A DNA stretch of 64,000 bases from Shigella phage KRT47: the sequence record MN781580; one strand, given 5' to 3'. Both the position numbers and the translations under genes were made by a program. This document shows, piece after piece, positions 1 to 64,000 of the stretch. Under the pieces are notes generated by a model, which worked only from the letters and a program-made list of their open reading frames with translations, was not told where the DNA came from and did not search any database. Positions within the stretch are counted from its first letter, which is position 1. Each line of letters starts with the position of its first letter.

Positions 1-2178
1 TTAGGCCGCAAGGGCCTTCATAGTTTTAGCGATTTGGGAAACTTCATCATCACTTAAAGAGTTGCGATAACCGATGAAGTCGGAAACAATACGGAATTTC
101 TTGGTAAACTCAGCAACCATTTTATCACTGTTTTTTGAAGCATTATTTGATAATACATCAAAAAGATTAGTTACTGTCCAGATGTCATGACCGATGGTAC
201 CTTTTCCACCGTTGAAATATACGCCCCGCAATGAACTAACTATATTAGCGAGTCGTGTATATTCTTCAGAAACTTCATCTGTACTGAAGTACTTCATCAT
301 AAAATCTAGTTCAGGATACTTGATAATTTTATCAATATATCGTTGAGCTGAACTTGAATAACCTACATACTTATCATAATCTACATCATCAAAAGCATCT
401 ACATATAAATCACGCAAAGCTTCAAAAATACATTGGCACTGACCGAGTTCTTTTACCTTTTTCTGTAAAAGCGGACGAATAACATAAAATTCATTAATGC
501 CAATAAGATTAGCCATACGAATCAAAATATTCATAGATGGATGACAAAGTGATGTAGTACCATCCATAGAGAAAATATCAGAACGATGCATATACGCTAC
601 ATAACCAGTAATTTCATCTGCTTCTGACGTAAGTGTAAATAATTCCTCTTTTTCCCAACGCCCATCTTTAATTTCAAACTTAAATGCTGTAGCAGCTTTA
701 GGACGAGGAGCTTTACTTTTAACTACCTTTGGAATATAGCTTTTAACTAAAGCTTCAATTTCTGACAAATAATGAATGTTAACTTCATCACTTTCAAACA
801 TTGCCATAATATCAGGAAGCAAATCAATCTGCGATTCTACTTCTGGATTAATAAACAGAAGCCGCTCATTGTGATGAATATTCAAAGTGTTATTAAATTC
901 ACTATCATCTAACGCGCGTGCTAATCCACGGACAATATTAACACGATTTTTAGTATTATCAATAACAATATTAATTTTTGTCGTATTAATACCAAACAGA
1001 CGATAGCTTGACGCAACGGCTGAAGTTTCATGGCTTTGCTTAATGCGTTTCAGTCGAGGGTCAAGATTTACTTCATACACAACCCCTGCATTGCATAACT
1101 TACTGTCAGGTTCAAACATGCTCTGCATCTTTTTATATGACAGATTTTTAGTCGTAAATTTGACTGAATTGCTAATCATATAATCTCGAGCAGAATATCC
1201 CATCTTCATCAATTCACGGTATGTATGACGAGGAGATGTAGATTCTTTAAATCGTTTTACATCTTCATTAAATGCCTGCTCACTGAGCTCTTTAACACGC
1301 TCAATAATATTTTTACGAGTACGATCATCTAGTGAAAGGGCTTCGCGTGATGGAGCAATATCAAGTGAACCCATTGGAAACTTAATGTAATTCACTTCAT
1401 TGCGGATGCTTAACCAGTTACGGTCTCTAATAACACCATCAATAGGATAAACAATACCACCGTAGATAGCATACAATCCACCACGATCTGGCCAATATCT
1501 TTCTGGATTTACGCCGTAATAGTCATCAAAATCCGGAAAATAGTCAATTTCTCGGTCAAGACCATTAATGATAGCCAAATCTTTGAATGGTCGCATGATA
1601 TAAGAAACTTCATAAGCAAAGTTTCTAAAGTCTTTTTCTTCAACTGGAACTACGATTTCAATACCAGTTTTATCATTTGGACCCATTTCTTTTACGAATG
1701 TAGGTTTAATTTGTGGACCATCGCCATCCATGTAAGCTACATAACCACGAATTTCGCCTTTATGATATGAAGTAATACTAAATGTATCAGTATAACTAAA
1801 CGGAGATTTAGAACCTAAACCAAATCCGCCAATAAAGTCATTAGATTCAGCCTTAGATGAACTAAAGTATGAATTATACAACCCAGGAGAATTATCATCA
1901 CCTTGAATATCAAAATCGCTCATACCCGGACCAAAATCTCGACAAACAAATCGTGGATCTAATCGTCCTGGAACTTGAATGATAAATTTTTCAGGATTTC
2001 CATTAAGTGCATGAGCATCAATCATGTTAGTAATCAATTCACGGACTACTGCGCGAATCTTGTTTGTATACAAATCAGATGACAGAATTTTAAATACTTT
2101 AGGATTTGCTGCGATGCTAAATGCTTTTGATTTAGAACCATTGCCAAGAATTGTTTCTTTTTCAGTGGTGATAATCAT
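1..2178 (-). CDS. rIIA: rIIA protein, 725 aa; window begins at its stop codon
   Basis: Full ORF, ATG at 2176-2178 preceded by GAGGA; length and sequence match T4 rIIA as recalled. Confidence 0.9.
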
Positions 2179-2188
2179 AATTTCCTCA

Positions 2189-2392
2189 TTAATTCATATT
2201 ACGCTTAATAACTTCAGCAACTTCTAGTAGTTCATCTTTAGTTGCAGTGTCGGATTGAATTTTATCTCTAATATCTTTAAAGCGGTTTTTAAATTCTTCG
2301 GCTTCTCCCATATCGAAAAAGCGTTGAATGATTCTATATTCTCGATGAACTGCTTTATCAAAAAGTTCTAAATTTACTCTATATGATTTCAT
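2189..2392 (-). CDS. Small hypothetical protein, 67 aa (rIIA.1-like position)
   Basis: ATG at 2390-2392 with GAGG upstream; sits directly downstream of an early promoter. Confidence 0.55.
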
Positions 2393-2417
2393 TTCAATAT
2401 CCTCATTTGCCCAATTA

Positions 2418-2447
2418 ATTATACCACATCCTTGTGGTAAAGTAAAC
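2418..2447 (-). promoter_or_regulatory. Early promoter, sigma70-like (-35 GTTTAC, 18-nt spacer, -10 TATAAT)
   Basis: Minus-strand GTTTAC at 2442-2447 and TATAAT at 2418-2423; overlaps the gene 39 stop. Confidence 0.6.
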
Positions 2448-4264
2448 TACTGGCTCATCCATTCTTTACGAAGGTCAGCATTATCTCCCATGAGCATTTC
2501 AAAAAGCTCTTTCCAATTCTCAGGAAGTTTAACAACATCATATACTGGATTTTGAATCATCTCACGATATTCAGATTTTTCCAAAGAGCCAAGTCCTTTA
2601 ATATAACGGATGCTATGTTTAGGTAGAGCATCTTTGGCACTCTCATATTCAGCGACTGTATAAAACCATTCTTGTTTTTTACCGACCTGAGCGATGATTA
2701 CAGGAGTTTTGACAAAGCGAATTCGTCCTTGCTCAAACAGTTCTGGCCAATTACTAAAAAATCCAAGAAGAGAAGGATAAATGCTTCCTAAACCATCATG
2801 GTCAGCATCGGTCATAATAGCAATATTATGATAATTCAAGTTTTCAGCTTTTTCACCAAGAACTAATCCAGTGATTGCGCAAATATCAAATAGTTCTTTG
2901 TTTTTAAGCATATCAGCATATGACATACCCCAACTGTTGAGAACTTTACCACGCAATGGATAACCACCGTGAAGTTCTTTATCACGAACATCAATAAGAT
3001 ATCCGATAGCCGAATCACCCTCGGTTAAGAACAATGTAGTATCAGCATCTTTACCGCACAGATTAGCTTTAATATGTTTATGAACCTTTGCCTTAGAAGC
3101 CTTTTTAGCTGCTTTAGTTTCAGCTGCTTTTTCTGCTGCCAATTTACGAGCTAGTGCAGCTTCAATAATTGGCATTAAAATTGCTTCATTATTTAAAATA
3201 GCGCGTGAAATCTTTTTAGCGTCAAGTTGAATATGACTACGGATTTCACCAAATGGAGAAGTCAAACGCTCTTTAGTTTGAGAATCAAATCGCATGTTTT
3301 TCATATCACGGACAAACATAACGATAGTCAAACATTCTTTGACACGTGCTTTAGTTACATCAATTTTGAACTTACGTTTGATTTGTGGAATAAGGTCTTC
3401 ACAAATATCATCCATAACACAGTCAATGTGATGGCCACCATTCTTAGTGTGAATGTTATTCACATAAGTTAATTGGCGAAATCCATCCGGTGAACGACCA
3501 ACCGCAATAGAACAATTTTCTTGTTCTTGAACAATAGCATGTTCATCATACTGTCGTGCATATTTCTTAAAATTGCCCTGAACCTTTTTACCATTAAAGG
3601 TAAATTGAATATCAGGATAAACAACAGCAAGTGTCTGGAGACGATCTAGTGTAATGTCAAGATAAACTTGGGACAGCTCATTAGTTTCAAATGACATAAA
3701 ATCTGGAATGAAAGTAACACGAGTTCCTTTCCATTTTCCAGGAATAGTTTCCCAGGATTTATTTTCCATGCCATTTGAACAACGAACTACAATATTATTT
3801 TGACCATCGCCAGTTTCACCGACAAACATCACAGAAAAAATGTTAGTTAAACTAGAACCAACACCATTCATACCACCGGTGACACGTTCTTTATCATCAC
3901 CAAAGTTACCACCCGCTTTTGGAATAGTCCAAGCAGCAACTGGACCAGGAATTTCTTCACCGGTAGGTGTTTTAACCATCGCTTGTGGAATACCGCGACC
4001 GTTATCTTCAACTGTTACCTGATTATTTTTAATGGTAACATTAATTTTATTCGCGAATTTAAACTTAGTACGAATACCTTCATCGACTGAGTTATCGATA
4101 ATTTCATCAATAAGCTTAACAAGACCAGGTACATACTGAACACTTTCCCATTTACCAAACAGAAAGCGCTCATGCATTTCATTAGCAGAAGAGCCAATGT
4201 ACATGCCACTACGCTTTTTGATATGTTCAATATCGCTCAGAATTTTAATTTCATTCTTAATCAT
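2447..4264 (-). CDS. 39: DNA topoisomerase II large subunit, uninterrupted GyrB-like protein (GHKL ATPase + TOPRIM), 605 aa
   Basis: GHKL ATPase motifs N-terminal, TOPRIM-like EGDSA motif C-terminal; ATG at 4262-4264 (track start is an upstream GTG). Confidence 0.9.
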   Translation of the reverse strand: MIKNEIKILSDIEHIKKRSGMYIGSSANEMHERFLFGKWESVQYVPGLVKLIDEIIDNSVDEGIRTKFKFANKINVTIKNNQVTVEDNGRGIPQAMVKTPTGEEIPGPVAAWTIPKAGGNFGDDKERVTGGMNGVGSSLTNIFSVMFVGETGDGQNNIVVRCSNGMENKSWETIPGKWKGTRVTFIPDFMSFETNELSQVYLDITLDRLQTLAVVYPDIQFTFNGKKVQGNFKKYARQYDEHAIVQEQENCSIAVGRSPDGFRQLTYVNNIHTKNGGHHIDCVMDDICEDLIPQIKRKFKIDVTKARVKECLTIVMFVRDMKNMRFDSQTKERLTSPFGEIRSHIQLDAKKISRAILNNEAILMPIIEAALARKLAAEKAAETKAAKKASKAKVHKHIKANLCGKDADTTLFLTEGDSAIGYLIDVRDKELHGGYPLRGKVLNSWGMSYADMLKNKELFDICAITGLVLGEKAENLNYHNIAIMTDADHDGLGSIYPSLLGFFSNWPELFEQGRIRFVKTPVIIAQVGKKQEWFYTVAEYESAKDALPKHSIRYIKGLGSLEKSEYREMIQNPVYDVVKLPENWKELFEMLMGDNADLRKEWMSQ

Positions 4265-4316
4265 CACTTATCCTCGTTTGGTTTCGGGAATATTATACTC
4301 CGGTAATCATAAAGCT

Positions 4317-4334
4317 AAAGGCCCGAAGGCCTTT
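4317..4334 (-). terminator. Stem-loop with UUCG tetraloop on minus-strand RNA
   Basis: Plus-strand aaaggcc-cgaa-ggccttt followed by T/A run, between the lipoprotein ORF and gene 39. Confidence 0.5.
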
Positions 4335-4594
4335 TATTTAAAACGAATAGTTGAATCCTTAAAGAACAGCCCAGAACATACTGTTCCTTCTACTTTCTGC
4401 CCGGTAGGTCCAATAGCACGAAATCCAGTATGTTGGAAATCATTTTCAGAGCAACCGAACCAGTTATATCCAGTGATTTCAATATTCGTAAAACCACTTG
4501 ATGATAAAATTTTAGTTGCATTATCAGCATCAGTACATCCTGCTAAAGACACTGCTAATACTAATGCTGCGATAGAACGATTAATATATTTCAT
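4334..4594 (-). CDS. Putative lipoprotein, 86 aa
   Basis: N-terminus MKYINRSIAALVLAVSLAGC has signal peptide plus lipobox (LAGC); ATG at 4592-4594. Confidence 0.55.
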   Translation of the reverse strand: MKYINRSIAALVLAVSLAGCTDADNATKILSSSGFTNIEITGYNWFGCSENDFQHTGFRAIGPTGQKVEGTVCSGLFFKDSTIRFK

Positions 4595-4598
4595 AATT

Positions 4599-4970
4599 TC
4601 ACTCAAATTTAATGGCTTGAAGAAGACTAATAATTCTCAAGCGACTTCTTTCATCTTTAACTGTAAAAGAAAGAGGGTCACCAGATTTCATAGTAATAGT
4701 ACATTCAAAATCAAAATCTTCTGTGACTTCTTCGAAGAAGTCAAATTCTTCAGCATAAATTAGAACATTACTCTGCATACTGTGAAGAATTTTTCCGTTA
4801 TTTCCAGACGCTGTACTAATCATCGTAACATTATGACCTTTCATATCTTCAACGATAAATTCGCTTGTAGATATTACAGCATTAATAGAACCATTCCTAT
4901 AAATAGCAGACATTAGATATTTCTTTTCTTCGCCTTCGCGAATACGATATTTCTTACCGATTTTAAACAT
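4599..4970 (-). CDS. Hypothetical protein, 123 aa
   Basis: ORF with ATG at 4968-4970 immediately after the stop of the upstream zinc-ribbon ORF. Confidence 0.5.
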   Translation of the reverse strand: MFKIGKKYRIREGEEKKYLMSAIYRNGSINAVISTSEFIVEDMKGHNVTMISTASGNNGKILHSMQSNVLIYAEEFDFFEEVTEDFDFECTITMKSGDPLSFTVKDERSRLRIISLLQAIKFE

Positions 4971-4972
4971 AA

Positions 4973-5149
4973 TCACCCTTTAAGTAAGTCGTAAAATCCG
5001 CCATTCACATGCTTAGGAGCAGAAGCCCGACGAGTAGACAAACGATGACATTTAGGGCAAACATCATTTTCTCGTTCAGAAATCTTTTTAATTTTTTCAT
5101 ATTCATGCCCGCAATCTTCGGATTGGCATTTATAATCATACATTGGCAT
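4973..5149 (-). CDS. Small zinc-ribbon protein, 58 aa (not in ORF track)
   Basis: Hand-translated MPMYDYKCQSEDCGH...CPKCHRLS with two Cys pairs; AAGGA SD before ATG at 5147-5149. Confidence 0.5.
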   Translation of the reverse strand: MPMYDYKCQSEDCGHEYEKIKKISERENDVCPKCHRLSTRRASAPKHVNGGFYDLLKG

Positions 5150-5151
5150 AA

Positions 5152-5577
5152 TTATTCCTTAAAATGAGCTTTCAGCATCTGATACAAGGACCATGCCTGT
5201 TCATTATTTTCAATAGTAACTTTCATGACAGGAAATTCTGTGAAATCTTCTATTTGTTCTTGCTCTTGCTCTTCCTGCTCTTGCTCTTCAGCTGCCTGAT
5301 ATGGATTTTCCACTTCATCAAAGAACTCAGCTTCGTTAGTAGAGAGCCAGATAAAGTTTTCGTCAAGGATATCACCATGTGTTGCATATCCAATTGTGCC
5401 AGTAAATGACATAATTTTAGTAGGACGACCAAGATGGTCAACATCTAAAATTTTAAAAGGATGCATACCTAAACGTCGTGCATAAATTCCGTTATCAGTA
5501 TGGTCTTTAATAAAAGCTTCTTGAGCTTGTTTATTTTTAAATTGATACCATTTATTAACTTCAAATTTAATAGCCAT
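5152..5577 (-). CDS. Hypothetical protein with acidic EQ-repeat tract, 141 aa (possibly goF-like by size and position)
   Basis: ATG at 5575-5577 overlapping upstream stop; identity to T4 goF not verified. Confidence 0.55.
5257..5289. repeat. Imperfect hexanucleotide repeat (CTCTTG/CTGCTC) encoding the [12 protein letters not shown] tract
   Basis: ttcttgctcttgctcttcctgctcttgctcttc read directly from the sequence. Confidence 0.6.
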
Positions 5578-5792
5578 TAATAAATTTCCTTCCAGTAAGT
5601 TGTGCCATCTTCAGTAATTTCACGAAATACACCGTAAATTGGTTGTTTATCACCAACCTTTTCATACACATAAACCGAAGTCAAGTGAGTAAACTTGATG
5701 GTGTGTTCCTTTTGAACCACTACCAAATCTGGGTCAAATAATACATCTTCAAATTCGTCATTAGTGCAATTCTGAACAATTTTACGTTTCAT
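5577..5792 (-). CDS. Small hypothetical protein, 71 aa (cef-like size and position)
   Basis: ATG at 5790-5792 with GAGGAAA SD. Confidence 0.5.
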
Positions 5793-5805
5793 TACAATTT
5801 CCTCA

Positions 5806-6075
5806 TTAATTGAACAGTGGAGCGATGCGTTTCAGAAGAGTAGCAGCACCTTTGGCGAATTTTACATCATGAAAAACAGTTTCTTCTTCCGTTACAACAC
5901 GAGCTTTAATGTTTTCACAATCCCAATTTTTGCGAACAATCTTCAAAAGCTGCAGTAAATCTTTACATTCAGCAATATCGATAACACATCCACGAGAATC
6001 TTCCATTATCGCACGATAACCGTAAGCCATACCATAATCATTGAAAGATTGCTCGATGATAATTAAATTTTCCAT
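5806..6075 (-). CDS. Hypothetical protein, 89 aa
   Basis: ATG at 6073-6075 with GGAG SD (track extends to an upstream TTG). Confidence 0.5.
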   Translation of the reverse strand: MENLIIIEQSFNDYGMAYGYRAIMEDSRGCVIDIAECKDLLQLLKIVRKNWDCENIKARVVTEEETVFHDVKFAKGAATLLKRIAPLFN

Positions 6076-6182
6076 TTTATTCTCCAAGTTGTTTTCTGTA
6101 TCAGTAGTTGATATTGATATAGTACCATAATCAACTACTGATGTATATAGTTTTATGAAAAAATTTTAAACTTTATGCAAAT

Positions 6183-6602
6183 TTATGCTAAAGCTGCTTC
6201 GCACCATTTTTTAATTTGGAATTCAGGAACTACCATGAACTGGCCTGCAAAAACAATATTGTAGAGCTTGACACCATCTTCTACCCAACGGTCCGAAATA
6301 AAACCAGCGACTTGATTCGTTGTCCATGGAGTTCCATCTGTTGCCGCCGCAATTGTGAATTTATGGTCTTTTACAACTAAAACTGAAGAACAAAGTTTCC
6401 ATTTAAATGCGCTTTCTTCTGGCTCAATGAACTGACTTGAGACATAACCGATGTTACCATCAGCGTCACGAACTTTAACCTCGTTACGACCAAAAACTGG
6501 ATCACTTACAGAAAGAACTTCAACCAGCTTTCCTGCAACTTTAGAACGAGAAGCAACGGATACATATACGTAATCACCAGTAGAGAGATTTACAATATTC
6601 AT
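6183..6602 (-). CDS. Hypothetical protein, 139 aa; member of a tandem paralog trio
   Basis: ATG at 6600-6602 with AAGGA SD; C-terminal motif shared with the 6612 and 7158 ORFs. Confidence 0.6.
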   Translation of the reverse strand: MNIVNLSTGDYVYVSVASRSKVAGKLVEVLSVSDPVFGRNEVKVRDADGNIGYVSSQFIEPEESAFKWKLCSSVLVVKDHKFTIAAATDGTPWTTNQVAGFISDRWVEDGVKLYNIVFAGQFMVVPEFQIKKWCEAALA

Positions 6603-6611
6603 AATAATTCC

Positions 6612-7085
6612 TTAAGCTTTACGAGGAGAAGCATAACGAGTGATTTCAGATTCTTCAACAACCCGGAAGTCACCTAAGAATACGATATTGTAGAGCTTTT
6701 CACCATCTTCAACCCATTGGTCTGTGATGAAGCCACACATCCTATCAGTTTTACTTGGACCAGCGAAATCATCAATATAATCGAATTCTTCATCAGTTAC
6801 AAATTCAACGCCTTTACACAACGCCCATTTAAATTGTGCATTAGACTCAGTGGATTCAACTTCTTCAACAGAAGCAAAATGAGAGCTAACACGAGTTTCC
6901 AGAAATTTAGGACTTACGTAAGCGTACTGAGTTTCAGTTTTTCCAGAACTAGGAATGATTCGAACTTTAACTTCTATAACACGACCAGTACCATTAGTAC
7001 GAAGTCCTACCACTTCAACTAGACGACCTGCAGCTTTAGAACGAGATGCAGACGATACACGCTTAATTTCACCGATAGTAATCAT
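6612..7085 (-). CDS. Hypothetical protein, 157 aa; paralog of the 6183 and 7158 ORFs
   Basis: ATG at 7083-7085; shares N-terminal SRSK.AG.LVEV and C-terminal TDQWVEDG..LYNIVF motifs. Confidence 0.6.
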   Translation of the reverse strand: MITIGEIKRVSSASRSKAAGRLVEVVGLRTNGTGRVIEVKVRIIPSSGKTETQYAYVSPKFLETRVSSHFASVEEVESTESNAQFKWALCKGVEFVTDEEFDYIDDFAGPSKTDRMCGFITDQWVEDGEKLYNIVFLGDFRVVEESEITRYASPRKA

Positions 7086-7157
7086 AATTTTTCTCTCTTT
7101 GTTGTTAAGATTTATTCTCCATGAGAGCCATTATAACAGGCTCTCTATAAAGTAAAC

Positions 7158-7652
7158 TTAATTAAGGATATTAATTACTGCACTACGTGGAACTACACTA
7201 AAATCACCTGCATGAACAACGTTCAGAAGTTCAACACCGTCTTCAATCCACTGATCAGTTACCCATCCACTCACTGGACCTGCGAACGGACGTCGAATTG
7301 AAACAGCTTTACACAACAAATCAGTAGGCTCAATAGGCTTAACCAGAGTACCGTACATACAAGCGATATCCATATCAATACAGATGTCTTTAACGGGTTC
7401 TACTTCTTCAATCAACAGTTCAAAGTCGGTGCTTGGAAGGGCGGTAGTAGAAATTGTACCGTATGAATTTTTAATTTCTAAGAATAACCAAGGGCCTTCA
7501 GCTTGTTTGATGAAGTTAACAATAGTGAAACTATTACCTTGAGTGGCGCCTAAAATTTCACAAAACTTTTCATAAGCTCGCACTGAAGCACCATACCAGT
7601 TGATTTGCTTTTCGTCTTTCAGGATGTAAGTAGCTGTAGTACTGATATTCAT
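7158..7652 (-). CDS. Hypothetical protein, 164 aa; paralog of the 6183 and 6612 ORFs
   Basis: ATG at 7650-7652 with AAGGGG SD; C-terminal WVTDQWIEDGVELLNVVHAGDF motif. Confidence 0.6.
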   Translation of the reverse strand: MNISTTATYILKDEKQINWYGASVRAYEKFCEILGATQGNSFTIVNFIKQAEGPWLFLEIKNSYGTISTTALPSTDFELLIEEVEPVKDICIDMDIACMYGTLVKPIEPTDLLCKAVSIRRPFAGPVSGWVTDQWIEDGVELLNVVHAGDFSVVPRSAVINILN

Positions 7653-7664
7653 GATGTTTTCCCC

Positions 7665-8168
7665 TTAATCTAAGGTAATAAAGCCTTTTAATTCGGCATG
7701 TGACTTGCGGAACATTACTTGATGACCGCCAATGATAACTTGGTCATCAGGTACTTCGTATACAGCGAGATAAAATCCTTTAGAAGCTAATTCTTCACGC
7801 TCTTCTCGTGTGAACCATCTCATCATATCATATTCGCTAGCGAAAGCAAAATGATAAAGAGCTATAAACCATCCTGGAATATAGTGATCTACGCCTACAT
7901 ATTCTTCTTTCTCAAAATTAGTATTAATTGCTATATTAGCATTTTTAACTAATAATTTGTCTTCGCGCGGAAGAGGAATTCTTTTGTTATCATTACTATG
8001 ATGCATAAAATTAGGTCTATCATAACCTACGTGTAATAACCACTCTTCGCTCCATGAATCTATTATACTCCTGTATGGCGTTATTTGAACACAAAGATTT
8101 CGACGTATTGTTATAGCATCTTCACAATTAAGAATACTAAAAGATGATTCAACACGATAAATTTTCAT
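7665..8168 (-). CDS. Hypothetical protein, 167 aa
   Basis: ATG at 8166-8168 with GAGGAT SD, downstream of an early promoter; track start is an upstream TTG. Confidence 0.55.
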   Translation of the reverse strand: MKIYRVESSFSILNCEDAITIRRNLCVQITPYRSIIDSWSEEWLLHVGYDRPNFMHHSNDNKRIPLPREDKLLVKNANIAINTNFEKEEYVGVDHYIPGWFIALYHFAFASEYDMMRWFTREEREELASKGFYLAVYEVPDDQVIIGGHQVMFRKSHAELKGFITLD

Positions 8169-8195
8169 TTTATTATCCTCAGTAGCTATGGTGTT

Positions 8196-8225
8196 ATAAT
8201 ACCACAACTAACCGAGGAAGTAAAC
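8196..8225 (-). promoter_or_regulatory. Early promoter (-35 GTTTAC, -10 TATTAT)
   Basis: Minus-strand GTTTAC at 8220-8225, 18-nt spacer, TATTAT at 8196-8201. Confidence 0.5.
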
Positions 8226-8231
8226 AACTTT

Positions 8232-8915
8232 TTATCGTTTTGTTGGAAGAGACAGAGGATCGCACTCTTCCTCTGACGGAGCATCTTCAAGACCCATAGC
8301 ATAGCGCAAAGCATACTTCATCATCAGGATGTCTTTCGCACAGTCATGAATAGAATCATGTGCAACGAATCCATCTAAAGTTCCCTTTGGAAGAGGACAT
8401 GTAGTCATATCACGAACAAGCAGAAGTGCTTCAATTCTGGTACGAATATCACGCTGATTCCAGAATTTACAAGGTTCTAACTTAAATGTATCAAGCTCAT
8501 TCTCGGAAACGCCGTTAAGACGTTGAATATCGCGAATGAGATCAACTAAAATAGGAAAATCAAACGACATTCCACGGCACCAACCTTGAGATTTCCAAGG
8601 ATCGATGTTATGTGCATTGATGTAATCATTAAATTTTGCAATACCATCGATAATGCTTACATCTTCATCGGATGGTGCAATATTTTTTCGAGCTTCAGGA
8701 GACTGATTTTTCCACCATTCGATAGTGCTTTTAGTAAAAAGACGATGTCCTTTTTGGCTTTTTAAATCAAATTTGATTTTAATGCCACGTGAAACTAATT
8801 CATCAAATGTTTCAACTACTTCTGGGTTAGGGTCAAAAGCAATTACAGCCAAATCAATAACAGCTGCTTTTTCACCGCTTCCCATTGTTTCAAAATCTAT
8901 AATAAAATCAAACAT
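8232..8915 (-). CDS. dexA: Exonuclease A (DnaQ-like 3'-5' exonuclease), 227 aa
   Basis: N-terminal DFET exonuclease motif; size and synteny match T4 dexA. Confidence 0.8.
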   Translation of the reverse strand: MFDFIIDFETMGSGEKAAVIDLAVIAFDPNPEVVETFDELVSRGIKIKFDLKSQKGHRLFTKSTIEWWKNQSPEARKNIAPSDEDVSIIDGIAKFNDYINAHNIDPWKSQGWCRGMSFDFPILVDLIRDIQRLNGVSENELDTFKLEPCKFWNQRDIRTRIEALLLVRDMTTCPLPKGTLDGFVAHDSIHDCAKDILMMKYALRYAMGLEDAPSEEECDPLSLPTKR

Positions 8916-9157
8916 TAAATTTTCCTCGCTAAATCACGAATTTGACCTACAGTATAGTCTTGAATATAAACTTTATTGATAGGCTCATCAATAAATTTTG
9001 CCATAGATTCAATGTCTTTTTGTATTTCTTCAAGACTGTATACTATCTTTAAAGCTTTTTCGCGAATAGTAATATTTTCAGGACCCTGATTTTCTTCAAT
9101 GACAGCTTTAACATTTGTCATAAGAGATTTAAATTGGTACCAACTTAATTCAATCAT
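8915..9157 (-). CDS. Small hypothetical protein, about 80 aa
   Basis: ATG at 9155-9157 has a GAGG SD (track ATG at 9172 has none); paralogous to the next ORF. Confidence 0.45.
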   Translation of the reverse strand: MIELSWYQFKSLMTNVKAVIEENQGPENITIREKALKIVYSLEEIQKDIESMAKFIDEPINKVYIQDYTVGQIRDLARKI

Positions 9158-9395
9158 TAATAATCGCCTCATAAAGATAGCTAATTTCGCCTAAAACATA
9201 ATCACTGATTGTGACAGTTTTCACTTCACCGCAAAAGAATTCTAACGCAATTAAATCTCGTTCAATTTCTTCTAATTGAAGCATCAACTTACTAGATTCA
9301 ATTTTTACAGTTTCACGATTTTTACCATGAGCAATTTCATAAATTTCACTCACTTTATCTTGAAGCAGATAAAACTGGTCTTTAGTTATTTCCAC
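9150..9395 (-). CDS. Small hypothetical protein, about 81 aa, probable GTG start
   Basis: GTG at 9393-9395 preceded by GAGGAAG; shares LEEI..D and DY..G motifs with the 8915 ORF. Confidence 0.45.
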   Translation of the reverse strand: MEITKDQFYLLQDKVSEIYEIAHGKNRETVKIESSKLMLQLEEIERDLIALEFFCGEVKTVTISDYVLGEISYLYEAIIND

Positions 9396-9642
9396 GAATA
9401 GCTTCCTCAAATTTAATCAGCAGCTTACAGACACTTTCATCTAGCGTAATTACCGTGTCTGTATTACTGTGATATGATTGTTTTTCAATTCGTTTAATTG
9501 CTAGTATAGTATCACTTATAAGATTAAGCTTATAAAGGAGCTCAGCTCCTGTTATCATAACACTGAGGTTATCTTGCTTATCAGTATGCTTCTTTATACC
9601 ATCTATTAGACGATTTAAATATTTTGAATTGATGTTAATCAT
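9382..9642 (-). CDS. Small hypothetical protein, 86 aa
   Basis: ATG at 9640-9642 with GAGGA SD. Confidence 0.5.
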   Translation of the reverse strand: MININSKYLNRLIDGIKKHTDKQDNLSVMITGAELLYKLNLISDTILAIKRIEKQSYHSNTDTVITLDESVCKLLIKFEEAIRGNN

Positions 9643-9648
9643 ATATCC

Positions 9649-10968
9649 TCACACATAAAACACATCATAACGACCACGAGTGACACCAACATAAAGAAGC
9701 TGCTGAGCCAATTCAGCATCTGCATAATGAATACAAGGCGTATAGATGAAAGCACGGTCTACAGACATACCCTGAGCTTTATGGAATGTTGATGCAGGAA
9801 GTGCTTTCACTTTACTAAACTGTGATTTAGCATCCCAAAAATCACTCCACGGAGCTTTTCCGCCTTTGTTCCAATTTTTATAAGTTTCTGCCGTTTTACC
9901 TAAAAATAGGTTAAACTTATATAGCTCTTCATCAGATGAAATTATTTTAATCTTTTCACGATAATATTCATCATCGCCGTAAGTTTCTACTGTTAAATCC
10001 CAATGACGAATTAGATATTCTCCAGAAATACCGCGAGCTTTAACAAACGTTGATGTATACTCTGCTTCTATAATACGAACTAATTGTCCGTTATTAAAAA
10101 TAATTTCTGACACAGGCTTTCCATCAATTTTATATGTTTTAATTAATGGTTCCTGCATTACAATAATTTCACCAACGATAAAATCTTTATCAGTTTCAAA
10201 AATCTTTTTGCGAATAATGCTATTTAACTTGTCGACAGATTTATTCGTAAATGCCATTACGCGATTTTCAAACAAATCATCTAGTGATTTGACGATTGAA
10301 AAATAATTTACCATAAAATCGCGTAAAGCGGTATCACCAGTAAATCCACGTACTCCATGCCCGTCAACAACTTTATCATAAATCCACTTACCGTTGCGAA
10401 CATCAGTAGCTACATCAATAATAGGAGCATTACTGCGTTTAACTTCAGTAAGTTCACACTGATAAAAATCTTTGTGTGTAAAGAATGGACTGATATAAGC
10501 AGTATTTTCTCCTGGATCAACAGGTCTAATTTGCTTATTATCACCTATTCCAATTATAGTACACCAAGGTGGAATAGTTGAAAGCAGAATTTTAAATAGC
10601 TTTCTATCATACATTGACACTTCGTCGCAGATTAATACCCTGCATTTAGCTAAATCTGGTACTTCCTTCTGTTCAAAAAGAACGTTTTCTTCATACGTAA
10701 CTGGGTTAATTTTAAGAATACTGTGAATAGTACTTGCTTCTTTCCCCGACAGTTTTGAAAGAATCTTTTTAGCTGCATGTGTAGGAGCTGCCAAAATGAT
10801 ACCAGTTTCGCCTGTTGATATTAAAGCTTCAATGATGAACTTAGTAAGAGTAGTCTTACCGGTACCAGCAGGTCCATTAATAGTTACATGATGTTTCTTT
10901 TCTTTAATAGCCTTCATAACAATGTTAAAGGCATTTTTCTGGCCTTCGGTCAAATCATCAAATGTCAT
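9649..10968 (-). CDS. dda: Dda DNA helicase (SF1), 439 aa
   Basis: Walker A GPAGTGKT, Walker B-like LICDEVSM; length matches T4 Dda. Confidence 0.9.
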   Translation of the reverse strand: MTFDDLTEGQKNAFNIVMKAIKEKKHHVTINGPAGTGKTTLTKFIIEALISTGETGIILAAPTHAAKKILSKLSGKEASTIHSILKINPVTYEENVLFEQKEVPDLAKCRVLICDEVSMYDRKLFKILLSTIPPWCTIIGIGDNKQIRPVDPGENTAYISPFFTHKDFYQCELTEVKRSNAPIIDVATDVRNGKWIYDKVVDGHGVRGFTGDTALRDFMVNYFSIVKSLDDLFENRVMAFTNKSVDKLNSIIRKKIFETDKDFIVGEIIVMQEPLIKTYKIDGKPVSEIIFNNGQLVRIIEAEYTSTFVKARGISGEYLIRHWDLTVETYGDDEYYREKIKIISSDEELYKFNLFLGKTAETYKNWNKGGKAPWSDFWDAKSQFSKVKALPASTFHKAQGMSVDRAFIYTPCIHYADAELAQQLLYVGVTRGRYDVFYV

Positions 10969-11276
10969 CGGAAAGTCCCTGCAATTGGAATACTAACAAT
11001 ACGCCCAGTATCTAAAATTCGCTGATATAATCTTTGTGTGTCTACGTCAGGCTTAACATGTTTAACTTCTATTTTATTAAACCAAAACTTGCGTGGAGTC
11101 TCAATTAGTCTTGGAATTCCCATACCTAAAGCTAGTTTATATTGGTCTTTGAGAGTAGTAAAAACTCTATCAGCAATATCTCTTTCAAAAAACACAGCAG
11201 GACGATGTTCATCAAGTGGAACTGGCGCCGTAAATCCGTCTTTGTCTCGGTAAACTATCGCATATACATAAACCAT
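10965..11276 (-). CDS. Hypothetical protein, 103 aa (dda.1 position)
   Basis: ATG at 11274-11276; ATGA overlap with the dda start. Confidence 0.55.
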   Translation of the reverse strand: MVYVYAIVYRDKDGFTAPVPLDEHRPAVFFERDIADRVFTTLKDQYKLALGMGIPRLIETPRKFWFNKIEVKHVKPDVDTQRLYQRILDTGRIVSIPIAGTFR

Positions 11277-11277
11277 A

Positions 11278-12024
11278 TTATCCTCGGATAAGTTTAAAAA
11301 TTGAACAATTTAGCGGGTATCCTCTTTTCAGTTTAAGTTTATCAATAAAAGACAAGTTTTGATACCGCTCTACACCTTGAATAATTTTATCACACATATC
11401 ATATTGCATTTCTGCTTCTGACAACTTTTTCACAATTTTCCAATCCGAGCCTTTAAGAAGAACGTTCAGTTTAACAACTTCAGCGCCTTCTGCTATGCGA
11501 GAACCATCAATACGAGCTTTAAGTGCTATAATCCTTAGCTTAATGTCAGAGGTCTGTTTTGATTTAGAAAGCTGAGAAATGTGTTCAATTCGGTTTTCAC
11601 GTTTTTTCTGTATAGCTTTAATTTGATTATAAGTCTTTTTGATTTTAGCCCATTTCTTTTCATCTAAATTTAGTTTATGAACTTTTTTCGCAGATGAACG
11701 ACCAATTCGCAAAGCAAATAAATCACGCTTTTCAATCAACTCTTCTAAAGTATAATCAGAACGAAATGTATTATACTTTTTCTTTACTGCAATAACATTC
11801 CCTTTAATGTATCCAATGTTATTATCAAAACGTTCTAATGATAATTTCTCTCCTTCAATACGATTATCAAAAGGTTCTCCCGAGTAAGCGCAAACTTTCT
11901 GATCTAAAATGTTCTTAATGTAATTGAAGTCTAAGTTAAAATCTTTAGAACGTCTTTTTGCAGATGCCTGAGTATGCTCTAAACGACGTTTAATTTTACG
12001 AATTTGATTATTAGACAGTTTCAT
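11278..12024 (-). CDS. Basic protein, 248 aa, with degenerate HNH-like segment (srd-like size and position)
   Basis: ATG at 12022-12024; CAYSGEPFD...LERFDNNIGYIKGNVIAV resembles an HNH core lacking the catalytic His. Confidence 0.55.
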   Translation of the reverse strand: MKLSNNQIRKIKRRLEHTQASAKRRSKDFNLDFNYIKNILDQKVCAYSGEPFDNRIEGEKLSLERFDNNIGYIKGNVIAVKKKYNTFRSDYTLEELIEKRDLFALRIGRSSAKKVHKLNLDEKKWAKIKKTYNQIKAIQKKRENRIEHISQLSKSKQTSDIKLRIIALKARIDGSRIAEGAEVVKLNVLLKGSDWKIVKKLSEAEMQYDMCDKIIQGVERYQNLSFIDKLKLKRGYPLNCSIFKLIRG

Positions 12025-12059
12025 ATTTTTCTCACATCTTACGGACGATTGACTACTAT

Positions 12060-12089
12060 ACTATAACATTTTTACTTTAACTTGTAAAC
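12060..12089 (-). promoter_or_regulatory. Early promoter (-35 GTTTAC, -10 TATAGT)
   Basis: Minus-strand GTTTAC at 12084-12089 and TATAGT at 12060-12065. Confidence 0.5.
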
Positions 12090-12146
12090 AACTTTATGTA
12101 AAAATGCTTTAAAAATTTCATGGTATAATGAATCTAAGTCCTTCCA

Positions 12147-12749
12147 TTATAGATTAAATCCTTCAAAATCAAGAGTATAGATAGTGTATGTTGAATACTT
12201 TTTGTACTCATATCTATCTGCAATTCTAAATACACTTCCAGCTGGTATCATTACTTCTTGTTCATCTGAAACTAATTCCATATTACGATAACGATGGCTA
12301 TCCGGAAACTTAAAGTTTGGATTGTATTCTTTACAGCGTAGAGCTTTTATAGCATACTCCTGGAAATTGAATACCATAGGAGCTTTGAATTCAAAAATAA
12401 CTTGTGTGTTATACTCTAAACCGGAAGCAAAATGTAGAGCTATATTTTTATCATATGAAGCTGATACTACTTTATCAAATGTAATAATATCAATTCCTTG
12501 ATTTAATATTTGTTTAGTCTCAACTGGAACACCTCTCCAAAGAGGTTTATCGTTTGGAACCAAACGAGATTTGATTATTTCATTTAACCAAGTATGGTCA
12601 TCTGGTTTGTTGGTAATACAATGAATTAAAAGTTCAATTTCAGATAAATTAAACCCTTCAGAAAGTAATTCTTCACGAATAGAAGCACGCACCGATGCAT
12701 CCATTGATTTTATTTTAAAATCTTTTAGTTGCATTACTGAGTATTTCAT
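12147..12749 (-). CDS. modA: ADP-ribosyltransferase ModA, 200 aa
   Basis: R / STNR-like / EQE (R-S-EXE type) motifs; 200 aa as T4 ModA. Confidence 0.75.
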   Translation of the reverse strand: MKYSVMQLKDFKIKSMDASVRASIREELLSEGFNLSEIELLIHCITNKPDDHTWLNEIIKSRLVPNDKPLWRGVPVETKQILNQGIDIITFDKVVSASYDKNIALHFASGLEYNTQVIFEFKAPMVFNFQEYAIKALRCKEYNPNFKFPDSHRYRNMELVSDEQEVMIPAGSVFRIADRYEYKKYSTYTIYTLDFEGFNL

Positions 12750-13369
12750 TCAATTACCTCAATATCATAAACTTTAAATGTTCCAAATGAATCGTGTAAT
12801 TTTTCTTTTGAAATAGAAGTTATTTTATACTTTCCAATTGGAATCATCCATTCTTGTTCATGTACAATCATCATTAAGTTATCAGTTCTTTCTGAATCTA
12901 ACCCATCAGTATCTTCATACGTGTACTTAAACTCAGTGTTAGGAGAAGAAAGTATAATATCGCTGATATGGTCAGAATAATTAAAAGCTTTATCAGTTTT
13001 TAAACGAAGTATTGTTTCAGTGAAATATTCAGCATAAGAAAAAGAACACGCTGTATGCAAACTAGTAGTAAATGAATCTACCCTGTTCGTTGAAAACACT
13101 TCTCCAACTTGTAAATCTTTAATAAGTTCTTTTGTCGATTTTGATATACCACGATATAATTGATAAGGCGATTTAGTTAAATGCTTTTTAATGATTTTAT
13201 TCAACTGCCTATGAATAGCTTCATTCTTTTTGGCTTCCATACATTGCCAAAGAACAGACTGCTCAAAGTCAGTAAATTTTTCACAGACTTTTTTATACAT
13301 ATCATATTGAAAATCAACGCTTTCAGCTTTTATAGATAACTGTTCAACATCTGCAGGATTAATAATCAT
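12746..13369 (-). CDS. modB: ADP-ribosyltransferase ModB, 207 aa
   Basis: LYRG, STNRV and EQEW motifs; ATG at 13367-13369 with GGAGG SD; ATGA overlap with modA. Confidence 0.75.
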   Translation of the reverse strand: MIINPADVEQLSIKAESVDFQYDMYKKVCEKFTDFEQSVLWQCMEAKKNEAIHRQLNKIIKKHLTKSPYQLYRGISKSTKELIKDLQVGEVFSTNRVDSFTTSLHTACSFSYAEYFTETILRLKTDKAFNYSDHISDIILSSPNTEFKYTYEDTDGLDSERTDNLMMIVHEQEWMIPIGKYKITSISKEKLHDSFGTFKVYDIEVIE

Positions 13370-13395
13370 GATAGCCTCCGTATACTTCAGAAGCT

Positions 13396-13425
13396 ATCAT
13401 ATCATCGTTAGAAAGGAAAGTAAAC
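13396..13425 (-). promoter_or_regulatory. Early promoter (-35 GTTTAC, -10 TATGAT)
   Basis: Minus-strand GTTTAC at 13420-13425, 18-nt spacer. Confidence 0.5.
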
Positions 13426-13436
13426 AACTTTTTGAA

Positions 13437-13619
13437 TTATTTTGCCCAGGGAGCCCAAGGCGGAGGGTCAAGATGGTATGAAGCTAGTTCTTCTAGAAGA
13501 GCATCTGGGGCTTCAATTCCATAATTCTGTAATACTATACGGTACTCTTTCTTATAATCACTAGAATCATTCTGGTTATTCGTAGAATGATTATCTTCTA
13601 ACATCTCAAATAAATCCAT
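13437..13619 (-). CDS. Small hypothetical protein, 60 aa
   Basis: ATG at 13617-13619. Confidence 0.45.
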   Translation of the reverse strand: MDLFEMLEDNHSTNNQNDSSDYKKEYRIVLQNYGIEAPDALLEELASYHLDPPPWAPWAK

Positions 13620-13627
13620 ATTAATTC

Positions 13628-14098
13628 CTAGCGATAAAAACCAAAGTGACGATTAGCTTCAACAATCTTTCTTTCTTCTTCGGACATTCTCCAGCGTAGT
13701 CCAACATCAAAATGAGCCCAGACCATCTTAACAAATGCATTTATATCTTTAATATCTTCAATAATGAATGTTTTACTTTTAGAAGGTTGACTCGCTAATT
13801 TAACTTTATCGTCTTCAAACATGTCAAAAAGACCATATTCATGAGCTCTTTTATAGCCTTTAATAGTTAAAGCTTCAGAAGAAGAAAATGGTGAATCTGT
13901 ATTCTGCAAAATATCTTCAGTATGCTTTATAATTAGAATAACATTTTCTGGATATTTTCTTTCTTTTATATCTTTAATTAAAATATCCGGATTTTCTGCT
14001 AAAGGAATAATTAACGAGCATTTTTTATCAAGTGTATTTACTGATTTACCTTCTTTAGACATAAATTCTATTGAATATAATTTTGCTACTTCAATCAT
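13628..14098 (-). CDS. Hypothetical protein, 156 aa
   Basis: ATG at 14096-14098 overlapping the stop of the upstream small ORF. Confidence 0.55.
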
Positions 14099-14255
14099 GT
14101 GATTTCCTCTTGCCTACTAATGGACCATCAGGAATTTTGTTTTCCTGAATGTATTTCTCATTTTCTTCCATCATTTTACTACCGATTTTAAGAAGCAAAT
14201 CTAAGGCTTCATTTGCTTTAGCTTTAGCCTCTTCTAACGTCATGTTCTTGTTCAT
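14091..14255 (-). CDS. Small hypothetical protein, 54 aa (not in ORF track)
   Basis: Hand-translated [25 protein letters not shown]...; ATGA overlap with upstream stop at 14252-14255. Confidence 0.4.
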
Positions 14256-14455
14256 GATTTATCCCCATAGATGTCTCTCATCAATTTAAGTGCTGAGCGT
14301 TCTAATTTCTTTTCTTTCTCAGCACTAATCATTGATTTCATCCATTCTTCCGATTCGTTCTGCATTTCTTTATTTGCCTGTTCAACCCAACCATCGTCAA
14401 TATACATTGAGTTTGGTCTATTGAACCATTCAAGCATTTTCTTCAGAACTTTCAT
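14252..14455 (-). CDS. Small hypothetical protein, 67 aa
   Basis: ATG at 14453-14455. Confidence 0.45.
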
Positions 14456-14915
14456 TTGTTTTACCTAAAACAATAGTAGGAGCATCGTCAAATTCATGAA
14501 TTTTTAGCAATTTTGGATTTAAATTATTCCATACATAATAAATAAAGTATGATAAAGCATCTTCACTCGCAATTATAAATTTATTTCCTTCATTTATTTT
14601 CCAGTCATATACTGAATCGTACGAATAAAAAGATAAAGGATTACCATTATATTGTTCTGCGCTAACATTAATGTATTCGGATTTAGTAAATGCTTCAATT
14701 GCTCTAAACGGACTATTTGGCACAGTTTCAATAATTCCGATCTTTTTAAGTTTTATTTCAACATCTTCTGGAACTGGCATTGAAACGAAATTTTCTACGA
14801 GATACATAGGGTTACAATAACCCTTATCAATCACTACGGCTACAGTAATTGGAACATCTTTAGCAAACGACATGCTATTACTGCTAATATACATTTCAAA
14901 CAAAATCGCTTCCAT
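14430..14915 (-). CDS. Hypothetical protein, 161 aa
   Basis: ATG at 14913-14915 with GAGGA SD; track start is further upstream. Confidence 0.5.
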
Positions 14916-14923
14916 AATTTTCC

Positions 14924-15418
14924 TCAATCGCAAGATGTAGATGAACAACCAGAATCACAAGAACTTCCACATGAATCACCAGTCCAAGAACTAACAGCCG
15001 TGACTGTTATAATAGGAGCGGTATCGATATAGCTTTCTGAACGTCTTGAATCTAAATGTTCTTTTAACTTTTTAGAATTCAATGGAAGCGCACCTGCACC
15101 AACATTACCAGCTTTTTCTGGTTGACGAATAATTTCTTCCATCGTATCGTCGCTCGCATAAACATTAGTATCATATGAATCAGAACTAGACTGTGTATTA
15201 GATGATGTAGTAGGTGTTGACCAGCGCCAAGGATTTTTATAATATTCTTGGGCTTCTTCATAAGTCATAGTAACTGCTTCTACTGTTCCATCTCCCATAT
15301 AAACATATTCAACTACAGTTAAAGGAAGGTAGTCATTTGAAATAGGAACTACACCTTCTCCGGGAGTTGTAGAGAAAAAATCCGTAAAGAAACTTTTAAA
15401 CCAATTAAAGATAAACAT
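14924..15418 (-). CDS. Hypothetical protein, 164 aa, with Ser/Thr-rich linker and Cys-rich C-terminal tail
   Basis: C-terminus [21 protein letters not shown]; ATG at 15416-15418. Confidence 0.5.
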
Positions 15419-15624
15419 TACAAAAAGCCTCTTTTGAATTCGACTTGCTTTTCACCATAATCATATCGAATCTCTGCATTAAATTCGACAGAACCATCTG
15501 CGTACATCATAAATGAATGCACAACAACTTCTGTAGACCATGGTTGCAATTCATATTTCTTCATTACATGCCGTGAAATGATAATATCTAAATCTTCATT
15601 TGGTTTAATCCAGCGATTTAACAT
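15418..15624 (-). CDS. Small hypothetical protein, 68 aa
   Basis: ATG at 15622-15624 with GAGGAG SD, downstream of an early promoter. Confidence 0.55.
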   Translation of the reverse strand: MLNRWIKPNEDLDIIISRHVMKKYELQPWSTEVVVHSFMMYADGSVEFNAEIRYDYGEKQVEFKRGFL

Positions 15625-15650
15625 AGTGCTCTCCTCTATAAGATAATTCT

Positions 15651-15680
15651 ATTATACCATACTCATTTTGGAAAGTAAAC
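15651..15680 (-). promoter_or_regulatory. Early promoter (-35 GTTTAC, -10 TATAAT)
   Basis: Minus-strand GTTTAC at 15675-15680 and TATAAT at 15651-15656. Confidence 0.6.
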
Positions 15681-15694
15681 CATTTAAATGAAAA

Positions 15695-15714
15695 AGGACT
15701 CCCGAAGGAGTCCT
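15695..15714 (-). terminator. Stem-loop with UUCG tetraloop on minus-strand RNA, directly after soc
   Basis: Plus-strand aggactcc-cgaa-ggagtcct. Confidence 0.55.
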
Positions 15715-15719
15715 TGAAT

Positions 15720-15965
15720 TTATTCACCAGTTACTTTCCACAAATCTTCATTTGCAGCAATCCATTCAGTACGTTGATTTTCTTCATATACTGTAGAATA
15801 TGCTGCTTTTTCTGAAGGGAATGTCTGATAATGAGCACCAGAAATTTTGTGAACGTCAGAATAAAGAGGGAAAGCTACAGAAATTTCCTTTCCTTCAATT
15901 TTCTTATTTCCATCTAATTTCTGCTCAAATGTTTTGATATTAACATAACCGCGAGTACTAGCCAT
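15720..15965 (-). CDS. soc: Small outer capsid protein Soc, 81 aa
   Basis: Sequence MASTRGYVNIKTFEQKLDG... matches T4 Soc as recalled; GGAG SD. Confidence 0.85.
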   Translation of the reverse strand: MASTRGYVNIKTFEQKLDGNKKIEGKEISVAFPLYSDVHKISGAHYQTFPSEKAAYSTVYEENQRTEWIAANEDLWKVTGE

Positions 15966-15981
15966 GTAATTCTCCTTTTAT

Positions 15982-16191
15982 TTAAATTACATGATTATTT
16001 ATAATAAATTCTCGCGGAACGTTAAAATACCCAATTTTAGTTAATATAACAATATCGCCGTTAATAATTACCGGAGAATAATCGGCTGGAGCATTAAATT
16101 TCCAATGGGCTCTAATATTATATCCATCAGAACCAAATGCTCGACTAGCCGGTCTCCCGGCTTTTTGCCATGCATAAAAATCAAATTTCAT
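15982..16191 (-). CDS. Small hypothetical protein, 69 aa
   Basis: ATG at 16189-16191. Confidence 0.45.
   Translation of the reverse strand: MKFDFYAWQKAGRPASRAFGSDGYNIRAHWKFNAPADYSPVIINGDIVILTKIGYFNVPREFIINNHVI
15996..16003 (-). promoter_or_regulatory. Late promoter box TATAAATA upstream of soc
   Basis: Plus-strand tatttata about 31 nt upstream of the soc ATG. Confidence 0.5.
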
Positions 16192-16382
16192 TTTGAATGC
16201 TCTATAATTAATTTTAAGGCTTCTTCACTGACAAAAATTTCGTCAGGACCTTCTATAACTTCAACCATACGAAGTTGATTAGTTAAGAGCTCACATACGA
16301 GCTCCTTGTTATAATCTTTAAATAGCTGGTCAATACGTTTCTTATGGGCTTTCTTGAGCTGACGCTTATTTAAACGAGCCAT
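16188..16382 (-). CDS. Small basic hypothetical protein, 64 aa
   Basis: ATG at 16380-16382, TAATG overlap with gene 56 stop. Confidence 0.45.
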   Translation of the reverse strand: MARLNKRQLKKAHKKRIDQLFKDYNKELVCELLTNQLRMVEVIEGPDEIFVSEEALKLIIEHSK

Positions 16383-16900
16383 TAATAACCTCGGTCTTGA
16401 CGAGCGAAGTTTTCAGCATTTTTCAGGTAATAAAGTTTAAATATTTCTTCAGCTGACATTCCAAGAGCAATAAATTTATTCATGAAAAAGTGAAATTGGT
16501 CAATCAGTTCAAATTTAATTTCAAGCTGATCTTCAGGAGATAAATCTTGAATTTTCTTGGATTGCATTTCAGAATAACGTTTCTTCCAAGGTTTCCATAC
16601 AGCAGAAGCTTCTTTTTCACCATTACTCATACCACCAAGAGAAGTATATAGCTCGCGAGTTTCATCTGCGATATAATCGTCTTGGTTTCGCAACCAAGCA
16701 AGAACTTCTCCTGCAGTTTCAAGTGAATCAGGATGACGATTTGTTTCTGGTTTATCATTAGCCAAACGAATCTGTAAATGCCGCTGCATGTCAAGCATAA
16801 CCTGCAGTGGGTCAATATTGTGCATAATATTCTCAGCATATGCACGATTTGCTTTATCAACACCTTCGATCAAATGAGCACATTCATTAAAGTAAGCCAT
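16382..16900 (-). CDS. 56: dCTPase / dCTP pyrophosphatase (MazG-like), about 172 aa
   Basis: MAYFNECAHLIEGVDKA... matches T4 gp56 N-terminus as recalled; ATG at 16898-16900 with AAAGGA SD; track ORF extends further upstream. Confidence 0.8.
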   Translation of the reverse strand: MAYFNECAHLIEGVDKANRAYAENIMHNIDPLQVMLDMQRHLQIRLANDKPETNRHPDSLETAGEVLAWLRNQDDYIADETRELYTSLGGMSNGEKEASAVWKPWKKRYSEMQSKKIQDLSPEDQLEIKFELIDQFHFFMNKFIALGMSAEEIFKLYYLKNAENFARQDRGY

Positions 16901-16934
16901 TATTTTTCCTTTCAATTCATGGGTTAGTAGATTA

Positions 16935-16958
16935 ATTATACAATAAATATATAAAGCA
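16935..16958 (-). promoter_or_regulatory. Possible MotA-dependent middle promoter for gene 56
   Basis: Minus-strand TGCTTTA (plus taaagca, 16952-16958) about 11 nt upstream of TATAAT (16935-16940). Confidence 0.3.
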
Positions 16959-16971
16959 ATAAGGAGGACAT

Positions 16972-17172
16972 ATGGTACAAAAATTAATGGCACTTGTTAA
17001 TGCCATCAAAGGTAATAAAAAGCGTATAGCTTTTACTATTTCTGCTATGGTAGGAATTTTACTCTGGAACTTTATTTTATCACCTGTTGCAATTGCACAT
17101 GGTATTAATATTCCAGTAGTTACTCTTGATACATTCGTAGATTTAGCATTTGCTTTAGTTGGGTTAATTTAA
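16972..17172 (+). CDS. Small hydrophobic protein, 66 aa, on the plus strand
   Basis: AAGGAGG SD 4 nt before ATG at 16972; hydrophobic segments; stop overlaps gene 61 stop (convergent). Confidence 0.5.
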   Translation: MVQKLMALVNAIKGNKKRIAFTISAMVGILLWNFILSPVAIAHGINIPVVTLDTFVDLAFALVGLI

Positions 17173-18197
17173 ATCTTAGCATATTTAGATAGCCGCATTT
17201 TAGCCATCAACCCCTGGGCAATATTATTTTTCATATATTCCATAATTTGTTCAGGGGTTGCACCTTCCTTTCTAATCATATCATTAACATCTTTTGATTT
17301 CCAGGGAGATTTATCCCAAAACATAACCCTTTCTCCTGCATCAACTAATTTAGTCATTCGCTTAATAGTGTCAGGATGACGAGGTTCATTATCTAAAACC
17401 CACACACGTCTATCTTTAAATGGAACAACTTCTAGGTCTAATTGACCACCCGTAATAGCTATACCATTTTCAATAAAAAGTGAATCTATAGGTCCTTCTA
17501 GAACATATACATCACCATCTTTAACTCGTTCGACTCCATAGATTTTTGTTGCTTCAGGATAAGCTTTGATGGTGATATATTTTTGGGGAGCATCTTTCTT
17601 TAATGCACGTCCTTGAAAAGACTCAGCTTTTCCATTAGCATTATAAATTGGAATAACAAGACGAGGCTCAGGTATTTCCTTTTTATATGTTCCCGGTGCT
17701 ATGCTATTAACTAATTTAGGCCATTCAGTTGTAAACCAAAGATATTTCCATTTATCCTTTGGAATACAACGAGCTTTTACATATTTTATAATTGCATGGT
17801 CTTCCGCCAGTTTATCTAATCGAACACATGACGGAAGAGATTTAATTATTTTCTTCTCAGGTTGTTTAGGAAGTTCTTTAGGTTTTTCTACTGGACGACT
17901 TTTACCTTTTTCTTTTCTTATTTCAAAGATATACTCACGATATAAATCAGGTTCAAACTCCTTTAAATATATTCCGATTGGTGCATGATAGTTACAGTTA
18001 TAACAATGAATATTTCCTTCATTATTATCACCATAATACCATCCACGAGCTTTATTCTGGTCGGTTTTTGAATCTCCACAAACAGGACATCTAAACCGTA
18101 ATTTAAAAGTTGAACTATTATTTACTTGTGTGAATTTAGGTAAATGAGCTAATGCACGGTATGCAAACTCATTATCAATCCAAGGTATTGATGACAT
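17169..18197 (-). CDS. 61: DNA primase, 342 aa
   Basis: N-terminal zinc-binding CPVCGD...CYNC and TOPRIM-like core; size matches T4 gp61. Confidence 0.9.
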   Translation of the reverse strand: MSSIPWIDNEFAYRALAHLPKFTQVNNSSTFKLRFRCPVCGDSKTDQNKARGWYYGDNNEGNIHCYNCNYHAPIGIYLKEFEPDLYREYIFEIRKEKGKSRPVEKPKELPKQPEKKIIKSLPSCVRLDKLAEDHAIIKYVKARCIPKDKWKYLWFTTEWPKLVNSIAPGTYKKEIPEPRLVIPIYNANGKAESFQGRALKKDAPQKYITIKAYPEATKIYGVERVKDGDVYVLEGPIDSLFIENGIAITGGQLDLEVVPFKDRRVWVLDNEPRHPDTIKRMTKLVDAGERVMFWDKSPWKSKDVNDMIRKEGATPEQIMEYMKNNIAQGLMAKMRLSKYAKI

Positions 18198-18199
18198 TT

Positions 18200-18364
18200 T
18201 TACTCTTCTTTTTCTTTAGATTCCTCTTTTTTCTTTTTAGGAATCTGTTCAGGGCCTTTATTTACTACAGCGCCTGACGTTGTTCCAGTAGAGATATTTT
18301 CAGGATTACCACCTGAATCTCCAGCGACCATATCTTCTTTGATAAATTCTTTATATGTTTTCAT
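18200..18364 (-). CDS. Small protein, 54 aa, with capsid-targeting-sequence-like N-terminus MKTYKEFIKE (not in ORF track)
   Basis: Hand-translated; GAGGT SD; N-terminus parallels the MKTY(Q/K)EFI(A/T)E start of the two internal-protein genes at 61845-62652. Confidence 0.5.
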   Translation of the reverse strand: MKTYKEFIKEDMVAGDSGGNPENISTGTTSGAVVNKGPEQIPKKKKEESKEKEE

Positions 18365-18365
18365 A

Positions 18366-18992
18366 TTAACCTCTATTCATAAAAGCATTAAAAATTTGGT
18401 CATCAATAGAAACATTTACTTTAGACTGTTTTTCAGATGGCAATTCATATCCACATATTACAATTTTATGATCAATATTAAAATACACAGAAGCAATATG
18501 ATTAATGATATTTTCAGTGAAGTCTAAATCGACATCAATATCTTTTTGACCAAAGCCCAAAGGATAAATAATGCGAGTAATTCGATTATCTTTAACAAAG
18601 ATTCCACCGACATACTCTGTACTGCGTTTAAAGTCTACACGCCGACGAAATGAAAAATATTCAGGCTCTCTATGAGCTCGGCTCATAGGACACAACGAGT
18701 AACTAGAATAAGAGATGTCAAATCCTACGCCTTCGATATGAGCCAAAGTGTTATGATTAAACCAATTATAATCGTACGCCAAATCCATTAGATTATAATA
18801 TGTAAAAGGCACCGGATTAACATCATTAGTCACAAGCATATAATTAGCAACTGCTATAATTTCATTGTTTTTAACGAATACAAACCGTGATTGATGCGAA
18901 TGACCTGGACCCGCGTTTTCACGATTAATGATATAACACTGGGCACCTTTATATTTGTATGTATCTTTGCACTTGTGCATTTGATAGAGCAT
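18366..18992 (-). CDS. Hypothetical protein, 208 aa
   Basis: ATG at 18990-18992, overlapping stop of the upstream gene. Confidence 0.55.
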   Translation of the reverse strand: MLYQMHKCKDTYKYKGAQCYIINRENAGPGHSHQSRFVFVKNNEIIAVANYMLVTNDVNPVPFTYYNLMDLAYDYNWFNHNTLAHIEGVGFDISYSSYSLCPMSRAHREPEYFSFRRRVDFKRSTEYVGGIFVKDNRITRIIYPLGFGQKDIDVDLDFTENIINHIASVYFNIDHKIVICGYELPSEKQSKVNVSIDDQIFNAFMNRG

Positions 18993-19285
18993 TATTCACC
19001 TACCACTTCAGCGATGATATTTTTGTTATTAAAGTTTTTATCGCAATACAGAACATAATTATACTGCATTACACCACCAGACTTAAGTTGTTTTTGCACT
19101 TCAGCTTTCATTTCAGGACGATCGCGCTCAACGATATTCATAATATCCGCTTCAATTTGAGTTTCAACTTCAGTCTGATCCGCAGTCATAGACCATTCAC
19201 ACAAATCTTTATCATAACCTGCCATAGCAGGCTGAGCAGCACAAGAAGCTAAAGCAAAAATTGTGGCAAAGATAAATTTTTTCAT
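18992..19285 (-). CDS. sp: Periplasmic Spackle-like protein, 97 aa
   Basis: Signal peptide MKKFIFATIFALASCAAQPAMA; size and position match T4 sp as recalled. Confidence 0.65.
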   Translation of the reverse strand: MKKFIFATIFALASCAAQPAMAGYDKDLCEWSMTADQTEVETQIEADIMNIVERDRPEMKAEVQKQLKSGGVMQYNYVLYCDKNFNNKNIIAEVVGE

Positions 19286-19345
19286 GATAATCTCCTCAGT
19301 AGTTTATGTTTATATAGTATCTCAATTTCCAACAAAAGTAAACAG

Positions 19346-19642
19346 TTATTTTAAAACTTCTGCGTAATCACATGTTACAAACTGTTTCTCTAGCTTGACG
19401 ATTTTACGAAAGTATCTTTTGCATTGGCGAATCTGTCGCTTCGTAGGACGTACAGCAAACTTAATAAATTCCACTCGACCAAATGGAGGACTTTCTTCTG
19501 CTGGAATATCTAACACCAATTCCCACGTATCTGCAATAAGTGCTTTGAATTGAGTATTTTTCCTGATGTTATACGGTGTAGGTTTAAATAAAACAATATG
19601 CATATTATCCTCGGCAATCCACTTCACATACTTTCTTGTCAT
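19346..19642 (-). CDS. Hypothetical protein, 98 aa
   Basis: ATG at 19640-19642 (track starts at TTG one codon upstream). Confidence 0.5.
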   Translation of the reverse strand: MTRKYVKWIAEDNMHIVLFKPTPYNIRKNTQFKALIADTWELVLDIPAEESPPFGRVEFIKFAVRPTKRQIRQCKRYFRKIVKLEKQFVTCDYAEVLK

Positions 19643-19787
19643 CAATGAAAGCTTTAACTAATGCTTTATTAACTTCAGCATATTGAGTAGTAGCCCATTG
19701 AACGTCATCTTTCATCATTGTGATTTCTTTAGTAAACATGCTTTCATTCTTAAACCACCCCATAAAAACTACCTTTACCAATTCCAT
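19605..19787 (-). CDS. dmd: Dmd-like small protein, 60 aa
   Basis: MELVKVVFMGWFKNESMF... recalled as T4 Dmd; strong SD; first gene after an early promoter. Confidence 0.6.
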   Translation of the reverse strand: MELVKVVFMGWFKNESMFTKEITMMKDDVQWATTQYAEVNKALVKAFIDDKKVCEVDCRG

Positions 19788-19816
19788 AACAATCTCCTCA
19801 TTTAACCAACAAGACT

Positions 19817-19846
19817 ACTATACCATAGTCTTGTCAGCTTGTAAAC
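19817..19846 (-). promoter_or_regulatory. Early promoter (-35 GTTTAC, -10 TATAGT)
   Basis: Minus-strand GTTTAC at 19841-19846 overlapping the gene 41 stop. Confidence 0.5.
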
Positions 19847-21273
19847 TAAAATTTTAATTCATTTGCCAAAGCATCTAACTGAGCTCGAGTGGATTCATTT
19901 CTTTGATAGCGATTCTGCTCAGCCTGAATCTGTTGTGAACCTGCTACTTCGTTCACTTCAGTTGGAGTAGAATCTTGTTCAATTTCTACCCATTTCTGAT
20001 TTCCCTTTTGAACACCCATCAAAAACTTATTCCACTTATTCTTATCGCCATATCGTGATTTGATTTGCTTAATGAGTTGTTGTTCAGCAGCTGCTAGCTC
20101 CTCGGTTTCAATGACCGCAAGCATAAAATCAGCTGTTGCTGGAAGACCAGCAGATTCTGCAATATCGCTCATGTTAACATCGGAAGAGTCCCAAGCTTGT
20201 TTACCGACCTGTGCTGCAGTCCAAAGAACAGTTTCGGTTTCAACAGCCAGAGCACGCAATTCCTCTGCAATAGCTTTAACAGTTGTGTAACTATTTTCTG
20301 AATAAACTCTGATGCGGCAAGATTTACAAATACCTAGATAGTCGACAATAATGATTGTTGGAACAAAATTCTTCTTGAGCTTCAATTCATTCAAGAGAGA
20401 CCTGAATGTGTTAGCGTCTGCTCCACCAGTAGGATACTGTTTAACGATTAAACGACCAAGGGTAGATTTCTCACGCCATTTTTCCATTTTTCCTTTATAT
20501 TCAGCGTAAGAAATATGCCCATCATCAATGTCATCAAGAGAAACATCAAGCATGTTAGCGTCAATACGCTTAGCACAGACTTCTTCTGCCATTTCCATGG
20601 AAATGTAAAGAACATTATGTCCGAGCTGTAAATAATCTGCTGCTAATGAACACAGACCTAATGATTTACCAACGTTAACGCCAGCCATTAAAACGTTCAG
20701 TGTTCCAGTCTCAGCTCCGCCTTTAGTAATTTTGTTTAGAATTCTGAGTTTAAATGGAACTTTACGAGCTTTATTCATATAAGATAGCCAACGTGCTTCA
20801 TAGTCATCCATCCAATCATGACCAACGTAACTATCAAATGAAATAGATAATGCTTGCCGCATGATGTCAGGAATAGCACCAACATCCGGCATTTTCTTAT
20901 TTCGTTTTTCCGGAGGAAGCTCAGCATTAGTTTGAATTTCGATTATTTTAGACGTAGCATTAAACATCGCCCTTTGCTGAACATATTTTTCTGTTTCTTT
21001 TACTAACCAGCTGTGGTCTTCTGGAGAATCAGCCAGTTTTGAAATAAGTGTTTTTACACCAGAATATTCTGTTTCAGTAAATGAACTATTTTCTAATGCA
21101 ACATTTAACGCATTAATAGATGGAACGCTATGATACTCATTGACATGAGATTTAATTAATTTGAATGTATTTTTAGCTGGACCACTTTCAAAATATTCTG
21201 AATCCATATATGGCCAAACTTTTGAAAAATAAGCTTGATCAAATATAAGATGAGAAAGAATAATTTCTACCAC
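19846..21273 (-). CDS. 41: Replicative DNA helicase (DnaB-like), 475 aa, GTG start
   Basis: Walker A GVNVGKS and RecA-like core; AAGGAG SD 4 nt before GTG at 21271-21273. Confidence 0.9.
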   Translation of the reverse strand: MVEIILSHLIFDQAYFSKVWPYMDSEYFESGPAKNTFKLIKSHVNEYHSVPSINALNVALENSSFTETEYSGVKTLISKLADSPEDHSWLVKETEKYVQQRAMFNATSKIIEIQTNAELPPEKRNKKMPDVGAIPDIMRQALSISFDSYVGHDWMDDYEARWLSYMNKARKVPFKLRILNKITKGGAETGTLNVLMAGVNVGKSLGLCSLAADYLQLGHNVLYISMEMAEEVCAKRIDANMLDVSLDDIDDGHISYAEYKGKMEKWREKSTLGRLIVKQYPTGGADANTFRSLLNELKLKKNFVPTIIIVDYLGICKSCRIRVYSENSYTTVKAIAEELRALAVETETVLWTAAQVGKQAWDSSDVNMSDIAESAGLPATADFMLAVIETEELAAAEQQLIKQIKSRYGDKNKWNKFLMGVQKGNQKWVEIEQDSTPTEVNEVAGSQQIQAEQNRYQRNESTRAQLDALANELKF

Positions 21274-21282
21274 ACTTACTCC

Positions 21283-21627
21283 TTAAAAGAATTTAAACTT
21301 TTTCTTTGACCTTTTATTAAATGCATCTTGTAGTTGCATTGTAATACATTTTTCTACATGAGGAGCTAACTCAGCTTTTCTTTCTTGGTCAAGAACAGCA
21401 AAGTCCATTACAACCTTTCCATCAACCCAATCCAGTTTAGTTACATACACTATATGTGTAGAACCATCTTCTAGTTTAATGACAATCTCCTGGATAACAT
21501 TTTCCATGGCAGATTTAATTATCTTAAGAGACTCGTTAAAAAGACGTTCTTTTCTTTCTTCTTCCCCCTCCGAAGAGGGGGATTCATCGATAATTTCTAG
21601 ATCTAAATCTAAATCATCTTTATTCAT
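21283..21627 (-). CDS. 40: Hypothetical protein, about 114 aa (gene 40 position)
   Basis: ATG at 21625-21627 overlapping the uvsX stop; identity by synteny only. Confidence 0.5.
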   Translation of the reverse strand: MNKDDLDLDLEIIDESPSSEGEEERKERLFNESLKIIKSAMENVIQEIVIKLEDGSTHIVYVTKLDWVDGKVVMDFAVLDQERKAELAPHVEKCITMQLQDAFNKRSKKKFKFF

Positions 21628-22801
21628 TAAATTCTTCCATATCACTTAACTGTTCGAGGTCAGTTTCTAAATCAGCTGCTGATTTACTTTTACTTTCTGG
21701 AGATTTAAATTTTTCAACCTTTGAGTTAATCAATTCATCAACTTCAGCTTCAACAATTTCATTACTATCAATAGCACCTAACTGATAAGCACGTTTAATA
21801 GCATCTCGGAATGGTTGATGCTTAAATAAAGGACCCCAGAATGTAGTGCAGTTGGTATCTTTTGCACGCCAAGATTTTTCTTCGCGAATCATCTCGCCGG
21901 TTTCTTCGTCAAGAAATTCACGAGCATACCAGCCATTTTTAGGTTTTACTACAAATCCTAATTCTAGAGCCATATCTAACAATCCAGAATAAGGATCGAT
22001 ACCACCGTCAAATTTAACATCAATAAAGAATTTACTTTTTTCTTTAACGGTACGAGATTTTTCTACATTTAGAACAAATTGATACCCCTGAAGATCAGAA
22101 CCATCTTTAATCTGGCGTTTACCGATAATGAATACAGTATCAGCCGAATACATTACGCCTGTACCACCTGTCATCACGGTTTTACTAAACATTTCAATTG
22201 TTTCAATTGTATGGTTAACCGCAACACATGGAATATTTTTAATGCTAAAATAAGGAGTAACAATACGGAATAATGACTTCAGTGATTTAGCACGAGTCAT
22301 ATCTGCCACAGATTTTTCATTCAAGGCATCTTCCGTTTCTTTCTTAGAAGCCATATTACCGATTGAGTCGATGAATACAATAACCTTTTCACCACGCTCA
22401 ATAGCTTCAAGCTGATTCACCATATCAATTTTCAGCTGTTCAACTGACTGGATTGGCGTATGAATTACTCGTTCCGGGTCAACTCCCATGGATCGCAAAT
22501 AAGCTGGAGTAATACCAAATTCGCTATCATAGAATAGACAAACCGCGTCAGGATATTTGTTCAAATACGCCGCAACCATAGTCAAAGACATATTTGATTT
22601 AAAGTGTTTAGAAGGACCTGCAAAAATAGTTAAACCAGACTGCATGCCGCCATCAATCGCACCAGAAATAGCAATATTAAGCATTGGAATTTTTGTACGA
22701 ATTACATCCTTTTCATTAAAGAATTTAGATGTAGTCAGTTCAGCAGTCATTTTAGAAGTGGAAGCTTTAATCAAACGGGATTTTAAATCTGCAATAGACA
22801 T
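21620..22801 (-). CDS. uvsX: UvsX recombinase (RecA-like), 393 aa
   Basis: N-terminus close to T4 UvsX as recalled; Walker A GPSKHFKS. Confidence 0.9.
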   Translation of the reverse strand: MSIADLKSRLIKASTSKMTAELTTSKFFNEKDVIRTKIPMLNIAISGAIDGGMQSGLTIFAGPSKHFKSNMSLTMVAAYLNKYPDAVCLFYDSEFGITPAYLRSMGVDPERVIHTPIQSVEQLKIDMVNQLEAIERGEKVIVFIDSIGNMASKKETEDALNEKSVADMTRAKSLKSLFRIVTPYFSIKNIPCVAVNHTIETIEMFSKTVMTGGTGVMYSADTVFIIGKRQIKDGSDLQGYQFVLNVEKSRTVKEKSKFFIDVKFDGGIDPYSGLLDMALELGFVVKPKNGWYAREFLDEETGEMIREEKSWRAKDTNCTTFWGPLFKHQPFRDAIKRAYQLGAIDSNEIVEAEVDELINSKVEKFKSPESKSKSAADLETDLEQLSDMEEFNE

Positions 22802-22878
22802 TCATTTTTTCCATAGGCATCATTATATTTTCCTCACTGGTTAAAGATAGAGTAATTATAACACAATAAATTTAGGCA

Positions 22879-23721
22879 TTAATCAACTGCTATTGGATGA
22901 ATAGCATTAAACTTATGAAATGCTTCTGATTTTTCTTTACGCGAAACACACATGCGAAGAACCTTTAGTGGTTCATCTTCTTCACCCAACGATTTTCGTT
23001 TTTCAATATTAGAAGTTTTCCAACGAGCTTGCTCTGGAAACTCTCTATTGATTTGCTCAAGCGCTCTATTATGTTTAGAATTACTGCGAATTGAACTGCA
23101 CCCGCCAGGAGCTTGTGCTTTTCCAGATACAACCAGATATTTGAACAAGGCCAAATGCGGATAACCTTGATTAATTAAATTGAGAAATGCATACATATCT
23201 TCGCATAAATCAATTTTTCCATACCCAATTTGTTCTGTCGTAAGTTTTCCAAGGTCATACCATGTATTCGTGAATCCATATGAATTTTCACGATAATTAC
23301 CCCAAGATGAAGTAATTTTAAAAATAGGTAGACGAGCATGGCCATGATAATACCCACAATCCATGGCATCCTCAACATATTGAATCAATTCATAGAACTG
23401 TTCACGAGTCAATTGATTGACTTTATCCACACAACGACGATCATCTCTTTTTCGCATTGAACTCATACGAATAGTAGTATCATCGTCAATCATCCAGATT
23501 CGTTGACCTGCATACATATCAGTAATTGCTTTACGAGTACCAGCAATTCCATTTACATCATCAGGAATAGTTATAATTTTAGCTCTAGACCCATAGGCAT
23601 CATAATAAGCTTTTTCTTCATGTTCACGCACTACAATATGGGGTTCATAATCAGTCGGAAACATATCAAGGGCAGAAACTGCCCCGACACGCTGATAACT
23701 TGGAATTACGAATTGAATCAT
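22879..23721 (-). CDS. GT-A glycosyltransferase, 280 aa; likely HMC-glucose glucosyltransferase of the T2/T6 beta-alpha type
   Basis: DxD-type motif IDDDTTI; occupies the locus where T4 has the 351-aa beta-gt; ATGA overlap with gene 42. Confidence 0.55.
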   Translation of the reverse strand: MIQFVIPSYQRVGAVSALDMFPTDYEPHIVVREHEEKAYYDAYGSRAKIITIPDDVNGIAGTRKAITDMYAGQRIWMIDDDTTIRMSSMRKRDDRRCVDKVNQLTREQFYELIQYVEDAMDCGYYHGHARLPIFKITSSWGNYRENSYGFTNTWYDLGKLTTEQIGYGKIDLCEDMYAFLNLINQGYPHLALFKYLVVSGKAQAPGGCSSIRSNSKHNRALEQINREFPEQARWKTSNIEKRKSLGEEDEPLKVLRMCVSRKEKSEAFHKFNAIHPIAVD

Positions 23722-24458
23722 TTCCACTCACCTTTATAGTCTTTTTTCACAATATGAGTTTCGCCAGTATTCCACCAATGATCAACCAAGTAAAAATGAC
23801 GAGAATATACATGAAGACTTCCAACATTCCATATAATAGAACCTGCTTTATACTGACGAGTTGAATCGCCTGCATTCAAATCAGATACTAATTTATCTAA
23901 TACGTATTTTTGCCATGCATAATCATTACGGAATCCGAAGACCACGTCATTTGAGCGCATGCTTACTACTGCATTGACTTTCTTATCACGAATCAGGTAC
24001 TGTACTGTATTAGTACACATGAAATCTGACATACCATCTTTATTGTAGTCAAATTGCATGGATGGACGAGTATAAATCATGATACCACGTCGAGAATCAG
24101 GATTTTGACCAAGTTCAGCTAAACACATATCATACTGGGCATAGTTATCTTCTGACCAAATAGCCCAACCATAATTCGAGTTAATTTCGCCTTTAGAAGA
24201 TGCTACCTGCTGCCAAATCTTTGGTGTTTCGCCTGGAATATCTTTAACAAACAAGCTCTTAGATTTATACCATTCAAGTTCACGCTGAATGTATTCATCA
24301 TTAAGAGCGCCAAAAATAAAGGGTTCATCTGCTACAAATGATGCGCCAATAATTTCAATAGTTTTAACGCCAGTTTTATCAACTACGAAATCTTTTTCCT
24401 TTAATGCAGTTCCCAAATAAAAACGGATTTCTTCAACTGTCATAGAGTCATTAATCAT
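23718..24458 (-). CDS. 42: dCMP hydroxymethylase, 246 aa
   Basis: Length and sequence consistent with T4 gp42; ATG at 24456-24458 with GAGGT SD. Confidence 0.85.
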   Translation of the reverse strand: MINDSMTVEEIRFYLGTALKEKDFVVDKTGVKTIEIIGASFVADEPFIFGALNDEYIQRELEWYKSKSLFVKDIPGETPKIWQQVASSKGEINSNYGWAIWSEDNYAQYDMCLAELGQNPDSRRGIMIYTRPSMQFDYNKDGMSDFMCTNTVQYLIRDKKVNAVVSMRSNDVVFGFRNDYAWQKYVLDKLVSDLNAGDSTRQYKAGSIIWNVGSLHVYSRHFYLVDHWWNTGETHIVKKDYKGEWK

Positions 24459-24465
24459 TTAAACC

Positions 24466-24615
24466 TCAATTGATACATTCATATTTAACTTGTAACAGTA
24501 ATAAACCCCAACCTAAAATAATAGTCGGAATCATAAGAGGAACCGTTACACTATAGTATATACTTATTATAATCATCAAGATTAAAAGCAACACTTCTAT
24601 AATTTTGCTTTTCAT
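24466..24615 (-). CDS. Small membrane peptide, 49 aa (not in ORF track)
   Basis: Hand-translated MKSKIIEVLLLILMIIISIYY...; ATGA overlap with imm stop. Confidence 0.4.
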   Translation of the reverse strand: MKSKIIEVLLLILMIIISIYYSVTVPLMIPTIILGWGLLLLQVKYECIN

Positions 24616-24863
24616 TCCTTCTCTCTGATGATAATTACTTGATTTGGCTGTGCAGACTTTTTAGTTTCACCCGCAATTGACCAAATAAATGTAATAAACC
24701 AACCAATAATTGACCAGTTAAACAGCAAAGACGTGAAAAAGATTCCTACTGTCGATTTTGACCCACGCATCAAGGCGATAAACCATGGAAGCATGTATAT
24801 AATAATAGCCAACACACCTGAAACTAAAACCATAAAAATTGAACCTGCTACTAAAGTTTCCAT
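24612..24863 (-). CDS. imm: Immunity (superinfection exclusion) membrane protein, 83 aa
   Basis: Two hydrophobic helices; 83 aa at the T4 imm position. Confidence 0.65.
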   Translation of the reverse strand: METLVAGSIFMVLVSGVLAIIIYMLPWFIALMRGSKSTVGIFFTSLLFNWSIIGWFITFIWSIAGETKKSAQPNQVIIIREKE

Positions 24864-24870
24864 GTTTTCC

Positions 24871-25251
24871 TCACTTAGTCAAATTTTTTACGCATGAATT
24901 ATAAGAATTCACTACATACTCCATCGGAGCATTTTTACCGGTACGCCATTGGTAATTATTAGCCCAATTTGCCCAAAGCTCGGCGCAGTAGTTTTCAATT
25001 TTTTCTTCGCGTGTAATTACATCCGAATTACGATATGCTTGAGCAGATTCATCTGGACGAATAGCTTCGTCAAAATTTGCCTGCATTTGTTCTACTGTTT
25101 TCTTTGGAGCTTCTTTATAACACTTGACATTAGGATTATAAAACTTGCTTGAACAGTTTACAATTTTTCCTACATCAGACTGATTTACTACCGGTCCTTG
25201 AGCCACACAACCAGTAAGACCTAATGCAATAACCAAAATAGCGATTTTCAT
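24871..25251 (-). CDS. Putative lipoprotein, 126 aa
   Basis: Signal peptide with lipobox LTGC. Confidence 0.55.
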   Translation of the reverse strand: MKIAILVIALGLTGCVAQGPVVNQSDVGKIVNCSSKFYNPNVKCYKEAPKKTVEQMQANFDEAIRPDESAQAYRNSDVITREEKIENYCAELWANWANNYQWRTGKNAPMEYVVNSYNSCVKNLTK

Positions 25252-25261
25252 AATAATTTCC

Positions 25262-25498
25262 TCAAATGCAAGTAGTAATTACTCCAGTAGTGCTTATGCA
25301 GGTATTACCCATTTGCACACCTAAAGATCCATTTGTATTCACATGAAGATTATCATCAATTTTAACTGATATTTTACCATTAGTGTGAATAACGGTGCTA
25401 GATTTAATCACAGGTTGAGTATCATTTTCAACACTAATAAATGGAACTGCTACTAATGCAACTAAACAAACTGCTAAGCATCCCATAACAATTTTCAT
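25262..25498 (-). CDS. Small secreted or membrane protein, 78 aa
   Basis: ATG at 25496-25498 with GGAG SD; N-terminal hydrophobic signal. Confidence 0.5.
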   Translation of the reverse strand: MKIVMGCLAVCLVALVAVPFISVENDTQPVIKSSTVIHTNGKISVKIDDNLHVNTNGSLGVQMGNTCISTTGVITTCI

Positions 25499-25536
25499 TT
25501 TATTCTCCAAATCTGTATCAGTAGTTGATAGTTGTA

Positions 25537-25566
25537 TAGTACCACAGAAGAACAGTCTTGTAAACA
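25537..25566 (-). promoter_or_regulatory. Early promoter (-35 GTTTAC, -10 TACTAT) inside a repeated promoter cassette
   Basis: Minus-strand GTTTAC at 25561-25566, 18-nt spacer. Confidence 0.5.
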
Positions 25567-25652
25567 GTTTTGTGAAAATTTTTTTAGGGAATTCTAAAGG
25601 TCCAGAATCATCTGTTTTTCATAAGTATAGATTTATATTACTTGTATGAAAA

Positions 25653-25670
25653 AGGGACCCGGAGGTCCCT
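25653..25670 (-). terminator. GC stem-loop (UCCG loop) directly after gene 43
   Basis: Plus-strand agggacc-cgga-ggtccct. Confidence 0.5.
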
Positions 25671-25682
25671 AGATTTATTCTA

Positions 25683-28379
25683 TCAGCCAAACAGGAAGTC
25701 TAACGAAGCTTTTTCTTCATAGTCCATACCAGCCGATTCACACATGCCTGCAAGCGGTTTAACAAACGATTTTTGGAACAAAGTTGAGTAGTCAATCCAA
25801 GATAGTACATCAGAACGAATTTCTTTTGGAAGTTCTGTACCCGACGGCCAAGCAATGCACTTGTCGCCAAATGGATTTCCTTCACGTAATGGAAGAACCA
25901 TTACCTTATTTCCATCCAAAATTGGAGCTACACCCAGACCACTAACAGCTCGACGATAAGTTAGCACACCACGAATATGGAACGGGCATTTAAATCCTGG
26001 CCAACCTTTATCATCATATTTCGCTATATCGTTCGCAGTTTTTACTTCAGCAATAACTTTATAGTCAAGTTGACGATATTCTTTCTCGAAGTTCTTGTAA
26101 TATTCTTGGACAGACTCTTCACCTTCCTGAAGAATACGACGAATACTTTCTTCAAGAGCTTCTTGAACTGCTTTAGGCGTTGAACTTTGCTGAGTTTCCA
26201 TACCCATGATTTTTAGATGCGGTTCAGCAAAACGCTTATCTTCCATATCATATACGTTCAGAGCATAACGCTTTTTCGCTTTCCAAAATCCACCAACGCC
26301 CTTTGAACCAAGTGGAGGGCAAGAAATAGCTTCACGGTCCATATGCATCAGATGCTCGCGGTTATTCATATAATCACATAACTCACGATATGCAACATCA
26401 ATCATAGGTTCCATCTTTTTCTTACCGAACTGATTCATGAATTCAACTAAATCGTTCTGCTCTTTGAATCGGTCAAGACCAACTTTTTCAATAACTTTAT
26501 CTACACAAACATATACCGAATCAGTATCACCTGCTGCAATGAAATCTTCGCCATTAGTTCCGCACACTTTATTCAGATACTCATTAATTTTACGAGCAAT
26601 CCACTGAATACCAACTTGGCCGAAAATTGTGATAGCAGTAGCATTTCGCAAATCATAGTAACGGAAATGAATATTACCAAGAGCACCGTAAAGGCTGTTA
26701 ATAAGAATTTTACGGTTCAGCTGATTTGTATTAGCAAGTGTAGCCGCTTTTTCACATTCTTCAATCAAACTATTGAGAACAGATTCAGTATAATTCGATA
26801 GTTCATTTAAGAAATCATCACTGAACTTAACATATCGTTCAACTTCTGGTTTAGTTGAACAGGACCCTGCGCCTTTCATAATAATCTTTTTAATAGCTTC
26901 GGCATTCATTTCTTCAGCGAACATTTTCTTTTTCCAATCTTTACGCTGGAAAAATACTTTAGCGATTTCCTTTGGAATGATACCTTCTTGATGCTTATCA
27001 TACATCCATCCATTCGGAGAACAAGAATATTCATCACTCGGTTTAGGAGCTGTTCCTGCGATATATTCATGAATTGGATGAACTTTAAACTGCCCACGAA
27101 TAGTCTCAGGACTAATGTTAACCTGACGAATAATGCTCGGATACAGAGACGTCAAGTCAAAACTCATAATATATCGACGAGCAATTGGTTTAGGTTCAAA
27201 CACAAATGCACCCGGAAAACTCTGTTTAACGTGCGAACCTTGTTGAGGAATAACCTTGTGTTCACCTTTCAATGAGTTAAAAATAATAGCATCCCAAGTT
27301 TTAATAGGACTCATTACACCAGAAAAAGGCATTTTAGCGTAATAAGACATACTTAAAACTAGATCGATAAACCCGCGAATTTTATCAATTGCTTGAACTG
27401 ATTCTACGTCAATGATGTTATAACTAATGTATCGTTGATGATTAGTCTCACGAAGTTTATTAATAGGACCGTCGTATGGTAATTTACCTTTTTTGGTTTC
27501 ATGTTGAGCAACTGATTCCAAAGAGAATGACGGCAAATTAGTAAATGCGAATTTCTTATACAAATCTAAATAATCAAGAATAGATACGCCATCAATAGAA
27601 TAAATTTCTTTGCTACCGTACATATTTTGGATAAGTTTAGATTTTACTCGACCGATTGGAGAGAAGCGTTTCATACTACGTTCACCGAGAACCATTTTAA
27701 CGCGATTCATGATATACGGAACGTCAAATCCCTCAATATTCCAACCAGTAAAAATAGCAGGTCGTTTCTGTTCCCAGAGATTGATATATTCCATGAGCAT
27801 ATCACGCTCATTATCGAATGGCATATAAATTACTCGGTCAAGAATTTCTTGAGGAACTTCATCACCACCTTCACAGTCAAGCTTAGCAGCTAACTTTGCA
27901 TCCCATTTTGATACTGAACCATACATTGAATTCAAAAGGTCGAAAACATAAAAACGATCATCAATTGAATCGTAATGAGTGATAGCATCAATTTCATATT
28001 CAGCTTTCATTGGGTCAGGAAATTTATCACCAGTAACCTCAATGTCACAGTTAGCTACACGAACAAATTTTCGGTCATAAACAATTTCTGAACCGTATGT
28101 ATCACTGATATAAGCGAGTTTAAAATCGTTCATACCGAGAGCTTCGAGACCGATGTCTTCCATTCGTTTCATCCAATCTCGAGCATCTTTCATTGATGAA
28201 AATTTTTGAGGAGCGCAGTTTTTACCATAGATGTCTTTGTACTTTGACTCTTCCTTACAATGCCTAAACATAGTTGGAAGATATTCTACTTCACGAGTAC
28301 GTTCCTTTCCGTTTTCATCAATATAACGTTCAACAATGTTATTTCCGACTGTTTCAATAGAGATATAAAATTCTTTCAT
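25683..28379 (-). CDS. 43: DNA polymerase (family B) with 3'-5' exonuclease, 898 aa
   Basis: Exo and pol motifs (DTDS); 898 aa as T4 gp43. Confidence 0.95.
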   Translation of the reverse strand: MKEFYISIETVGNNIVERYIDENGKERTREVEYLPTMFRHCKEESKYKDIYGKNCAPQKFSSMKDARDWMKRMEDIGLEALGMNDFKLAYISDTYGSEIVYDRKFVRVANCDIEVTGDKFPDPMKAEYEIDAITHYDSIDDRFYVFDLLNSMYGSVSKWDAKLAAKLDCEGGDEVPQEILDRVIYMPFDNERDMLMEYINLWEQKRPAIFTGWNIEGFDVPYIMNRVKMVLGERSMKRFSPIGRVKSKLIQNMYGSKEIYSIDGVSILDYLDLYKKFAFTNLPSFSLESVAQHETKKGKLPYDGPINKLRETNHQRYISYNIIDVESVQAIDKIRGFIDLVLSMSYYAKMPFSGVMSPIKTWDAIIFNSLKGEHKVIPQQGSHVKQSFPGAFVFEPKPIARRYIMSFDLTSLYPSIIRQVNISPETIRGQFKVHPIHEYIAGTAPKPSDEYSCSPNGWMYDKHQEGIIPKEIAKVFFQRKDWKKKMFAEEMNAEAIKKIIMKGAGSCSTKPEVERYVKFSDDFLNELSNYTESVLNSLIEECEKAATLANTNQLNRKILINSLYGALGNIHFRYYDLRNATAITIFGQVGIQWIARKINEYLNKVCGTNGEDFIAAGDTDSVYVCVDKVIEKVGLDRFKEQNDLVEFMNQFGKKKMEPMIDVAYRELCDYMNNREHLMHMDREAISCPPLGSKGVGGFWKAKKRYALNVYDMEDKRFAEPHLKIMGMETQQSSTPKAVQEALEESIRRILQEGEESVQEYYKNFEKEYRQLDYKVIAEVKTANDIAKYDDKGWPGFKCPFHIRGVLTYRRAVSGLGVAPILDGNKVMVLPLREGNPFGDKCIAWPSGTELPKEIRSDVLSWIDYSTLFQKSFVKPLAGMCESAGMDYEEKASLDFLFG

Positions 28380-28397
28380 AGATATTCCTTAGTTTAT

Positions 28398-28415
28398 AGC
28401 CCGAGTTATTAGGCT
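28398..28415 (-). promoter_or_regulatory. Gene 43 translational operator hairpin (autoregulatory gp43 RNA site)
   Basis: Minus-strand RNA AGCCUAAUAACUCGGGCU just upstream of the SD (AAGGAA) and ATG of gene 43; matches the T4 operator as recalled. Confidence 0.7.
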
Positions 28416-28439
28416 CTTGATATATTATACTCCAAATAA

Positions 28440-28453
28440 GGGGCCGAAGCCCC
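28440..28453 (-). terminator. Stem-loop with UUCG tetraloop
   Basis: Plus-strand ggggc-cgaa-gcccc between regA and gene 43. Confidence 0.5.
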
Positions 28454-28705
28454 TTTGCTTTAAATTTCTATTGTACGACGCGATATAACGGACTTGCCAT
28501 CTTTATTTGTGGTTTTGATAATCGCATGAAATGCGCGTTGGCGTGGGTAAACTAATCGTTGGAATTCTTTTTGGAATTCTATTTGTTTATCTTCCGGGAG
28601 GTCAAAACCAGTTGAGTAGAAGACAGACCATATGTTTGTTTTAGATTTTCGAATATTAGAAAAGCTTCGGTAAACTGAATCTCTGATTGTGTCATATAAT
28701 TTACC

Positions 28706-29074
28706 TTAATTACCAATCGTATATTTAGGAACGAGTTTCCATTCATGTTTTTGTTTAAAAGAAATAACTCGGAAGTTATTAGTTAAATCTTTCATAAAAG
28801 TTCTTTGACCAGGAACGATTTCAATCAGTCCCCAATCTTCTAACAGCCATGCAATCGAATCACGACGAACTTCATCTTCTTCTGTCATTTCAACTTGACG
28901 GCCATCCATACGAAGCATTTCTTTAAAATGAACGATATAGTATAGTCCTTTTTTCTGAAGAATATGACAGGACTGATACAGAACTTTATCTTTATTATTA
29001 GCAATTCCCATACGAGTCAAAGTTTCTTTTACTTTCAGAAAATCTTCAGGTTTTTTAAGAGTAATTTCAATCAT
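28706..29074 (-). CDS. regA: RegA translational repressor, 122 aa
   Basis: 122 aa; sequence matches T4 RegA as recalled. Confidence 0.8.
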   Translation of the reverse strand: MIEITLKKPEDFLKVKETLTRMGIANNKDKVLYQSCHILQKKGLYYIVHFKEMLRMDGRQVEMTEEDEVRRDSIAWLLEDWGLIEIVPGQRTFMKDLTNNFRVISFKQKHEWKLVPKYTIGN

Positions 29075-29075
29075 T

Positions 29076-29639
29076 TTACCATTCCAATGCTAGTTTTTTG
29101 AGTTGTTTCTGTTCTTTTACGTTCTTAGTCACTTCTTTTAAAAAATCATCCGTGACTAATCCTTTAAGTTCTTTTAATACTAAAGGTAGTTTTCCATTTT
29201 TAGTAAGAATTGATTTATAGTTAATTGCATCATTTGTATTAACTTGATACCGCTTAGCAAGTAACTTAATAATCAATACTTCGGTGGAATCTTCAACTAG
29301 TTTTGCCCATTTACCATATCTTTTACCACGAGGAACTGCAGCCATTAGATAATTAAAATGAGCTTCATCACTTAAGCCTGATCCAATTAAATTCATAGCA
29401 TATACAGCTGGCATGCACTCTGGAAATTGTGATAATGCATTTTCAACCATGAATTTTGAATAATCTTTTTGAGCAATAGAGCATTTAGTTTTATTATTGA
29501 TAGCTCCAATTATTTCAAAAAATTCATTTTCAGCTTTTTCTTTAAAAGAATCAGCAGCAGATTGGACAGCTGTCCAATCTTTTGAATACCAAGCAACTTG
29601 ATGCTCGTTTAATTGAATATCATCTTCAAATAAGCTCAT
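29076..29639 (-). CDS. 62: Clamp-loader small subunit, 187 aa
   Basis: ATG at 29637-29639 gives [10 protein letters not shown]...; track extends to an upstream start overlapping gene 44. Confidence 0.8.
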
Positions 29640-29640
29640 A

Positions 29641-30600
29641 TCACTTCCACTGCATTTCACATGCTAATTGAATGAAAAGATAAGCTAGATGCAATTCAGT
29701 ATTAGCTGCAATACCATGATACTGATTATTTTCGCCGACAATTTCGTACATACGAATAATACTCTGTGGAGTTACACGTGAATAGATTTCTTCGGCAAGT
29801 TTACCAACAAACCAAGAATAATCTGCTGCATATTTTGGTGCTAAAGCTCTGAGTTGTTTAACATCTTTATTTTTGAGAGACTCAAGAACATCATCAATAG
29901 CACCACGATCGTTAGTAACCAGTGATAAAATACCAGCATCCAAAACACCTTTAGATGAATAACTATCGAGCTCGCCAATAGTTTTACGAAAATCAGGAAA
30001 ATTCTTTTTAACCAAAGCTGCTACAACTTTCATATCAGCTATAGCAATTCCTTCATGCTTGCAGATTTCAGTCAATCGACGAATCATCTGCTTCATCATT
30101 TCAATTTTATCTTCATCGGTCGGTTGACCGAACGTAATAACTCGGCAGCGTGACTGAAGCGGTTTAATAATACCATCAATATTGTTAGCAGTAATAATAA
30201 TACTACAGTTTGAACTATAAGCTTCCATAAAGGAACGAAGATGTCGCTGAGACTCTGCTAATCCTGAGCGGTCAAATTCATCAATAACGATTACTTTTTG
30301 ACGACCATCAAATGAAGCGGCGCTGGCAAAATTAGTCAAAGGACCACGAACGAAATCAATTTTACAATCTGATCCATTCACAAACATCATATCAGCATTT
30401 ACATCATGACACAATGCTTTTGCTACAGTTGTTTTACCTGTTCCTGGAGAAGGAGAATGAAGAATAATATGTGGAATCTTACCTTTACTTGTAATAGATT
30501 TAAAGGTTTCTTTATCAAAGGCGGGAAGAATACATTCATCGATAGTAGATGGACGATATTTCTGTTCAAGAATGTGTTCTTTTTCATTTACGGTAATCAT
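29641..30600 (-). CDS. 44: Clamp-loader ATPase subunit (AAA+), 319 aa
   Basis: Walker [11 protein letters not shown], Walker B VIVIDEFD; ATG at 30598-30600 with GAGGAAA SD. Confidence 0.9.
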
Positions 30601-30634
30601 AATTTCCTCATTCAAGTTTTAGTGTAAATTATAA

Positions 30635-30648
30635 AGGGCCGAAGCCCT
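30635..30648 (-). terminator. Stem-loop with UUCG tetraloop after gene 45
   Basis: Plus-strand agggc-cgaa-gccct. Confidence 0.5.
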
Positions 30649-30651
30649 CTA

Positions 30652-31338
30652 TTAAAAATCGTGGGTAGAATCAGCTTCAAGAGCTACTACATAATTCGCG
30701 TGTTCACCTTCAAATTTAGCAGCGCCTTGTTTACCTTTTGCCCAGAGCAGAAGTTTATAATTTCCTGGTTGCATTTTCATATTTGCCATATTGATAATGA
30801 AATTAAATGTATTTTCACCATCATAATCACCAAGAGTCAAAGAATATTTAACACGGGTAAGAGCAGAATCTTCTACTTTATTAAAACCATTAATTACGAT
30901 TTTACCTTCTTTTACCGTGATAGCAATTGTATCAATTTGCAGACCACGAGATACACGCAACAGCTGTTGAAGGTCTTCAGCTTTAATTTCAGTAACAACA
31001 GATGCTACCGGGAATGGAATTGGTTTATTAGGAGCAACTACTGTACTCGGATCGGCTGCTGGCCAAAAAATTGTTGAACGAGCATCAGCAATTTTAATAT
31101 TTCCATCTTCTGACTGGGAAATTTCTGCATCATCATTAACTAGAGACAGAATACCGAGAAAACCGTTCAAATCGTAAATTGCTACATCGAAATCAATAAC
31201 GTCAGAAATATTTGCTTCCGCATAAGTTGTACCATTAACTGCACGAGTCATAATAAATTGACCTGATTTAAGCATAATGCCAGAGTTAATAGTAGCGAAA
31301 TTTTTAAGCAGAGCAGTAGTATCTTTAGACAGTTTCAT
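30652..31338 (-). CDS. 45: Sliding clamp, 228 aa
   Basis: 228 aa; sequence consistent with T4 gp45. Confidence 0.9.
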   Translation of the reverse strand: MKLSKDTTALLKNFATINSGIMLKSGQFIMTRAVNGTTYAEANISDVIDFDVAIYDLNGFLGILSLVNDDAEISQSEDGNIKIADARSTIFWPAADPSTVVAPNKPIPFPVASVVTEIKAEDLQQLLRVSRGLQIDTIAITVKEGKIVINGFNKVEDSALTRVKYSLTLGDYDGENTFNFIINMANMKMQPGNYKLLLWAKGKQGAAKFEGEHANYVVALEADSTHDF

Positions 31339-31393
31339 GTAATTTCCTTCAATTCAAATGAGATTTAATTTTATAACTAATTTAATAAAGCAA

Positions 31394-31783
31394 TTAACGA
31401 TTAAAATCAGCCGCAATTGTTTCCGCAACAATTTGTGCAGCAACAATTAGACGTTCATCTGCATTACCGCAATAATCATCTTCAAGGCGTTCACCACATG
31501 AAGTCATAATAAATTTAGCACCGGCGTTTAGGGATTCTGTAGTATGTTTGCGCATTAGTTCAATCCATTTATTACTTACTTCACGATCGATAGCTTCATA
31601 ATACGCATGACGAGCAGGTGCAGATTTAATTTTGTTCTGAATAACTTCCATTGCGTTATCAGAAAGAGACAAAACCCATGCTCGACGGATTTTATTTTGG
31701 TTTTGTGGATTTGATTCAGAACGCACGTGTTTTGGCTGAATATCTTTTACATCAACAGTATAATTCACAGTAATTTTAGTCAT
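31394..31783 (-). CDS. RNA polymerase-binding protein RpbA-like, 129 aa
   Basis: 129 aa at the T4 rpbA position; identity by synteny and size. Confidence 0.5.
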
Positions 31784-31792
31784 AATACACCT

Positions 31793-31981
31793 TTAGTCAT
31801 AATAATCAGTAACAGTCCAAGCTTCATTTCTATTGGACATTATTTTTGTATATTCTGCTTTAAATGCATTCCTAAGCATAGATTCAGTAACTATATGCTC
31901 TTCATTAGAAAAATTATTTCTCAGAATATATCGTTTTATTTCAGGAATAGTTAATAGATGCTGTCCAGTTGAATATTCCAT
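31793..31981 (-). CDS. Small hypothetical protein, 62 aa
   Basis: ATG at 31979-31981 with GGAGGA SD. Confidence 0.5.
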   Translation of the reverse strand: MEYSTGQHLLTIPEIKRYILRNNFSNEEHIVTESMLRNAFKAEYTKIMSNRNEAWTVTDYYD

Positions 31982-32036
31982 GTTTTTCCTCCATAGAGAT
32001 TATACTCTAATAAATTAAAGCATAATCTCTTATAAA

Positions 32037-33719
32037 TTAAACCATTACAGTAAATCGACCAACTTTCTTCATTTGAAGGTGCTGACCATATGCTTGTGGG
32101 TCATGGTCTCTATGCGAAATAACAAAAACATTAGTATTTTTTAAACTATCTAAAATAGTTGAAATAGCTTTTACACCTTCAACATCGGTCGCTGAATCAA
32201 AAACTTCGTCAAGAATTAACGTGTTTATTTTAACACCTGAAACTTTTTCAGCAATATCACGCCAAGTAAATAAAAGAGCAATATCAATTCGTGCTTTTTC
32301 ACCTTGACTGAATGAAGCATAACTAAAATCTTCACGACCACGGGATTTAATTGTCTCATTAAATTCTTCATCTAATGTAAACACATAATCCGCTTCCATT
32401 ATTTTAAGATAATGGTTAATCTGCTTATTAAATAATGGAATGTACTTTTTAATAATAGCACCTTTAATACCAGAATCTTTGAGCATATCAGTCAAAATTC
32501 CTCTGTGGTATTTTTCCATTACTAAATTAGTTTTTGTCTTAACAATTTTATCAAGTTCTTCTTGAAGCAGTGCTATTTCATCAGCATGGTCAATAAACTC
32601 AGAAGATGCTTTTTCTATAGCCGCTTTAACTTTTTTAGCTTTATCTACTGTCGTGATTAGAGATTGCTTTTTATTGCGAATATCATTTGCCAACGACTGC
32701 TGTGTTTTAATATTATCTCTGTATTCATCAACAAGAACTTTTAAATTATCACGATGTGTTGAAAGCTGTTCAAACGAATGCGTACATTCAGAAACTTTAT
32801 CTTTAATTTTAGAAACAACTTTATCACCTGAACTTAATTGTGACAAGCAGGTTGGACATAATCCACCTTCGTGATACATATTAATGACTTTATTATACGA
32901 GTCAATTTTTGATTTAATTAAAACTGCTTCTTGACCGATTTTATTAAATGCATCAGTCGGGTCTTCATCTAAAACAATATTAACTAATCTTTCGTTAGCT
33001 TCTTCTATTTCCGATTTTAGCGTTCTAGCTTCTTTTGCCAAATCATCATACATATTTTGCAGACGAGTAAGGTTGTCACCAGTTAATTTTTTCTGGCGTT
33101 CAACGTTATCATTATATATTTTAATTTGTTGGATAATACTATCTTTTTTAACATCAAGCACTTGGTTTTGTGAATTTAATTCACGTATTAGCGCTTTATT
33201 AAGCTTATCCATTTCAGCTAATGTTCCTACCTCAAGCAGGTCTTCCACAAGCTTTCTTCGTGCAGGGGTCGACAAACCCATGAAAGGGGTATACCCTGCT
33301 GTACCAAGGACAACAATCTGCTTGAAACTGGCATATGACATTCCGATAAGCTGTTCAAATTCTGCTTGGAAATCTTTACTGCTGGCAGATTCATTAAGAC
33401 GTGTACCGTTAACGGTGATTTCGAAAACGTTTGGTTTTTGTCCTCTTTTGATATAATACTTTTTCTCATCATATTCCATCCACAGTTCAACTAAAAGTTC
33501 TTTCTTATTTGTGCTGTTTATTAATTGACCTTTCTTTACATCACGAAATGGCTTGCCAAAAAGCCCAAATGTGATGGCTTCTAACATAGTAGACTTACCA
33601 CCGCCATTTCGGCCAGTAATAAGAGTTTTTTGAACCTTATCTAATTGAATGTCAATAGGATTTCCACCTACTGACATTATATTTTGATACCTAACTCGGT
33701 TTAGTTTAAAATTCTTCAC
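32037..33719 (-). CDS. 46: Recombination nuclease ATPase subunit (Rad50/SbcC-like), 560 aa, GTG start
   Basis: Walker A GRNGGGKST, coiled-coil middle with CPTC hook, signature/Walker B at C-terminus; AAGGAA SD before GTG. Confidence 0.9.
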   Translation of the reverse strand: MKNFKLNRVRYQNIMSVGGNPIDIQLDKVQKTLITGRNGGGKSTMLEAITFGLFGKPFRDVKKGQLINSTNKKELLVELWMEYDEKKYYIKRGQKPNVFEITVNGTRLNESASSKDFQAEFEQLIGMSYASFKQIVVLGTAGYTPFMGLSTPARRKLVEDLLEVGTLAEMDKLNKALIRELNSQNQVLDVKKDSIIQQIKIYNDNVERQKKLTGDNLTRLQNMYDDLAKEARTLKSEIEEANERLVNIVLDEDPTDAFNKIGQEAVLIKSKIDSYNKVINMYHEGGLCPTCLSQLSSGDKVVSKIKDKVSECTHSFEQLSTHRDNLKVLVDEYRDNIKTQQSLANDIRNKKQSLITTVDKAKKVKAAIEKASSEFIDHADEIALLQEELDKIVKTKTNLVMEKYHRGILTDMLKDSGIKGAIIKKYIPLFNKQINHYLKIMEADYVFTLDEEFNETIKSRGREDFSYASFSQGEKARIDIALLFTWRDIAEKVSGVKINTLILDEVFDSATDVEGVKAISTILDSLKNTNVFVISHRDHDPQAYGQHLQMKKVGRFTVMV

Positions 33720-33979
33720 AAAAGATTCCTTTTAATGTATCTTTTAGACCATTCTATCATATCATCATAATCTAAAAAGTATTCATCAAATTCAGCCATG
33801 CAAACAACACCTTGTACTGTTTTTGATGTAATATAAATTATTCCAACATATCTGGAATCTTCTTCAGTATAATCAATATTTGCTATGAATTCATCATTAA
33901 TGTCAAATGTCGAAAACTTCACAGTATGCATCCTTAATACAAGATACAGCCATATCTCGTAATGATTTAGGTGTGTCAT
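33716..33979 (-). CDS. Small hypothetical protein, up to 87 aa (start uncertain)
   Basis: ORF between genes 47 and 46; 77-nt overlap with the upstream ORF; no convincing SD. Confidence 0.4.
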   Translation of the reverse strand: MTHLNHYEIWLYLVLRMHTVKFSTFDINDEFIANIDYTEEDSRYVGIIYITSKTVQGVVCMAEFDEYFLDYDDMIEWSKRYIKRNLL

Positions 33980-34166
33980 TATCTAAAATGTTGAAGTTAA
34001 AAGATACAGCCCAGTCAGTGCAGACTGTAACCTTTTTAATACAATTATCTTCAACTTCTAGCGGTTCAAACCAATATTCAATAATTTCTTTATGCCCAAT
34101 ATCATCTTTTACTTCGCATTCAAAATGCTGACTCATCATAACATTTTTAAATTCATCAAAAGTCAT
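33903..34166 (-). CDS. Small hypothetical protein, 87 aa
   Basis: ATG at 34164-34166, ATGA overlap with gene 47 stop. Confidence 0.45.
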   Translation of the reverse strand: MTFDEFKNVMMSQHFECEVKDDIGHKEIIEYWFEPLEVEDNCIKKVTVCTDWAVSFNFNILDNDTPKSLRDMAVSCIKDAYCEVFDI

Positions 34167-35182
34167 TGTGTTGCCTCTACATATAGCTGATTCGCATATT
34201 GAATAAGTGCTTCACGGTCAGAATCAGTGATGTCTGGAATTGCATTAATGTATTCTTCCATTAACGTCTGAAGAGATTGAACTTCAACTTCTTCACTGTC
34301 ATCTGACTCGACAGAGTTATCAATTTTTGACACAACTCGTAATGAATGCACAACTTTTTCTAGTTCAGATTCGAACTTCGTCAGATTTTTGTCTACCTCA
34401 GTTACTATAACACGTACTGATAGATTTGTAAAATCTTTATAGTCAATTTTTCCTTTAAATGGATAATGAATTCTACGATGCCAGGTAGTATTGTTTGGAA
34501 TAAATTCCATTCGTTCTGTTTCTGTATCAAACATCCAGAACCCGCGAGGGTCATTCTCGTCACCTGCAGTTAGTGTCCATGGTGTCCCAATATATCTGAC
34601 GTTTGCAGCCTCAGAAATAGTATGGAAGTGACCAGACCACACCTCTTTATAAGTCTTAAGGAAATCAGGTTCAAGACCGTGAGATTTCATTCCTTTATAA
34701 AAATAAAATCCATTCAGTTCCCAGTGACCAACACAAAAAGAAGCAGAAGAAGTTTTTATGTGCTCGAGAATTTCACCAGTATTTTCTTCACACATCCAAG
34801 GAATTAAATCAATTAAACATCCGTCAAAATCTACTGTAGTAGGCTTATCATATACTTTAACATTAGGATATTTAGCCAAAAGCTCAGTAGAGGCATTTGG
34901 AGTTAAAGTATTTTTAAAGTGCATATCATGGTTTCCTACAACAGTATGCAGGGTAATACCAGCATCATCAAGCATTTGAACTATTTCACGAGCGAACTCC
35001 ATAGTTTTATGTGTGATTGCTTTTCGCACATCAAAAATATCACCATATTGAATCCAGGTAGTAATTCCATTTTTCTTAGAATATTCTATTGCTTGTTTAA
35101 TTCCATCTAACTGAATGGATTGAACCCACTCATCATCGGCTTTAACGCCTAAATGCCAATCACCTAAATTTAAAATTTTCAT
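34163..35182 (-). CDS. 47: Recombination nuclease subunit (Mre11/SbcD-like phosphoesterase), 339 aa
   Basis: GDWHLG and GNHD metallophosphatase motifs; 339 aa. Confidence 0.9.
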   Translation of the reverse strand: MKILNLGDWHLGVKADDEWVQSIQLDGIKQAIEYSKKNGITTWIQYGDIFDVRKAITHKTMEFAREIVQMLDDAGITLHTVVGNHDMHFKNTLTPNASTELLAKYPNVKVYDKPTTVDFDGCLIDLIPWMCEENTGEILEHIKTSSASFCVGHWELNGFYFYKGMKSHGLEPDFLKTYKEVWSGHFHTISEAANVRYIGTPWTLTAGDENDPRGFWMFDTETERMEFIPNNTTWHRRIHYPFKGKIDYKDFTNLSVRVIVTEVDKNLTKFESELEKVVHSLRVVSKIDNSVESDDSEEVEVQSLQTLMEEYINAIPDITDSDREALIQYANQLYVEATQ

Positions 35183-35319
35183 ATATCAAGAACCGTCATT
35201 GAAATGCAAAATAAAATTATTGAAATAAATCCATCTGGAGTGCTAAAGAACCCAATCCAGCATGCTCTAGTGAATAGATAAAATGCAAGAAAAAGTATCA
35301 CATATCCAAGAAATATCAT
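35179..35319 (-). CDS. Small membrane peptide, 46 aa (not in ORF track)
   Basis: Hand-translated MIFLGYVILFLAFYLF...; GGAG SD; ATGA overlap with gene 47 start. Confidence 0.4.
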   Translation of the reverse strand: MIFLGYVILFLAFYLFTRACWIGFFSTPDGFISIILFCISMTVLDI

Positions 35320-35342
35320 TATATCAAACTCCGTATAAAGCT

Positions 35343-35360
35343 AAAGGGCCGAAGCCCTTT
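35343..35360 (-). terminator. Stem-loop with UUCG tetraloop at the alpha-gt stop
   Basis: Plus-strand aaagggc-cgaa-gcccttt. Confidence 0.5.
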
Positions 35361-36561
35361 ATTTTGTAATAATGTCAAACTGTTCTTTAAAGCAGAAGCT
35401 TGAATCTTGATGCTGATACAAAAATTCATATGCTTTTTCTCGCTCACGGTCATAAAGAGTTCGGTCAGATGACAGTTCTTTAATACGTTCAAATGTTGAT
35501 TCCATATCATTTTCATCAAACCAAATGATACCGCTATCATGCGAGGTCAAAGGAGTATTATCAACACGGAATTTTAAATTTTCGCCAGTAGATTTCCAAA
35601 ATACCGGAATTGTTCCACATGCACCAAGCTCGAGATGAGTATATTCTAAAGAACGTTGTAGATATTTTTTATCCAACTTACTCAGCTGATAACCAAATCC
35701 GGATTTACTCATGCGTTCAAGCATTTCGCTATTTACATAACGGTCGAGAATTTGCGTTGGCAAATTAGGAGCAATTTTAATTTGGTCTACTTGATGAAGA
35801 CGATAATACTCGTATGGAATTCCTTTTTCTTTAATAGGAATGAACGCTGGAGAACGTTCCAGACCTTCCATAATAGTACTTAGTCCTGCAGGTTTAAGAT
35901 GTTTTTCGTGAAAATCAAACATCTGATAAAAACCTTTCCATGTAGTCGTACGACCAATCCAACGGTTGATATTCATGTTAATTTCAGAAACATCTTTCCA
36001 GTAGGTTGATCGAACCTTCGCAATATCCATAGGAGGCTGAAAGTTATATATGGTCGGTGCTTCTTCAATATCATCAAACAGAGAAACAGTTTCTGGATAC
36101 CACTCTTTCATCAGAACTTTATTAAAATCACCATTATCAGAATGGCTAAAAATAACATCAGCTCGACGAACAGTTTCTTCTAATCCCAAATTTCGACGCA
36201 AAGAAAGAGAAGAATGGTCATGCTGATAAACTACAACACGAACCGAAGGTTTAATGTTATCAATAATTTTTTTATAGTTATTAATAGTGTCTTCTTCAAC
36301 CGAAGTAGCAGGAACTGAATTGATAATTAGAATATCACAATCATTTACCAGCTTAAGTGTTTTATCATATTCTTTTGCCAATAAAACCGGAATTGAAAAT
36401 GATTTATAATCATGCGCGCAATTACGAGTAAATGATTTATCTTTAGCATAAACCAAAGTCACTTCATGACCATTTTTAATAAACCAATCACGTTGCTCGA
36501 GTGAGAATTTTGTTACACCACAACCTTCAAGACCTCGAGCCATAAAAATACATACTTTCAT
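35359..36561 (-). CDS. a-gt: DNA alpha-glucosyltransferase, 400 aa
   Basis: 400 aa; N-terminus MKVCIFMARGLEGCGVTKF... close to T4 alpha-gt as recalled. Confidence 0.85.
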   Translation of the reverse strand: MKVCIFMARGLEGCGVTKFSLEQRDWFIKNGHEVTLVYAKDKSFTRNCAHDYKSFSIPVLLAKEYDKTLKLVNDCDILIINSVPATSVEEDTINNYKKIIDNIKPSVRVVVYQHDHSSLSLRRNLGLEETVRRADVIFSHSDNGDFNKVLMKEWYPETVSLFDDIEEAPTIYNFQPPMDIAKVRSTYWKDVSEINMNINRWIGRTTTWKGFYQMFDFHEKHLKPAGLSTIMEGLERSPAFIPIKEKGIPYEYYRLHQVDQIKIAPNLPTQILDRYVNSEMLERMSKSGFGYQLSKLDKKYLQRSLEYTHLELGACGTIPVFWKSTGENLKFRVDNTPLTSHDSGIIWFDENDMESTFERIKELSSDRTLYDREREKAYEFLYQHQDSSFCFKEQFDIITK

Positions 36562-36612
36562 TTAATATCCTCTTTGTTTTGGTTTATTTTACCAAAAATT
36601 TATAAAGCAATA

Positions 36613-36630
36613 TAGGAGCCGAAGCTCCTA
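36613..36630 (-). terminator. Stem-loop with UUCG tetraloop
   Basis: Plus-strand taggagc-cgaa-gctccta upstream of alpha-gt. Confidence 0.45.
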
Positions 36631-36804
36631 TCCGCATAATACGCCATACAGAGGCTCGTTAGAACTTTTAAATTTTATGCGCTTATATTTTATAGTTCCT
36701 TCTGCTTTAGCTTTATCATGAGACTCTTTAAAGCGTCTCATCATTTCTACTTTAGAGGAACGAATTTTATTATAATCTATTTCAGAAGTCTGGGTGTTCA
36801 TCTT

Positions 36805-37008
36805 TCATAACTGCCACCATTTTTTGACTTGATAAGAATCAACCCACACTTTCATATTAGGGTCTGCTCTTACAATAGGAGGATTAACTTCTTTAATTGA
36901 ACTATCATGGTATTCTTTTTCAGAAATTTTCACACAAAGATGACCATTCAAAGATTCAGTAAATCCTGCATTAATTTTAAGACGCTTGAATTTTACGTGT
37001 GTAAGCAT
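36805..37008 (-). CDS. Small hypothetical protein, 67 aa
   Basis: ATG at 37006-37008. Confidence 0.45.
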   Translation of the reverse strand: MLTHVKFKRLKINAGFTESLNGHLCVKISEKEYHDSSIKEVNPPIVRADPNMKVWVDSYQVKKWWQL

Positions 37009-37294
37009 CAATCATATCCTCAATTTGCGATCTAGTAGTCTTCCAAAGAATACTGATGAGTTCATCGTTATATGGCTGTTTTAGAATATCCCGACTTTTC
37101 TTGATAGCATATTCGTATTGAGCAAAATTATTATTTTCAGCTGCGATCTGAGCGTGCTTATAAAGACGATTCAGTTCGCGTTTGTTTTTAGACAATAACT
37201 TATTTGCTTTTCTTTCTGCTTCAAGACGGTTCTTTTCTTCAATAGAAGAAATAAGCTTTTCCACTTCATCATTAATTTCGGGTTTATCAGTCAT
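36977..37294 (-). CDS. Hypothetical helical protein, 105 aa
   Basis: ATG at 37292-37294. Confidence 0.5.
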   Translation of the reverse strand: MTDKPEINDEVEKLISSIEEKNRLEAERKANKLLSKNKRELNRLYKHAQIAAENNNFAQYEYAIKKSRDILKQPYNDELISILWKTTRSQIEDMIDAYTRKIQAS

Positions 37295-37295
37295 A

Positions 37296-37514
37296 TTATT
37301 TCTCTAATATAAAATAAAAATCATCATCTGTTAAATGATACCGATAGTTTAATTCTACACCATTAGATTTAAAAGCGGTATCATACGGATTTTCTGGATC
37401 AATATCAATGTCAAGAGCTAAAACTTCCCTGAGATACATTTTAAGTAAATAGGGAATAGCTTCAACTTCAGGTATTTCTTCCAAGAATCCGGAGAGGTTA
37501 ATCGTTAGCCTCAT
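37296..37514 (-). CDS. Small acidic hypothetical protein, 72 aa
   Basis: ATG at 37512-37514. Confidence 0.45.
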
Positions 37515-38055
37515 ATAAAAAATCCAAACTAGGAGAATCGTCTACAACACTTTTCTTTTCAGCCCCCGGTGTTCTATAGGTTGATTCTTCGTAATGCGTC
37601 ATTTTATCATAGATGTCTTGAATAAAAGTTTCATCTACTAACGCAACCATATCGTCGTCACGACTGTCATAGACATTGTGAACGAAGTAACTATATTTCT
37701 TTGCAACTTCCTTACGTTCTTTTTTAATACGTTGGACGAATGCATTAAAACAAGCTTGAGTTATATACGCATGTGGGTTTTTATATTTCGTTTCATCAAA
37801 ATTATGAAGCCCCTTAATAGAAGCTTCTATACCATCTGCAATCATTTCTTGTTTCCAAGACTGGGTGTATCCTGAAAAGTTGAAACGTTTAGATAAGCCT
37901 TCTGCAATAAGCATAATGGCTAATCCGATAGTATCATTCTGACGAACTACTTTATTTGGGTCTTTATTATTTGCTAATTCTGTTTTCCAATCAATAATAG
38001 CTTGTAAAAGCTCTTTATTGTTTACGTAATTATATTTAGGCTTAGTTTCTGACAT
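37498..38055 (-). CDS. 55: Late-transcription sigma factor, 185 aa
   Basis: [24 protein letters not shown]... matches T4 gp55 as recalled; AAGAGGTGA SD before ATG at 38053-38055. Confidence 0.85.
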
Positions 38056-38133
38056 TTTCACCTCTTAGCTCAATTCATAGATCTATTATATCATAATATT
38101 TGAAGATCTATCTTAAAGCATAGAGGATATCAG

Positions 38134-38403
38134 TTATCTAAGTAAACAGTATGCTTGGAACACTTTCTCCATCATCTTTTTAAATTCATGAATATCTATG
38201 TAATGACTAGTTAAATCAGCATGATATAAAAAGTCTAAAAACTTTTCATGTGTGCTAACATATTCGCTTTCATTTAATTCAGAAACATGGCTTTCCCAAT
38301 ATCCAACACCAGTCTTATTTGGGAAAAATGAAATTTTCATGTATTGGTCAACATAGAAAATGCCATAATTTTCAATAGTAATAGAAATATTAATAAATTT
38401 CAT
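38134..38403 (-). CDS. Hypothetical protein, 89 aa
   Basis: ATG at 38401-38403. Confidence 0.45.
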   Translation of the reverse strand: MKFINISITIENYGIFYVDQYMKISFFPNKTGVGYWESHVSELNESEYVSTHEKFLDFLYHADLTSHYIDIHEFKKMMEKVFQAYCLLR

Positions 38404-38621
38404 ACATTCATCAACTTAGCCGCTCCAAGAGCTGCATCTAGTGAATCAAATTGATCAACATATTCAATCAATTCGCCGTAATTGGCATATAACCACCATT
38501 GGCTAAATTCATACTCAAGGATGAATCCATTTCCTTCAATTTGAGTTAAACCAATGCCATTTGTATTTACTTCATACCCAGCAAGACGTAAATCGTTAAT
38601 AAGAGCTTCGTTCATATTCAT
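38400..38621 (-). CDS. Hypothetical protein, 73 aa
   Basis: ATG at 38619-38621. Confidence 0.45.
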   Translation of the reverse strand: MNMNEALINDLRLAGYEVNTNGIGLTQIEGNGFILEYEFSQWWLYANYGELIEYVDQFDSLDAALGAAKLMNV

Positions 38622-38944
38622 ACCTTAGCAATTTTCAGGTCAGCAAATTTTTTCTTGCGTTGGTTTTTCATACGACGAATAGTTTTATCGGAAATTTCAT
38701 GCTTTTGATAAGCTTTAGATTCTACACCAAAAGCTTTAACATCAAATTCTGACAAGATATATTGAACCAACAATTCACGGACAGTATTGCGCCCAATTTT
38801 CTGATCATTCTGTTTCATCGTCTGATGAAGCTCTTTTTCCCATTTATCCAAAATTTGAGGAGTTACAATATCGCCTTTTTCTAGCAAAGAAACTACTTTA
38901 TCATATGCATAAGAATTGATGGCGTTTTTAATTTGAATAGTCAT
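38618..38944 (-). CDS. Hypothetical basic protein, 108 aa
   Basis: ATG at 38942-38944. Confidence 0.5.
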   Translation of the reverse strand: MTIQIKNAINSYAYDKVVSLLEKGDIVTPQILDKWEKELHQTMKQNDQKIGRNTVRELLVQYILSEFDVKAFGVESKAYQKHEISDKTIRRMKNQRKKKFADLKIAKV

Positions 38945-38982
38945 ACATTATCCTCAATTACATTAAAATTTTATTATCCAAA

Positions 38983-38998
38983 AAGGGCCGAAGCCCTT
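38983..38998 (-). terminator. Stem-loop with UUCG tetraloop
   Basis: Plus-strand aagggc-cgaa-gccctt. Confidence 0.45.
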
Positions 38999-39197
38999 AG
39001 CTAAACTGTTTGGCACCCTTCCAGCCTTCGTACATCATTGCGGCTGATATTAATATTGCTCCTGCGCATTTTGAATATTTGTGATTCCAAAACCAGTTTA
39101 GAAAAACTTCGTCATCAATACCTTGGGCTATCATATTTTCAAAGAACTGACGACGAGCTTCAGCAATTCGTTGCGATAATTTAGATTCGGGATTCAT
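38997..39197 (-). CDS. Small hypothetical protein, 66 aa
   Basis: ATG at 39195-39197. Confidence 0.45.
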   Translation of the reverse strand: MNPESKLSQRIAEARRQFFENMIAQGIDDEVFLNWFWNHKYSKCAGAILISAAMMYEGWKGAKQFS

Positions 39198-39329
39198 TTA
39201 AATTTTCCAGTTACCGTTTTCATCAATAAATTTAATCCAGTCATTTACTGACCACTTAGTCGTATCGCCTTTTGGAGCAACATTTAAAGTGTATAACCCC
39301 TGCTTAAAAAGCATTCGTTTGATATTCAT
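39198..39329 (-). CDS. Small hypothetical protein, about 43 aa
   Basis: ATG at 39327-39329 with SD; track ORF extends upstream into the neighbouring gene. Confidence 0.4.
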   Translation of the reverse strand: MNIKRMLFKQGLYTLNVAPKGDTTKWSVNDWIKFIDENGNWKI

Positions 39330-39336
39330 ATTTTCC

Positions 39337-39630
39337 TCAGCTGTAACGATAACACTCGTTTGATTTACGTTTAGCAACTCGTTGAGAAGTATTATAATCA
39401 AAATCATCGTCAATGTAAACTGATTTTTTCAACTTTCTTACTTCACCACGTAATTGGCGATTTAGCTCATCTTTAACTTCTGAATCAATGCCTTTCATTC
39501 TACGCCATTTATCTGAGCGAAAAATGTTTTCAACCATATCTTTATGACTTACCCCATCAGGGGCTTTACGCTTTCCGAAATAGTCATAATCACGAACTTT
39601 CAAGTCTTTACGACGATACGTTTTACCCAT
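39337..39630 (-). CDS. Small basic hypothetical protein, about 97 aa
   Basis: ATG at 39628-39630; Lys/Arg-rich. Confidence 0.45.
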   Translation of the reverse strand: MGKTYRRKDLKVRDYDYFGKRKAPDGVSHKDMVENIFRSDKWRRMKGIDSEVKDELNRQLRGEVRKLKKSVYIDDDFDYNTSQRVAKRKSNECYRYS

Positions 39631-39805
39631 GGAGTTTAATTTCCTTAGCAACTGAACTAAATGCAGCACGATCGCAAATCATGCGTTTATGTAACTTGAG
39701 TATAATATAGCAAACTTCAAAACTATTTACATGAGTAACACGAACAGCATTACCATTAATGAGATAATACTGTCCCTTTTTAATTTCTTTATCAACCACA
39801 ACCAT
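39623..39805 (-). CDS. Small hypothetical protein, 60 aa
   Basis: ATG at 39803-39805 with SD, downstream of an early promoter. Confidence 0.45.
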   Translation of the reverse strand: MVVVDKEIKKGQYYLINGNAVRVTHVNSFEVCYIILKLHKRMICDRAAFSSVAKEIKLHG

Positions 39806-39835
39806 ATCAATTCCTCAAAGGTAATTCATGTGTTA

Positions 39836-39865
39836 ATAATACCACGGTTTGAACTTGTTGTAAAC
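39836..39865 (-). promoter_or_regulatory. Early promoter (-35 GTTTAC, -10 TATTAT)
   Basis: Minus-strand GTTTAC at 39860-39865, 18-nt spacer. Confidence 0.5.
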
Positions 39866-39945
39866 AACTTTGTGAAAATTATTTTAGGGAATGATAAGAA
39901 GGGAACGATAGCTTAGAATGGTAATATACAGAATGTAAGAAAGAA

Positions 39946-39961
39946 AGGCCCAGAGGGCCCG
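39946..39961 (-). terminator. GC-rich palindromic stem-loop directly after nrdH
   Basis: Plus-strand aggccc-aga-gggccc. Confidence 0.4.
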
Positions 39962-39963
39962 TC

Positions 39964-40272
39964 TTAGTCTTCTATGATATCTCTATCATATCCAAGTGAA
40001 ATGAGAGTTTCTTTGAAGTGTTTAATGTTCTTTTGTCTAGAATCATTAATGAAAATGACTGGATAACGAATGTTAAGAGATGTGAATCCAGCGCGTTTAG
40101 CAAGAGATACAATCAGCGGACGATCATACTCAATCTTACCATTATTTGTAAGAACTTTATAGAAAGTAAAAGGAGCATTGAGCTCCTTTAGAAGTTTTGT
40201 AACTGATTGACATCCAGGACAACGACCTACTTCATCTGGAATTCCATAGACTTCAATCTTATTTTGTTTCAC
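39964..40272 (-). CDS. nrdH: Glutaredoxin-like protein (NrdH-type), 102 aa, probable GTG start
   Basis: CPGC redox motif; AAGGA SD 6 nt before GTG at 40270-40272. Confidence 0.65.
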   Translation of the reverse strand: MKQNKIEVYGIPDEVGRCPGCQSVTKLLKELNAPFTFYKVLTNNGKIEYDRPLIVSLAKRAGFTSLNIRYPVIFINDSRQKNIKHFKETLISLGYDRDIIED

Positions 40273-40274
40273 AA

Positions 40275-40487
40275 CTATTCCTTACTAAGAGCAGCATTCA
40301 GCTTGTTAGTAATTTTATCCAGACGCTTATTGAACTCACTAGAAGATAAGCCCTTTTCTGGAGAAATCAAACTAATCACGAAAAATATAGCAATAAAAGG
40401 AATAAGGAAAATAGCTCCAACTGCCATAAACAGAAAGAATGTTACAGTTGTAAGAAAATCAGCTAAACCTTTACGAAATTTATACAT
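40275..40487 (-). CDS. Small membrane protein, 70 aa
   Basis: ATG at 40485-40487; one long hydrophobic segment. Confidence 0.5.
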   Translation of the reverse strand: MYKFRKGLADFLTTVTFFLFMAVGAIFLIPFIAIFFVISLISPEKGLSSSEFNKRLDKITNKLNAALSKE

Positions 40488-40602
40488 ATTTTACCCTTAA
40501 TTGATTAACCAAGCATTGATAAGCACTAAACTATATTGCGAATAAAATTCTGGACCAAAATGAAAAATCATATCATTTATAGTATCCATAATGTAATTCA
40601 AT

Positions 40603-41073
40603 TTAATCATGTGTCCACACCCCATCGGTATTTGACCAAAGTCGCTGATTATCTGATCCTCGCCACAGCTTTTTAGTCGGAAGATTTTTCTCATACTTCC
40701 CATCAATAATAACATCAACATATTTAAGCATTTCTAGTTGTTTAATATCTTCAAACTTATATCCTGTCCACAACCAAATGCTTTTATTGGGATAAAGATT
40801 TTTAATAGTTTGAACCACAGAGTGAATCACGTCTCTGTTATCAGGATAAAGAGGGTCACCTCCGGTTATAGTTAATCCTTCTATATAATCATTATTCAAA
40901 CACTGAATCAGTTTTTCTAATGTCTCTCCGGTGAATGGAACGCCATTTCTAGCGTTCCATGTTGATTTATTATAACACCCTTCACATTTATGCAAACAAC
41001 CTGTAACGAAAAGAACGACCCTGCAACCAGGGCCATTCACAAAATCACAGGGATAAAATCTATCGTAATTCAT
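40603..41073 (-). CDS. nrdG: Anaerobic ribonucleotide reductase activating protein (radical SAM), 156 aa
   Basis: Radical-SAM cysteine cluster CLHKCEGC; ATGA overlap with nrdD. Confidence 0.85.
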   Translation of the reverse strand: MNYDRFYPCDFVNGPGCRVVLFVTGCLHKCEGCYNKSTWNARNGVPFTGETLEKLIQCLNNDYIEGLTITGGDPLYPDNRDVIHSVVQTIKNLYPNKSIWLWTGYKFEDIKQLEMLKYVDVIIDGKYEKNLPTKKLWRGSDNQRLWSNTDGVWTHD

Positions 41074-42887
41074 TGGTGTTTAACCCTATGCATGATTTCT
41101 TTATTTTTACCGAGATTAAATCCGCGCTCGTTCGGATTTCCCAAATAACCACATGTTCTTCTTATGGTATTCATCTTTTTAGGATCAGTTTCTCCACAAA
41201 TAGAACAAACAAATCCGTTTTCAGTAGGAGTCATTTCATGGGTACTTCCACATGTAAAACATTTATCTACTGGCATATTAACACCAAAATAATCTAAATG
41301 TTGTGCAGCATAATCCCATACGGCCTCAAGACCTTTTAAGTTATTTTTCATATCAGGAAGTTCAACATAAGAAATGTGACCACCTGTCGCAATGAAATGA
41401 TATGGCGCTTCACGAGAAATCTTTTCAAACGGAGTAATATTTTCTTCTACTGAAACATGGAAACTGTTAGTGTACCAGCCTTTATCGGTAACATCTTTTA
41501 CACTTCCATATTTTTCTGTATCAAGTTTACAGAAGCGATAACAAAGGTTTTCAGCAGGAGTCGAATATAAACTAAAAGCAAATCCAGTTCTTTCAGTCCA
41601 CTGTTTAAGATGAGCATTCATTTTAGTTAAAATTTCTCGTCCAATATCACGACCGACAAGAATATTCAATTCGTGAATACCAATGTATCCTAAAGACACT
41701 GAACTTCTACCGTTTTTAAATAACTCAATTATGTCGTCATCAGGTTTAAGACGAACCCCGAATGCACCTTCTTGGTAAAGAATAGGAGCAACAGTAGCTT
41801 TAACTCCTTTTAAGGAACTAATTCTACACATCAAAGCTTCAAAACATAAATCCATTCGTTCATTGAATAATTCAGCAAATTTCTGTTCATTGAACTGTGT
41901 TCCAATATAAGAATCTAACGCGATGCGAGGAAGATTCAGTGTTACAACACCAAGATTATTACGTCCATCAAGAATTTCATTACCAGTCGAATCTTTCCAT
42001 ACGCTCAAGAAACTACGGCATCCCATCGGAGAAACAGGAACAGATGAACCAGTGATAGCTTTATTGTTCTTAGCTGAAATAATATCAGGATACATCCTTT
42101 TGCTTGCACACTCTAGAGCAAGTTGCTTAATGTCGTAATTCGGATCGTCTTTATAAAGATTAACGCCTTCTTCAACGAACATAACAAGCTTAGGGAAAAT
42201 AGGAGTTATTCCATCACGACCAAGACCTTTAATACGATTTTTCAGAATTGCTTTCTGAATCATTCGTTCAGTCCAGTCAGTTCCCGTACCAAATGTAATT
42301 GTTACAAAAGGCGTTTGTCCGTTTGAACTAAAGAGAGTATTTACTTCATATTCATAAGCTTGGAATGCATCGTATACGTCTTTTTCTGTTTTAGATTGAG
42401 CATAATTCAACGCATCAGCGATTTGCCATTTTTCTGCATCCTCAATATGTTTTGCATAGGTGCGTTTAACATAAGGAGAAAGTACTTTATCTACATTCGC
42501 AAAAGTCGTTCCGCCATATTGATGGGAAGCAACTTGCGCAGTAATTTGTGCCATAATTGCAGTAGCAACGCCAATTGATTTAGGAGTTTCAATCTGTGCA
42601 TTACCAAGCTTAAATCCGTTCTCAAGCATTCCTTTTAAATCTACTAAACAGCAATTAGTAAATGGAAGAGCAGGGGAATAATCAATATCATGGAAATGAA
42701 TAATTCCGCTTTCATGCGCTTTCATAATAAAAGACGGGACCATATTTTTGGCAATGTGTTTAGACACAATACCAGCCATAAGGTCCCGTTGAGTTGGAAA
42801 AACACGAGAATCTTTATTAGCATTCTCGTTTAAAAGGTCTTTATTAGTTTTATGAATCAATCCTTCAATTTCTTTTTCAATTGTCAT
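41070..42887 (-). CDS. nrdD: Anaerobic ribonucleotide reductase (glycyl radical enzyme), 605 aa, intron-free
   Basis: Single 605-aa ORF with C-terminal zinc ribbon and glycyl-radical region (CGYLG). Confidence 0.9.
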   Translation of the reverse strand: MTIEKEIEGLIHKTNKDLLNENANKDSRVFPTQRDLMAGIVSKHIAKNMVPSFIMKAHESGIIHFHDIDYSPALPFTNCCLVDLKGMLENGFKLGNAQIETPKSIGVATAIMAQITAQVASHQYGGTTFANVDKVLSPYVKRTYAKHIEDAEKWQIADALNYAQSKTEKDVYDAFQAYEYEVNTLFSSNGQTPFVTITFGTGTDWTERMIQKAILKNRIKGLGRDGITPIFPKLVMFVEEGVNLYKDDPNYDIKQLALECASKRMYPDIISAKNNKAITGSSVPVSPMGCRSFLSVWKDSTGNEILDGRNNLGVVTLNLPRIALDSYIGTQFNEQKFAELFNERMDLCFEALMCRISSLKGVKATVAPILYQEGAFGVRLKPDDDIIELFKNGRSSVSLGYIGIHELNILVGRDIGREILTKMNAHLKQWTERTGFAFSLYSTPAENLCYRFCKLDTEKYGSVKDVTDKGWYTNSFHVSVEENITPFEKISREAPYHFIATGGHISYVELPDMKNNLKGLEAVWDYAAQHLDYFGVNMPVDKCFTCGSTHEMTPTENGFVCSICGETDPKKMNTIRRTCGYLGNPNERGFNLGKNKEIMHRVKHQ

Positions 42888-43357
42888 TTTAAACTCTTTC
42901 TAAGCTGCTTCTTAAATGAAGCTATTAATTGTGTTTTAGTGTCAGATTCATTATATTCAAATCCTCTTTGAAGCATCTCAGCCATCATTTCCTCTTTTCC
43001 TAAACGAGAAAATTCCTTTGATTTATCTCCAACGAAGTTAGGGTGAATATTATTTTGGGTGTAATCGGATTTTAAATAAGTAAGTAAATTTTCTAGCCAT
43101 TCAAGATAATCAACGCCTTGTCCCTTTAAGCCAGAACGATTAAATTTATGCTTCATTTGACCTTCCGCAGCATTGCAGAGATTACAGAGCAATCCACGTA
43201 CCTTTCCTGCTTTTGGTCCATTTAATTCATGGTCATGGTCAAGGTGATTAGCTTGAACATCAGGATTTAGTTCTCGTTGGCAAATTAAGCATTTACCGTT
43301 TTGTGCATTATAAAATTTTTGTTTTTCTTCTTTATATAATTTGCCAGTCAATAACAT
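42884..43357 (-). CDS. 49: Endonuclease VII (Holliday junction resolvase), 157 aa
   Basis: Zinc-binding CLICQ...HLDHDH...CNLCN motifs; 157 aa as T4 gp49. Confidence 0.85.
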   Translation of the reverse strand: MLLTGKLYKEEKQKFYNAQNGKCLICQRELNPDVQANHLDHDHELNGPKAGKVRGLLCNLCNAAEGQMKHKFNRSGLKGQGVDYLEWLENLLTYLKSDYTQNNIHPNFVGDKSKEFSRLGKEEMMAEMLQRGFEYNESDTKTQLIASFKKQLRKSLK

Positions 43358-43406
43358 AATAAAACCCTTACCTTAAATAGATAAGGGTATTTATTATTTT
43401 CAAGTA

Positions 43407-43853
43407 TTAAAACGCTCGGTCAGAAAAAGAAATTTGAGTTTCAAGCCATTCAATATATTCTGCCGCGGCTTGCATTAAATTTCCTTCATAATCATCAATA
43501 TCTTTTTTCAACGCCGATTTAGATAATGCATATGAAATTCGTTCACCCTGAAATCCAGCTTTAGGTTTATGAAGAACTTGATCAATTCGTTCTACAACTT
43601 CTTCAATTTCGCCATTTTCTGCGGATTCAGTATTCCACAAGCACCAATACGTAATTGGCTTATCATAGATGTTAATAATCTTTCCATCAGAAAGTTCAAT
43701 TTCAATAATTCCAGTATCAGGTTCTATATCATCTTCGCATTCTTTTGCAAGTTCACGAACTTTAAAGACAGTACCTGCACTAAGTTCCGGCCAGTAATTA
43801 CACAGCCCTTTATCAGCACGATTAATTCTAAACCACTTATCTACTGCAATCAT
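43407..43853 (-). CDS. Hypothetical protein, about 148 aa
   Basis: ATG at 43851-43853; track starts at an upstream TTG. Confidence 0.5.
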   Translation of the reverse strand: MIAVDKWFRINRADKGLCNYWPELSAGTVFKVRELAKECEDDIEPDTGIIEIELSDGKIINIYDKPITYWCLWNTESAENGEIEEVVERIDQVLHKPKAGFQGERISYALSKSALKKDIDDYEGNLMQAAAEYIEWLETQISFSDRAF

Positions 43854-43976
43854 GTCCCATCTCCATATCAATTAAGTCATTTATTGTTGGTTCATTATAT
43901 ACTGTTTCTTCATCAGTGTAAACCGGTTCTTCCGGCTCTGGCTCTACAGTTTCCCATCTAGCCGCCCACCAGGGTT

Positions 43977-44297
43977 TTATAGCGTAATCCATTCTCGTAC
44001 TGTCTGAGTTACTACACGTTCATGGGGCTCGACTAGTTCAACAGTCGGAACTGCATAATACCAGTCAGAATGATAAGAACCTGACCGAGATTCATTTACA
44101 GCCACATGTACATTATGTTTTGGACTAAAGTAAACACACTGACGATATTGACATTTACCATCTTGCACCCAGTCTTCTATTTCGACAGGTTTAAGATAAT
44201 CGGAAAAATCGAAATCATAGTTTTCCGAAAATGCATCATGGTCTTCAATGATTTCGCTCAGAACTGCATCAACATCTAATTTATTTTCAATAGTCAT
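43977..44297 (-). CDS. Hypothetical acidic protein, 106 aa
   Basis: ATG at 44295-44297. Confidence 0.5.
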   Translation of the reverse strand: MTIENKLDVDAVLSEIIEDHDAFSENYDFDFSDYLKPVEIEDWVQDGKCQYRQCVYFSPKHNVHVAVNESRSGSYHSDWYYAVPTVELVEPHERVVTQTVREWITL

Positions 44298-44307
44298 TTT
44301 TCACCAA

Positions 44308-44478
44308 TTAATTTCGCAATTTATTAAGTTCTTCATAATCAATCCAGGATTCTAATCCTGATGGCAAATCAGATTCAATTTCCCAAAGAAGTTCTTCAAT
44401 TTTATGAAGACGATCTAGTTCTTCAGCAGAAATAGTAACCATTGACGGAGCTCTTGCTGCATTAATATCGTAAATCAT
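44308..44478 (-). CDS. Small hypothetical protein, about 56 aa
   Basis: ATG at 44476-44478 just after the upstream stop; track starts at an upstream GTG. Confidence 0.4.
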   Translation of the reverse strand: MIYDINAARAPSMVTISAEELDRLHKIEELLWEIESDLPSGLESWIDYEELNKLRN

Positions 44479-44480
44479 AT

Positions 44481-44696
44481 TTACCCCAGTTTGACCATGC
44501 AATCGCCGTATTTCCACTTAGAAATAGACTTTTCACCATTAGAATAATAAACTTCGAGTTTAGCGCGGCCATTTTTAATTTGAATAACCTTTGCTGTCAT
44601 CAAAGTTCCATACCCATAATAAACTGCAACCTCATCACCTACATATACCGCGCTTCCACGATAATCATGGATATAATCAGTTCCTTCGAGCATCAT
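44481..44696 (-). CDS. Small hypothetical protein, 71 aa
   Basis: ATG at 44694-44696, overlapping the nrdC stop. Confidence 0.45.
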   Translation of the reverse strand: MMLEGTDYIHDYRGSAVYVGDEVAVYYGYGTLMTAKVIQIKNGRAKLEVYYSNGEKSISKWKYGDCMVKLG

Positions 44697-44956
44697 TTAA
44701 AGTATTCCCGCAATTGGTCAAAGCCGCCAATATGACTTCCATCAGGAGCAAATACCTGAGGCATTGTCAAGCCAATTTGAGTATCACGACCTAGTTTAGT
44801 CAGAAGCTCAGCGATTTTCTCATCATCAAAAACACCTTTTTCCGGCATAATGTTGATAAATTCAAACGGCTGTTTCTTCACGGTCAAAAGACGTTTTGCA
44901 TTATCACAATACACACATTTGTGGATGTTGCTATCATAACCATATACTTTAAACAT
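44693..44956 (-). CDS. nrdC: Thioredoxin/glutaredoxin, 87 aa
   Basis: Active-site CVYC; 87 aa as T4 NrdC. Confidence 0.8.
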   Translation of the reverse strand: MFKVYGYDSNIHKCVYCDNAKRLLTVKKQPFEFINIMPEKGVFDDEKIAELLTKLGRDTQIGLTMPQVFAPDGSHIGGFDQLREYFK

Positions 44957-44957
44957 A

Positions 44958-45200
44958 TTATTCCTTAATTCCTAGTACTTGTTTAAAAGTCTCGTCGTAA
45001 TCAAGACTTTGGCCCGTTTGTTCTTTATGTTTGTATATAATATCACTTACTTCTGATAGCATATTTTTATATGAACGAGTTAAAGCAGATTTAAGCACGC
45101 TGTATCTATCAGGAAATTTACTATGTTCATTATAATAAGCTATTGCTAATTCACGGACTGCCTTTTCAGCAGTCTCCATATATTCTTTACGCTTGGTCAT
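44958..45200 (-). CDS. Hypothetical protein, about 80 aa
   Basis: ATG at 45198-45200; track N-terminus overlaps the upstream ORF in another frame. Confidence 0.4.
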
Positions 45201-45483
45201 TTTCTTCTCGGTCAAATCGGTGTTTACAATGGCGACATTTATAACGAAGATTATTAGTCTGCCAATGGACCAATTGCACCTGTTCAGTTCCACATTCAGG
45301 GCAATTAGGAACGTTTTTAGAAGCCCTTTCGCGACGTTTAACCATAGCCATAATGGCATCCCATGCTGGAGGTTTAAAATCTAAATCGTCAGTAACTAGC
45401 AGTCCTTTATCAAACCCAACGCATGGAGTCCATTCAGGAAAATCTGAAGCTTCGGCAATATCTTCTAATAAACGCTTTTTCAT
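45187..45483 (-). CDS. Zinc-ribbon protein, 98 aa
   Basis: CPECG...CRHCKH motif; ATG at 45481-45483. Confidence 0.5.
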
Positions 45484-46406
45484 TTCAGTACCTCAATAGC
45501 ATCACGTAAACCATTTGCTTTGGCGGTTAAAGCCTTAAGAACTTTAGTATGCTCTTCAATTTGTTTTTCAACTTCAATCAAACGGGCACTGAGATATTCG
45601 CGTTCTTCTTTCATAGTATCATTCCCATGATTGGGCTTTGGCGTAGATTTAAATTTACTAGGGTCCTTTAACTTAATAACAACTTTAGTTTCAAACAGTG
45701 AAAGACCATAATTCGTATTATCATCAAAGGATTCAACTACGTCCATTTTAGACAATAACGTGCGAAGATTATAAGTCAAAGAACGAATCGTTTTATTATG
45801 TTTATTAGCTTCACATGGTTTCATATATGGAAGATTTTTATATATTTCATGTGGAGCACAAACAATAATTGACAATTCAAATGGTCCATTCTGTGATGAT
45901 GGAATGAATTTAGCCGTAACCCAATCTTTTACATTTACATTAATAGTACGGTCATCGCCATGACAAAACAGTCTACGAGAATGCTTAAAAAGCATATTCA
46001 CATTATTATTAAATTCATGTGAAAACTCACTAGCAAATTTTTCTTTACTATTTTTAGAAAACCATTCTTCTAAATAAGTTCTTTTCACGTCATTAATAAT
46101 ATTAAATGTAACAACATTAGCATTTGATACATTAGTCTCAATGTAGCTTGGATACATAAATTTTTTAACATTATTAACAGCTATCACAGAAGATAGTAAT
46201 CGGGAACGTTTGAACCACTCGAGCAAAGAACCAAGAGAATGTGAATACGCATTTTGTGTATCTTTACAAATATGGTTTTCCCATCCAATATAGTCTAAAA
46301 AATCACGAAGAATATTATTGATTACTGCTCTGTGTCCTATCTGATAATTACGATGTTTAGTAATAAGACTGTCAAAATAATCAATATAATGTTTACGAGT
46401 TTTCAT
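45480..46406 (-). CDS. Paralog family protein A, 308 aa, C-terminal coiled coil
   Basis: ATG at 46404-46406; heptad-repeat tail; motifs RSRLLS and MDVV shared with neighbours. Confidence 0.6.
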   Translation of the reverse strand: MKTRKHYIDYFDSLITKHRNYQIGHRAVINNILRDFLDYIGWENHICKDTQNAYSHSLGSLLEWFKRSRLLSSVIAVNNVKKFMYPSYIETNVSNANVVTFNIINDVKRTYLEEWFSKNSKEKFASEFSHEFNNNVNMLFKHSRRLFCHGDDRTINVNVKDWVTAKFIPSSQNGPFELSIIVCAPHEIYKNLPYMKPCEANKHNKTIRSLTYNLRTLLSKMDVVESFDDNTNYGLSLFETKVVIKLKDPSKFKSTPKPNHGNDTMKEEREYLSARLIEVEKQIEEHTKVLKALTAKANGLRDAIEVLK

Positions 46407-46439
46407 GTTCTTCTCACTTGGTTAATGGTTTATACTCCG

Positions 46440-46453
46440 AGCCATCCTTGGCT
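46440..46453 (-). terminator. Short stem-loop (agcca-tcct-tggct) between paralogs B and A
   Basis: Inverted repeat read in sequence; weak terminator or processing site. Confidence 0.3.
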
Positions 46454-46458
46454 TTAAA

Positions 46459-47460
46459 TTACTTAATTAACTGTAAAGCTTGTTCAAGACGATCAAGACG
46501 ATTAACGGATTCTTCCCAAATCTTTTTAGCCTGCTCATATTCTTTCTGCGCTTTATTAGAAATTTCTAGAACTTCTTTATAAGCTTTTTCTAATGCAATA
46601 ACTTCTGGACGAATTTCTATCGGTTCAGGTGAATCATCAAGACATTCCATTAGTTCCTCAAGAGTAGTTTCTTCTTTAGGAGTATTCACAATTTCCTCAC
46701 ATTTTTGTTGATAAATTTCTTTATCAGTAGGTGAATAAGCACATTTCACTTCACGAAGACTAATTACAATTTTATATCCTTCCCATCCGCATATATTCTT
46801 AAAAGGATATGTATGAATATTTTCTACTGTTTCCATACAAAGTAATGCAGTCTCTAACTGACGAGTTATAGTGCTAGCAATTGAGAAAAATTTATTAATA
46901 TTCTTTTGGTTAGCGTTTGGTGTAAAAAATCCATAATTCACAAAAATAGCTACTTTATTTTCATCAAGCTCATATTCTTTTACGATAATCATATCAGAAG
47001 CCAAAGGATGAATTTGACGATAATCGCCATAACATAATTTAGAAGCTGATTTTAGAATTTGTCCTTTGAAAAGTCTGAAATTACTAATCCAACGACGAGT
47101 AAAAATATTCTCAGGGTCTTCTTTATTATTAAGATGATAAGAATTAACATCACCGAACCAATTATATCCTACTACATCTTTAGTTCGTTTAATTTCTTTC
47201 CCAAAATTACCAAGAATATCCCGATTAACCAAATATGAAAGAAGACGAGACTCTTTAAAGGTTTTCTTGATATTATCTTTATCTACACGGCTAGAAATTT
47301 TACGAATTTCATGAATAAATTTAGTAGAAGAAACAATACTTGCATCAACACTATTGAGCCATTGATTGATAATGGAAAGAACGATATTTTGACCAAACAT
47401 CGGTATAGCTTTATCATCAATAACGCTATTGAATGATTTGATATATTCGTTACGAGTCAT
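46459..47460 (-). CDS. Paralog family protein B, about 333 aa, C-terminal coiled coil
   Basis: ATG at 47458-47460 with GAGGAG SD; own early promoter upstream; ESRLLS motif. Confidence 0.6.
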   Translation of the reverse strand: MTRNEYIKSFNSVIDDKAIPMFGQNIVLSIINQWLNSVDASIVSSTKFIHEIRKISSRVDKDNIKKTFKESRLLSYLVNRDILGNFGKEIKRTKDVVGYNWFGDVNSYHLNNKEDPENIFTRRWISNFRLFKGQILKSASKLCYGDYRQIHPLASDMIIVKEYELDENKVAIFVNYGFFTPNANQKNINKFFSIASTITRQLETALLCMETVENIHTYPFKNICGWEGYKIVISLREVKCAYSPTDKEIYQQKCEEIVNTPKEETTLEELMECLDDSPEPIEIRPEVIALEKAYKEVLEISNKAQKEYEQAKKIWEESVNRLDRLEQALQLIK

Positions 47461-47488
47461 ATTAATCTCCTCAGTAGAAAGTAAGAAC

Positions 47489-47518
47489 ATTATACCACAT
47501 CCTTGTGGCAAAGTAAAC
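47489..47518 (-). promoter_or_regulatory. Early promoter (-35 GTTTAC, -10 TATAAT), near-identical to the one at 2418-2447
   Basis: Minus-strand GTTTAC at 47513-47518, TATAAT at 47489-47494. Confidence 0.6.
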
Positions 47519-48537
47519 TAGTTCAGTGCATTTAGTGCATTGTTCAGTTTAGAACGTTGCTTCGTGAGATTTTTGACTTTTTCTTGTGCTTTTTCTAGCA
47601 TCTTTTCAGCTTCTAACACTTCATTGGTCGCTTTAACGAGTTCATCATCTACTGCCTTAAGGGACTTCTCAATCGCATCCGCGTGCCATTTTTCAACAGG
47701 TTTAAGACTCGGATTTTCAATAGGAAGAAAATTCACTTTATTGAATTTCCATGCATCTTTATTACCTGAACTATACATCCAAAATTTAGGATCATTTGAC
47801 GAGTAATTAGATAAATTTAAGTTATCTTGCACTTCCTGCTTTTTCTCTTGCGGGACTTCGTCCTTTCTCAAAAAATCGTATTTAAATGAAACGATCATAT
47901 CAAGTTCATATGATGTTGTATCTAACTTAAATCGTTCAAAACGAGGTAAAATCTTAGATTGAACAGCAGCAACAACATCCATATACTTAAATGCTTCTGT
48001 CAACTGTGATTTAAGACATTCACAAATTGAAAGAGAATTTTTAGTATTAGGCTTAAAGCTGATTCGCGCAGTTCGATTATTTTCTTTAGATGGTCTTACT
48101 TCCATTTGAAGAGTATAACCATCAAATTTCAGATTCTTTAAGTTAATATCAGAACCTTTTAATCGACTAGCCGTAGACAAAATTTGCTTTAATTGTTTAC
48201 GGAATAAAGCAATAAATCTCCATTCAAGACGATAATGATTTGGATTATAAAATCCCGTTGATAGATCAACTTTACTTTGACCAACGCCTTGAACAAGTAG
48301 AGGATTTTTATAATCAACAGTTTTACAGAAATCCATGAGCTGTTCACGGGCAGTCATTTGCGTAATATATCCAGCTTTATCAAAATGCCGCAACCATTCA
48401 GCGCTATTCAATGAGTTAAAGTGAATATTACGTGTAACTTTATCAGGGTCTAAATTATTTTCACATAAAAATGTTATGACATTACGAGTATAACTAGCAT
48501 TACGAACCATATCTTCAATTTGAGAACGAGTTTTCAT
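47518..48537 (-). CDS. Paralog family protein C, 339 aa, C-terminal coiled coil
   Basis: ATG at 48535-48537 with AAGGA SD; YMDVV motif; heptad tail. Confidence 0.6.
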   Translation of the reverse strand: MKTRSQIEDMVRNASYTRNVITFLCENNLDPDKVTRNIHFNSLNSAEWLRHFDKAGYITQMTAREQLMDFCKTVDYKNPLLVQGVGQSKVDLSTGFYNPNHYRLEWRFIALFRKQLKQILSTASRLKGSDINLKNLKFDGYTLQMEVRPSKENNRTARISFKPNTKNSLSICECLKSQLTEAFKYMDVVAAVQSKILPRFERFKLDTTSYELDMIVSFKYDFLRKDEVPQEKKQEVQDNLNLSNYSSNDPKFWMYSSGNKDAWKFNKVNFLPIENPSLKPVEKWHADAIEKSLKAVDDELVKATNEVLEAEKMLEKAQEKVKNLTKQRSKLNNALNALN

Positions 48538-48545
48538 AGTATTCC

Positions 48546-49439
48546 TTAAAATTTAAGTAAATCGATAATTTTAATTAAATTTTCACGCTCAGATTTAGCT
48601 TTACTGCTTAATCCAGACAATCTAAAAATTTCATCATCGTATTGCTGAATAGAAATATTTAGCTCTTCTATTTGTTTACTGAAATAATCAATCTGCTCGG
48701 AATATTTTTCATTACTACGAACTGGAACGGGTTTTGTTGGCAAGTCAATCTTATTCTCATTGACTTCAACCGGACGATAAATTAAAATACAATTTGAACC
48801 AATTGGGCATTTTGCTCCAGATACATATTCTAGTGTTCCGGCTTTCTTTAAAACCTCAAAAGCTAAGCATAGATGGTATCCCATATTAGCATAATCGGTT
48901 GAATGCGCCCTGATGTAATAATCATCTTGACGAATACTAAACTTGAAGCATTTAAGTTCTTCTGTATTATTCGTTTTAAAGATCATTTGTTTATCTAGGC
49001 CTGTAGCTAATCGAGCTCCTAATGCCAACAATCGACGCTGATTTTCCCACAAATCAGTAATCATTTGATCAAATGATAGTTTTGGCATTGGACGACCGTA
49101 AAGATCATAGCCTTTGTTATAATTGCGAAGAATTTCACTTGCATTAATACGTGATAACGCTCCAATTTTATTAAGCGCTTTCATAATACGATTAGACCAC
49201 CCCATCCCAGACCCATTAGTTCGTCGCAAGTGTTTTTCTAATCTAAAGCCAATATCAATATTAAACGTATCTAAAATTTCATTACGAACATCTTGTTCAA
49301 TGATACTAAAATTAAATGTTGGGTTAAGTCTATAAAAGAGCTGATCTGCTTTATCGTGATTAAGTACAGTCCATTCATTTAATTTTTTATTAACTAAAGA
49401 TTTAATTACTGCATTAACATTATTAATTATTACTGACAT
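48546..49439 (-). CDS. Paralog family protein D, about 297 aa, C-terminal coiled coil
   Basis: ATG at 49437-49439 with GAGGAAA SD; heptad tail. Confidence 0.6.
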   Translation of the reverse strand: MSVIINNVNAVIKSLVNKKLNEWTVLNHDKADQLFYRLNPTFNFSIIEQDVRNEILDTFNIDIGFRLEKHLRRTNGSGMGWSNRIMKALNKIGALSRINASEILRNYNKGYDLYGRPMPKLSFDQMITDLWENQRRLLALGARLATGLDKQMIFKTNNTEELKCFKFSIRQDDYYIRAHSTDYANMGYHLCLAFEVLKKAGTLEYVSGAKCPIGSNCILIYRPVEVNENKIDLPTKPVPVRSNEKYSEQIDYFSKQIEELNISIQQYDDEIFRLSGLSSKAKSERENLIKIIDLLKF

Positions 49440-49449
49440 ATTATTTTCC

Positions 49450-49863
49450 TCACTCAATTTCGGTTTCAATTAATTTTGCTAGTCTAAATATAATATAACA
49501 ACAAATATAAGCACCACACACAGATTGAACTAATACCATTCCAAAGAACCAAACAATATTATCAAACAATGTCTGTTTTACGTCGAAAGGACGTAAACTT
49601 ACAGTAATATTATCGCCTTTTTCTATTGATGAATACATCTCTGGTGAAATATATTCGCTAAATCTATAACCGTCTTTGAGTTCATATACAGCAATAAACG
49701 ATAAACTAGACCCCTTTCCTTGAGTTCCTGTAAGGGTATTAACTACAGTAACATCATAATCTTTATAATGCATATAATCATTAATTGCGTAATAACCATA
49801 TGCAACTACTACACATAAACAGCATATCAATAAATTCAATCTTTTAATTATCAACTGTTTCAT
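49450..49863 (-). CDS. Membrane protein, 137 aa
   Basis: N- and C-terminal hydrophobic helices with Cys-rich segments; ATG at 49861-49863. Confidence 0.55.
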   Translation of the reverse strand: MKQLIIKRLNLLICCLCVVVAYGYYAINDYMHYKDYDVTVVNTLTGTQGKGSSLSFIAVYELKDGYRFSEYISPEMYSSIEKGDNITVSLRPFDVKQTLFDNIVWFFGMVLVQSVCGAYICCYIIFRLAKLIETEIE

Positions 49864-49895
49864 AATAATCTCAATTAAAAGGGCTTAGAACCATT

Positions 49896-49911
49896 ATACC
49901 ATCCTTGGTAT
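49896..49911 (-). terminator. Short stem-loop (atacca-tcct-tggtat)
   Basis: Inverted repeat read in sequence, upstream of the membrane protein gene. Confidence 0.3.
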
Positions 49912-49918
49912 AAAGCGG

Positions 49919-50446
49919 TTATGCGAGTACCGTCTTTAACCGTTCTTCAAATTTCCGAAGAGTGTTCTGGCGTTCAGCTCTTTGCTTTTTGTAAGTTTCA
50001 ATACGCTCTGAAATGAGAGTGTATCGTTCATTTACTGATTCTTTCATAAAATCAGGAATTTCACGAGAAGCTTTAATCTCGTCAAATTTATCAATAACTG
50101 CTTGCTCTTCAGCAATTAAGTTATCATACATCAAAATATCCTTTTTGATGAACTCAATATCTTCTTGAGTTACACGAGATAATTTAGATGCTTTATCCTT
50201 TTTGTACTGTTCGTTAGTATCACGAGACCAGTGTAATGTACGATTTTTATTCGTATTCTTGTAAATTTCTACAATACCAATCTCATCGATAATAACGATC
50301 CAATTCCAACGAGATTTGTAAATTTGTCCTCCGTCAACCGTGATTTCACCTCCGATTGAGATGTCATTAAAGAACTTGCTTTGTGCTTCAGATTTAAATT
50401 TACCATCATTGTAGTTTACCAAGTTGAAAATATCTTTAGCATTCAT
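49919..50446 (-). CDS. Hypothetical protein, about 175 aa
   Basis: ATG at 50444-50446 with GGAGGAAC SD, downstream of an early promoter. Confidence 0.55.
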   Translation of the reverse strand: MNAKDIFNLVNYNDGKFKSEAQSKFFNDISIGGEITVDGGQIYKSRWNWIVIIDEIGIVEIYKNTNKNRTLHWSRDTNEQYKKDKASKLSRVTQEDIEFIKKDILMYDNLIAEEQAVIDKFDEIKASREIPDFMKESVNERYTLISERIETYKKQRAERQNTLRKFEERLKTVLA

Positions 50447-50473
50447 TTTTGTTCCTCCGTAGTTGATAGTTGT

Positions 50474-50503
50474 ATAGTACCACAGAGGAATGGTCTTGTA
50501 AAC
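50474..50503 (-). promoter_or_regulatory. Early promoter (-35 GTTTAC, -10 TACTAT) in a repeated cassette
   Basis: Minus-strand GTTTAC at 50498-50503. Confidence 0.5.
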
Positions 50504-50505
50504 CA

Positions 50506-50808
50506 CTAAAAGAAACTTCTTTCACAATTTTTTCCACTGAACCAAGCGCTCACTGCTTTCTTAGTCTCAGGAGCAGTGTTATCCATAAACCATTCAAAAG
50601 CAGCCTTTTTATGATTCTGGAGGGCTTCTCGGGCTTTAATCTGCTCACGGTCTATTAACACTAACATATGAGCCTTTCTTGTCACCAAGGGCTTCTTATG
50701 ATTCTTGGAGTATTCCCAGTCATTTGTCCAACGCATTGTCGTTGCGAACTGATGAACCGCGTCTTTAATTTTAGTTTCGTAAATTTCACGAGCCTTTGAG
50801 TATAACAT
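50506..50808 (-). CDS. Hypothetical basic protein, about 100 aa
   Basis: ATG at 50806-50808 preceded by GGAGGT. Confidence 0.5.
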   Translation of the reverse strand: MLYSKAREIYETKIKDAVHQFATTMRWTNDWEYSKNHKKPLVTRKAHMLVLIDREQIKAREALQNHKKAAFEWFMDNTAPETKKAVSAWFSGKNCERSFF

Positions 50809-50909
50809 CACTACCTCCATTTACCAGTTTAATTCTAGTCATCTTTTTGATGGCAGTCCATATAATCTATTTCTGAACTGCCTTTTTATCTTAGAAGGCC
50901 TCTTATGAA

Positions 50910-51878
50910 TTATTTCAGAAGAGTAACCTCAGCGATTTCTTCCCAACCGTTTTTGTCGGTCATAATAAAGTCAGCAAGATAAAGAGCAGTACGCAGTGAA
51001 ACATTGCGTAAACGATTAACATTGACTTTCATCCATGATAATGCTTTATAAGTTTCTTCATCAGAAAGACCGCGCTTTTGCATCATGTCAGTTGAAAGAA
51101 TAACATCTTCAACCCTGACCATAATTTCTTCATTAGTGTGAACACCCAAATCCAAATAAACTGAGCGGGACACTAATGCTTGTAAGTGTGGGGCAAGTTT
51201 AGTACCACGGTCTAATTCGCGGTCAATGTCAACGTTTGTGATAAAAACAATCGTTCCTTTAAATTCAAACTCACGCTCAATGCCTTTTTCTTCTAAGTAA
51301 GAAGATGCAGTGCTCCAGCAGACTTTGCGGGTCTCTCCGGTGTCCAGAGCAGCTTTCAGAAGATTAAGAATGTCCATATCAGAGAAAACATCCACATCAT
51401 CAATCAAAAGGACAGAATTCTCTTCACGATTATTCCAAAGCTGCTCATAAAGACCGATACCAGAGATTTTACCGTTAATGCTTTTATACTCAATGTATCC
51501 AATATCATTTGCTTTATTTAAAGCTTTATCTAAAGAATACGTTTTACCAATACCTGCTGCTCCCGAGATAATTAATGAACGAATGTTTCCGTTAATAATA
51601 CCATTCGTCATCATTCCCATAACATTAAATCTTTTATTAATGCGGGTTTTCATATCTTCATATGATTCTTTAACTTCTTCAACTTTTACACCATCATATG
51701 AAATGTCTGATTTGTAAACCCAAACACCGCGACGTTTACCGTCAATTTCAACAAAAACTTTACCATCTCCTTGTGCATCTACTGGAGCATTATCTGGGAA
51801 CCATTCGCCTAAGAGCTCAAAAGTTCCAGAGATTTCTTTACCGAAGTAGATACCCTTATTGATAGTTACAGTTTTCAT
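50910..51878 (-). CDS. P-loop NTPase, about 322 aa, with N-terminal beta-rich domain
   Basis: Walker A GAAGIGKT, Walker B LLIDDVD; ATG at 51876-51878 with GGAG SD and own early promoter. Confidence 0.65.
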   Translation of the reverse strand: MKTVTINKGIYFGKEISGTFELLGEWFPDNAPVDAQGDGKVFVEIDGKRRGVWVYKSDISYDGVKVEEVKESYEDMKTRINKRFNVMGMMTNGIINGNIRSLIISGAAGIGKTYSLDKALNKANDIGYIEYKSINGKISGIGLYEQLWNNREENSVLLIDDVDVFSDMDILNLLKAALDTGETRKVCWSTASSYLEEKGIEREFEFKGTIVFITNVDIDRELDRGTKLAPHLQALVSRSVYLDLGVHTNEEIMVRVEDVILSTDMMQKRGLSDEETYKALSWMKVNVNRLRNVSLRTALYLADFIMTDKNGWEEIAEVTLLK

Positions 51879-51912
51879 TTTATTCTCCAAATCCGTATCA
51901 GTTGATAGTTGT

Positions 51913-51942
51913 ATAGTACCATAAAGCTTTATGCTTGTAAAC
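51913..51942 (-). promoter_or_regulatory. Early promoter (-35 GTTTAC, -10 TACTAT)
   Basis: Minus-strand GTTTAC at 51937-51942, 18-nt spacer. Confidence 0.5.
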
Positions 51943-51972
51943 AACTTTGTGAAAAATTTTTGAAATAAAAAA

Positions 51973-51992
51973 AGGGAGCCCGAAGGCTCCCT
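51973..51992 (-). terminator. Stem-loop with UUCG tetraloop directly after the nucleotidyltransferase gene
   Basis: Plus-strand agggagcc-cgaa-ggctccct. Confidence 0.55.
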
Positions 51993-51993
51993 A

Positions 51994-53007
51994 TCATTTA
52001 TAATAACTTCGGTGGTTTTCAAGATAAACCTTCTCAAGGAAGTCATCCCAGAAACTCATGTCTACTTTTTGCTGCATACCGTTCTTAGAAGCTTCAGTAG
52101 ATGCTGCTTCTACTTGATCAACCACATCTTCCAAAAACTCTTGAACCGTTTTAAATGGATGTTTACCTAACTTCACGTCGAGAATAAAGGGAGCATCTTT
52201 GAGTGGATAAATCAAGTCGCCAGTTTTGTAAATTTCCAATAGTTGAAGTCCACCACGACAAGCATGACTCAGAGCTTTCCAATCAATACCTTCATTAGCT
52301 TCGGCTTTACGAGCACGTTCACCATATTCAGCATCTAATTTGTTCAGTGACTGCTTAAGCTCAATAAGAGAAAGCGTTGTCTGATATTTACGACCCAATA
52401 CAGTGTAGAACGTTTGTGGACCTGTTTTCTCATGATTATGGAACACCCATTCACAGAATTCGTTTTCTGGAAGACGATGCTTAATATCTTCAACTTTAGT
52501 GCGACGCTGCTTAATAGAACCATCTTCTTGGTAATCAACCCATTGCTCAGGGATTTGATTAACTACTTTCAATACATCGCGTAATGCAGCCAAACGAGAA
52601 CCCTTGACACCGTATTTAGAAGCTTGCTTGCGAACATATCCTAAATAGGATTTCATGTTAGTCGTATAAAAACGAGAACGGTTGTCTTGAATAAACTTCC
52701 ACACGTCAGGCAAATCAGATTTAACCACTAGTTCAGGTGGAGTGTGAAGCATATCCAATGCTACAGTTTCACCATCTGCTGCTAATTTAAAGAAATATTT
52801 AAGACTGTATAGTTCATGGTCAATATCATCTTTAGTGTTTTTAGATGATGTGTTATTAGTGTTTTTACTCATGTGCTCTTTGACATTTCCGATAAGAATA
52901 TCACGAGCAGGAGGAACAAAAATTTCTTTAAAATCTACATCAGATTCTGGGGTAGAAGTTCCATAAAGATGACTACCAAAATAGCTTTTCATTACTGTTT
53001 TCATCAT
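51994..53007 (-). CDS. Pol-beta superfamily nucleotidyltransferase, 337 aa
   Basis: N-terminal FGSHLYGTSTPESDVDF (GS-x10-DxD); ATGATGA overlap with the upstream membrane-protein stop. Confidence 0.6.
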   Translation of the reverse strand: MMKTVMKSYFGSHLYGTSTPESDVDFKEIFVPPARDILIGNVKEHMSKNTNNTSSKNTKDDIDHELYSLKYFFKLAADGETVALDMLHTPPELVVKSDLPDVWKFIQDNRSRFYTTNMKSYLGYVRKQASKYGVKGSRLAALRDVLKVVNQIPEQWVDYQEDGSIKQRRTKVEDIKHRLPENEFCEWVFHNHEKTGPQTFYTVLGRKYQTTLSLIELKQSLNKLDAEYGERARKAEANEGIDWKALSHACRGGLQLLEIYKTGDLIYPLKDAPFILDVKLGKHPFKTVQEFLEDVVDQVEAASTEASKNGMQQKVDMSFWDDFLEKVYLENHRSYYK

Positions 53008-53465
53008 TCAGCCTTATATTCAATAACAGGACATACTTTAGCTTTACGAGCTTTTAAAAATTCAACGATAATCGATTTCTTGGGTTGAATAGGAGGTAAA
53101 CCTTTATACGCCCTATCAATATTTTCTATGTGTAAAGCATAATCCTTTTTCCATTTATAATCTTTATATTTTTCATGCAAATGTGCAGGAATAACAAATG
53201 AACCAATAATAAGTAAAACAAGCAAAATGGCAAGTATAAATGCTGATGGAATAAGAGTCCATAAACTACCAAAAATAAGCCATTTCTGTATGATTTCTGC
53301 ACAGATAATAGTTAGACCTGCGAGTATAGTACATCCGAAAAAAGAAACGAAAAATGTAGGAATAACAACAGACCAAAAATATGCACACAGTGTCTTAGGT
53401 CGTTTCCATTCATCATTAAACATTTTGAATAATTTATAGTGCCAAGAGTTTTCATTAATAATCAT
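53004..53465 (-). CDS. Membrane protein, 153 aa
   Basis: Three hydrophobic helices; ATG at 53463-53465. Confidence 0.55.
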   Translation of the reverse strand: MIINENSWHYKLFKMFNDEWKRPKTLCAYFWSVVIPTFFVSFFGCTILAGLTIICAEIIQKWLIFGSLWTLIPSAFILAILLVLLIIGSFVIPAHLHEKYKDYKWKKDYALHIENIDRAYKGLPPIQPKKSIIVEFLKARKAKVCPVIEYKAE

Positions 53466-53467
53466 AA

Positions 53468-53989
53468 TTATCCTTTCATTGAAGGTGTAACAGTTGTTAA
53501 ATACTTAATCATAGCTTCAGCTTCTGATTTTGATAATGAAATTTCTCCATTGTTTTGACGAATAGAAATAAAATCCGGATGACGGTCACCACCAGCTTTT
53601 AAAATACACATATAAGTATCAGTTTCATCTTCAATATCTGAAATGATTGAAGCAGTTCCGCATGAATGTGGTTTTTGATAAATCAATGCAGCTTTTCTTC
53701 CACCGTTTGACTGTTCATAAACTTTTAACACATCAAACAAATCACTTCTTTTATCAATAGCTAAGATGTTGTTTTCATCTTCAATGTTAAATCCTTCGGA
53801 TACTTCATAAAGTGTCACCCATAAATCACCGATGTCAATAACAGCATTTCCTTTTCCACGACTTTCAAGAATATGACAAATTTTCTTGATTTCGTCATAA
53901 CTCATTTTAATAATATCATCTCCTTGAATAAGGAAGATGTCATTTTTAAATTTAACGCGAATTAAACCACTTCCACTTGAAATAAACAT
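53468..53989 (-). CDS. Hypothetical protein, 173 aa; paralog of the next ORF
   Basis: ATG at 53987-53989 with SD; C-terminal SEAEAMIKYLTTVTPSM shared with the 53996 ORF. Confidence 0.55.
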   Translation of the reverse strand: MFISSGSGLIRVKFKNDIFLIQGDDIIKMSYDEIKKICHILESRGKGNAVIDIGDLWVTLYEVSEGFNIEDENNILAIDKRSDLFDVLKVYEQSNGGRKAALIYQKPHSCGTASIISDIEDETDTYMCILKAGGDRHPDFISIRQNNGEISLSKSEAEAMIKYLTTVTPSMKG

Positions 53990-53995
53990 ATTTCC

Positions 53996-54553
53996 TCACT
54001 TTGAAATCATAGTTGGAATGACAGAATCAAGATAAGTCTTTAGCGCAATGGCTTCGTCTTTGGTAAATGTGACAATATGTGATCGAAAATCGTCAATTTG
54101 GCGAATAGTTAAGACATCTCCCTCTTCATAACATTTTGATACATTTAAAAGAGTTTCATCATTCTGATTGCAATCGTTAGTAATAATAGCATTGCAATTT
54201 TTGAGCCATTTTAAACTATGTTTTCTTTCATTAGAATAATAAAAATATTTAATCTTAGCTATAAAACTATCCCAATGAATAACTGATAAACACATTGACT
54301 CACTTTTAATATTAAATCCTGGGCATGAAGAATAAAAATGAATTTTGTGCTCATCATTGATGCTTACTATTTTATCAGTATAAGGATATTCAATTTGGGT
54401 TAAATGAATGATTTCATTAGGCGTAAAATACAGCATATCGTCTTCTTGCGTCAAACGATACATGTTATTTACTTTTTCTATAGCCAATTCACCAAAAAGC
54501 GGACTAACTTCTAATACTAATCGTTTCATATTGATTCTCTTCGACTCACTCAT
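53996..54553 (-). CDS. Hypothetical protein, 185 aa; paralog of the previous ORF
   Basis: ATG at 54551-54553 with AAGGAG; C-terminal TKDEAIALKTYLDSVIPTM. Confidence 0.55.
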   Translation of the reverse strand: MSESKRINMKRLVLEVSPLFGELAIEKVNNMYRLTQEDDMLYFTPNEIIHLTQIEYPYTDKIVSINDEHKIHFYSSCPGFNIKSESMCLSVIHWDSFIAKIKYFYYSNERKHSLKWLKNCNAIITNDCNQNDETLLNVSKCYEEGDVLTIRQIDDFRSHIVTFTKDEAIALKTYLDSVIPTMISK

Positions 54554-54678
54554 AATTACATACTCCTTTGAATAATATCAATAATGTTGTTCACCAGATT
54601 ATAAGTAAACATCGGGTGATAATATTGAATCATCACATACACAACAAACAAAATTTTCATTCTCTTCTCCTTGGCAGT

Positions 54679-54708
54679 TGACAAGATTACTATACCATAA
54701 CCTTGCCA
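54679..54708 (-). promoter_or_regulatory. Early promoter (-35 GTTTAC, -10 TATAGT)
   Basis: Minus-strand GTTTAC at 54703-54708. Confidence 0.5.
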
Positions 54709-54720
54709 ACTTGTAAACCA

Positions 54721-54894
54721 TTAAATGACGTTTTCAATAAAATTCTGAAGCTTTGTGTGAGCATCAACCATGATTTTCATTTCTTCCTTTGCGAAAGCTG
54801 TACCTCTTTCTCGAGCAGAATACTCATAGTCAGAAACTGCATTAGCATATTCTTCAATTAGCTTCATTAAAAACATCTGCTTTTCAGTTTTCAT
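54721..54894 (-). CDS. Small hypothetical protein, 57 aa (not in ORF track)
   Basis: Hand-translated MKTEKQMFLMKLIEEYANAV...; ATG at 54892-54894. Confidence 0.4.
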   Translation of the reverse strand: MKTEKQMFLMKLIEEYANAVSDYEYSARERGTAFAKEEMKIMVDAHTKLQNFIENVI

Positions 54895-55078
54895 TATTCC
54901 ACCTAATCATTTCAAGATATTGAACTAACTTAGCTTTGGATTTATCCAAATCTCTTTTAGCTGCTTCTATACCATCGTATGAGTATCCTTCACAATGCTC
55001 AACTGCCAATTGGTATGAATCTATTTCAATATCACGTGCTAATTTAATGATTTTTTCAAACTGTTCGCGTGTTAACAT
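54884..55078 (-). CDS. Small hypothetical protein, 64 aa
   Basis: ATG at 55076-55078. Confidence 0.45.
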   Translation of the reverse strand: MLTREQFEKIIKLARDIEIDSYQLAVEHCEGYSYDGIEAAKRDLDKSKAKLVQYLEMIRWNNEN

Positions 55079-55080
55079 AC

Positions 55081-55263
55081 TTAAACTCTCGTATTATGAT
55101 CGATAATTTCATCAAGAAACATATCTAAAGCTTCTAAAGCATTATCAACTTTAGCTTCAAATTCTTCAATACCTGATAAGGCAAAGTTAACGCGTTCCTC
55201 ATCTGCTTTGCGAATTAAAGCTACCAATTCTTTAATTTTATCTGCTTGTTCGATACTAATCAT
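55081..55263 (-). CDS. Small hypothetical protein, about 60 aa
   Basis: ATG at 55261-55263 (TAATG overlap); track extends upstream. Confidence 0.4.
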   Translation of the reverse strand: MISIEQADKIKELVALIRKADEERVNFALSGIEEFEAKVDNALEALDMFLDEIIDHNTRV

Positions 55264-55451
55264 TATTCCACCACATATGAAAGAGAGAATATTGCACACG
55301 CCATGTGAGTTGCAACTTCATCACACATATTATAACGTTTCTTAAGAAATTCTACAAGTTCTTCACTAGTAACTTCATCCATGTCGACGAAAAAATCACC
55401 ATTAATGATGACGTAGATATTTCCTTCTTGATTGAGTGCTTCAATTTTCAT
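55263..55451 (-). CDS. Small hypothetical protein, about 62 aa
   Basis: ATG at 55449-55451 with GAGGAG SD. Confidence 0.45.
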
Positions 55452-55479
55452 GATGTTCTCCTCTTTATCCGATAGTTGT

Positions 55480-55509
55480 ATAGTACCACAGCTCAAACGG
55501 AAAGTAAAC
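55480..55509 (-). promoter_or_regulatory. Early promoter (-35 GTTTAC, -10 TACTAT)
   Basis: Minus-strand GTTTAC at 55504-55509. Confidence 0.5.
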
Positions 55510-55524
55510 CGGTAAAATGAAAAA

Positions 55525-55542
55525 AGTCTCCCGAAGGAGACT
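55525..55542 (-). terminator. Stem-loop with UUCG tetraloop directly after the rI.-1-like gene
   Basis: Plus-strand agtctcc-cgaa-ggagact. Confidence 0.5.
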
Positions 55543-55546
55543 AATG

Positions 55547-55933
55547 TTATTCGAGGGAAAGAAGATACTTACTCTGGTAAAACATTCCAGTAATATCATC
55601 TATCGTGCTTTGGATGGCTGGAGGCATTTCTTTATAAATGCTGTTAGATTGGTCTAGTATGTGATCAATCATTTTAATTGTGTCGGTAGGAAGTTTACTG
55701 GCATCTGGAATTGAAGGCGTGTATTTTCTACCAGAATACCCCAAATATTGCTCACCAAATTTATCAATCAAATCTGGCAACTCGGAGAAAATAAAATCGT
55801 ATGCTTTGTGTCTAGCATAACTTTTAGTTTCAAAATGCGCAGAATGAAAATAAGCTTGTGCAGCCATTAATAAACCTAAGTATTCATCTGCCTTTGAAGG
55901 TTTTCCACTTTGTGAAAAGTCGCTGAATTTCAT
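55547..55933 (-). CDS. Hypothetical protein, 128 aa (rI.-1 position)
   Basis: ATG at 55931-55933; immediately downstream of rI. Confidence 0.55.
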
Positions 55934-56223
55934 TCAGTCTCCAATTTAATGTTCATAATTCTAGCGTATGATTGTGCCATCTCCGCGCCTCGCTCTATAC
56001 ATTCAAAATCGGAAGAGCACGGGTCATTTTTATAAGTCGTTCGCATAAAACTATAGAACTGTTCAGATGATTCTACGCTTTTATTTTCAAAAAGCATATA
56101 AACGTGTCTAATACCAGATTCCATAAATTTATCAAAATGAGGATCGACATTCGCTTCAATCGGTGGAGATAAAGCAAACGCTAATCCTAGCATGGCAAAT
56201 AGTGCCGTTGCTTTTAAGGCCAT
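55930..56223 (-). CDS. rI: Lysis-inhibition protein RI (antiholin), 97 aa
   Basis: Signal-anchor MALKATALFAMLGLAFALS and periplasmic domain; matches T4 RI as recalled; AGGAGG SD. Confidence 0.8.
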   Translation of the reverse strand: MALKATALFAMLGLAFALSPPIEANVDPHFDKFMESGIRHVYMLFENKSVESSEQFYSFMRTTYKNDPCSSDFECIERGAEMAQSYARIMNIKLETE

Positions 56224-56235
56224 AAAGGCCTCCTA

Positions 56236-56448
56236 TCATTTTTGTCCTGTATTTACTTTATGCCGATGCACGGCCTTAACTTTATCAAGGTATTTTTCAA
56301 AATTTCGCAATCTAGTATAGTCTGCCGGAGATTGGTTGAGTGATACTTCTCGACGCAAAGCTGAAATGATATTTCCAACTTCCCTACGAATTTCATCTAA
56401 TTGAAGAACAGTAAGATTGCGAAGTTGCTTTTCAGTTAATTGTAGCAT
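56236..56448 (-). CDS. Small hypothetical protein, 70 aa (rI.1 position)
   Basis: ATG at 56446-56448. Confidence 0.5.
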
Positions 56449-56473
56449 ATATACCCCTTTAGTTAGATAAACC

Positions 56474-56481
56474 TATTTATA
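56474..56481 (-). promoter_or_regulatory. Late promoter box TATAAATA upstream of the rI.1/rI unit
   Basis: Plus-strand tatttata about 26 nt upstream of the 56448 ATG. Confidence 0.45.
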
Positions 56482-56490
56482 ACTTTTGCA

Positions 56491-57072
56491 CTAACCGAGC
56501 TTTTTAGTTAATTCATTCCAATGTTTTCTGCACAAAGAAACATAAATTTCATCACCAATACAGATTTGATTACCTTCTTTAACTGGTGTTCCATCTTCCA
56601 TTAATCGAGCTGTCATAATAGCTTTTTTACCACAATGACAAACTGCTTTTAGTTCAATAAGTTTATCTGCAATCGCCAAAAGTTCTTTAGAACCTTCAAA
56701 TAATTTTCCAGCGAAATCAGTCCTTAGTCCATAAGCCATAACAGGAACATTATATGTATCAACAATTCGGCTTAATTGATGCACCTGTTCAGTTTTTAAA
56801 AACTGAGCTTCATCTACAAATACACAATGAATATCTTTTTGTGCTTCAGCCCATTTATAGAACTCAAAAATATCCATATCATCCGTAATAATATTCGCTT
56901 CCTGCTTAATTCCAATGCGAGAAACGACTTCACAGACAGAATCGCGAGTATCAATAGCAGGTTTAAGAACTAATACACCCATTCCGCGTTCTTTATAATT
57001 ATGCGCAGCAGTCAAAAGAGAAGCAGATTTTCCAGCATTCATTGCTGCATAAGTAAAAATTAAACTCGCCAT
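56491..57072 (-). CDS. tk: Thymidine kinase, 193 aa
   Basis: P-loop AAMNAGKS and C-terminal zinc ribbon CHCGKKA...C. Confidence 0.9.
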   Translation of the reverse strand: MASLIFTYAAMNAGKSASLLTAAHNYKERGMGVLVLKPAIDTRDSVCEVVSRIGIKQEANIITDDMDIFEFYKWAEAQKDIHCVFVDEAQFLKTEQVHQLSRIVDTYNVPVMAYGLRTDFAGKLFEGSKELLAIADKLIELKAVCHCGKKAIMTARLMEDGTPVKEGNQICIGDEIYVSLCRKHWNELTKKLG

Positions 57073-57081
57073 ATCACCTTC

Positions 57082-57267
57082 TTAAAGCGTATTCACATAA
57101 GCTATTAATTCGTTTTCTTTCTTATCAAACCGGTCAGCAAATTCTTCTTGCTGTTCGGGAGATAGCGGGCCGTATTCATCATAAAAGGTGTTTGCTTCTG
57201 TATGCTCATCTAGAAGTTCATGGATAAGCTCAAACAATTTATCTTTTTGTTCTTTGCTTAGGCTCAC
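57082..57267 (-). CDS. Small acidic hypothetical protein, 61 aa, GTG start
   Basis: ORF only; no in-frame ATG near the start. Confidence 0.4.
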   Translation of the reverse strand: MSLSKEQKDKLFELIHELLDEHTEANTFYDEYGPLSPEQQEEFADRFDKKENELIAYVNTL

Positions 57268-57436
57268 AGTATGTCAATCCCCAAAAGTTTTAAAATGACT
57301 CGTTTCTGATTCATAACCGCTACGATTGAATGACCGTTGGGGTCTTTTTGACCTGATCCAATTATAAATCCTTTTTGCGCAGAAAGTTTAATCAAAACAT
57401 CAAGTTCACGTAATAATTGATATTTTAAATCATCAT

Positions 57437-57649
57437 TCATTTTGGTTTACCTTCTTTAACGAAATCAGGATAAGGATAAAATCCTGAATAAAATCCTTCA
57501 CCTTTATGATTGATGCATCCTTTATTAGAACAATAGCACCAATAATCGAAATCACAAGCCATTTCATCGTTGCATAAAGCAAAAACAACCGGCCACTTAC
57601 ACTTTTCACAGTGGGCATTTTTAAGAATACTAGTTTGGCTCATAACCAT
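57437..57649 (-). CDS. Small Cys-rich protein, about 70 aa
   Basis: ATG at 57647-57649; about 10 Cys including CEKC and CYC pairs. Confidence 0.45.
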   Translation of the reverse strand: MVMSQTSILKNAHCEKCKWPVVFALCNDEMACDFDYWCYCSNKGCINHKGEGFYSGFYPYPDFVKEGKPK

Positions 57650-57852
57650 GTAACCTTTAAGCAATATTCTTCTACATGTTGTTTACGACCTTTCTTATCA
57701 ATAAAGGTATATTCAACGAATGTTCCAATGTAGTCTTTATCTACATCATGTGGACTATTAATTGGGCATTTAGTACGGCAAATGCGTTCCCATTGACGAA
57801 TAATTTCTGCTTTGTTTTTAGGATCAAACGGATGCGGGTAATGTACTTTCAT
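57640..57852 (-). CDS. Small hypothetical protein, 70 aa
   Basis: ATG at 57850-57852. Confidence 0.45.
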   Translation of the reverse strand: MKVHYPHPFDPKNKAEIIRQWERICRTKCPINSPHDVDKDYIGTFVEYTFIDKKGRKQHVEEYCLKVTWL

Positions 57853-58303
57853 AATCCACCACTATTAAATCAATATCAGGAGTAAACATGTCGATTAATT
57901 TAGAAACCTTATCCCAATCACCGCCAGCAATACCGCAACCTATGCGTGGAATGTAAATTACCGGTTTAAACAAAAGGGTTTCTGCCTGTAGATTTAATTC
58001 TATCATGCAGTTTACTAAAGCACCATAATCAAGATTAGGACCTGGTTCGTATTGCGTATACAGGTTATAGCATATACCAAATCCTGTAGGACTATGTTTA
58101 AAAACAATAGACATATCGCCTAATTTATCACGAGAACCGTACTCGGTAGTGGTTTTATCTATTTCTAAAATTTTGGGATAGGCTCTTGCTAATTGACCTG
58201 CTACGCCAGAGCCCATTGTGTGGAAGCAATTACACCCGTGTGCAATAATATTACCTTGAAGAAATAGGGCGACAATATCGCCCTTGATATATTTTACAAT
58301 CAT
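57824..58303 (-). CDS. Macro-domain-like protein (putative ADP-ribose binding/hydrolase), 159 aa
   Basis: KGDIVAL...NIIAHGCNC...MGSGVAGQLA...IGCGIAGG parallels macro motifs GDIT/VNAAN/GGGVxGAI/IST-G. Confidence 0.55.
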   Translation of the reverse strand: MIVKYIKGDIVALFLQGNIIAHGCNCFHTMGSGVAGQLARAYPKILEIDKTTTEYGSRDKLGDMSIVFKHSPTGFGICYNLYTQYEPGPNLDYGALVNCMIELNLQAETLLFKPVIYIPRIGCGIAGGDWDKVSKLIDMFTPDIDLIVVDYESTLPASV

Positions 58304-58641
58304 CTAGTACTCAATCCTCGATTATAAGAATCTACTAAACGGTCAACCATTGAATGACAAGCGGCTTTATCTTTCTCCTCCGCAACTGAACATTCTAAGG
58401 TATTCCACTTTTTAGCATATCGTTTTAACAATGTATCATTTTTGTATCTGCTTGATTTATCTCTTTCTCCGTCTTTATATGCATATATTAATTTCTGTGC
58501 AAATTCAGCTTGGCATGCTTTATTTTTCCCGCAATAATCCGCTGCAGTACGGTTTACATACTCTCTAATTTCAGTATATGATGTATCTGCTAACGCAGAA
58601 AATGAAATTAATCCTATACATAAAACCAAAATTTTAGTCAT
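58300..58641 (-). CDS. Secreted Cys-containing protein, 113 aa
   Basis: Signal peptide MTKILVLCIGLISFSALA; four Cys. Confidence 0.5.
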   Translation of the reverse strand: MTKILVLCIGLISFSALADTSYTEIREYVNRTAADYCGKNKACQAEFAQKLIYAYKDGERDKSSRYKNDTLLKRYAKKWNTLECSVAEEKDKAACHSMVDRLVDSYNRGLSTR

Positions 58642-59179
58642 TTACTATTTCCAAAAGTTTATTATTTTTAAGGTAATTAGCCTTTTCTAGGACTTCAGAA
58701 GCATATTTAGAACCTGCTTTAACATTCCATCCCGAATTATAAGAGGATATTGCTTTTCTTATATCGCCCTTATGTATATTTAACCAATAAGAAAGTTCAA
58801 TGTACGCCCAGGAAGCTGAATTGGACCGTTTATTCAACATTCTTTTTATTTCAGCATCGGTCATATTATAACCAAGTTCCTTAACTCTTGCTCGCATAGT
58901 AGGCAAATAATTTTGGAACATTCCGTAGGCGTGATGCTTTGGTTTAGATTTTAAATTAACTCCGCCAGAGCTTTCTTGCCATAAAATGGCTGCCATTATA
59001 TGACCTAATCCGCTCTTGTGGATATTTTTGTGTGTTTTATATTTTCCATCCTTAGAAAATTGTTCCCCGAATTGATACGCGTAACGCATGTTATCGAGTT
59101 GGACATTACTGAAAGTATGCTCGGAGCTATGTGCCATCATTGAAATGGCCAATAGACCAGCGAGTAGTGCTTTTCTCAT
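58634..59179 (-). CDS. Secreted lytic transglycosylase-like (SLT domain) protein, 181 aa
   Basis: Signal peptide; SLT-like motifs ILWQESSG, YGMFQ and SSYNSG. Confidence 0.6.
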   Translation of the reverse strand: MRKALLAGLLAISMMAHSSEHTFSNVQLDNMRYAYQFGEQFSKDGKYKTHKNIHKSGLGHIMAAILWQESSGGVNLKSKPKHHAYGMFQNYLPTMRARVKELGYNMTDAEIKRMLNKRSNSASWAYIELSYWLNIHKGDIRKAISSYNSGWNVKAGSKYASEVLEKANYLKNNKLLEIVND

Positions 59180-59186
59180 GCTTACC

Positions 59187-59648
59187 TCATTGAGTTTTAA
59201 TTACTGCTTTAGAAGCCTTTCCTGGTAAACGACGACTGTTGATAATTGCCATCCTGCATTGAAGCGACGGGTCTTTGAACTTCGCATTAGGTTTACAAAC
59301 TGTAAATCCAAGCCAAAGATTTCCATCTGTGATTTCTAAACGCCCAGGACGATATTCAACCCCATCAATAAAATCCTCGTCAATGTCCGGACGCGGAGGC
59401 ATACTCAGGAATTCATTAACTTCTAAAACATGGTCTTTTATTTTGTGGAATAATTCAAAAACATATGTCTCATCAATCTCCCGTTGAATTGCACGGTCAA
59501 GAAGATGCTGAGAATATTTTAGATGAAACGATGAGACCCCTGCTGCTTTTGATGCCTCACGAATCTCATTGTTAATTTGACGAAACTCCGACTCAAAGTG
59601 ACGACGGAGCTTATTTCGACGGATAAAAACTTCTGTGTTGATAGTCAT
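59187..59648 (-). CDS. regB: RegB endoribonuclease, 153 aa
   Basis: 153 aa; sequence consistent with T4 RegB as recalled; early promoter upstream. Confidence 0.7.
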   Translation of the reverse strand: MTINTEVFIRRNKLRRHFESEFRQINNEIREASKAAGVSSFHLKYSQHLLDRAIQREIDETYVFELFHKIKDHVLEVNEFLSMPPRPDIDEDFIDGVEYRPGRLEITDGNLWLGFTVCKPNAKFKDPSLQCRMAIINSRRLPGKASKAVIKTQ

Positions 59649-59675
59649 GTTATTCTCCTCTTAACTGATAGAAAA

Positions 59676-59705
59676 ATTATACCACAGTCAAGAGGAAAAG
59701 TAAAC
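59676..59705 (-). promoter_or_regulatory. Early promoter (-35 GTTTAC, -10 TATAAT)
   Basis: Minus-strand GTTTAC at 59700-59705, TATAAT at 59676-59681. Confidence 0.55.
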
Positions 59706-59707
59706 AG

Positions 59708-59986
59708 TTATTCTTTAAATCTAATCAATTTATTCATAGACTTTGAAACTTCTGCACGAACCTCATGTAGGTTTTTGAGCTGTTCAAGACGCTGCTCATA
59801 GTAAGCAATTTCATCTTCTTCGAGACAGTCCTGTGAATCTTCTTTAAGATAACGTGCATAGTCCTGGAAAGCTTTACGGACTACTTCCTGGAAGTCATCA
59901 AGACTTTGAATTTTCTTAGGAGCAACAGATACACGACGAGGGGCAGTATAATACTCATAACCAAACCCTGCGCTTAATTGAGCCAT
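59708..59986 (-). CDS. Hypothetical protein, about 92 aa
   Basis: ATG at 59984-59986 with GAGGAAAAA SD (TAATG overlap); track extends upstream. Confidence 0.45.
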
Positions 59987-60252
59987 TAATATTTTTCCTC
60001 TGGTTGGAACACAGCACGACAAGCCCACATACTGGCTTCTTTGAGTTTCGTTTTAGCAATAGTTAACTGATCGAGGCTTTCAGCATAATTCTTTGCGAAT
60101 TCACAGTCTTCACAATTATTTAGTGCTTCCCAGAATTCATCATATAAAGCATCAAAGATAAGTCCCAAACGAACTTCAGCGTCTTTGATAGCATTCACTT
60201 TACCGATTTTCTCTTCAGTGTGCGGCTTATAACCTTTAATGTCTTCAATCAT
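59986..60252 (-). CDS. Hypothetical protein, about 88 aa
   Basis: ATG at 60250-60252 with GAGGAAG SD; track extends upstream. Confidence 0.45.
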
Positions 60253-60466
60253 ATTTGACTTCCTCACCAGTACATAAATCATATTCAACTAAACGAATAG
60301 GTTCATGAATGCCATATCCTTGAACAGAAATTTCTGTCGTAGGATAAATTCCATCAATATCACCCATATTCCATGCTTCATTAAATTGTTGTTCGCCTGA
60401 ATTACTAAACCATTCGGCGAAAGCATTTAGCACATCTTTAGAACCTTCAATAATTATCTTTGCCAT
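60245..60466 (-). CDS. Small hypothetical protein, 73 aa
   Basis: ATG at 60464-60466. Confidence 0.45.
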   Translation of the reverse strand: MAKIIIEGSKDVLNAFAEWFSNSGEQQFNEAWNMGDIDGIYPTTEISVQGYGIHEPIRLVEYDLCTGEEVKYD

Positions 60467-60828
60467 TACAAACTCTCAGTAAAGGTACGAGCGATAACGT
60501 CGCGCTGCTGTTCCGGAGTCAGAGAGTTAAAGCGAACTGCATAACCGGATACACGGATGGTCAGCTGCGGATATTTTTCCGGATGCTTAACTGCATCTTC
60601 CAGAGTTTCGCGACGCAGAACGTTAACGTTCAGGTGTTGACCACCTTCAATTTTAACTGTAGGCTGTGGTTCAATTTCAATTTCACGGGCATGCAAACCG
60701 TAGAAAATTTCTGGGTCTACAAAAGAGTCCTCTTTAAAGGTTTTAGAGACAATAATTCGTGCTTGAATACCATCTTCAAAATAAATAGTACCTTTATGCG
60801 TGCCTTCAAGAATTTGATATGCTTTCAT
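60466..60828 (-). CDS. Autonomous glycyl-radical cofactor (GrcA/YfiD-like), 120 aa
   Basis: C-terminus ...[39 protein letters not shown]... matches enterobacterial GrcA as recalled; coding DNA there is visibly GC-richer. Confidence 0.8.
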
Positions 60829-60835
60829 ATAAACC

Positions 60836-61165
60836 TCAATTAGAAAATAAATTTATCCAAGATTGTTCTTTAATTAAAAATGGCTCAGAATCATATGCCA
60901 TTAAACTTTGGGTGATTAGTCCTTTAAAAGGTCCATCAATAAATTCCATGGTAAAATATGGAATTTTATTCATTAATCTTGCATTAGGAGCAGTGCACAA
61001 AACTCTGCATCCTTTGAATACGCCTTTTTGTAATTTGTATTGCTTGGGATAAAATTCGCTCAAAATGTTATTATTTGCCAAAATTTCAAAATGATTCACC
61101 AATTTATTTTTAATAGTTTTTGGCGAAAAATAAAGATATTCGAAAAGCTGTGTGTCTGTCATCAT
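60836..61165 (-). CDS. Hypothetical protein, 109 aa
   Basis: ATG at 61163-61165, ATGA overlap. Confidence 0.5.
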
Positions 61166-61704
61166 TGCATTCCAATCACAAAAAATTGAGGACGAACTGT
61201 TTCACCTGTTTCAGCATTATAGCTTCGACAACAGTGTTGCACAGTTTCAATATGAATATCGTAAATTTTATCCATATCAGGAGATTTGACAGGCTCATCA
61301 ATTATATACAAAATTCGCGAAAGCGATAAACCTCTGAACTTGCTTCCTTTATTACCAATAAAACTGCGCACAGAATCAGTAAATAAACGAAAACGTATAT
61401 CATCATTAGAATAACGCGAAAATTCCTTTTTAATGTTATTTGCAGAAATTTTAGCGTAAGCTGAAGTATTAGAAAGAACGATAACTGTTCCGCCATCATA
61501 CAACCAATTAGCAGCAAAGTTAGTCACAGCAATTGATTTACCGGATTGACGTCCACCATCTAGTCGAAGTGTGCAATACTGTTTAAGTAATTCTTCAAAT
61601 GGCGGGATATATTCGTTTTTACAAATTTCTTCTACTCTAGCATCAGAATGGTGTGTAAAAGCATTCATCAGGGATAGATAAGGACCAGTTAAAAATGTTC
61701 TCAT
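61162..61704 (-). CDS. Small P-loop NTPase, 180 aa
   Basis: Walker A GGRQSGKS; ATG at 61702-61704. Confidence 0.55.
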   Translation of the reverse strand: MRTFLTGPYLSLMNAFTHHSDARVEEICKNEYIPPFEELLKQYCTLRLDGGRQSGKSIAVTNFAANWLYDGGTVIVLSNTSAYAKISANNIKKEFSRYSNDDIRFRLFTDSVRSFIGNKGSKFRGLSLSRILYIIDEPVKSPDMDKIYDIHIETVQHCCRSYNAETGETVRPQFFVIGMQ

Positions 61705-61844
61705 TTCTTCTCTCTAAGTTTGGGCCATTCCATGGCGCATGAATTGTCCATTTCTGTATTTACCCATTACCGCACTCAGGCTCGACCTTATTACAGGTTG
61801 GCGGGAATCCCTCACAGAATCATGAGGTCCAGGTTGTTCCCATA

Positions 61845-62318
61845 TTATTTGAACGATTTAACGTACTGAATAGAACCTTTACTATTTACAAAGGCAATTT
61901 TACCATTTTTATTATACATGGTAGCAGTACGTTGATAGCCATAAGTTTGTTTACCAGATTGATAACCAACTAATGCAAAATTATCTTCACCCATTTTATT
62001 CTGTTTAGCGCGAATGCGTTCATGACCATGTGCCATAAGAACCTTAGCGTCGCCAGTTGCAATGGATCTACGAGTTTTTTCATCTTCAACTGTATTAACA
62101 AAGTCGTCAAATGAATCAAATTTAGCATGAGATTTATTATACAGTTTTCCATCTACTGCATAATTATATCCCTGTACATCCATCTCAACTTCTGTACCAT
62201 CATCCAATACAGCAGTGATTTTTTGACCTTTTTTAAATTTCAAAAGATCAGTAAAAGATTCAGCAATAATTTGAGAATTAATAGCTGCTTCAGTAATAAA
62301 TTCTTGATATGTTTTCAT
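61845..62318 (-). CDS. Internal (capsid-packaged) protein with capsid-targeting sequence, 157 aa
   Basis: N-terminus MKTYQEFITE matches the T4 internal-protein targeting sequence; position next to e. Confidence 0.65.
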   Translation of the reverse strand: MKTYQEFITEAAINSQIIAESFTDLLKFKKGQKITAVLDDGTEVEMDVQGYNYAVDGKLYNKSHAKFDSFDDFVNTVEDEKTRRSIATGDAKVLMAHGHERIRAKQNKMGEDNFALVGYQSGKQTYGYQRTATMYNKNGKIAFVNSKGSIQYVKSFK

Positions 62319-62334
62319 GTGTATCCTTTAATTT

Positions 62335-62652
62335 TTATTCTTTAGGGAAGTTTTTAGAATATGCATCATAAAGCTTATTTCCAATACGGCGGAAAACTCT
62401 AGCAGCAAAACGATTTTCTGGGTTTTTAATCATGATTTGCATCATATAAGTACCCGCGTCAGAAAGAGCTTCTTCATAGTACCCGTTAATTTCTTTAAGA
62501 GTCCTACGTTTACCACCAGGACCATCAACAGTGATTTTCCATTTACCTGTAGAAGTGCGACTTGGCGGCTCAACTTGTTCAATCCAGATATAACCGCCTT
62601 CTACACGTTGTCCTGCAGCAGATTCTGCAATAAATTCTTTATACGTTTTCAT
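62335..62652 (-). CDS. Internal (capsid-packaged) protein with capsid-targeting sequence, 105 aa
   Basis: N-terminus MKTYKEFIAE; basic protein. Confidence 0.65.
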   Translation of the reverse strand: MKTYKEFIAESAAGQRVEGGYIWIEQVEPPSRTSTGKWKITVDGPGGKRRTLKEINGYYEEALSDAGTYMMQIMIKNPENRFAARVFRRIGNKLYDAYSKNFPKE

Positions 62653-62706
62653 GTGTTTCCTTTAAATATTTTAATTAGTAATTTATCTATTCAAGTAACT
62701 GTGAAT

Positions 62707-62736
62707 ATACTATCACAATTCCAAGAGAAAGTAAAC
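62707..62736 (-). promoter_or_regulatory. Possible early promoter (-35 GTTTAC, weak -10)
   Basis: Minus-strand GTTTAC at 62731-62736; -10 region TAGTAT/TATATT is imperfect. Confidence 0.35.
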
Positions 62737-62740
62737 AACT

Positions 62741-63709
<969 letters not shown>

Positions 63710-63728
<19 letters not shown>

Positions 63729-63940
63729 TCAGTGATAAAATTATTTAAATTTTGAGTATATTTCTTTTCATCAAAAATCTTTTGCTGCCTACGTAACCGC
63801 CATGGCATTTCAATGAACACGCACCATATTCCTGATAGTACTGCTGCTGTAAAAATATTAACAAGTATAATTAAAAGAATCCAATCTTCCGTTCTGCCTA
63901 CTGGACTTTCTCCAAAGAAGCAAAATACAAATGATGTCAC
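63710..63940 (-). CDS. Small membrane protein, up to 76 aa (start uncertain)
   Basis: Hydrophobic helix WILLIILVNIFTAAVLSGIW; track start is a GTG. Confidence 0.4.
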
Positions 63941-64000
63941 AGGAAAACTAATAATATACCACAGAATAACCTTCTTATCTGTGAACCAATCAGCGTTCGT

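What the first reader, a model, noticed from the sequence alone, without database searches (positions are those of the whole stretch)
22879..23721. A 280-aa GT-A glycosyltransferase occupies the locus where T4 has beta-glucosyltransferase
Between gene 42 and uvsX, where T4 encodes the 351-aa beta-gt, this genome has a shorter DxD-motif glycosyltransferase, while alpha-gt (35359-36561) is conserved. That combination predicts a T2/T6-like hydroxymethylcytosine glucosylation pattern (alpha-glucosyl plus a second glucose on glucose), which changes sensitivity to glucosyl-HMC-specific restriction.
Basis: partly seen in the sequence, partly recalled or inferred. Interest (0 to 1): 0.45.

Follow-up and report, generated by a model that had tools for sequence, protein, structure and literature searches.

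The report
Known T2/T6-type second-glucose DNA glucosyltransferase
This gene is the well-known T2/T6-type enzyme that adds a second glucose to already glucosylated phage DNA, and having it in place of T4's beta-glucosyltransferase is the usual state for T4-like coliphages, so the finding is correct but ordinary.

The parts
22879..23721 (-). CDS for the 280-aa beta-glucosyl-HMC-alpha-glucosyltransferase (ba-gt / ggt / TAGT); the stop codon is at 22879-22881
   Evidence: ORF. Pfam PF20691 at 38.9 bits. PHROG 842 at E 6e-89. 100% identical to the Solly and FriedrichZschokke proteins. 2 substitutions from T2 and 98.6% identical to T6.
23479..23487 (-). Codons for D79-D80-D81, the DxD (metal / UDP-sugar binding) motif
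   Evidence: Sequence. Invariant in all 9 aligned family members. Lies at the C-terminal end of model strand 74-79, the canonical GT-A position.
23197..23202 (-). Codons for E174-D175 ('CED'), the candidate catalytic base of an inverting GT2-like enzyme (inferred)
   Evidence: D175 is invariant in alignment A2. The assignment rests on resemblance to the GT2 'TED/ED' base motif and was not tested.
23687..23700 (-). Codons for P7-S8-Y9-Q10-R11 after strand beta1, the presumed nucleotide-binding loop; the R11 codon (23689-23691) is CGT here and CAT (His) in T2
   Evidence: P7, S8, Y9 and R11 are invariant. T2 has R11H in two independent records.
22790..23735 (.). 946-bp cassette with no DNA homology to T4; it replaces T4's 1941-bp segA plus b-gt segment (T4 23556-25496)
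   Evidence: blastn of window 21000-26000 against the T4 locus. Homology ends at 22789, inside the 5' end of uvsX, and resumes at 23736, inside the 3' end of gene 42.
23718..24458 (-). Gene 42, dCMP hydroxymethylase; it makes the hmC precursor and is translationally coupled to ba-gt through the ATGA overlap
   Evidence: Annotated as such in RB18 and T2.
35359..36561 (-). alpha-glucosyltransferase (a-gt); it makes alpha-glucosyl-hmC, the acceptor for ba-gt
   Evidence: Pfam AGT at 785 bits. 91% identical to T4 a-gt. About 100% identical to T2 and Solly a-gt.
21620..22801 (-). uvsX recombinase, the downstream flank of the locus
   Evidence: Pfam T4_UVSX_C plus RecA.

Best explanation
The ORF encodes the T2/T6-type beta-glucosyl-HMC-alpha-glucosyltransferase, also called ba-gt, ggt or TAGT (Pfam PF20691). 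It is a GT-A-fold, GT2-like enzyme with a DxD motif and is presumably inverting. The pathway runs as follows. Gp42 supplies hmdCMP, and replication puts hmC into the DNA. Alpha-gt then alpha-glucosylates about 2/3 to 3/4 of the hmC residues. This enzyme uses UDP-glucose to add a second glucose in beta-1,6 linkage to the alpha-glucose, giving alpha-gentiobiosyl-hmC. No beta-gt is present, so hmC residues that alpha-gt cannot reach stay bare. The predicted virion DNA is T6/Solly-like: mostly gentiobiosyl-hmC, about 25-33% hmC, little alpha-glucosyl-hmC and no beta-glucosyl-hmC. Shown here: gene identity, synteny, fold, motifs, an intact alpha-gt and the absence of beta-gt in the window. Taken from the literature: the chemistry, and the measured pattern in a phage with the identical enzyme. 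Inferred: the inverting mechanism, D175 as the catalytic base, and the product ratio in this particular phage.
Against: Nothing measured here contradicts it. Remaining uncertainties are as follows. No enzyme assay or DNA analysis exists for this exact phage. The AF2 model has moderate confidence with disordered loops (131-150, 203-211). There is no solved structure of any close relative. T2 has a nearly identical enzyme and alpha-gt but makes only about 5% gentiobiosyl-hmC, so the product ratio is not fixed by gene presence alone. Only 64 kb of the genome was visible, so a beta-gt elsewhere cannot be formally excluded, although none is known outside this locus in Tequatrovirus.
Confidence: 0.93

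Rival explanations
1. The enzyme is present but works poorly, as in T2. The DNA would then be mostly alpha-glucosyl-hmC with only a few percent gentiobiosyl-hmC.
For: T2 makes 70% alpha-glucosyl-hmC and 5% gentiobiosyl-hmC. Its enzyme differs from the window's at only 2 residues, and its alpha-gt is about 100% identical. The Durham phages EL, BGP and Geo show an intermediate 1:2:2 ratio.
Against: The window protein is 100% identical to Solly's, and Solly is about 2/3 gentiobiosyl. The window keeps R11, which is invariant across the family. Both T2 records have H11. The window lacks EL's 7 substitutions.
Confidence: 0.12
2. The enzyme is a functional substitute for beta-gt and glucosylates bare hmC directly, or it transfers a sugar other than glucose.
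For: It occupies the beta-gt locus. More distant TAGT homologues occur alone or with beta-gt homologues in other genera, so acceptor specificity varies within the family (PMC13216743; PMC6024577).
Against: Phages with the identical or near-identical enzyme contain no beta-glucosyl-hmC and keep about 1/3 bare hmC. T6 lacking ba-gt loses only the second glucose.
Confidence: 0.03
3. The gene is inactive, a decaying remnant.
For: Two T6 laboratory records carry lesions in this gene: an amber codon at Q10 in MH550421 and a 3-nt deletion in the DDD motif in NC_054907. Loss is therefore tolerated in the laboratory.
Against: The window ORF is full length with every invariant family residue intact and is identical to the protein of phages with measured gentiobiosylation.
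Confidence: 0.02

Closest known systems
T6 / T2 beta-glucosyl-HMC-alpha-glucosyltransferase (ba-gt, ggt; YP_010067197.1 in T6)
   Same: Same length, same locus between gene 42 and uvsX, same ATGA coupling to gene 42. 98.6% identical to the T6 enzyme and 2 substitutions from the T2 enzyme (99.3%). Same partner enzyme, alpha-gt.
   Different: Only point differences. The window has R11 and P251 where T2 has H11 and S251. It has Y40, D55, D79 and R106 where the T6 RefSeq record has N, G, a deletion and H.
Escherichia phage vB_Eco_Solly glucosyl transferase (SOLLY_044) and BASEL FriedrichZschokke beta-alpha-glucosyltransferase
   Same: 100% identical protein. The neighbourhood is collinear at about 98% nucleotide identity. 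Alpha-gt is about 100% identical. Solly DNA has been analysed by HPLC/MS.
   Different: These are different phage isolates. No record in the collection matches the 24-kb stretch tested (15000-39000) above about 98%.
T4 beta-glucosyltransferase (b-gt, GT-B fold, PDB 1JG7)
   Same: Same genomic slot, same donor (UDP-glucose), and both form a beta linkage on phage hmC DNA.
   Different: No sequence similarity. Different fold: GT-A here against GT-B (PMC13216743). Different acceptor: the glucose of alpha-glucosyl-hmC against the hydroxymethyl group of hmC. T4 also carries the homing endonuclease segA at the locus.
Pfam PF20691 TAGT (TET-associated glycosyltransferase) and GT2-family GT-A enzymes (e.g. 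TarP 6H1J, BcsA)
   Different: Sequence identity to solved GT2 enzymes is only 6-15%. The acceptor is a sugar on DNA, not a glycan or teichoic acid.

Membership tests
T2/T6 beta-glucosyl-HMC-alpha-glucosyltransferase (ba-gt/ggt) orthologue group | Full-length high sequence identity to the T2 and T6 enzymes | tested here: met
   2 substitutions in 280 aa against T2. 98.6% identity over 100% of the length against T6. PHROG 842 at E 6e-89.
T2/T6 beta-glucosyl-HMC-alpha-glucosyltransferase (ba-gt/ggt) orthologue group | Located between gene 42 and uvsX, replacing T4 b-gt | tested here: met
   Breakpoints against T4 lie at 22789/22790 and 23735/23736.
T2/T6 beta-glucosyl-HMC-alpha-glucosyltransferase (ba-gt/ggt) orthologue group | Co-occurs with a functional alpha-gt that supplies the alpha-glucosyl-hmC acceptor | tested here: met
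   Intact 400-aa alpha-gt, Pfam AGT at 785 bits, 91% identical to T4 and about 100% to T2 and Solly.
T2/T6 beta-glucosyl-HMC-alpha-glucosyltransferase (ba-gt/ggt) orthologue group | Transfers glucose from UDP-glucose in beta-1,6 linkage onto alpha-glucosyl-hmC in DNA | not testable with these tools
   Literature only. T6 lacking ba-gt loses gentiobiosyl-hmC (PMC11078745). Solly, which has the identical protein, has about 2/3 gentiobiosyl-hmC (PMC13390438).
Pfam PF20691 TAGT | Score above the Pfam gathering threshold over the whole domain | tested here: met
   38.9 bits against a cut-off of 27.5. Residues 3-207 match profile positions 2-205 of 205.
GT-A fold glycosyltransferases (GT2-like) | Single Rossmann-like nucleotide-diphospho-sugar transferase fold | tested here: met
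GT-A fold glycosyltransferases (GT2-like) | DxD motif at the end of the fourth beta-strand | tested here: met
   D79-D80-D81 is invariant and follows model strand 74-79.
T4 beta-glucosyltransferase family (GT-B; Pfam PF09198) | Sequence or profile similarity to T4 b-gt | tested here: not met
   BLASTP best E 2.2 over 8 residues. No PF09198 hit in the Pfam scan. tblastn of T4 b-gt against the whole window gives E > 1.

The most novel reading that the evidence does not exclude
In this phage's background the enzyme might give a modification pattern not yet described for T2, T6 or the Durham phages. Examples would be further chain extension beyond gentiobiose, or use of another acceptor, giving a new defence-evasion profile. 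Nothing in the sequence points to this. It is simply not excluded without DNA chemistry on this isolate.
Probability: 0.02. Interest if true: 0.4.

Novelty: already known. Interest (0 to 1): 0.07.

Why it matters
The finding is useful only as correct annotation. It tells a user of this phage, for example in therapy or in defence-system screens, what its DNA should look like. The DNA should carry gentiobiosyl-hmC plus a fraction of bare hmC. Published work on T2, T6 and the BASEL and Durham phages then predicts the following. The phage should be sensitive to GmrSD/BrxU-type enzymes and to the hmC glycosylase Brig3. It should be at least partly sensitive to Brig1 in vivo. Its virion DNA should resist Brig1 in vitro. 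It opens no new question, because the gene, its locus, its fold and its product are all published.

Tried and rejected
A sequence search of the PDB gave only chance hits (E 1.6-2), so no solved relative is detectable by sequence. BLASTP against T4 b-gt found nothing, which rejects the reading that this is a short or diverged b-gt. The sigma-70 promoter and terminator scan of 22600-24900 found no more sites than shuffles give (14 against 10.7 +/- 3.2), so no dedicated promoter or terminator is claimed. I read a TGTTATAAT extended -10-like sequence in the ba-gt/uvsX spacer by eye and did not test it. The GTG at 23727 was considered as a start and rejected in favour of the ATG at 23721, because of the ATGA coupling and because all annotated homologues use the ATG. 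The literature search for 'beta-alpha-glucosyltransferase' gave 0 papers, and one search failed on a term that was too short. The original T2/T6 cloning paper (Winkler and Rueger, Nucleic Acids Res 1993; cited from my own memory) could not be retrieved. No tRNA genes were found in the window. The protein-database search gave only 11 relatives, so the alignment behind the structure model is shallow.

Full report
**1. Observation**

The window starts at a 725-aa ORF in the position of rIIA and runs collinear with T4-type genomes. No record in the phage collection exceeds about 98% identity over the 24-kb stretch tested (15000-39000), so the window is from a Tequatrovirus that is not itself in the collection.

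On the minus strand there is an ORF ending at 22879. From the ATG at 23721 it encodes 280 aa. A GTG six bases upstream would add two residues, but all annotated homologues are 843-nt CDSs that start at the ATG. The ATG overlaps the gene 42 stop codon as ATGA, and GGTGAG lies upstream of the ATG. This arrangement suggests translational coupling.

The upstream gene, 23718-24458, hits Pfam Thymidylat_synt and is gene 42, the dCMP hydroxymethylase. The downstream gene, 21620-22801, is uvsX (Pfam T4_UVSX_C plus RecA). In T4 the same interval holds segA and the 351-aa b-gt.

**2. What it is**

- **Family matches.** The protein matches Pfam PF20691 (TAGT, TET-associated glycosyltransferase) end to end at 38.9 bits, above the 27.5-bit cut-off. 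It matches PHROG 842, 'beta-glucosyl-HMC-alpha-glucosyltransferase', at E 6e-89.
- **Distribution.** Megablast finds the gene in 474 phage records at 90% or more nucleotide identity, mostly from Escherichia, Shigella and Yersinia phages. Many are annotated beta-glucosyl-HMC-alpha-glucosyltransferase, ggt or beta-alpha-glucosyltransferase.
- **Identity to characterised enzymes.** At the protein level it is 100% identical to the product in vB_Eco_Solly, BASEL FriedrichZschokke and others, and 98.6% identical to T6. It differs from T2 at two residues, R11H and P251S.
- **No relation to T4 b-gt.** BLASTP against T4 b-gt gives nothing (best E 2.2 over 8 residues). tblastn of T4 b-gt against the whole window also gives nothing.
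- **Clean cassette exchange.** DNA homology to T4 stops at window 22789, inside the 5' end of uvsX, and resumes at 23736, inside the 3' end of gene 42. The 946-bp window segment stands in for T4's 1941-bp segA plus b-gt segment.

**3. Fold and motifs**

No solved structure is detectable by sequence. I collected 11 homologues and aligned 8 of them, at 32-77% identity, with the window protein. I used that alignment for an AF2 model, which has mean pLDDT 72.5 and pTM 0.73, with loops 131-150 and 203-211 unreliable.

D79-D80-D81 is invariant in the family and sits directly after model strand 74-79, the canonical GT-A DxD position. P7, S8, Y9 and R11 after strand beta1 are also invariant, as is D175 in 'CED'. 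By analogy with GT2 enzymes I infer a nucleotide-binding loop and a catalytic base respectively, but I did not test this.

A GT2-like inverting mechanism fits the formation of a beta linkage from UDP-alpha-glucose. This is also inference. A 2026 paper independently placed an AF3 model of T6 TAGT in the GT-A superfamily as a sister to GT2 (PMC13216743).

**4. Partner enzyme**

The ORF at 35359-36561 is an intact 400-aa alpha-glucosyltransferase with Pfam AGT at 785 bits. It is 91% identical to T4 a-gt and about 100% identical to the T2 and Solly enzymes.

**5. How it works (literature)**

In T2 and T6, alpha-gt glucosylates about 75% of hmC. [quoted passage not shown] This accounts for 5% of hmC in T2 and 72% in T6, and about 25% stays bare (PMC6024577; PMC11078745; PMC13216743). 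Deleting ba-gt in T6 leaves only alpha-glucosyl-hmC.

HPLC/MS of Durham-collection Tequatroviruses shows that Solly, whose enzyme is identical to the window's, has about 1/3 5-hmdC, about 2/3 alpha-gentiobiosyl-mdC, only a background of alpha-glucosyl-mdC and no beta-glucosyl form. The authors attribute this to alpha-gt plus TAGT and note that TAGT is syntenic with T4 b-gt (PMC13390438).

My best prediction for this phage is therefore a T6/Solly-like pattern. The T2-like low-conversion outcome is less likely. The window keeps the family-invariant R11, whereas both T2 genome records have His.

**6. Consequences for defence**

All of the following are published.
- Brig1 excises alpha-glucosyl-hmC. 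Gentiobiosyl T6 DNA resists it in vitro, and T6 lacking ba-gt is more sensitive, yet T6 is still restricted in vivo.
- GmrSD cuts alpha-glucosyl, beta-glucosyl and gentiobiosyl forms.
- Brig3 excises bare hmC and restricts T2, T6, T4 lacking b-gt and BASEL phages Bas35-45, because about 25% of hmC stays unmodified when b-gt is absent (bioRxiv 10.64898/2026.02.25.707755).

**7. How ordinary it is**

In the phage collection, 474 records carry this gene at 90% or more nucleotide identity. Only 29 carry T4-type b-gt, and most of those are T4 itself and its laboratory derivatives. [quoted passage not shown] The window shows the default Tequatrovirus state, and T4 is the outlier.

**8. Verdict**

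The gene, its locus, its fold, its product and its defence consequences are all in the literature, and an identical protein exists in characterised phages. Novelty is 'already known' and interest is low. The only loose ends lie outside the window: the T2 R11H substitution and the lesions in two T6 records, both listed under things noticed in passing.

Noticed in passing
L003:4286-5125 (T2 AP018813) and L007:2289-3128 (T2 MH751506), compared with window 23689-23691: Both independent T2 genome records have His at residue 11 of ba-gt, where the window has Arg. Solly, RB18, EL, T6 and every family member down to 32% identity also have Arg ('PSYQR' after strand beta1). This substitution at an invariant, probably nucleotide-binding position might explain why T2 makes only about 5% gentiobiosyl-hmC against 72% in T6.
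   Followed up: partly
L008:2138-2985 (T6 MH550421) and L002:3001-3840 (T6 NC_054907): The two T6 records carry different lesions in ba-gt. MH550421 has TAG in place of CAG at codon 10 and is annotated from a downstream ATG as a 261-aa product. NC_054907 lacks one Asp codon of the DDD motif. These could be laboratory-stock mutations or sequencing errors, and they matter to anyone using these records as the reference T6 enzyme.
   Followed up: partly
window 22790-23735 and 36562-36976: The window has no homologue of the T4 homing endonucleases segA (next to b-gt in T4) or mobB (next to a-gt in T4); tblastn gives E > 1.
   Followed up: partly
window 25262-25510 (-): An 82-aa ORF with a hydrophobic N-terminal segment lies between imm.1 and gene 43. 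It sits in a 233-bp stretch (25252-25484) with no DNA homology to T4 or T6. T2 has a different small ORF there. Solly and RB18 (RB18ORF048) are collinear with the window. Its function is unknown.
   Followed up: no
window 24466-24615 (-): A 49-aa, very hydrophobic ORF lies between gene 42 and imm and overlaps the imm stop codon. Solly annotates it (SOLLY_046), but T4, T2, T6 and RB18 do not, even though the DNA is homologous.
   Followed up: no
window 23718-24458 (-), and RefSeq records: RefSeq re-annotation names gp42 'thymidylate synthase'. It is the dCMP hydroxymethylase, a paralogue of thymidylate synthase. Some records also label T4-type b-gt as 'beta-glucosyl-HMC-alpha-glucosyl-transferase' (RB55 and RB59), and label the TAGT gene as 'beta-glucosyltransferase' (SH7). 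The names at this locus are unreliable.
   Followed up: no
homologues in other genera (CC31, Klebsiella, Salmonella and Proteus phages at 64-66% identity; Serratia SP1 at 48%): TAGT homologues sit next to gene 42 in other Tevenvirinae genera. According to PMC6024577 and PMC13216743, some of them pair with beta-gt homologues or occur alone, so their acceptor specificity is likely different and is uncharacterised.
   Followed up: no

Follow-up and report, generated by a model that had tools for sequence, protein, structure and literature searches.

Among genes known to disarm host immunity, the closest to the locus analysed here is nrdC.5 of phage T4, which counteracts Dsr1, a SIR2 NADase; when nrdC.5 is supplied on a plasmid, a T4 deletion mutant can again infect MG1655 with dsr1, and the gene, termed early by the authors, is needed only on a Dsr1-carrying host and is dispensable in laboratory hosts (Srikant et al., eLife 2022, PMC9391042). 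The TPR sensor of Dsr1 recognises the phage major capsid protein, which is a late product (PMC12803255). The neighbouring gp49.2 inhibits the OLD defence system (PMC13096335), and pin, near the array described below, is annotated as an inhibitor of the host Lon protease; as a consequence, the block already contains host-antagonist genes. Although T4 serves as the reference phage, no function has been assigned to most of its accessory genes, and nrdC.5 is the sole anti-Dsr1 factor that we found reported.

A functional analogue is DSAD1 of an SPbeta-phage, which is reported to block DSR2, a SIR2 NADase defence protein, by direct binding. In both cases a phage protein without enzymatic motifs acts against a SIR2 NADase defence, but the target of DSAD1 is DSR2 and not Dsr1, the host belongs to another phylum, and it is the array proteins that have a coiled-coil tail and a multi-domain architecture. 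Profile searches of all PDB sequences returned nothing at E up to 1, and thus no relationship to the DSAD1 chains, the DSR2-DSAD1 complexes being presumably included; for nrdC.6, structural comparison showed no relationship either. The dmd-tifA-adfA "anti-TA island" and gp49.2 are comparable in another way: they too belong to clusters of early accessory genes, small to medium in size, in variable T-even regions, where one host system is neutralised per gene and the genes, dispensable in laboratory strains, are lost or amplified under selection. Those islands are composed of unrelated genes, whereas the array considered here contains at least three adjacent paralogs.

The four genes and their T4 counterparts

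The window is a stretch of 64,000 nucleotides of Shigella phage KRT47 (record MN781580). A reading made from its letters alone, hereafter the sequence-only reading, had described four consecutive same-strand genes, and inspection of the open reading frames finds them in a row on the minus strand at 45480-49439: the orthologs of nrdC.3 (45480-46406, 308 aa), nrdC.4 (46459-47460, 333 aa from ATG), nrdC.5 (47518-48537, 339 aa) and nrdC.6 (48546-49439, 297 aa from ATG). For nrdC.4 and nrdC.6 the program-made list of reading frames starts from TTG codons, at 47511 (inside the putative promoter discussed below) and at 49469, respectively; the ATG codons are used here. The products match exactly those of KRT47 gp87, gp88, gp89 and gp90, in the same order (nrdC.3 is QHB43115).

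Whether T4 carries equivalent genes had been left open, and it has exact counterparts. Identity to the T4 orthologs is 96% for NrdC.3, 97% for NrdC.4, 91% for NrdC.5 and 82% for NrdC.6 (over 260 aa), and both the gene order and the flanks, between nrdC.2 and nrdC.7, are the same in T4 and PP01. On these sequence comparisons, the array genes are one-to-one orthologs of T4 nrdC.3, nrdC.4, nrdC.5 and nrdC.6. The sequence-only reading had been ready to give up its proposal in case of clear orthology to T4 proteins of known function; the orthology holds for all four genes, but a characterised function exists for one of them. The genes themselves are already known, and what is partly new is how they are related to one another; the novelty is modest.

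Family databases support these assignments. NrdC.5 belongs to Pfam PF23882 (DUF7235), matched over residues 1-339 at E 3.1e-120 with 401.7 bits, the cut-off being 30. NrdC.3 and nrdC.4 fall in one family, both in PHROGs (phrog_1435, E 1e-100 and 1.5e-169) and in Pfam (PF26897, Phage_T4_Y04OP), the latter assigned not by direct model match but through the precomputed annotation of homologs, every one of which, at 78-98% identity, carries it. Likewise, PF26899 (Phage_T4_Y05B) is found on all 105 homologs of nrdC.6, one of them 99% identical to the window protein, which also matches phrog_2257 at E 6e-133.

The sequence-only reading had recognised no catalytic motif, and likewise neither a catalytic motif nor a known fold was found in the four proteins here. 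Scans of the array proteins against Pfam, NCBIfam and PADLOC returned no informative domain; near-matches to BrxC, PgrA and RacA were discarded as coiled-coil noise. Many phage records label these proteins thioredoxin, and we rejected a thioredoxin or glutaredoxin identity, since there is no such match in Pfam or NCBIfam; the label appears to derive from the gene names nrdC.x.

Relationships within the array

Four divergent paralogs had been proposed on the basis of short motifs, all of which are present: KRSRLLS in nrdC.3, KESRLLS in nrdC.4, MDVV in nrdC.3 and nrdC.5, METV in nrdC.4 and FEVL in nrdC.6. Pairwise and profile alignments bear out the paralogy of three of the four. The sequences of nrdC.3 and nrdC.4 match at a blastp E of 4.5e-5, and their families align in hhalign at 98% probability (E 7e-14, 211 columns); the joint nrdC.3 and nrdC.4 profile in turn aligns with the nrdC.5 family at 97.1% probability (E 6.5e-11) over 246 collinear columns. 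The single nrdC.5 sequence scores 65.2 against the nrdC.3/nrdC.4 profile, where the decoy maximum is 27.7, and because of this decoy test chance similarity among the three is rejected. In an exhaustive HMMER search with the same profile, the nrdC.5 and nrdC.6 families were not reached directly; the search yielded a bridging protein, P0261, that matches nrdC.4 at 96% and nrdC.5 at 76%. By profile comparison, then, nrdC.3, nrdC.4 and nrdC.5 are demonstrably homologous, at least three genes of the array descending from one ancestor. In Pfam and PHROGs, nrdC.3 and nrdC.4 already form one family, and nrdC.5 and nrdC.6 each have their own; the present scheme differs in that nrdC.5 is joined to the first two, while nrdC.6 is joined tentatively. 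None of nrdC.2, nrdC.7, nrdC.8, nrdC.9 and nrdC.10, which were tested as further members, belongs to the family. The C-terminus of nrdC.8, outside the family, is also heptad-like.

For nrdC.6 the paralogy claimed by the sequence-only reading is plausible, and direct profile scores are not significant. Profile-profile comparisons with the other members gave probabilities of 1-13% (1.2% against nrdC.3 and nrdC.4 and 8% against nrdC.5 when the Tegunavirus bridge is left out), and the single nrdC.6 sequence scores 15.4 against the nrdC.3/nrdC.4 profile, equal to the decoy mean. In Foldseek, the best 50 matches listed for the nrdC.6 model were its own family and unnamed proteins from other T4-like phages, and there were no recognisable Tequatrovirus representatives of nrdC.3, nrdC.4 or nrdC.5 among them. 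All this, like the separate standing of nrdC.6 in the databases, would be expected if only three genes were paralogous and nrdC.6 were an unrelated neighbour that had acquired its coiled-coil tail independently, alike in architecture only; we regard this as a serious but doubtful reading. Against it, the weak alignments of nrdC.6 are collinear and always pair the same two motifs, K-x-G/R-x-L-S...A...L-x-N-F/Y and A-x-R-L..G.D, and Tegunavirus gp94 joins the two sides, scoring 33.5 against the nrdC.6 profile and 35.3 against the nrdC.3/nrdC.4 profile, each above all 84 decoys (a gp94-centred profile gave no gain as a stronger bridge, the gp94 family consisting of three phages at 83-100% identity). 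Moreover, the AlphaFold2 (AF2) models of nrdC.5 and nrdC.6 present the same order of elements, namely a helical domain, a long helix, a beta-beta-alpha-beta-beta unit, a linker and a terminal helix; in all four families the motif L..[AI][LI]..L[KN] stands 0-2 residues before the stop codon; and nrdC.6 adjoins an nrdC.5-like gene in three genera. On balance, nrdC.6 probably belongs to this superfamily too, at a greater distance from the other three.

Architecture and variation among relatives

A common architecture is predicted for the four proteins: an N-terminal helical domain, which is variable, is followed by a long helix that closes with A-[SR]-[KR]-L..G.D, then by a beta-beta-alpha-beta-beta unit and, after a disordered linker, by a coiled-coil tail. 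The beta-beta-alpha-beta-beta unit is predicted by AF2 at residues 143-218 of nrdC.5 (47884-48111, minus strand; pLDDT about 60-80), where MDVV stands just after its helix, and at residues 165-221 of nrdC.6 (48777-48947, minus strand), where FEVL lies at the end of the helix. The nrdC.6 model has a pLDDT of 77.9; that of nrdC.5 is of low confidence (pLDDT 60.9, pTM 0.38), and for this reason the two architectures are compared at the level of secondary-structure order only. A Foldseek search of BFVD with the nrdC.5 model gave weak matches with low TM-scores and is uninformative, since the model is poor and its own family was not recovered.

Heptad-repeat tails had been noticed in all four proteins, and the count agrees: over the last 42 residues, L, I, V, M or A occupy 75-92% of the a/d positions and 17-23% of the others, nrdC.5 scoring 0.92 versus 0.17. 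On the minus strand, the tails of nrdC.3 (45483-45608, residues 267-308, ending LRDAIEVLK) and nrdC.4 (46462-46587, residues 292-333, ending LEQALQLIK) are recognised by their heptads. In nrdC.5 (47521-47700, residues 280-339, ending LNNALNALN) AF2 predicts a long helix at 280-338 (59 residues, pLDDT 76-91), and in nrdC.6 (48549-48701, residues 247-297, ending LIKIIDLLKF) a helical hairpin of helices 247-273 and 278-296 (27 and 19 residues). On this heptad periodicity, and on the helices predicted in nrdC.5 and nrdC.6, the four proteins are classed as coiled-coil, and they have in common the conserved ending L-x-x-A-[LI]-x-x-L-[KN]. The heptad pattern suggests that the tails may mediate oligomerisation. 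In the T4 reference record the nrdC.6 tail is not in frame; in T4 MT984581 it is intact.

Tails are conserved across the array families, whereas the middle and N-terminal regions vary. Among nrdC.3 alleles, identity is 0.82 in the tail, the best conserved part after the N-terminus, and 0.40-0.53 in the middle. No block of the nrdC.5 family is better conserved than the beta-beta-alpha-beta-beta unit (0.96-0.99), and the corresponding block of nrdC.6 is variable among homologs (0.28-0.44).

The array had been called a diversifying family, and copy number does differ between relatives: Tequatrovirus phages carry four members, Dhakavirus three (in the order 6, 5-like, 4) and Mosigvirus three (6-like, 5-like, 3-like). 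Members were matched in 653, 553, 583 and 741 phage records for nrdC.3 to nrdC.6, respectively, and the nrdC.3 and nrdC.4 profile, searched with HMMER, reached 11 clusters only among 1.84 billion representatives, all from T4-like phages. Matches of nrdC.3 fall into identity bands of at least 90%, 60-80% and below 60%, the last including the Mosigvirus orthologs, and a natural deletion chimera has lost nrdC.4 together with parts of nrdC.3 and nrdC.5; fusion variants also exist. Array dN/dS is 0.08-0.29, a raised range that other neighbours such as nrdC.2 and nrdC.7 share, versus 0.00-0.04 for the most conserved neighbours, 49, nrdC, nrdC.8 and nrdC.10. Diversification thus stands in a weaker form: gene-wide dN/dS below 0.3, well below 1, gives no proof of positive selection, and the very divergent nrdC.6 allele, with a dS of 0.82, is to be seen as an old allele brought by recombination, not as a product of fast local evolution.

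Counter-defence and its alternatives

The window nrdC.5 gene (47518-48537) is a syntenic ortholog of T4 nrdC.5, equal in length and in the same DUF7235 family, and at 91% identity it is likely to counter Dsr1 as well. The anti-Dsr1 effect was demonstrated with the T4 allele, and most of the 9% divergence falls in the N-terminal domain and in the linker. At the profile level NrdC.3 and NrdC.4 are homologous to NrdC.5, and the identity of the paralogs to it is only about 15-25%. Since nrdC.5 is published as disarming Dsr1, nrdC.3, nrdC.4 and nrdC.6 become candidate immune-evasion genes. The sequence-only reading had thought of host takeover, decoy or exclusion, which comes close; the published action of nrdC.5 (PMC9391042) is counter-defence and not exclusion.

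The interpretation we favour, by a small margin over its negation, is that the array encodes early binding proteins with coiled-coil tails, which neutralise immune proteins of the host, as published for nrdC.5 and as we infer for the other three. These proteins would be made early and would act, before the host immune proteins are triggered, as stoichiometric binders, oligomerising via their tails; NrdC.5, on our assumption, would inhibit Dsr1 by direct binding, and nrdC.3, nrdC.4 and nrdC.6 would be paralogous counter-defence factors against other defence proteins or variants. Specificity would be set by the variable N-terminal and beta domains, with the tail as a common oligomerisation module.

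Functional data are confined to nrdC.5, and no fold or domain in the array proteins points to a particular target, as would also be the case if the family were real and its primary role lay elsewhere, in early takeover or regulation, for example as scaffolds binding host or phage complexes; the effect of nrdC.5 on Dsr1 could then be indirect, through a change in when, or in what amount, the Dsr1 trigger appears or through NAD metabolism. We consider such a role unlikely: nrdC.5 matters on a Dsr1-carrying host only, the genes being dispensable in laboratory hosts, and the patchy presence and strongly divergent alleles are typical of counter-defence rather than of core takeover, as are the confinement to T4-like phages and the anti-OLD gene in the neighbourhood. 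The tails, alike in pattern and identical in C-terminal register in all four proteins, and the adjacent, co-oriented genes might instead suggest subunits of one hetero-oligomeric complex with a single target. This is very improbable, as nrdC.5 alone from a plasmid is enough for rescue (PMC9391042), related genera have three members in differing combinations, many genomes are without one member, to judge from the 553 to 741 records matched per member, and the deletion chimera exists in nature.

Under the preferred reading of neutralising binders, three "hypothetical proteins" widely mislabelled as thioredoxin gain a candidate role, and paralogy makes the neighbours of nrdC.5 specific, cheaply testable anti-defence candidates, with predicted specificity parts (N-terminal and beta domains) distinguished from a shared module (the tail); this is of use for engineering the host range of therapeutic T4-like phages and for finding the defence systems that are targeted. 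A bolder version, which we advance only tentatively and as improbable on balance, is that these are modular antagonists specific to T4-like phages, in which the conserved tail provides for oligomerisation while the N-terminal and beta domains can be exchanged, so that every paralog or allele is directed at a different host pattern-recognition protein. If so, variants of the TPR sensor for capsid that is common to Dsr1, Avs7 and other effectors would be among the candidate targets, host range would be set by the array as a recombining toolbox, and nrdC.3, nrdC.4 and nrdC.6 would be three undiscovered anti-defence genes.

As regards expression, each gene had been credited with its own Shine-Dalgarno sequence and one with an early promoter, and both kinds of signal are seen. 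Shine-Dalgarno-like sequences (GAGAAG, GAGGAG, AAGGA, GAGG) lie 5-9 nt upstream of every ATG. A generic promoter scan gave no overall enrichment over shuffles (30 found, 28.5 expected). The 57-nt gap directly upstream of nrdC.4 contains a putative promoter of the T4 early type (47489-47517, minus strand), recognised by consensus match only (GTTTACT, 17 nt, TG-n-TATAAT), and its core, ACAAGGATGTGGTATAAT, is found again, identical, at 2418-2435.

The array and its T4 counterparts

The window carries four successive ORFs, back to back on the minus strand, which correspond to T4 nrdC.3 (45480-46406, 308 aa), nrdC.4 (46459-47460, 333 aa counted from the ATG), nrdC.5 (47518-48537, 339 aa) and nrdC.6 (48546-49439, 297 aa counted from the ATG). 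A sequence-only reading had described this same-strand arrangement, with a Shine-Dalgarno for each gene and an early promoter for one of them. The intergenic gaps are 52, 57 and 8 nt, an SD-like sequence precedes the ATG in all four genes, and the 57-nt gap upstream of nrdC.4 holds, on the minus strand, what looks like a T4 early promoter by consensus match only (GTTTACT, 17 nt, TG-n-TATAAT), whose core, ACAAGGATGTGGTATAAT, has an identical copy at 2418-2435. A generic promoter scan of the window gave no enrichment over shuffles, and the G+C content of the array (29-35%) is similar to that of its flanks. Upstream of nrdC.7, ccaaggatggtataat (within 49847-49920, minus strand) resembles the early promoter preceding nrdC.4; the gap upstream of nrdC.3 (46407-46458, minus strand) contains an apparent degenerate promoter copy, gccaaggatggctcggagtat, and a scan placed a small plus-strand hairpin inside it at 46437-46451.

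On sequence the window is assigned to Tequatrovirus. Many T4-like phages match the 5-kb array block at 92-94% identity, gp87-gp90 of Shigella phage KRT47 match all four proteins exactly, and T4 has the four genes in the same order, flanked by nrdC.2 and nrdC.7. The proteins are 96% (nrdC.3), 97% (nrdC.4) and 91% (nrdC.5) identical to those of T4, and nrdC.6 is 82% identical across 260 aa; this one-to-one orthology with annotated T4 ORFs, in the same order, answers the question of T4 equivalents that the earlier reading had raised. The array genes are already known, and one of them has a published phenotype. Database labels for the orthologs are hypothetical or, in many records, "thioredoxin"; the latter is wrong, and neither Pfam nor NCBIfam finds a thioredoxin domain in any of the four proteins.

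The neighbourhood shows mosaic divergence from T4: nrdC.2 (45187-45483) is 66% and pin (43407-43871) 82% identical, genes 49, nrdC, nrdC.1, nrdC.8, nrdC.9 and nrdC.10 are 98-100% identical, and two small ORFs (44308-44696) replace T4 gene 49.3, as in phage PP01. In the T4 reference NC_000866 (9000-9200 of comparison locus L002), nrdC.6 is given as 275 aa with the ending ...QIEELIFLFNNMMMKFSDYLD. The coiled-coil tail of nrdC.6, NISIQQYDDEIFRLSGLSSKAKSEREKLIKIVDLLKS, is encoded there in a different reading frame (compare window 48546-48701), and the gene is intact, at 296 aa, in T4 MT984581; the reference therefore has a one-base frameshift, due to a sequencing error or to a difference between strains.

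Tests of homology among the four proteins

Pairwise BLASTP gave a single significant pair, nrdC.3 with nrdC.4 (23% identity, 264 aa, E 4.5e-5). These two share phrog_1435 and PF26897 "Phage_T4_Y04OP", and their grouping is already made in Pfam and PHROGs; nrdC.5 is DUF7235/PF23882 and nrdC.6 is PF26899 "Phage_T4_Y05B". Family profiles built from 28, 61, 53 and 99 homologs, respectively, were compared by hhalign, which joined nrdC.3 to nrdC.4 (probability 98%, E 7e-14, 211 columns) and aligned nrdC.4 collinearly with nrdC.5 (45%, E 2.3e-4, 245 columns); pairs with nrdC.6 were weak. The profiles were then enriched with syntenic homologs of other genera (Dhakavirus Bp7 gp194, Mosigvirus JK42 gp91, gp92 and gp90, and the metagenomic proteins P0057, P0258 and P0261), after which the combined nrdC.3/4 profile matched nrdC.5 at 97.1% (E 6.5e-11, 246 columns). 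The single nrdC.5 sequence scored 65.2 against the nrdC.3/4 profile, the maximum among decoys (48 forward and reversed proteins of the same window) being 27.7, and P0261, found by exhaustive HMMER search, matches nrdC.4 at 96% and nrdC.5 at 76%. We take nrdC.3, nrdC.4 and nrdC.5 to be homologous on these profile comparisons. The literature search found no prior joining of nrdC.5 or nrdC.6 to nrdC.3/nrdC.4; we make the first junction firmly, the second tentatively. An exact-sequence look-up reported nrdC.4 (333 aa) and nrdC.5 (339 aa) proteins in one 90%-identity cluster, although BLASTP detects no similarity between them; this is probably a clustering or reporting artefact.

The heptad-repeat tails noted from the sequence are present throughout: in the last 42 residues of each protein, hydrophobic residues occupy 75-92% of the a/d positions, compared with 17-23% of the remaining ones, and AF2 predicts long terminal helices in the nrdC.5 and nrdC.6 models. 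In each of the four families, across all the genera examined, the motif L-x-x-[AI]-[LIV]-x-x-L-[KN] ends 0-2 residues from the stop. Among nrdC.3 alleles the tail and N-terminus keep 0.82-0.88 identity and the middle 0.40-0.53; in nrdC.6 the tail is conserved (0.75-0.77), and variability lies in the first 90 residues (0.09-0.32) and in the beta unit, a predicted beta-beta-alpha-beta-beta segment (0.28-0.44).

The reading of the array as four divergent paralogs holds by profile alignment for nrdC.3, nrdC.4 and nrdC.5; for nrdC.6 the direct scores are not significant, neither against nrdC.3/4 (1.2-13% probability) nor against nrdC.5 (8-11%), and the single nrdC.6 sequence scores at the decoy mean against the nrdC.3/4 profile, as would be the case if nrdC.6 were unrelated to the other three genes. 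We nevertheless consider its membership in the family fairly probable, on the following grounds. The AF2 models of nrdC.5 (pLDDT 60.9, low) and nrdC.6 (77.9) have the same element order, namely a helical N-domain, a long helix, the beta unit (predicted at residues 143-218 and 165-221, respectively), a disordered linker and the terminal helix, and the motifs MDVV (nrdC.5) and FEVL (nrdC.6) lie at or just past the end of the beta-unit helix in both. The weak alignments always pair the same motifs, FKESRLLSYLVNRDILGNF of nrdC.4 with LNKIGALSRINASEILRNY of nrdC.6, and ILKSASKLCYGDYRQ with LLALGARLATGLDKQ. Tegunavirus gp94 bridges the profiles, scoring 33.5 against nrdC.6 and 35.3 against nrdC.3/4, above all 84 decoys (maxima 22.2 and 27.7, respectively). 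Finally, the C-terminal ending is shared, and nrdC.6 adjoins an nrdC.5-like gene in three genera.

Significant Foldseek matches of the nrdC.6 model comprise its own family and full-length 304-335-aa proteins (11-17% identity) of Pectobacterium, Enterobacter, Acinetobacter and Yersinia T4-like phages. The Tegunavirus Yersinia phage fHe-Yen9-01 (locus L003) has two dispersed relatives, at 16382-17323 and 9459-10337, and no array: the nrdC.6-like gp94, bridging to the nrdC.3/4 profile, and gp111 (313 aa), adjoining an nrdC.10 homolog and recognised only by the nrdC.6-model search (E 1.3e-4, TM 0.40; match assigned through its 313-aa length) and a similar C-terminal tail. In P0153, the 378-aa nrdC.6 of Shigella phage Sf25, 82 residues (IRAHSTDY...NKQIEEL) are duplicated exactly, in tandem and in frame; the segment takes in the beta-unit helix and the two strands after it, the linker and the start of the tail. 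It may be a genuine structural variant or may have arisen in assembly. A heptad-like terminal helix, …ETYKKQRAERQNTLRKFEERLKTVLA, also ends nrdC.8 (49919-50446), which has no profile similarity to the nrdC.3-nrdC.6 family; its designation as "nucleotide reductase" in a 2026 paper, taken from its name, looks like another name-derived misannotation.

Distribution, copy number and variation

When 1.84 billion representatives were searched exhaustively with the nrdC.3/4 profile, 11 clusters were found, and the "bacterial" matches lie on contigs of about 167 kb that are phage genomes; by these matches the family is limited to T4-like phages. In a phage collection, tblastn matched 653 records for nrdC.3, 553 for nrdC.4, 583 for nrdC.5 and 741 for nrdC.6. 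Copy number varies between relatives, as the earlier reading had proposed to check: nrdC.3 is missing from Dhakavirus Bp7, where nrdC.6 and nrdC.4 accompany an nrdC.5-like gene (98% probability); Mosigvirus JK42 has nrdC.6-like, nrdC.5-like (98%) and nrdC.3-like genes, without nrdC.4. Since all four members occur only in Tequatrovirus, the ancestral state was probably three genes, nrdC.3 and nrdC.4 having arisen by an old duplication or, alternatively, as variants of two lineages that recombination placed in tandem.

Matches to nrdC.3 fall into identity bands of at least 90% (139 records), 60-80% (358) and below 60% (156, Mosigvirus orthologs among them). Compared with T4, PP01 or a metagenomic relative, the array genes have dN/dS of 0.08-0.29, a raised range that also includes nrdC.2 and nrdC.7, against 0.00-0.04 in genes 49, nrdC, nrdC.8 and nrdC.10; these ratios do not demonstrate positive selection on the four genes. 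The dS of about 0.82 marks the window nrdC.6 allele as old and gained through recombination. Overall, the evolution of the array is relaxed or diversified, with allele exchange.

In a natural variant (L006, 3570-4900, a metagenomic 167-kb T4-like genome, and L007), a deletion of about 1.7 kb runs from nrdC.5 (about codon 271) to nrdC.3 (about codon 134), with an overlap of about 18 nt at the junction; nrdC.4 is lost and a 299-aa nrdC.5::nrdC.3 chimera (P0056) is made. The nrdC.5 N-terminus is also frameshifted there, leaving a 115-aa ORF. P0056 occurs on four contigs; two of the loci, one from ENA and one from Logan samples, were read and have this arrangement.

A candidate role against host defence

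The absence of a recognisable catalytic motif, noted from the sequence, agrees with our searches: Pfam, NCBIfam, PADLOC, PDB profile searches and Foldseek turned up neither a domain nor an enzyme motif, nor any relative of solved structure. Sequence comparison identifies the window nrdC.5 as the ortholog of the anti-Dsr1 gene; a T4 deletion mutant fails to plate on ECOR17 or on MG1655 with ECOR17 dsr1, and plasmid-borne nrdC.5 restores its infection of the dsr1-carrying MG1655 (Srikant et al., eLife 2022, PMC9391042). Dsr1 is a bacterial SIR2 NADase defence protein whose TPR sensor is reported to recognise a phage major capsid protein (2026 preprint, PMC12803255). The literature search found no later mechanistic work on nrdC.5 and no functional study of nrdC.3, nrdC.4 or nrdC.6.

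We propose that the array proteins are made early, oligomerise and act by binding, not by catalysis. NrdC.5 would occupy Dsr1 before the late capsid protein triggers NAD depletion, and its paralogs would act likewise on other defence proteins or variants. Specificity would come from the variable N-terminal and beta domains, and the tail would serve as a common oligomerisation module. Alternatively, the four proteins might form a single hetero-oligomeric complex, or the role of the array might be indirect or lie outside defence. The family grouping also supplies concrete candidates for the proposed role.

A neighbouring gene also acts on host defence: Gp49.2 inhibits the nuclease of the OLD defence system, and OLD pressure leads to amplification of the gp49.1-nrdC.1 segment (2026 paper, PMC13096335). 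The window has the T4 gp49.2 ortholog at 43977-44297 on the minus strand (96% identity); in the T4 reference record gp49.2 is labelled "ribonucleotide reductase".

What the first reader, a model, noticed from the sequence alone, without database searches (positions are those of the whole stretch)
53468..54553. Pair of tandem paralogs (173 and 185 aa) upstream of the nucleotidyltransferase cluster
The two adjacent ORFs share a C-terminal block (SEAEAMIKYLTTVTPSM versus TKDEAIALKTYLDSVIPTM) and an internal Cys-containing patch (HSCG versus SSCPG) but are otherwise diverged. No known motif is recognised. Their position directly upstream of the membrane/NTase/ATPase genes raises the question of functional linkage.
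Basis: seen in the sequence. Interest (0 to 1): 0.45.

Follow-up and report, generated by a model that had tools for sequence, protein, structure and literature searches.

The report
Tandem MobD.1-family PUR-like phage paralogs
Two neighbouring early genes of a T4-like phage are old, diverged copies of the catalogued but uncharacterised MobD.1 (Pfam y05I) family; both are predicted to fold like the nucleic-acid-binding protein Pur-alpha, the pair occurs in hundreds of sequenced T-even phages, and its function is still untested.

Summary
ORFs 53996-54553(-) (185 aa) and 53468-53989(-) (173 aa) are homologous over their full length (BLASTP E=4e-9; 0/2000 shuffles reach the score).

"No known motif" is wrong. 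Both pass Pfam PF24449 and PF24448 (T4_y05I_N/C). The 185-aa gene is the T4 mobD.1 orthologue. The 173-aa gene is labelled "similar to mobD.1" in the T6 GenBank record.

The split is old, not a recent local duplication. Genomes exist with either copy alone, an in-frame hybrid, decayed copies, or 69-87-aa C-domain-only relatives.

In 27 of 28 loci carrying a family member, from at least nine Tevenvirinae genera, it sits directly upstream of a 2-TM membrane protein. The RlaP-type nucleotidyltransferase NrdC.11 follows. In the window these form one early operon; the ATPase nrdC.10 is a separate unit.

Function is inferred: a dimeric PC4/PUR-fold adaptor, possibly RNA-binding. Acidic composition argues against this. 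The pair is ordinary and already catalogued.

The parts
54689..54717 (-). T4-type early promoter (GTTTACA, 17 nt, TGgTATAGT) at the head of the transcription unit
   Evidence: Consensus scan, 10/12 matches with an extended -10 TG; sequence read. Its function is inferred from the consensus only.
54556..54660 (-). 34-aa mobD.2-like small ORF, the first gene of the unit. It has an AAGGAG Shine-Dalgarno sequence.
   Evidence: Sequence. T4 carries a 34-aa mobD.2 in the same position. No Pfam hit for the window copy.
53996..54553 (-). 185-aa MobD.1 orthologue. The N-terminal PUR-like domain is about residues 11-110 (nt 54523-54224). The C-terminal single repeat is residues 111-185 (nt 54223-53999). 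An alternative start at Met9 is used in many orthologues.
53468..53989 (-). 173-aa diverged paralogue (RB32ORF097c type). The N-terminal PUR-like domain is residues 1-97 (nt 53989-53699). The C-terminal single repeat is residues 98-173 (nt 53698-53471).
54152..54160 (-). GATGAAACT (Asp-Glu-Thr) in the 185-aa gene. The identical 9-mer lies at 53621-53629 in the 173-aa gene. This is the junction of the naturally occurring in-frame hybrid gene.
   Evidence: blastn of the hybrid gene (L024 3001-3540) against the window pair: nt 1-387 match mobD.1 and nt 379-538 match the 3' end of the paralogue, with a 9-nt overlap. Sequence read.
53004..53465 (-). 153-aa basic membrane protein with two TM segments (phrog_944; RB32ORF096c type). 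Its start lies 2 nt after the paralogue's stop, and its stop overlaps the nrdC.11 start (ATGA).
   Evidence: PHROG hit. Hydropathy and pI 9.3. It lies immediately downstream of a family member in 27 of the 28 loci that carry one; T4 is the exception.
51994..53007 (-). NrdC.11, a 337-aa RlaP-type (PF10127) nucleotidyltransferase and the last gene of the unit
   Evidence: Pfam RlaP E=1.8e-11, 44.6 bits against a 23-bit cut-off. phrog_388. 98% identical to T4 NrdC.11. RlaP biochemistry from bioRxiv 10.64898/2025.12.29.696909.
51973..51992 (-). Intrinsic terminator (GGGAGCC-UUCG-GGCUCCC followed by U7), 1 nt after the nrdC.11 stop codon
   Evidence: Terminator scan. RNA fold -16.5 kcal/mol, z=-4.5, 0/200 shuffles fold as well.
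51913..51941 (-). Second early-type promoter (GTTTACA, 17 nt, TGgTACTAT) that drives nrdC.10 separately
50910..51878 (-). nrdC.10 AAA-type ATPase. The likely true start is the ATG at 51878 (322 aa), not the 378-aa long ORF. It is a separate transcription unit and not part of the module.
   Evidence: The UFV13 annotation gives 969 nt. The phrog_1250 match begins at residue 57. A GGAG Shine-Dalgarno sequence precedes the ATG at 51878.

Best explanation
The two ORFs are ancient paralogues of the T-even phage MobD.1 family (Pfam T4_y05I_N plus T4_y05I_C).

Shown:
- Each protein has an N-terminal domain with the bbbba-bbbba topology of a PUR/Whirly (PC4-like 'type I') domain.
- Each has a C-terminal domain that is homologous at profile level to the first of those repeats. 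In many related phages this domain exists alone as a 69-87-aa protein.
- The 185-aa gene is the mobD.1 orthologue. The 173-aa gene belongs to a separate, older lineage that can also occur as the only copy.
- Both genes are under purifying selection.
- They sit in one early operon: mobD.2, mobD.1, paralogue, 2-TM membrane protein, then the RlaP-type nucleotidyltransferase NrdC.11.

Inferred:
- The lone C-terminal repeat cannot form a PC4-like domain by itself. It therefore pairs with a second copy, as Pur-alpha repeat III and single-repeat Bpur/PC4 do. This would give homodimers and, where both genes are present, possibly heterodimers.
- The dimer acts as a non-enzymatic adaptor. Most likely it holds single-stranded RNA, or ssDNA, for the co-transcribed 3'-end-extending nucleotidyltransferase NrdC.11. 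I put this at about 0.35.
- The alternative is that it acts purely through protein contacts with the adjacent basic membrane protein. I put this at about 0.3.

It is an accessory, frequently remodelled early module, not a core function.
For: Paralogy.

Family identity.

Repeat I versus C-domain: hhalign probability 83.6%, E=8e-6, score 28.6. Column-shuffled controls gave 8.4 +/- 1.8 with a maximum of 18.7 (0/200 reach the observed score).

C-domain-only proteins all pass the PF24448 threshold. They occupy the same genomic slot.

Low C-domain pLDDT (about 50-65) in the monomer models fits a domain that needs a partner.

Old split: the 173-type clade is 24-30% identical to the MobD.1 orthologues of the three genera named in the records (Tequatrovirus, Mosigvirus, Gaprivervirus) and of several unassigned IMG/VR T4-like genomes. 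It is the outgroup to all of them in a midpoint-rooted NJ tree.

Operon.

Conserved order 'family member, membrane protein, NrdC.11' holds in Tequatro-, Mosig-, Gapriver-, Teguna-, Jiaoda-, Moon-, Gelderland- and Marfavirus loci and in further unassigned T4-like genomes.

RlaP enzymes add 1-2 NMP to the 3'-OH of damaged RNA. T4 NrdC.11 is a member of that family.

PC4-like domains of type I and type II, and Pur-alpha as the protein that combines both, are described in PMC7549692.
Against: - Foldseek against the PDB found nothing significant (best E=0.02, TM about 0.2).
- There is no sequence-level match to the PurA, Whirly or PC4 families (profile against PDB sequences).
- The C-domain models have low confidence, so the 'third PUR repeat' rests on the secondary-structure pattern plus the profile-level homology.
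- The family is uniformly acidic: pI 4.2-5.7 with one exception, net charge down to -20. The conserved polar residues are mostly Q/D/E/N. This is unlike the basic and aromatic sheet surface of Pur-alpha, MRP or Whirly and weakens the nucleic-acid-binding reading.
- SsgA, a Whirly-fold protein that to my knowledge does not bind nucleic acid, is also a strong hit.
- Dimerisation, RNA binding and any contact with NrdC.11 or the membrane protein are untested.
- T4 keeps mobD.1 without the membrane gene, and T2 has lost both copies. The module is therefore dispensable, and its parts are not strictly interdependent.
- General T-even synteny could explain the conserved gene order.
Confidence: 0.6

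Rival explanations
1. The proteins are protein-protein adaptors that do not touch nucleic acid, analogous to SsgA/SsgB. The acidic MobD.1-family dimer docks on the basic cytoplasmic tails of the adjacent 2-TM membrane protein and acts at the inner membrane.
Against: T4 and about 47 close relatives carry mobD.1 but have no membrane gene. The 173-aa paralogue is at least 94% identical next to two membrane-protein alleles that are each only about 56% identical to the window copy, so there is no co-variation. Aeromonas phage P19 has the membrane homologue without any family member. No interaction has been tested.
Confidence: 0.3
2. The proteins are sequence-specific DNA-binding transcription factors, as the Pfam family name ('y05I-like putative transcription factor') suggests, and regulate phage or host promoters.
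For: The Pfam name. Pur-alpha, PBF-2/Whirly and PC4 were first described as transcription factors or cofactors. Expression is early.
Against: The name appears to derive from fold resemblance only; I found no paper on the family. The proteins are acidic. They are dispensable, copy-number-variable and often decayed, which is unlike a regulator of the conserved T4 transcription programme. Many relatives consist of a single 70-aa repeat.
Confidence: 0.1
3. The two paralogues form an obligate heterodimer; that is, the pair is a two-subunit protein, and this is why the genes are in tandem.
For: A lone C-terminal repeat needs a partner. The genes are tandem and probably translationally coupled. A second, independent tandem pair of C-domain-only genes exists in the Citrobacter phages Moon and CF1.
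Against: Natural genomes carry only the MobD.1 type (T4, Mosigvirus, Gaprivervirus), only the 173 type (L027), or a single in-frame hybrid (L024-L026). Merlin has one C-only copy where Moon has two. Heterodimers may form but cannot be obligatory.
Confidence: 0.07
4. The pair is a recent local tandem duplication that diverged quickly in this phage lineage.
For: The genes are adjacent, have the same orientation and frame, and share the same domain architecture.
Against: The 173 type is no closer to its Tequatrovirus neighbour (26%) than to MobD.1 of other genera (24-30%), and it is the outgroup to all of them in a midpoint-rooted tree. A 58%-identical 173-type gene is the sole copy in L027. Within Tequatrovirus the mobD.1 slot itself carries two alleles only 48-50% identical between flanks that are 96-99% identical, which shows cassette exchange by recombination. 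The tandem state is as likely to have arisen by recombination between phages carrying different versions.
Confidence: 0.1

Closest known systems
Phage T4 MobD.1 (UniProt Y05I_BPT4), which defines Pfam PF24449 T4_y05I_N and PF24448 T4_y05I_C and belongs to phrog_1502
   Same: The 185-aa ORF is its orthologue: 85% identity, the same position downstream of mobD.2, and an early promoter. The 173-aa ORF has the same two-domain architecture and passes both Pfam thresholds.
   Different: T4 has only one copy. In T4 the HNH homing-endonuclease gene mobD occupies the place of the 173-aa paralogue plus the membrane-protein gene. The 173-aa protein is only 26-28% identical to MobD.1.
Pur-alpha / PURA (PUR domain; PDB 3k44 for repeats I-II, 5fgo and 8chw for repeat III)
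Whirly / PBF-2 p24, StWhy2 and trypanosome MRP1/MRP2 (PC4-like 'type I' ssDNA- or RNA-binding domains)
   Different: Those proteins form tetramers or heterotetramers through extra helices, are basic, and have no third repeat. There is no sequence relationship.
SsgA-like proteins of actinomycetes (PDB 3cm1)
   Different: They are actinomycete cell-division proteins with no sequence similarity to this family and no C-terminal extra repeat.
Single-repeat PC4-like 'type II' proteins: Borrelia Bpur (3n8b), PC4/Sub1, phage T5 PC4-like protein (4bg7)
   Different: The match is weak, and it is not known which repeat of the model was aligned. There is no sequence similarity. The phage family carries a characteristic C-terminal YLxSVIPTMK motif that these proteins lack.

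Membership tests
MobD.1 / Pfam T4_y05I family | Score above the gathering threshold of PF24449 (N-domain, 24.9 bits) | tested here: met
   112.2 bits for the 173-aa protein and 132.6 bits for the 185-aa protein
MobD.1 / Pfam T4_y05I family | Score above the gathering threshold of PF24448 (C-domain, 27 bits) | tested here: met
   82.6 and 76.2 bits. phrog_1502 matches both proteins full-length at E=1e-66 and 6e-80.
MobD.1 / Pfam T4_y05I family | Orthology to T4 mobD.1 (sequence and position) | tested here: met
   The 185-aa ORF is 85% identical to T4 MobD.1 and sits in the same slot downstream of mobD.2. The 173-aa ORF is a paralogue, not the orthologue (26-28% identity; separate clade).
PC4-like / PUR / Whirly fold superfamily | bbbba-linker-bbbba topology of a type I domain | tested here: met
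PUR family proper (Pfam PurA; eukaryotic and Bacteroidetes/Spirochaete Pur-alpha) | Sequence match to the PUR repeat signature | tested here: not met
   No PurA, Whirly or PC4 hit in Pfam even at E<=1. A profile search of PDB sequences returned no Pur-alpha chain at E<=10. The proteins are therefore not filed as members of the PUR family; only the fold and domain logic are alike.
PUR family proper | The third repeat forms an intermolecular PUR domain (dimerisation) | not testable with these tools
Indirect support: the C-domain is homologous to repeat I, exists as stand-alone proteins, and has low monomer pLDDT.
PC4-like / PUR / Whirly fold superfamily | Binds single-stranded DNA or RNA on the sheet surface (basic and aromatic residues) | tested here: inconclusive
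Composition argues against it: pI 5.0 and 5.7 for the pair, 4.2-5.7 for all but one of the relatives examined, and conserved polar residues that are mostly Q/D/E/N. Model coordinates could not be inspected.
RlaP nucleotidyltransferases (PF10127), for the neighbouring gene nrdC.11 | Score above the Pfam gathering threshold (23 bits) | tested here: met
   44.6 bits, E=1.8e-11, covering the N-terminal catalytic half. T4 NrdC.11 is placed in SSN cluster 5 of the family in bioRxiv 10.64898/2025.12.29.696909. The activity of the phage enzyme itself has not been tested.

The most novel reading that the evidence does not exclude
The MobD.1 family is a phage version of the Pur-alpha design, with two repeats folded in cis and a third that dimerises. 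It would act as an RNA-holding partner of the RlaP-type 3'-end nucleotidyltransferase NrdC.11 and the small membrane protein. Together they would form a three-part early module that repairs or protects RNA (for example tRNA 3' ends) against host nucleases. The tandem paralogues, allelic cassettes and hybrids would be arms-race diversification of the substrate- or partner-recognition subunit, able to form homo- and heterodimers with different specificities.
Probability: 0.12. Interest if true: 0.6.

Novelty: already known. Interest (0 to 1): 0.3.

Why it matters
As found, it matters little. The pair is a catalogued family (Pfam, PHROG) present in about 430 sequenced T-even phage records, and the paralogy is already noted in GenBank annotation.

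What this analysis adds:
- The family is built from three related PC4/PUR-like repeats.
- Its minimal form is a single 70-aa repeat.
- That form keeps an invariant position in front of a small membrane protein and near the RlaP-type enzyme NrdC.11 across the T-even genera sampled.

T4 is where RNA repair was discovered, and a bacterial RlaP was recently shown to rebuild damaged RNA 3' ends. A defined, testable candidate partner for the uncharacterised T4 RlaP could therefore help assign a function to a block of 'nrdC/mobD' early genes that has had none for decades. The natural series (single copy, tandem pair, hybrid, decayed copies) is also a clean example of how accessory phage genes are remodelled by recombination and homing-endonuclease invasion.

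Tried and rejected

3. NCBIfam and PADLOC returned nothing for either paralogue, and nothing near threshold for the neighbours.

4. Literature searches for mobD.1, y05I, PF24449/PF24448, RB32ORF097c and phrog_1502 found no functional study.

5. I tried to model a heterodimer by feeding the in-frame read-through of both ORFs to the aligner and AF2.

6. The obligate-heterodimer idea is rejected because single-copy and hybrid genomes exist.

7. A recent in-situ duplication is rejected on the tree.

8. A metal- or redox-binding Cys patch is rejected. The two patches are not aligned and no Cys is conserved.

9. Single-sequence comparison of repeat I with the C-domain is not significant. Only the profile comparison is. 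Repeat II shows no sequence similarity to either.

10. The long repetitive proteins P0053 and P0063 (and P0059, whose sequence I did not inspect) from the exhaustive search are compositional or repeat artefacts.

11. Linkage to the ATPase nrdC.10 is not supported. It has a separate promoter behind a terminator and is missing next to nrdC.11 in several loci.
Full report
**What the window is.** The 4.6 kb around the finding is 98% identical to Escherichia phage vB_EcoM-UFV13 and 95-99% identical to more than 450 other T4-like (Tequatrovirus) records. All genes in the region lie on the minus strand. Comparison with the annotated T4 record and with UFV13 places the finding between the tk/rI/mobD.x block and the nrdC.x block.

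**Checking the observation.** The two ORFs exist exactly as described: 53996-54553(-) of 185 aa and 53468-53989(-) of 173 aa, 6 nt apart and in the same frame.
- BLASTP aligns them end to end at E=4e-9, with 26% identity over 175 columns.
- The local alignment score of 96 compares with 31 +/- 5 for 2000 shuffles (z=12.7, none as high). The N- and C-terminal halves are each significant on their own (z=6.1 and 6.8).
- The 'HSCG versus SSCPG' patch is not a homologous feature. The two strings sit at residues 107-110 and 75-79 and are not aligned, and no Cys is conserved in the family.
- Both genes evolve under purifying selection, with dN/dS of 0.11-0.14 and 0.17-0.38.
- An HMM of the family finds only these two copies in the 64-kb window.

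**What they are.** The statement that no known motif is recognised does not hold.
- Both proteins pass the gathering thresholds of Pfam PF24449 (T4_y05I_N; 112 and 133 bits) and PF24448 (T4_y05I_C; 83 and 76 bits). Both match phrog_1502 over their full length.
- The 185-aa protein is the orthologue of T4 MobD.1, at 85% identity and in the same position.
- The 173-aa protein is labelled in the T6 GenBank record as 'similar to mobD.1; RB32ORF097c'. The following membrane protein is labelled 'replaces mobD; RB32ORF096c'.
- I found no paper on the function of the family.
- The family is narrow. An exhaustive profile search of 1.84 billion representatives gave 24 hits. Three of them are long proteins; the two I inspected are repeat artefacts. 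tblastn finds MobD.1-like genes in 728 phage records, all enterobacterial T-even types.

**Fold.**
- AlphaFold2 with a 27-sequence alignment gives, for both proteins, an N-terminal domain of four strands and a helix, twice over, at pLDDT of about 90. The C-terminal domain of strands plus a terminal helix has low confidence, about 50-65.
- The next hits are the other bbbba-bbbba proteins: Whirly PBF-2 and StWhy2, trypanosome MRP1/MRP2 and SsgA. For the 173-aa model the single-repeat proteins Pur-alpha repeat III, Borrelia Bpur and PC4/Sub1 follow.
- Foldseek found nothing significant, and there is no sequence-level match to the PurA, Whirly or PC4 families. The claim is therefore one of fold, not of family membership.
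- This fold class, its intramolecular 'type I' and intermolecular 'type II' forms, and Pur-alpha as the protein combining both are reviewed in PMC7549692.

**The C-terminal domain is a lone repeat of the same kind.**
- A profile of repeat I aligns with a profile of the C-domain family at hhalign probability 84%, E=8e-6 and score 28.6 over 37 columns (strand 2 to the helix).
- Two hundred column-shuffled controls gave 8.4 +/- 1.8 with a maximum of 18.7, and the reversed profile scored 9.7.
- Repeat II shows no sequence signal, and single-sequence comparisons are not significant.
- Proteins that consist of the C-domain alone (69-87 aa) exist in several T4-like genera, and all pass the PF24448 threshold.
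- Inference: a single bbbba unit cannot form the domain alone, so these proteins, and the C-domains of the full-length proteins, should pair with a second copy as Pur-alpha repeat III and Bpur do. The three-repeat architecture (two in cis, one for dimerisation) would then parallel Pur-alpha. Dimerisation was not testable here.

**Evolution of the pair.**
- In a midpoint-rooted neighbour-joining tree, the 173-type clade (window, T6 and a 58%-identical gene in contig L027) is the outgroup. It lies outside the MobD.1 orthologues of Tequatrovirus, Mosigvirus and Gaprivervirus and of several IMG/VR T4-like genomes I did not assign to a genus, and it is 24-30% identical to each. The split is old, not a recent local duplication.
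- Every conceivable state occurs in nature:

| State | Examples |
|---|---|
| MobD.1 type only | T4, Mosigvirus a20, Gaprivervirus VR25 |
| 173 type only | L027 |
| Both types | 430 records at 90% identity or more to the 173-aa protein |
| Both decayed by frameshifts | two T2 records |
| In-frame hybrid | L024-L026 |

- The hybrid fuses mobD.1 nt 1-387 to the last 160 nt of the paralogue. The junction is a 9-nt identity, GATGAAACT, present at window 54152-54160 and 53621-53629.
- Within Tequatrovirus the mobD.1 slot itself carries two alleles only 48-50% identical, while the flanking 173-aa paralogue, nrdC.11, rI, rI.-1 and tk are 96-99% identical.
- In T4 and about 47 records, the HNH homing-endonuclease gene mobD has replaced the 173-aa gene plus the membrane gene. 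In Mosigvirus a20 a homing-endonuclease gene sits instead between the membrane gene and nrdC.11.
- The Citrobacter phages Moon and CF1 carry an independent tandem pair of C-domain-only genes (78 and 77 aa), while Merlin has one.

**Context and linkage.**
- The sequence shows a T4-type early promoter (GTTTACA, 17 nt, TGgTATAGT; 54717-54689).
- The genes that follow are a 34-aa mobD.2-like ORF, the 185-aa gene, the 173-aa gene, a 153-aa membrane protein and the 337-aa NrdC.11. The last three junctions are 6 nt, 2 nt and an ATGA overlap.
- A strong intrinsic terminator follows 1 nt after the stop codon (GGGAGCC-UUCG-GGCUCCC-U7; -16.5 kcal/mol, z=-4.5).
- A second early-type promoter and the real start of nrdC.10 at 51878 come next.
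- So the pair is co-transcribed with the membrane protein and the nucleotidyltransferase, while the ATPase is a separate unit.
- Of 29 loci fetched, 28 carry a family member. They cover Tequatro-, Mosig-, Gapriver-, Teguna-, Jiaoda-, Moon-, Gelderland- and Marfavirus plus further T4-like genomes I did not assign to a genus. In 27 of these the family gene, full-length or C-only, lies immediately upstream of the membrane gene, and T4 is the exception. NrdC.11 follows the membrane gene after 0-1.2 kb of variable genes.
- The membrane protein is more widespread, with 932 records. In Aeromonas phage P19 it occurs without a family member or a nearby nrdC.11.
- NrdC.11 belongs to the RlaP family (PF10127; 44.6 bits). 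Bacterial RlaP enzymes add one or two nucleotides to the 3'-OH of damaged RNA and are needed to restore function to heavily damaged, repaired tRNA. T4 NrdC.11 is placed in that family with its function unknown (bioRxiv 10.64898/2025.12.29.696909).

**How it most likely works.**
- Shown: paralogy, family, fold of the N-domain, homology of the C-domain to repeat I, operon structure, conserved neighbourhood and purifying selection.
- Inferred: dimerisation through the C-terminal repeat, and a non-enzymatic adaptor role.
- My preferred mechanism (about 0.35) is that the dimer holds single-stranded RNA, or ssDNA, for the co-transcribed NrdC.11. This follows from the usual job of this fold and from the RNA-directed neighbour.
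- The main rival (about 0.3) is a purely protein-binding adaptor, in the manner of SsgA/SsgB, docking on the basic membrane protein. In its favour, the family is uniformly acidic (pI 4.2-5.7 with one exception, net charge down to -20) and lacks the basic sheet residues typical of Pur-alpha, while the membrane protein is basic at pI 9.3. Its strictest genomic partner is also the membrane gene.
- Against the rival: T4 keeps mobD.1 without the membrane gene, and the 173-aa protein does not co-vary with the two membrane alleles.
- A classical transcription-factor role, as the Pfam name implies, seems least likely for a dispensable, copy-variable, acidic protein whose minimal form is a 70-aa repeat.

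**Verdict.** The increment here is the three-repeat PUR-like reading, the recognition of the single-repeat core form, the natural hybrid, single-copy and decayed series, and the precise operon definition. Interest is modest at 0.3. The most novel reading not excluded is an RNA-holding partner of the phage RlaP enzyme in a counter-defence or RNA-repair module. I give it a probability of about 0.12.

Noticed in passing
window 54721-55284 (-) and 57082-57267 (-): Three consecutive small ORFs (57, 64 and 67 aa) just upstream of the operon, and a fourth (61 aa) upstream of tk, all belong to Pfam DUF7438 (E 1e-13 to 3e-19). This is another array of tandem paralogues of unknown function (T4 mobD.2a/.3/.4 and tk.1 types).
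   Followed up: partly
L024 3001-3540, L025 3001-3540, L026 1306-1845 (Logan metagenome contigs): A natural in-frame hybrid gene (179 aa, P0011): the 5' 387 nt come from mobD.1 and the 3' 160 nt from the 173-aa paralogue, joined at the shared 9-mer GATGAAACT. It is the only family copy in those contigs and is followed by the membrane gene and the RlaP gene.
   Followed up: yes
L003 (phage T2, AP018813) 2940-4019; also MH751506: In T2 both paralogues are broken into several short annotated ORFs by frameshifts, and the membrane gene is mosaic. The module has decayed in this laboratory phage. Split mobD.1 genes also appear in Yersinia phage fPS-90 and in one T4 isolate (P0036, P0057, P0044).
   Followed up: partly
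L014 (Citrobacter phage Moon) 5875-6111 and 6098-6331; L012 (phage CF1) likewise: An independent tandem pair of C-domain-only family members (78 and 77 aa), directly followed by the membrane-protein gene (6331-6810). The related phage Merlin (L013) has a single copy.
   Followed up: partly
L001 (T4) 14430-15209; L005 (Mosigvirus a20) 4523-5305: The HNH homing-endonuclease gene mobD occupies different positions. In T4 it replaces the 173-aa paralogue plus the membrane gene. In Mosigvirus a20 a homing-endonuclease gene sits between the membrane gene and nrdC.11, and in Gaprivervirus VR26 the coordinates of a 79%-identical mobD place it just downstream of the membrane gene. MobD at 95% identity or more is present in 47 records.
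   Followed up: partly
L008 (Shigella phage ESh17) 3010-3552 and 4083-4556: Within Tequatrovirus the mobD.1 slot and the membrane-gene slot each carry a second allele only 48-56% identical to the window's. The 173-aa paralogue between them and the flanking nrdC.11, rI and tk are 96-99% identical. This indicates cassette-like mosaicism.
   Followed up: partly
window 53004-53465 (-): The 2-TM membrane protein has strongly conserved cytoplasmic ends across genera at about 30% overall identity: an N-terminal INExSWH...RPxxLCxYFW and a basic C-terminal PKKSIxxEFxxARKxKxCP. phrog_22816 corresponds to the C-terminal 73 residues alone.
   Followed up: no
window 50910-52046 (-): The 378-aa ORF listed for the ATPase nrdC.10 overlaps the 3' end of nrdC.11 and contains the terminator and a promoter. 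The real gene most likely starts at the ATG at 51878 (322 aa), as annotated in UFV13 and T4.
   Followed up: yes
L024 5160-5645; L003 (T2) 5619-6104: Some relatives carry an extra 161-aa gene between nrdC.11 and nrdC.10. In L024 and L026 it is annotated with PF26816 (Mod_ADP_RT, a Mod-like ADP-ribosyltransferase). T2 has a 161-aa ORF in the same slot, which I did not compare. The window has no such gene.
   Followed up: no
173-aa protein residues 15-42; L028 2274-2498; L007 3492-3716: Sub-threshold Pfam hits to DUF7189 (E 3e-4 to 1e-2, a 68-residue profile) cover repeat I of the 173-aa protein and nearly the whole of two C-domain-only proteins. DUF7189 may be a further, distant single-repeat relative of this family.
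   Followed up: no

Follow-up and report, generated by a model that had tools for sequence, protein, structure and literature searches.

What would a macrodomain do in a phage that also encodes ADP-ribosyltransferases of its own? The question arises in Shigella phage KRT47 (MN781580), a T4-like phage (Tequatrovirus) of which a stretch of 64,000 nucleotides, called the window in what follows, was analysed here. The initial annotation had described a macro-domain-like protein in it and proposed that this protein could reverse or read ADP-ribosylation, either the phage's own modification of the host through ModA and ModB or the modification of DNA by DarT-type host defence. The coding sequence stands head-to-tail with regB, vs.1, vs and tk.3 in a tight row, and its boundaries are as follows.

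57824..58303, minus strand: tk.4/adfM-type coding sequence, 159 amino acids, a single macrodomain (ATG-initiated open reading frame)
58300..58303, minus strand: ATGA overlap between the vs stop and the tk.4 start (open reading frame coordinates and sequence)
57824..57852, minus strand: 29-nucleotide overlap between the tk.4 3' end and the tk.3 start (open reading frame coordinates and T4 alignment)

The macro-domain call itself proves correct. Pfam Macro (PF01661) matches KRT47 Tk.4 at 32 bits against a gathering cut-off of 22 (E=1.3e-7) and over 116 of its 118 profile positions, PHROG 335 matches with E=1.2e-71, and the significant sequence matches in the PDB are macrodomains without exception. 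An AlphaFold2 model (mean pLDDT 94.9, pTM 0.89), built on an alignment of 55 homologs from which the row with the T4 sequence had been left out, has the three-layer alpha/beta/alpha macro fold, and the motif series on which the call had been based is present in full, at verified coordinates (KGDIV, IIAHGCN, GSGVAG and IPRIGCGIAGG), so that neither a non-macro fold nor an absence of the Gly-rich loops, the two things that would speak against the call, was found. The closest relatives in both structure and sequence belong to the ALC1-like class (TARG1, DarG, SCO6735/BT1257 and Poa1p), and not to the MacroD, macroH2A or PARG types, which makes KRT47 Tk.4 an ALC1-like macrodomain, and a stand-alone one.

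The position of the gene is equally informative. In KRT47, tk.4 is flanked by vs and tk.3, as it is in T4, T2 and T6, and the order of the surrounding genes (tk, tk.3, vs, vs.1, regB) matches that of T4. T4 Tk.4, with 155 amino acids as compared with 159, occupies the same slot between vs and tk.3, is 58% identical over 155 of 155 residues with no internal gaps (E=1e-70), and has the H22/N25/Q84/G122/G124/W130 core in common with the KRT47 protein. The open reading frame at 57824-58303 is therefore the positional ortholog of T4 tk.4/adfM, in the form of a divergent allele, and the 480-nucleotide frame finds matches in 561 phage records (megablast).

This orthology brings with it a phenotype. 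It had been found that T4 lacking adfA and adfN was still resistant to DarTG2, and a further factor was predicted (PMC11825919). When a T4 transposon library was subsequently screened on a DarTG2-expressing host by HIDEN-SEQ, tk.4 was the single significant hit, a clean tk.4 knockout made T4 sensitive to DarTG2, and the gene was named adfM, for anti-DarT factor Macrodomain, in a preprint of November 2025 whose authors propose, with support that is genetic only, that T4 AdfM strips ADP-ribose from DNA (bioRxiv 10.1101/2025.11.20.689424). The system of these authors requires a native promoter, and DarTG2 defends more strongly under sub-MIC chloramphenicol. In the CmdTAC paper, no link to a T4 macrodomain was found, the word occurring only in its reference list. 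The observation at this locus is already known, since the domain is named in GenBank and the anti-DarTG2 role has been reported for the T4 ortholog. Of the two functional options with which this analysis began, it is the reversal of DarT-type modification that gains support, through orthology to T4 tk.4 and through the residues shared with SCO6735 that are described below, and the reversal of ModA/ModB marks that does not. I infer that the KRT47 allele, at 58% identity to T4, would share the anti-DarTG2 role of its ortholog and would exert it by hydrolysis.

Why the ModA/ModB option falls away deserves a fuller account. The transferases Alt, ModA and ModB are specific for arginine, Arg-ADP-ribose is reversed by enzymes of the ARH/DraG type, and macrodomains are not known to cleave arginine-linked ADP-ribose. 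The presence of ModA and ModB in the window, at 12147-13369, was confirmed (98% and 96.6% identity to T4), and SCO6735 and TARG1 are able to remove Glu/Asp-linked ADP-ribose from proteins as well (PMC9411070), which together might suggest that KRT47 Tk.4 erases or reads the marks that Alt, ModA and ModB leave on host proteins. However, I consider this very unlikely: the arginine linkage lies outside known macrodomain cleavage, the two loci, separated by 45 kb, are not organised together and nothing was found that connects them, and for the knockout of tk.4 in T4, DarTG2 was the only condition under which a hit was reported. Furthermore, homologous macrodomains are carried by Pseudomonas, Vibrio and Bacillus phages far from the T-even group, in a comparison that covered the macrodomains of those phages.

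If DarT-type modification is the likelier substrate, the next question is whether the active site is suited to it, and four elements carry the answer.

58229..58231, minus strand: codon of Asn25 in the HGCNC motif (invariant in 55 homologs; equivalent to SCO6735 Asn27)
58196..58213, minus strand: first Gly-rich loop GSGVAG, residues 31-36 (G31 nearly invariant, G33 and A35 invariant in 55 homologs)
58052..58054, minus strand: codon of Gln84 in the NLYTQ motif (invariant in 55 homologs; equivalent to SCO6735 Gln85)
57920..57940, minus strand: phosphate-binding loop GCGIAGG, residues 122-128 (G122 and G124 invariant; A126, G127 and G128 at least 90% conserved)

Across the 55 homologs, which reach down to 38% identity, the invariant residues are H22, G23, N25, C26, G33, A35, D49, G62, N80, Y82, Q84, P119, G122, G124 and W130. 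Asn25 matches the conserved Asn that has been mutated in PhiKZ AdfM (N23A) and in DarG, and Gln84 sits at the position of the catalytic lysine, Lys84 in TARG1 and Lys80 in DarG, an equivalence also seen in the TARG1 profile alignment, which puts q opposite K. The catalytic dyad of human TARG1/OARD1, Lys84/Asp125, is accordingly replaced by Gln84/Ala126, and because Q84 stands opposite Lys84 and A126 opposite Asp125, the lysine mechanism of DarG and TARG1 cannot apply to KRT47 Tk.4.

A Gln-type site need not be inactive. SCO6735 of Streptomyces coelicolor and BT1257 of Bacteroides, the latter being the best PDB match of KRT47 Tk.4 by both sequence and structure, are ALC1-like macrodomains that likewise have Gln for the catalytic Lys, in the motif NMIGQ where KRT47 Tk.4 has NLYTQ. 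SCO6735 is efficient at removing thymidine-linked ADP-ribose from DNA modified by DarT, and it rescues cells from the toxin; its Q85A mutant is dead, N27S is almost inactive and G128E was shown earlier to have reduced activity, Gln85 positions the distal ribose, and in molecular dynamics simulations Gly126 contacts the diphosphate (PMC9411070). N25, Q84, G122 and G124 of KRT47 Tk.4, the last two aligned with Gly126 and Gly128, are the counterparts of the Asn, Gln and Gly-x-Gly required for this hydrolysis of thymidine-ADP-ribose in DNA, and by this analogy the chemistry of KRT47 Tk.4 is probably SCO6735-like rather than DarG-like.

The antitoxin DarG is itself the candidate that domain libraries suggest first, as DarG models are the best matches of KRT47 Tk.4 in the PADLOC and NCBIfam collections. 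The NCBIfam DarG equivalog NF048014 gives 27.7 bits, however, far below its cut-off of 250, and KRT47 Tk.4 covers only positions 2-142 of the 338 in that model and 3-144 of the 329 in the second DarG model, that is, the macro part alone, so that the C-terminal DarT-binding domain of DarG is absent from the 159-residue protein. The DarG structures (M. tuberculosis 5M3I, T. aquaticus 5M3E and T. africanus 7OMU) have Lys80 where KRT47 Tk.4 has Gln84, and no darT gene adjoins KRT47 tk.4, whose neighbours are vs and tk.3. The score, the missing Lys80, the missing DarT-binding domain and the lack of an adjacent darT together rule out that KRT47 Tk.4 is a DarG.

Taking as established here the reading frame, its macro fold and class, its synteny and the residues it conserves, and leaning on the work of others for the sensitivity of T4 ΔadfM to DarTG2 and for the Gln-type chemistry of SCO6735, I think it likely that KRT47 Tk.4 is a DNA ADP-ribosylglycohydrolase that operates early in infection and undoes the thymidine marks of DarT2 by SCO6735-type chemistry. 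The host DarT2 toxin of DarTG2 would attach ADP-ribose to thymidine in single-stranded phage DNA; KRT47 Tk.4, made early, would bind the ADP-ribosyl-thymidine on that single-stranded DNA, with the Gly-rich loops 31-36 and 122-128 holding the diphosphate and with Gln84, kept in place by Asn25, positioning the distal ribose for a water-mediated cleavage in which no catalytic lysine takes part; and the release of ADP-ribose would restore replicable DNA, allowing phage replication to continue. That the KRT47 allele is active and acts on DarT2 products is, in this scheme, what analogy with T4 and SCO6735 predicts.

Some existing gene names point elsewhere. The KRT47-type allele appears in GenBank as 'macro domain protein' or as 'phosphatase', T4 tk.4 has long carried the label 'A1pp phosphatase/macro domain', with 'contains A1pp phosphatase motif' in the T4 and T6 records, and other phage records of the gene use 'Poa1p-like family protein'. 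Legacy annotations of this kind ('A1pp phosphatase', 'phosphatase' and 'O-acetyl-ADP-ribose deacetylase') would suit an enzyme that works on small molecules, namely NAD-derived metabolites or signals, be it as an ADP-ribose-1''-phosphate phosphatase or as an O-acetyl-ADP-ribose deacetylase. However, these are transferred names and not tests, no phenotype but sensitivity to DarTG2 was found for the T4 ortholog, and the yeast phosphatase Poa1p has a Ser where KRT47 Tk.4 has its invariant Gln, the residue on which DNA activity depends in SCO6735, all of which makes such a role distinctly unlikely.

It is also conceivable that KRT47 Tk.4 neutralises DarT2 mainly by binding it, as a stoichiometric inhibitor, since SCO6735, DarG and TARG1 each still inhibit DarT in vitro when catalytically dead, SCO6735 most strongly (PMC9411070). 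The DarT-binding domain found at the C-terminus of DarG is nevertheless missing here, and the invariant residues of the catalytic site argue for catalysis, so that I consider inhibition without hydrolysis as the main activity very unlikely and return to the glycohydrolase reading.

A further point is the divergence of the KRT47 allele, which is sharply bounded.

57830..58255, minus strand: allele cassette diverging from T4 (37-83% nucleotide identity in sliding 60-nucleotide windows, 92-100% on both sides)

Nucleotide identity to T4 stays at 92-100% until about 50 nucleotides inside the tk.4 frame and is again 95-100% in tk.3, and the protein identities tell the same story, at 94% for tk.3, 97% for vs, 100% for vs.1, 99% for regB and 99% for tk, with only 58% for Tk.4; the differences between the two Tk.4 proteins are, in other words, packed into a single cassette within DNA that is otherwise about 98% identical. 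Altogether 42% of positions differ between the KRT47 and T4 proteins, including 4 of the 13 in the loop segment 119-131, where the phosphate loop reads GCGIAGGD in KRT47 and GAGIGKGN in T4, and the KRT47 allele is closer to the family consensus for this loop (GIAGG) than is T4's own (GIGKG). At the 3' end of tk.4, a 13-nucleotide deletion relative to T4 has moved the stop codon, and as a result the frame overlaps tk.3 by 29 nucleotides and gains the short tail STLPASV, for which the model has low confidence (pLDDT 68 in the last block of 10 residues).

This is not the peculiarity of a single isolate. In the phage collection, the KRT47-type allele is present at 95% identity or more in 275 records and the T4-type allele, at the same threshold, in 221, while 159 records have another class, at 80-90% identity to T4; T6, looked at as a possible classical carrier of the KRT47-type allele, has a tk.4 of T4 length (155 amino acids). 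The tk.4/adfM locus is thus strongly polymorphic, with at least three or four allele classes in circulation, and the segment beside it, tk.1/tk.2, has also been replaced relative to T4.

From here, one could suppose that the specificity of the KRT47 allele has shifted, so that, while still removing ADP-ribose, it would serve against a different variant of DarT2 or against some other ADP-ribosylation of nucleic acid, such as that of RNA uracil or that made by a further ART-based defence. Such a shift would explain how very different alleles coexist in near-identical T-even genomes, and would accord with a divergence confined so sharply to tk.4 (58%, against 94-100% for its neighbours tk.3, vs, vs.1, regB and tk), with the existence of several allele classes and with the variation of the phosphate-loop sequence between them. 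However, the core catalytic residues are the same in all alleles and the region is a mosaic in which tk.1 and tk.2 have been replaced too, so that plain recombination fits equally, and I judge the shift to be unlikely. A more general version, that tk.4/adfM is an allele-replacement hot spot whose alleles, 55-80% identical to one another, are non-interchangeable and are each matched to a different set of host enzymes that ADP-ribosylate nucleic acids (be they variants of DarT2 or further ART-based defences), giving the KRT47-type allele a substrate or toxin range distinct from that of T4 AdfM, is a speculation to which I would give a similarly small chance, since the T-even region is mosaic in general and recombination with no change in function explains the allele pattern equally well.

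Several further features of this part of the window may be recorded. A second mosaic patch, at 57082-57664 on the minus strand between tk and tk.3, directly adjoins tk.4 and differs from T4: its tk.2-like open reading frame is only 52% identical, no match to tk.1 was found in this segment, and it holds extra small open reading frames of 58 and 75 amino acids, the latter Cys-rich (CEKCKW...CYCSNKGC). On the other side, the vs gene (minus strand) has a 6-nucleotide in-frame deletion relative to T4 at about 58610-58620, in its N-terminal hydrophobic segment, leaving 113 amino acids as compared with 115 in T4 and a remainder that is about 98% identical.

For the early expression assumed in the mechanism, a promoter upstream of the regB-vs.1-vs-tk.4-tk.3 string would be pertinent.

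59676..59704, minus strand: best sigma-70-like promoter match upstream of the string (TTTACT-17-TATAAT with an extended -10 TG, 10 of 12 matches)

It rests on resemblance to the consensus only, and shuffled sequence yields no fewer such matches than the region does; it may be an early promoter that drives tk.4, and together with the gene packing it is compatible with early co-expression, just as the ATGA overlap of vs and tk.4 is compatible with translational coupling. Within the first 40 nucleotides of the tk.4 coding sequence, at 58266-58284 on the minus strand, there is also a G+C-rich hairpin of 8 pairs with a 3-nucleotide loop, followed by a T-rich run, in a stretch that is 92-98% identical to T4 and lies just upstream of the allele divergence. 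The same element is labelled a rho-independent terminator in the record of phage ECML-123-2, and as an RNA structure folded in its 81-nucleotide context it was not significant (z = -1.5); it might attenuate transcription into tk.4, or it might mark the 5' recombination boundary.

Other genes with a bearing on ADP-ribose are found in these genomes. At 18369-18992 (minus strand), the KRT47 window encodes a homolog of T4 gp61.2 that is 96% identical over 208 amino acids; I take T4 61.2 to be adfA, another anti-DarT factor, and adfN presumably to be gene 30.3, and if the former is correct, the window would encode two anti-DarT genes. In phage T6, nudE, a Nudix hydrolase annotated as active on ADP-ribose, lies at 7550-7990 of the T6 segment, near the regB-vs-tk.4 block and about 1.9 kb from tk.4, and a macrodomain that releases ADP-ribose and a nearby Nudix enzyme that degrades it could be a functional pair. 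More broadly, tk.4 illustrates the orphan antitoxin-like erasers with which phages would undo the ADP-ribosylation of DNA by host defences, and among phage-therapy candidates of the T4 group, the tk.4 allele may influence host range on DarTG2 strains.

How, then, does KRT47 Tk.4 compare with the systems already described? A homolog in the bacterium Pelagimonas phthalicica (5001-5459 of its chromosomal segment), 40-42% identical and with the motifs NAYTQ and HGCNC, stands alone amid housekeeping genes unrelated to it, and darT was absent from the surroundings of this one bacterial locus; Gln-type macrodomains of the Tk.4 family therefore exist as free-standing genes in bacteria too, and because this homolog stands alone, it provides no evidence for direct capture from a DarTG operon. 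Among phages, PhiKZ gp104, the 'AdfM' of chimalliviruses, also counters DarTG2, and its hydrolytic action on DarT2-modified DNA is established in vitro (PMC13309987, Cell Rep 2026). Like KRT47 Tk.4, it is a phage-encoded stand-alone macrodomain with the conserved Asn (N23 in PhiKZ). However, BLASTP between the two yields only 23 bits over 23 residues (hhalign probability 96%), PhiKZ AdfM keeps the DarG-type Thr-Lys motif (FPTKD) where KRT47 Tk.4 is of the Gln type, and it is imported into the phage nucleus, a structure that T4-like phages do not have; by sequence comparison, T-even AdfM and PhiKZ AdfM are separate lineages that share a name.

The resemblance to SCO6735 and BT1257 is closer, as these too are stand-alone proteins without a DarT-binding domain, although they are chromosomal while KRT47 Tk.4 is phage-encoded, and identity is no higher than 26-28% (25% in a local BLASTP alignment). 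The features that the SCO6735 authors link to DNA activity are a mobile loop with Lys89 and a Val/Ile at position 25, the backbone of which places the proposed catalytic water (PMC9411070). KRT47 Tk.4 lacks this mobile loop, which exceeds that of DarG and TARG1 by five residues, SCO6735 and BT1257 having an insertion of 5-6 residues after the Gln relative to the Tk.4 family, and in place of Val/Ile25 (HVCN/HICN) KRT47 Tk.4 has Gly23 (HGCN), so that, judged on these two features, it lies outside the SCO6735/BT1257 subgroup; function may survive the substitution, since the role proposed for position 25 is that of the backbone. What is added here to the known anti-DarT macrodomains is thus descriptive: a T-even AdfM with a Gln-type site, of a lineage apart from both PhiKZ AdfM and DarG, and with extensive allelic polymorphism.
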